Positions 1 through 490 of a DNA stretch of 490 nt are shown here, piece after piece. This stretch comes from Escherichia coli (GTDB lineage Bacteria > Pseudomonadota > Gammaproteobacteria > Enterobacterales > Enterobacteriaceae). Numbering within the stretch: the stretch's first letter is position 1; each line of letters opens with the position of its first letter. The notes under the pieces were generated by a model. The model searched no databases. It had not been told where the DNA came from and saw only the letters and a program-made list of their open reading frames with translations. The translations under genes were made by a program, and so were the position numbers. The stretch lies in the NCBI RefSeq assembly GCF_003334765.1, contig NZ_QOWT01000119.1; one strand, given 5' to 3'.

Positions 1-210
1 TGTCCTGAATGCTTTAAGCGTAGCGACTCTGTTCATAGTTGTCGTCGGCGCCGGATACAGCATCTACCCTGCTCAGGGCAGACGCTATGGCTTGTATTTT
101 CCGTCCGCCACTGGTACTGCCGTAACCCGGCTTGTTCACGTAAAATTTTTGCCGAGTCGCTTGCTCCCTTCGCCAGTTCACACCAGCAGTCTTCACAGGC
201 GTTACAAAAT

Positions 211-213
211 TAA
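211..213 (+). other. In-frame ochre stop (TAA) between the zinc-finger-coding and HTH/DDE-coding parts of the transposase frame
   Basis: Read directly from the sequence: codons ...caa aat TAA caa cgt caa..., all in frame 1, with conserved transposase motifs on both sides. Confidence 0.9.
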
Positions 214-259
214 CAACGTCAACTGGGATTAATAGCTGGAGGTGAGGCTGGAAAACGGG

Positions 260-287
260 CTGCAACGGCAGTGGGTCTCCGTTGCAG
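260..287. repeat. Perfect 9-bp inverted repeat ctgcaacgg (260-268) / ccgttgcag (279-287) with a 10-nt spacer; potential hairpin
   Basis: Read directly from the sequence. It lies inside the coding region for the HTH-like segment (AATAVGLRC). No T-tract follows, so it is not an intrinsic terminator. Confidence 0.55.
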
Positions 288-490
288 TGCTGATACTCTT
301 CTTCGCAGGCTTATCAATACCCCGGAGACGAAACAGTCAGGCGCGCCTCATGTCGGTATTGATGAGTGGGCGTGGCATCGGGGCCACTGCTGCGGTATGT
401 TAATAGTCAATCCTGATACTCACCGTCCCCTCGTCCTGCTTCCCGGCCGTGATCAGCGTACGCTGGCGACCTGGTTCAGAAAATATCCGG

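What the first reader, a model, noticed from the sequence alone, without database searches (positions are those of the whole stretch)
211..213. ISL3 transposase split by a single in-frame TAA between its DNA-binding and catalytic parts
Conserved ISL3 motifs sit in the same frame on both sides of the stop (zinc-finger block upstream; HTH and GIDEWAWHRGH...LLPGR block downstream). The only visible defect is one nonsense codon, with no frameshift or deletion, which suggests a recently inactivated IS copy. An intact upstream part could in principle yield a truncated zinc-finger peptide of about 100 aa that binds the IS ends without catalysing transposition, by analogy with truncated transposase derivatives such as IS1 InsA or IS911 OrfA; that is inference only. 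Reinitiation after the stop looks unlikely: an SD-like GGAGGTG at 238-244 is not followed by a frame-1 start codon at proper spacing (nearest is GTG at 271-273, too far).
Basis: partly seen in the sequence, partly recalled or inferred. Interest (0 to 1): 0.5.

Follow-up and report, generated by a model that had tools for sequence, protein, structure and literature searches.

The report
Old dead ISL3 transposase pseudogene
The stop codon is real, but it is a later, lineage-specific hit in a long-dead, immobile ISEc38-like insertion-sequence fossil at a fixed place in the E. coli chromosome that RefSeq already annotates as a pseudogene, so it is ordinary.

Summary
The in-frame TAA at 211-213 is real. 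It is codon 113 of a 539-codon ISL3-family (ISEc38-like) transposase gene. ISL3 homology runs in the same frame on both sides: Zn_ribbon_ISL3 upstream, the start of DDE_Tnp_ISL3 downstream, and collinear NF033550 matches.

The window is 100% identical to a chromosomal E. coli locus that RefSeq/PGAP already labels "ISL3 family transposase, pseudogene, internal stop". Intact ISEc38-family copies have TTA (Leu) at this codon.

The "single, recent inactivation" reading fails:
- Every chromosomal copy sampled at this fixed locus (a CP4-44-type island near cobU) that still covers codon 460 shares a second stop there, outside the window. That stop removes the conserved C-terminal motif expected to hold the catalytic Glu.
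- The right inverted repeat is degraded.
- Different lineages then picked up different N-terminal stops: codon 113 (964 of 5426 complete genomes), codon 88 (830), codon 66 (470), or none.
- dN/dS among the chromosomal copies is relaxed.

So TAA113 is a secondary, probably neutral hit in an already dead IS fossil. It is not a sequencing error. A regulatory 112-aa zinc-ribbon peptide is neither supported nor strictly excluded. This is known and ordinary, of low interest.

The parts
1..490 (+). Internal segment (codons 43-205 of 539) of a chromosomal ISEc38-like ISL3-family transposase pseudogene
Evidence: 96.3% identical to an intact ISEc38-family gene. The full conceptual translation scores 345 bits on NF033550, cut-off 180.
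1..126 (+). Zinc-ribbon (Zn_ribbon_ISL3) coding part; its first residues lie just upstream of the window
   Evidence: Pfam PF14690, E=2.1e-7, on residues 1-42 of the upstream fragment. Residues 40-84 in the intact protein.
211..213 (+). TAA nonsense codon (codon 113). It is TTA (Leu) in intact copies and in most other chromosomal alleles.
   Evidence: The TAA allele is in 964 of 5426 complete E. coli genomes and the TTA allele in 2320.
214..351 (+). Linker or presumed HTH region between the zinc ribbon and the DDE domain
   Evidence: Collinear with NF033550 profile positions 81 to about 127. No Pfam HTH_Tnp_ISL3 hit here.
238..244 (+). GGAGGTG, an SD-like string inside the coding sequence. No start codon follows at SD spacing (the nearest frame-1 GTG is at 271-273), so it is probably incidental.
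   Evidence: It encodes G-G-E in the conserved frame and is kept in the intact copy.
352..483 (+). N-terminal part of the DDE_Tnp_ISL3 catalytic domain, including the GIDEWAW motif. The GAT at 361-363 is the presumed first catalytic Asp (inference).
   Evidence: Pfam PF01610 model positions 1-46, E=1.5e-5. Residues 160-295 in the intact protein, E=1.9e-18.

Best explanation
The window lies inside a fossil copy of an ISEc38-like ISL3-family insertion sequence. The copy is fixed at one chromosomal site in E. coli: a CP4-44-type integrative island between the zinc-ribbon/inovirus-Gp2 genes and a ggt fragment, php and cobU.

The copy was already non-functional before the TAA arose. A stop at codon 460 is shared by every sampled chromosomal allele that still covers that codon. 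It cuts off the C-terminal 80 residues, which carry the conserved S/N-G-x-x-E-G-x-N-x-x-K motif expected to hold the catalytic Glu. That assignment is an inference from knowledge of the ISL3 family. The right terminal inverted repeat has also decayed.

The TAA at codon 113 is a later single T->A transversion (TTA->TAA). It became fixed in one large set of E. coli lineages, while other lineages acquired different stops (TGA at codon 66, TAA at codon 88) or none. It is most likely a neutral secondary lesion of pseudogene decay, with no function and no mechanism of its own.
For: Identity and annotation: (100% match; PGAP marks it pseudo, 'internal stop').

Same neighbours in six further chromosomes (the left-hand neighbours in all; the ggt/php side is replaced by IS elements in H10407, strain 1223 and E. 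coli B).

Stops by allele:
- L001: 113 + 460
- L003: 460 only
- L004: 88 + 460
- L005 and L006: 66 + 460
- L007 and L012: 113, then cut by IS30 or IS2 respectively
- Intact copies L002 and L010: none

Population counts, using 55-nt queries centred on the variant base so that every 28-nt megablast seed must contain it:
- TAA113: 964 genomes (966 chromosomal places, 1 plasmid)
- TTA113: 2320
- TAA460: 2637
- CAA460: 678, many of them on plasmids
- TGA66: 470
- TAA88: 830

Relaxed constraint: dN/dS is 0.5-2.2 among chromosomal alleles, against 0.25-0.32 for each of them versus the intact copy.

IR decay: the left IR matches the active IRL at 43 of 45 positions, but the right IR matches the active IRR at only 33-35 of 45. 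IRL versus IRR is 34-36 of 45 within the fossil, against 44 of 45 in the active copy.

Other dead copies elsewhere carry scattered stops and frameshifts, so decay of this IS is commonplace.
Against: The order of events (460 first, 113 later) is inferred from allele sharing in 7 sequenced loci plus allele counts. It was not mapped on a core-genome tree, and recombination between alleles is evident (L007 is mosaic).

The three secondary stops at this locus all fall in codons <=113. By chance that has P of about 0.013-0.019, so a non-neutral cause is not fully excluded.

Loss of function from truncation at codon 460 is inferred, not tested.
Confidence: 0.92

Rival explanations
1. A recently inactivated IS copy whose sole lesion is this TAA, and whose intact upstream part makes a zinc-ribbon peptide of about 112 aa. 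The peptide binds ISEc38 ends and damps transposition in trans, in the manner of IS1 InsA or IS911 OrfA.
For: The N-terminal ORF (codons 1-112) is intact and contains the whole Zn_ribbon_ISL3 domain. At least 63 genomes carry both a TAA and a TTA copy (964 + 2320 - 3221), so a trans target can co-exist.
Against: There is a second stop at codon 460 and a degraded right IR. The locus is fixed and the allele is present in 964 genomes. Functional copies encode Leu here, so the truncation is not a designed product. Sister lineages truncate at codon 66, inside the zinc ribbon (residues 40-84), or at codon 88, just past it, so no particular peptide is conserved. The consensus scan found no sigma-70-like promoter. 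In the ISL3 profile, the stretch after the stop would be needed for a complete DNA-binding region.
Confidence: 0.03
2. Selected silencing. The 459-aa product left by the older stop (DNA-binding but catalytically dead) was harmful or interfered with something. Early nonsense mutations at codons 66, 88 and 113 were therefore each favoured and swept in different lineages.
For: All three secondary stops lie in the first 113 of 539 codons. P is about 0.013-0.019 given the distribution of nonsense opportunities. Each allele is frequent: 470, 830 and 964 genomes.
Against: The test is post hoc and has n=3. Allele frequencies follow clonal structure, not necessarily selection. About 370 genomes with TAA460 (2637 minus 2264) carry none of the three stops, for example L003. 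Dead copies at other loci have stops at 329, 263 and 269 and frameshifts spread along the gene. There is no evidence of expression.
Confidence: 0.04
3. Sequencing or assembly error, or programmed recoding (readthrough) of the TAA.
For: None beyond the bare fact of a single-base difference from intact copies.
Against: The same base is found in 964 independent complete assemblies. A downstream stop at codon 460 would make readthrough pointless. Rfam finds no RNA element in the window.
Confidence: 0.01

Closest known systems
ISEc38 (ISL3 family), as labelled by NCBI PGAP 'ISL3-like element ISEc38 family transposase', e.g. WP_074477982.1 on plasmid p720632_94
   Same: The ORF has the same length (539 codons) and architecture: Zn ribbon at 40-84, DDE_Tnp_ISL3 split by an HTH insert, and terminal IRs of about 45 nt. 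Nucleotide identity is 96.3% in the window and 95.0% over the ORF.
   Different: The window copy has stops at codons 113 and 460, 41 non-synonymous differences and a decayed right IR. It sits at one fixed chromosomal site rather than at variable plasmid or chromosomal sites. It was not compared with the ISfinder reference sequence itself.
IS1 InsA / IS911 OrfA-type truncated transposase regulators
   Same: An N-terminal DNA-binding portion of a transposase could in principle be made without the catalytic domain.
   Different: In those systems every functional copy encodes the short protein, and the full transposase needs a programmed -1 frameshift (established knowledge). Here functional copies have a sense codon, both parts are in the same frame, and the truncation is a lineage-specific mutation in a dead copy.
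Other decayed IS remnants in E. coli cryptic prophages and islands (CP4-44 region of K-12: yeeH, yoeG, yoeH, yoeA::IS2)
   Same: The same genomic neighbourhood (next to cobU and yeeX/tmaR-yeeA) and the same pattern of nested IS hits and pseudogenes.
   Different: K-12 MG1655 has lost this ISL3 remnant altogether. E. coli B keeps only about the first 127 codons, including TAA113, cut by IS2.

Membership tests
ISL3-family transposase gene (as a pseudogene) | Match to NCBIfam NF033550 (transpos_ISL3) above the curated cut-off of 180 bits | tested here: met
   The full conceptual translation with stops written as X scores 345.1 bits, E=4.6e-103, profile 1-368 of 370. The intact relative scores 376.3 bits. 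The two window fragments score 60.5 and 79.8 bits and are collinear (profile 13-77 and 81-172).
ISL3-family transposase gene (as a pseudogene) | N-terminal zinc ribbon (Pfam Zn_ribbon_ISL3, PF14690) | tested here: met
   E=2.1e-7 on the window's upstream fragment. E=1.8e-6 on the intact relative, residues 40-84.
ISL3-family transposase gene (as a pseudogene) | DDE_Tnp_ISL3 catalytic domain (PF01610) | tested here: met
   Window downstream fragment: E=1.5e-5, model 1-46. Intact relative: 160-295 (E=1.9e-18) and 413-534 (E=1.5e-13).
ISL3-family transposase gene (as a pseudogene) | HTH_Tnp_ISL3 (PF13542) between the zinc ribbon and the DDE domain | tested here: not met
   No hit at residues 85-160 at E<=10. 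The only hit is a weak one (E=0.059) at 302-331, inside the insert. The region is nevertheless covered by the NF033550 alignment.
ISL3-family insertion sequence (as a mobile element) | Matching terminal inverted repeats | tested here: inconclusive
   The active copy has IRs of about 45-50 nt matching at 44 of 45. In the window's element IRL and IRR match at only 34-36 of 45, and the right end is 33-35 of 45 identical to the active IRR. The IRs are recognisable but degraded.
ISL3-family insertion sequence (as a mobile element) | 8-bp target-site duplication flanking the IRs | tested here: not met
   No matching direct repeat is visible next to the IR ends in L001 or L003-L005. That is expected for an old copy, but it also means the boundaries are approximate.
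ISL3-family insertion sequence (as a mobile element) | Intact transposase ORF | tested here: not met
   Stops at codons 113 and 460.
ISEc38 (named IS) | High identity to the ISfinder reference sequence of ISEc38 | not testable with these tools
   Only a comparison with PGAP-labelled 'ISEc38 family' copies was possible: 96.3% nt in the window and 95.0% over the ORF.
Programmed truncated-transposase regulator (IS1 InsA / IS911 OrfA type) | The short product is encoded by functional copies of the element | tested here: not met
   Intact copies L002 and L010 have TTA and no stop. Of 967 places with the TAA allele, 966 are chromosomal. The sampled ones lie at the fossil locus, and the single plasmid place carries the same island context.
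Programmed truncated-transposase regulator (IS1 InsA / IS911 OrfA type) | Two overlapping frames joined by a programmed frameshift | tested here: not met
   Both parts are in the same frame, with no indel relative to the intact gene.
Programmed truncated-transposase regulator (IS1 InsA / IS911 OrfA type) | The short product binds the IS ends and represses transposition | not testable with these tools
   This needs EMSA and transposition assays.

The most novel reading that the evidence does not exclude
The repeated, independent early truncations of this fossil transposase (codons 66, 88 and 113 in different E. coli lineages, all on the TAA460 background) are not neutral. One possibility is that the catalytically dead 459-aa DNA-binding product was counter-selected. 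Another is that the short zinc-ribbon peptide left in TAA113 strains is expressed and acts in trans on incoming ISEc38 copies, making it a domesticated IS-derived transposition inhibitor.
Probability: 0.05. Interest if true: 0.45.

Novelty: already known. Interest (0 to 1): 0.07.

Why it matters
It matters little. This is a routine, already annotated IS pseudogene. The useful result is negative: the stop is neither a fresh inactivation nor a designed regulator.

There is some minor practical value. The mutually exclusive stop alleles (codons 66, 88, 113, or none) at a fixed locus are convenient lineage markers in E. coli. They also show that reports of 'ISEc38' from automated mobile-element callers may often reflect this immobile fossil rather than an active element.

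Tried and rejected
- K-12 MG1655 CP4-44 region. The element is absent and only IS2 matches, so there is no K-12 gene name for it.
- Rfam on the window at E<=1: nothing.
- Consensus promoter/terminator scan over the whole element: no sigma-70-like promoter and one chance-level terminator. There is therefore no support for expression of the N-terminal ORF, though this is a weak test.
- Other ORFs in the window: only short out-of-frame or antisense ORFs of 32-83 aa with TTG/GTG starts. I took these as chance.
- Literature search for ISEc38: 28 papers. The 15 listed are genome surveys of resistance and mobile elements, judging by title and abstract start, and none has ISEc38 in its title or abstract. 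I opened none.
- PDB sequence search with the intact transposase. No solved ISL3 transposase was found. Only the inserted HTH matches IS21-family IstA (IS5376, entries 8q4d and 8b4h).
- Target-site duplication: none recognisable.
- Sequencing error: rejected on the allele count.
The nearest frame-1 start, GTG at 271-273, begins 26 nt after the SD-like string ends at 244.
- Co-occurrence of dead and intact copies from the codon-460 counts. I considered it and dropped it, because truncated copies and clonal structure make the overlap estimate unreliable.

Full report
**Observation**

The window has TAA at 211-213 in frame 1, and it is the only stop in that frame.

The 70 residues upstream hit Pfam Zn_ribbon_ISL3 (E=2.1e-7). 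The 92 residues downstream hit the first 46 positions of DDE_Tnp_ISL3 (E=1.5e-5).

Against NCBIfam NF033550 (ISL3 family transposase) the two fragments align to profile positions 13-77 and 81-172 (E=1.5e-16 and 2e-22). They are therefore collinear across the stop.

The SD-like GGAGGTG (238-244) and the frame-1 GTG (271-273) are as described.

The Pfam HTH_Tnp_ISL3 model does not match the stretch after the stop. That part of the description rests only on the collinear NF033550 match.

**What the sequence is**

The window is 100% identical to a chromosomal segment found in many complete E. coli genomes. In total 3221 of 5426 complete genomes have a match, with a median of one copy.

In NZ_CP033378 it lies inside a 1620-nt CDS that PGAP marks as 'ISL3 family transposase', pseudo, 'internal stop'. 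Window base 1 is the first base of codon 43, and the TAA is codon 113 of 539.

An intact relative is the 'ISL3-like element ISEc38 family transposase' WP_074477982.1 on plasmid p720632_94.
- It is 96.3% identical in the window, with no indel.
- It has TTA (Leu) where the window has TAA.
- Over the whole ORF there are 81 differences in 1620 nt.

In the intact protein the zinc ribbon is residues 40-84. The DDE domain is split into 160-295 and 413-534 by an inserted HTH.

**Why the 'single recent lesion' reading fails**

The full gene has a second stop at codon 460 (TAA, where intact copies have CAA), outside the window.

I fetched six further chromosomal copies at the same locus. All have the same left-hand neighbours: inovirus-Gp2-family gene and two zinc-ribbon genes, then the ISL3 pseudogene. 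Where the right-hand side is intact it continues with a ggt fragment, php and a DMT transporter. Where IS elements have removed that side, cobU lies close by. This is the equivalent of the K-12 CP4-44 island, between yeeA/tmaR and cobU.

All copies that still include codon 460 carry the TAA there. They differ in their N-terminal lesions:

| Locus | Strain | Stops |
|---|---|---|
| L001 | L73 | 113 + 460 |
| L007 | 1223 | 113, then cut by IS30 |
| L012 | E. coli B | 113, then cut by IS2 |
| L004 | ABU 83972 | 88 + 460 |
| L005 | 13P484A | 66 + 460 |
| L006 | H10407 | 66 + 460 |
| L003 | ECONIH4 | 460 only |

I then counted alleles with 55-nt queries centred on the variable base, so that every 28-nt megablast seed has to contain that base.

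| Allele | Complete genomes (of 5426) | Note |
|---|---|---|
| TAA113 | 964 | 966 chromosomal places, 1 plasmid |
| TTA113 | 2320 | |
| TAA460 | 2637 | |
| CAA460 | 678 | about a quarter of places on plasmids, i.e. the mobile population |
| TGA66 | 470 | |
| TAA88 | 830 | |

The one plasmid carrying TAA113 holds the whole island context, so it is a captured chromosomal segment.

The simplest history is as follows. The copy inserted once and lost function (TAA460). It was then inherited vertically. Separate lineages later picked up separate nonsense mutations, and the window's TAA is one of them.

Supporting signs of decay:
- dN/dS among the chromosomal alleles is 0.5-2.2. For each of them against the intact copy it is 0.25-0.32 (the counts are small).
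- The left IR is still 43 of 45 identical to the active IRL. The right IR is only 33-35 of 45 identical to the active IRR. IRL and IRR pair at 34-36 of 45 in the fossil, against 44 of 45 in the active element.
- No target-site duplication is recognisable.

The 80 residues removed by TAA460 include the conserved ...S-x-G-V-V-E-G-H-V-N-R-L-K... block. In ISL3 transposases this block is expected to carry the catalytic Glu. That assignment comes from family knowledge and was not tested here.

**Sequencing error**

This is excluded by the 964 independent complete assemblies with the same base.

**The regulator idea**

The N-terminal 112-codon ORF is intact and holds the zinc ribbon. Nothing points to a function, however.
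- Functional copies do not encode a short product.
- There is no frameshift arrangement of the IS1 or IS911 kind.
- Sister lineages truncate at codon 66, inside the zinc ribbon, or at codon 88, just after it.
- No sigma-70-like promoter is found by a consensus scan (a weak test).
- There is too little variation in codons 1-112 to test for purifying selection.

One oddity remains. The three secondary stops at this locus all lie within codons 66-113. Given the distribution of one-step-to-stop opportunities, that has a probability of about 0.013-0.019. The test is post hoc with n=3. Dead copies at other loci have lesions spread along the gene: stops at 67 and 329 plus two frameshifts in L009, and stops at 19, 263 and 269 plus several indels in L011. 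I treat it as a weak lead, not a finding.

**Comparison with what is known, and verdict**

This is a member of the ISL3 family at the gene level: NF033550 at 345 bits against a cut-off of 180, with the zinc ribbon and the DDE domain both present. It is an ISEc38-like element by similarity to PGAP-labelled copies.

As a mobile element it fails the tests of an intact ORF and matched IRs. It does not meet the defining features of programmed truncated-transposase regulators.

It is already annotated as a pseudogene with an internal stop in RefSeq. Novelty: already known. Interest: low.

Noticed in passing
L002:3760-4110 (codons ~296-412 of the intact ISEc38-family transposase; outside the window): The ISEc38-family transposase (539 aa) is about 100 aa longer than the ISL3 profile, because a domain is inserted inside DDE_Tnp_ISL3 (Pfam hits 160-295 and 413-534). 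The insert matches the N-terminal HTH region of IS21-family IstA: NF033546 E=1.6e-16, residues 303-398; PDB 8q4d/8b4h IS5376 transposase E~1e-10, residues 302-398. It looks like an IS21-type DNA-binding module sitting within an ISL3 catalytic core.
   Followed up: partly
L001:5875-7494 and the same locus in L003-L007 and L012 (window codons 66, 88 and 113 = window bases 70-72, 136-138 and 211-213): Three different secondary nonsense alleles (TGA66, TAA88, TAA113) are each present in hundreds of complete E. coli genomes (470, 830 and 964), on the shared TAA460 background. All three lie in the first 113 codons (P about 0.013-0.019, post hoc). They could serve as lineage markers. Weak clustering is unexplained.
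   Followed up: partly
L001:7502-7546 (right end of the element): The right inverted repeat of the chromosomal copy differs from the active ISEc38-family IRR at 10-12 of 45 positions (about 24%). The ORF differs by only 5% and the left IR by 2 of 45. The right end may derive from a more distant relative or have been rearranged, rather than simply drifting.
   Followed up: no
L001:5875-6210 versus L002:2875-3210 (codons 1-112): Synonymous divergence from the intact plasmid copy is much lower in codons 1-112 (dS 0.027) than downstream (0.116-0.18). L007 carries TAA113 joined to an ISEc38-like downstream stretch. Both suggest mosaicism, or gene conversion between the fossil and mobile copies.
   Followed up: no
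L012:3191-3567 (E. coli B) and L008 (K-12 MG1655, 2,066,020-2,078,748): E. coli B retains only about the first 127 codons of the pseudogene, with TAA113, cut by IS2 next to a yoeA-like TonB-receptor fragment. K-12 MG1655 has lost the ISL3 remnant from CP4-44 entirely.
   Followed up: yes
L013 (plasmid pARG01, NZ_CP049937.1, 112242-120731): One IncF plasmid carries the TAA113 copy together with its chromosomal island neighbours (AlpA, inovirus Gp2, the two zinc-ribbon genes, php). Either a piece of the CP4-44-type island was captured on a conjugative plasmid, or this is an assembly artefact.
   Followed up: no
L009:4845-5055 and L010:5196-6084: Two other ISEc38-like copies, one dead (L009) and one intact (L010), each have a fragmented 'TOTE conflict system archaeo-eukaryotic primase domain' gene a few hundred bases downstream, followed by YagK/YfjJ- or inovirus-Gp2-type genes. 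This suggests a second recurrent island context for this IS.
   Followed up: no

What the first reader, a model, noticed from the sequence alone, without database searches (positions are those of the whole stretch)
260..287. Perfect 9-bp inverted repeat with 10-nt loop inside the transposase coding sequence
A perfect 9/9 stem with a 10-nt spacer has a chance expectation well below one in a window this size. It overlaps the HTH-coding segment. It could form an mRNA hairpin affecting translation, or be a coincidence of codon choice. It is not a terminator.
Basis: seen in the sequence. Interest (0 to 1): 0.25.

Follow-up and report, generated by a model that had tools for sequence, protein, structure and literature searches.

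The report
Chance hairpin in dead transposase gene
The perfect 9-bp inverted repeat is really there, but it sits in a dead copy of an E. coli insertion-sequence gene, is weaker in working copies and absent from relatives, so it is most likely a by-product of codon choice and not a working signal.

Summary
The repeat is confirmed: CTGCAACGG (260-268) and CCGTTGCAG (279-287), 9/9 complementary, 10-nt loop. It is the dominant local fold (-28.1 kcal/mol).

The window lies inside an ISEc38-like ISL3-family transposase gene on the E. coli chromosome. This copy is a pseudogene, with an in-frame TAA at 211-213, 47 nt upstream of the stem.

The repeat is only mildly unusual. I expect 0.03 per 490 nt in dinucleotide shuffles and 0.07 per gene in synonymous-codon shuffles. 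I found 8 comparable repeats in 20 kb of real flanking DNA. The local fold energy is matched by 11.6% of codon shuffles.

The perfect stem occurs only in the chromosomal pseudogene lineage and one plasmid copy. Both intact ISEc38 genes I examined carry a synonymous A at 261, leaving 7 bp plus a mismatch. An intact Salmonella relative (89% identical) has TG->AA in the 3' arm with no compensation. Five more distant relatives have no stem. No informative compensatory change exists, and RNAalifold does not recover the hairpin.

The hairpin is most likely a codon-choice quasipalindrome. A single A->T change made it perfect, possibly by template switching. It is not a terminator, frameshift signal or Rfam family. 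Interest is low.

The parts
260..268 (+). 5' arm of the inverted repeat, CTGCAACGG. It spans codons Ala129-Ala130-Thr131 and the first base of Ala132 of the transposase frame.
   Evidence: Position 261 is a fourfold-degenerate third position: T here, A in intact ISEc38, G in Salmonella p14-120, and T or C in the Klebsiella copies.
269..278 (+). 10-nt loop, CAGTGGGTCT. Two extra pairs (AG/CT) can form inside it, leaving a 5-nt loop.
   Evidence: The loop substitution T272C (Val->Ala) is common among sampled chromosomal copies.
279..287 (+). 3' arm of the inverted repeat, CCGTTGCAG. It spans the last base of Leu136, then Arg137, Cys138 and the first two bases of Ser139.
   Evidence: In Salmonella p14-120, positions 283-284 are AA instead of TG (Cys->Asn), uncompensated.
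211..213 (+). In-frame TAA stop that inactivates this copy. The intact ISEc38 gene has TTA (Leu113) here.
   Evidence: RefSeq annotates the copy as 'ISL3 family transposase, internal stop'.
1..490 (+). Internal fragment (codons 43-205) of an ISEc38-like ISL3-family transposase pseudogene. Zn-ribbon coding runs to about 126 and DDE-domain coding starts at about 352.
   Evidence: The window is 100% identical to E. coli chromosomal copies and 96% identical to intact ISEc38.

Best explanation
The 9-bp inverted repeat has no function of its own. It is a quasipalindrome that arose from codon choice in the ISEc38 lineage of ISL3-family insertion sequences.

The peptide Ala-Ala-Thr ... Arg-Cys-Ser happens to be encoded by mutually reverse-complementary codons (GCA ACG / CGT TGC). 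This gives a 7-bp core in all close copies I sampled except EC93.

In the ancestor of the defective chromosomal copy, one synonymous A->T change at position 261 (GCA->GCT) removed an A-A mismatch and extended the stem to 9/9. This could be an ordinary point mutation. It could also be a replication template switch of the kind known to perfect quasipalindromes in E. coli; that is an inference only.

The repeat looks conserved across thousands of E. coli genomes only because the dead IS copy is inherited vertically at one locus and is 97-100% identical among them.
For: Context:
- The window is 100% identical to a chromosomal 'ISL3 family transposase, internal stop' pseudogene.
- It matches in 3221 of 5426 complete E. 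coli genomes, with a median of one place per genome.
- In L73, TB06053 and FDN-9 the same gamma-glutamyltransferase fragment lies downstream.
- It is 96% identical to intact ISEc38. Window TAA 211-213 corresponds to TTA there.

Statistics:
- Perfect stems of this kind occur 0.033 times per window in dinucleotide shuffles.
- In synonymous-codon shuffles of the 1620-nt gene the mean is 0.07, and 5.9% of shuffles have at least one.
- 11.6% of codon shuffles fold the 71-nt region at least as stably.
- The whole-window fold has z = -0.39.
- 8 distinct comparable repeats occur in 20.2 kb of unrelated flanks.

Comparative evidence:
- The stem is 9/9 only in chromosomal copies (window, TB06053, UTI89, O111, ST131) and one O169 plasmid copy.
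- Both intact ISEc38 genes examined (pNORD58 and the CUVET16-465 chromosome) have A261, giving 7 bp plus a mismatch and -12.4 against -15.1 kcal/mol.
- EC93 has G268A.
- The intact Salmonella p14-120 gene has TG->AA, leaving a 4-bp run.
- pLG24p2, two Klebsiella elements, Methylobacterium, Agrobacterium and Streptomyces have no stem.
- The pair count shows 7 of 9 pairs departing only by unpaired cells. The single double change occurs only in the two Klebsiella copies, whose stem is otherwise destroyed. The covariation score equals the shuffled mean: 0.073 against 0.069.
- RNAalifold does not predict this hairpin, and its covariation term is -0.66.

Polarity: A261 is found in the deeper E. coli-clade branches (pRHB21, EC93) and T261 is derived.

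Literature: imperfect inverted repeats in E. coli are perfected by template switching (PMC7202029). In non-coding regions of E. coli K-12, perfect 9-bp arms are 3.4-3.9-fold over-represented, which the authors attribute to that process (PMC5941160).
Against: - The hairpin is locally stable (z about -2 at 71 nt; z = -3.8 for the 38-nt DNA fold). That region was chosen because it holds the repeat, so these scores are biased upward.
- The 7-bp core is kept in all sampled copies of 91% identity or more except EC93.
- A young, lineage-specific function cannot be excluded by covariation analysis, because there is too little divergence within that clade.
- No expression or structure-probing data were available.
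Confidence: 0.87

Rival explanations
1. The hairpin is a cis-acting mRNA structure of ISEc38-clade elements. It would slow or attenuate translation of the transposase, or stabilise the mRNA.
For: It is the dominant local structure in both 71-nt and 490-nt folds. A 7-bp core of -12.4 to -13.1 kcal/mol is present in all close copies, including the intact ones.
Against: - Intact copies have the weaker version, and the perfect version is in dead copies.
- The nearest intact relative outside the clade breaks the stem by an amino-acid-changing double substitution without compensation, and more distant relatives lack it.
- In this copy a stop codon lies 47 nt upstream.
- The stability is within the range of synonymous-codon shuffles, 11.6% of which fold as well.
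- A hairpin of about -12 to -15 kcal/mol inside an ORF is normally unwound by translating ribosomes (general knowledge).
Confidence: 0.05
2. The hairpin is the stimulatory structure of a -1 ribosomal frameshift site. The upstream run GGA AAA C (250-256) would act as the slippery site. The product would be a truncated Zn-ribbon protein ending at TGA 291-293, which might act as a regulator.
For: An A_AAA_C run lies 4 nt upstream of the stem. The -1 frame runs for 12 codons to TGA at 291-293. Frameshifting controls transposase expression in IS1 and IS3-family elements (general knowledge).
Against: - There is no canonical X_XXY_YYZ heptamer.
- Intact ISEc38 has G at 252 (GGG AAA C), which removes the A-run, and it also has the mismatched stem.
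- The 4-nt spacer is shorter than the usual 5-9 nt.
- There is no Rfam frameshift-element hit at this place. The only frameshift-family hit is elsewhere, on the other strand, at E = 4.4.
- The stem is not conserved.
Confidence: 0.01
3. The repeat acts at the DNA level, as a cruciform or hairpin used as a protein-binding site, a recombination or insertion target, or a breakpoint hotspot.
For: As single-stranded DNA the 38-nt region folds at -11.5 kcal/mol, z = -3.8. In one genome (FDN-9) the pseudogene is truncated 7 nt upstream of the stem and fused to another gene fragment.
Against: - Only one rearrangement was seen near the stem, and other truncated copies end elsewhere, at window 51 and 182.
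- The arms have no similarity to the IS terminal inverted repeats.
- The repeat is not conserved among related elements.
- A 9-bp arm with a 10-nt spacer is a poor candidate for cruciform extrusion (general knowledge).
Confidence: 0.03
4. On the minus strand the hairpin, followed by CCCGUUUUCC, terminates an antisense transcript.
For: The minus-strand RNA forms the same stem, with MFE -16.3 kcal/mol and z = -1.9. Four U residues follow after a 4-nt spacer.
Against: - The terminator scan found nothing on either strand, and no promoter-like site in the window.
- The U-run is short and separated from the stem.
- In intact ISEc38 it shrinks to three T residues, because position 252 is G on the plus strand.
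Confidence: 0.02

Closest known systems
Quasipalindromes perfected by replication template switching in E. coli (thyA hotspot, lacZ QP reporters; PMC7202029; genome-wide survey PMC5941160)
   Same: An imperfect inverted repeat (7 bp, an A-A mismatch, then a C-G pair) in the ancestral ISEc38 sequence became a perfect 9-bp repeat. The change was a single substitution on one arm, at exactly the mismatched position. The same change appears in two backgrounds.
   Different: A single base substitution cannot be told apart from an ordinary point mutation. Other sites in this alignment are also homoplastic, so recombination between IS copies could explain the recurrence. No mutation-rate data exist for this site.
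ISEc38 / ISL3-family insertion sequences (the element that contains the repeat)
   Same: The window is 96% identical in nucleotides to intact ISEc38. The intact protein scores 374 bits on NCBIfam NF033550, against a cutoff of 180. It has the Zn_ribbon_ISL3 and DDE_Tnp_ISL3 domains, and imperfect terminal inverted repeats of about 45 nt flank the gene.
   Different: This copy carries two internal stops and is annotated as a pseudogene. No 8-bp target duplication was found at the two copies examined. I found no internal hairpin described for the family: 28 papers mention ISEc38, and the 10 listed are genome or resistance surveys by title and abstract.
Programmed -1 frameshift signals of IS1 and IS3-family transposase genes
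   Same: An A-rich run lies upstream of a stem-loop inside a transposase reading frame.
   Different: There is no heptameric slippery site. The run is absent from intact ISEc38. The spacer is short, the stem is not conserved, and the frameshift product would be truncated instead of a fusion transposase.
Rho-independent terminators
   Same: A G+C-containing stem-loop.
   Different: No U-tract follows on the plus strand and only a weak, displaced one on the minus strand. The scan found none.

Membership tests
Conserved cis-regulatory RNA structure | Base pairs maintained across homologues, with compensatory (both-sides) changes | tested here: not met
   In one search, 7 of 9 pairs depart only by unpaired cells, and the covariation score is 0.073 against a shuffled mean of 0.069. 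In one search the stem is absent in 7 of 7 lineages outside the ISEc38-like clade. In one search RNAalifold does not recover the hairpin.
Conserved cis-regulatory RNA structure | Local stability beyond what the encoded protein and codon usage give | tested here: not met
   In one search, 11.6% of synonymous-codon shuffles fold the 71-nt region at least as stably, and 5.9% of shuffled genes contain a perfect stem of 9 bp or more.
Conserved cis-regulatory RNA structure | Match to a curated RNA family | tested here: not met
   In one search the Rfam E-value scan gives only two sub-threshold hits (E = 1 and 4.4, bit scores far below gathering). Neither is biologically plausible.
Rho-independent terminator | G+C-rich stem followed directly by a U-tract | tested here: not met
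   One search found 0 sites on either strand. The plus-strand tail is TGCTGATAC and the minus-strand tail is CCCGTTTTCC.
Programmed -1 ribosomal frameshift site | Slippery heptamer X_XXY_YYZ in the zero frame, 5-9 nt upstream of a stable structure, conserved in functional copies | tested here: not met
   Only A_AAA_C is present, with a 4-nt spacer. Intact ISEc38 has G252, which removes the run. The -1 frame stops after 12 codons.
ISL3-family insertion sequence (context of the window) | DDE transposase matching the ISL3 family models | tested here: met
   In one search the 96%-identical intact ISEc38 protein scores 374 bits on NF033550, against a cutoff of 180. One search finds DDE_Tnp_ISL3 and Zn_ribbon_ISL3. 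One search shows the window translation 94% identical over 79 residues.
ISL3-family insertion sequence (context of the window) | Terminal inverted repeats flanking the transposase gene | tested here: met
   One search finds 43-45-nt arms, 77-80% complementary, 1676-1680 nt apart, in both L001 and L002. The ends shared between the two copies are shown.
ISL3-family insertion sequence (context of the window) | 8-bp direct target duplication | tested here: not met
   Searches show no matching 8-mers next to the ends in L001 or L002. These may be old or rearranged insertions, so this does not count against family membership of the transposase.
ISL3-family insertion sequence (context of the window) | Intact, potentially active transposase gene | tested here: not met
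   Searches show internal stops at codons 113 and 460. This copy is a pseudogene.
Quasipalindrome template-switch mutation | The mutation increases the complementarity of a pre-existing imperfect inverted repeat and matches the sequence templated by the other arm | tested here: met
   Searches show ancestral A261 opposite A286. The derived T261 is the complement of A286.
Quasipalindrome template-switch mutation | Elevated, mechanism-specific mutation rate at the site (dependence on replication and exonuclease background) | not testable with these tools
   This needs a genetic reporter assay. The apparent recurrence (chromosomal clade and O169 plasmid) is only suggestive.

The most novel reading that the evidence does not exclude
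The A->T change at 261 that perfects the repeat arose independently at least twice: once in the chromosomal pseudogene lineage and once in an otherwise ISEc38-type O169 plasmid copy. If so, this site would be a natural quasipalindrome template-switch hotspot inside an IS. A further possibility, still not excluded, is that the 7-9-bp hairpin is a young, clade-specific regulator of ISEc38 transposase synthesis.
Probability: 0.12. Interest if true: 0.2.

Novelty: not a real feature. Interest (0 to 1): 0.04.

Why it matters
It matters little. The result removes a candidate regulatory hairpin from further consideration.

It also illustrates a general trap. A perfect short inverted repeat that looks conserved across thousands of genomes can simply be a vertically inherited fossil of an insertion sequence.

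At most, this is one more natural example consistent with the known tendency of imperfect inverted repeats in E. coli to be perfected.

Tried and rejected
- **Terminator.** I scanned both strands and found none. The minus-strand fold has only a short, displaced U-run.
- **Known RNA family.** The Rfam E-value scan gave only noise hits.
- **-1 frameshift signal.** The A_AAA_C run plus stem was rejected. Intact ISEc38 lacks the run (G252), there is no heptamer, and the -1 frame ends after 12 codons.
- **HTH-coding claim.** Pfam on the intact protein and on five aligned family members gave no HTH hit at residues 100-150; the hits fall at 293-338. AlphaFold on a 5-sequence alignment gave pLDDT below 50 for residues 101-153, so the helices it shows there are not reliable. 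The claim stays inconclusive.
- **Full-length tree.** An alignment of 11 copies was spoiled by truncated and interrupted copies. I replaced it with a tree on the 490-nt window region.
- **Target-site duplications.** I looked for 8-bp duplications at the IS ends in two copies and found none.
- **Templated origin of the 388-398 cluster.** I checked whether this substitution cluster was templated by the stem arms. The gain in complementarity is 8/11 to 9/11 by my count (arms, alleles), which is not convincing.
- **Literature on ISEc38.** 28 papers mention it; the 10 listed are genome and resistance surveys by title and abstract, and none is about its regulation.
- **Large scans not run.** I did not run the metagenome or genome-collection scans or the deep protein searches. 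The plasmid and E. coli collections already gave homologues from 100% nucleotide identity down to about 29% amino-acid identity over the aligned segment, which settles the question.

Full report
**Observation**

The window contains a perfect inverted repeat: CTGCAACGG at 260-268 and CCGTTGCAG at 279-287, separated by 10 nt. Folded as RNA, region 240-310 adopts this hairpin as both minimum-energy and centroid structure. It is extended by two pairs inside the loop, at -28.1 kcal/mol and z = -2.04 against dinucleotide shuffles. The hairpin also survives in the fold of all 490 nt, although the window as a whole is not unusually structured (z = -0.39).

**How unusual it is**

- In 5000 dinucleotide-preserving shuffles of the window, a perfect stem of 9 bp or more occurs 0.033 times per window with a 3-20-nt loop. 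With 0-50-nt loops it occurs 0.09 times.
By my arithmetic the same rate predicts several hundred such repeats in a 5-Mb genome, so finding one in a genome scan carries little weight.
- In 20.2 kb of unrelated real DNA flanking the loci fetched here I counted 8 distinct repeats of the same kind.
- I then held the protein fixed and shuffled synonymous codons within the 1620-nt gene. 5.9% of shuffled genes contain at least one such stem, and 11.6% fold the 71-nt region at least as stably as the real sequence.
- A published survey reports 233,730 short inverted repeats in coding regions of E. coli K-12. It also finds that perfect 9-bp arms are 3.4-3.9-fold over-represented in non-coding regions (PMC5941160).

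**What the window is**

- Frame 1 translates as an ISL3-type transposase fragment, interrupted by a TAA at 211-213.
- The window is 100% identical to a chromosomal locus that RefSeq annotates as 'ISL3 family transposase, internal stop'.
- It matches in 3221 of 5426 complete E. coli genomes, with a median of one place per genome, mostly on chromosomes.
- The same truncated gamma-glutamyltransferase fragment lies downstream in strains L73, TB06053 and FDN-9. This indicates one inherited locus.
- The closest intact element is ISEc38, at 96% nucleotide identity. There, window TAA 211-213 reads TTA (Leu113). The L73 copy also has a second internal stop at codon 460.
- The intact ISEc38 protein scores 374 bits on the NCBIfam ISL3 model, against a cutoff of 180. 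Pfam finds Zn_ribbon_ISL3 at residues 40-84 and DDE_Tnp_ISL3 at 160-295 and 413-534.
- Imperfect terminal inverted repeats of about 45 nt bracket the gene, so the window lies wholly inside the IS.

**Position in the protein**

The stem covers codons 129-138 (AATAVGLRCS), between the Zn ribbon and the DDE domain. Canonical ISL3 transposases carry their HTH in this position (general knowledge). Pfam nonetheless reports no HTH hit there in ISEc38 or in four aligned relatives. Its HTH hits fall at residues 293-338, inside an insert in the DDE domain. An AlphaFold model built on a 5-sequence alignment draws helices at 123-132 and 141-147, but pLDDT is below 50 across 101-153.

**Comparative test**

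I collected 19 copies spanning 100% nucleotide identity down to about 29% amino-acid identity and placed them in codon register.

| Copy or group | State of the stem |
|---|---|
| Chromosomal pseudogene lineage (window, TB06053, UTI89, O111, ST131) and one O169 plasmid copy | Perfect 9/9 |
| Both intact ISEc38 genes (plasmid pNORD58, chromosome CUVET16-465) and most other plasmid copies | A at 261 (GCA for GCT, synonymous): A-A mismatch, 7-bp core, -12.4 against -15.1 kcal/mol |
| EC93 | G268A, which breaks the innermost pair |
| Intact Salmonella p14-120 gene (89% identical) | TG->AA at 283-284 (Cys->Asn), other arm unchanged, 4-bp run left |
| Salmonella pLG24p2, two Klebsiella elements (72%), Methylobacterium, Agrobacterium, Streptomyces | No stem at the homologous codons |

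- On the 13-sequence alignment, 7 of the 9 pairs depart only by unpaired cells.
- The covariation score equals the shuffled mean, 0.073 against 0.069.
- The single double-sided change occurs only in the two Klebsiella copies, whose stem is otherwise destroyed.
- RNAalifold does not recover the hairpin, and its covariation term is -0.66 kcal/mol.
- The amino acids encoded by the arms vary: Thr or Val, and Cys, Asn, Thr or Ile.

**Other readings**

- No terminator-like or promoter-like site is found on either strand.
- The minus-strand hairpin is followed only by CCCGUUUUCC.
- Rfam gives only noise.
- The run GGA AAA C, 4 nt upstream of the stem, could suggest a -1 frameshift site. It is not a canonical heptamer. 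Intact ISEc38 has G at 252, which removes it. The -1 frame ends after 12 codons at TGA 291-293.
- One genome (FDN-9) has the pseudogene truncated 7 nt upstream of the stem. Other truncated copies end elsewhere.
- In this copy, the stop codon 47 nt upstream means ribosomes in the transposase frame would not reach the hairpin. An effect on translation is therefore moot here.

**How it most likely came about**

- The 7-bp core follows from reverse-complementary codons (GCA ACG / CGT TGC). It is shared by all copies of 91% identity or more except EC93, which fits recent common ancestry.
- On a neighbour-joining tree of the window region built without column 261, A261 occupies the deeper E. coli-clade branches (pRHB21, EC93). 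T261 is derived in the chromosomal clade.
- T261 also appears in the O169 plasmid copy, flanked by ISEc38-type alleles at 252 and 300.
- The change replaces the base opposite A286 with its complement. That is the signature of quasipalindrome template-switch mutation, which is documented in E. coli (PMC7202029) and has been proposed to explain the excess of perfect inverted repeats (PMC5941160).
- This step is inference only. A single substitution cannot be distinguished from an ordinary mutation. Other sites in the alignment are also homoplastic, which suggests recombination among IS copies.

**Verdict**

The repeat is real, but it is not a functional feature. It is a codon-choice quasipalindrome inside a vertically inherited, inactivated ISEc38-like element. 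It is perfect only in the dead lineage and one plasmid copy, weaker in both intact copies examined, and absent in relatives. My confidence in this reading is about 0.87. The element itself, ISEc38 of the ISL3 family, is already known. Interest is low.

Noticed in passing
window 211-213: In-frame TAA nonsense codon (TTA, Leu113, in intact ISEc38). Among the sampled chromosomal copies only the window and TB06053 have it. UTI89, O111 and ST131 keep TTA there, yet are also annotated as having an internal stop, so they must be inactivated elsewhere.
   Followed up: partly
window 388-398: Four linked substitutions within 11 nt relative to ISEc38 (CACCGTTACGGTAC -> CACTGCTGCGGTAT, changing RYGT to CCGM). 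They are shared by the window, UTI89, O111, ST131 and plasmid EC93, but not by TB06053. This looks like a multi-nucleotide event or a mosaic tract. A templated origin from the stem arms was not convincing.
   Followed up: partly
window 261; L008 (O169 plasmid) homologous position: The stem-perfecting T261 occurs in the chromosomal clade and again in an otherwise ISEc38-type plasmid copy, flanked by ISEc38 alleles at 252 and 300. This is either a recurrent mutation or a very short conversion tract.
   Followed up: partly
L002 2260-2610 (ISEc38 residues about 296-412; outside the window): ISEc38-type transposases carry an insert of about 120 residues that splits the DDE_Tnp_ISL3 domain. The insert has helix-turn-helix hits and a match to the N-terminus of IS21-family transposases (E = 1.6e-16). 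It is present also in alpha-proteobacterial and Streptomyces relatives.
   Followed up: no
L001 3780-5543; L002 1280-3043: The IS ends are defined by the sequence shared between a chromosomal and a plasmid copy (about 1764 bp), with imperfect terminal inverted repeats of 43-45 nt. No 8-bp direct repeats flank either copy.
   Followed up: partly
L024 1490-1510 (E. coli FDN-9 chromosome), equivalent to window about 253: The pseudogene is truncated 7 nt upstream of the stem and fused to a phosphotriesterase-related gene fragment. This is a single rearrangement, and its cause was not examined.
   Followed up: partly
window 310-321 / 355-366 and 285-298 / 408-421: A second, imperfect inverted repeat (12 nt, 92% complementary, 33-nt spacer) and a 14-nt direct repeat sharing CTGATACTC. 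Both are probably chance.
   Followed up: no
L004-L013 (plasmid and chromosomal ISEc38-like copies): Most sampled ISEc38-like copies are decayed, with internal stops, frameshifts or truncations. Only pNORD58, CUVET16-465 and Salmonella p14-120 were intact among those examined.
   Followed up: partly
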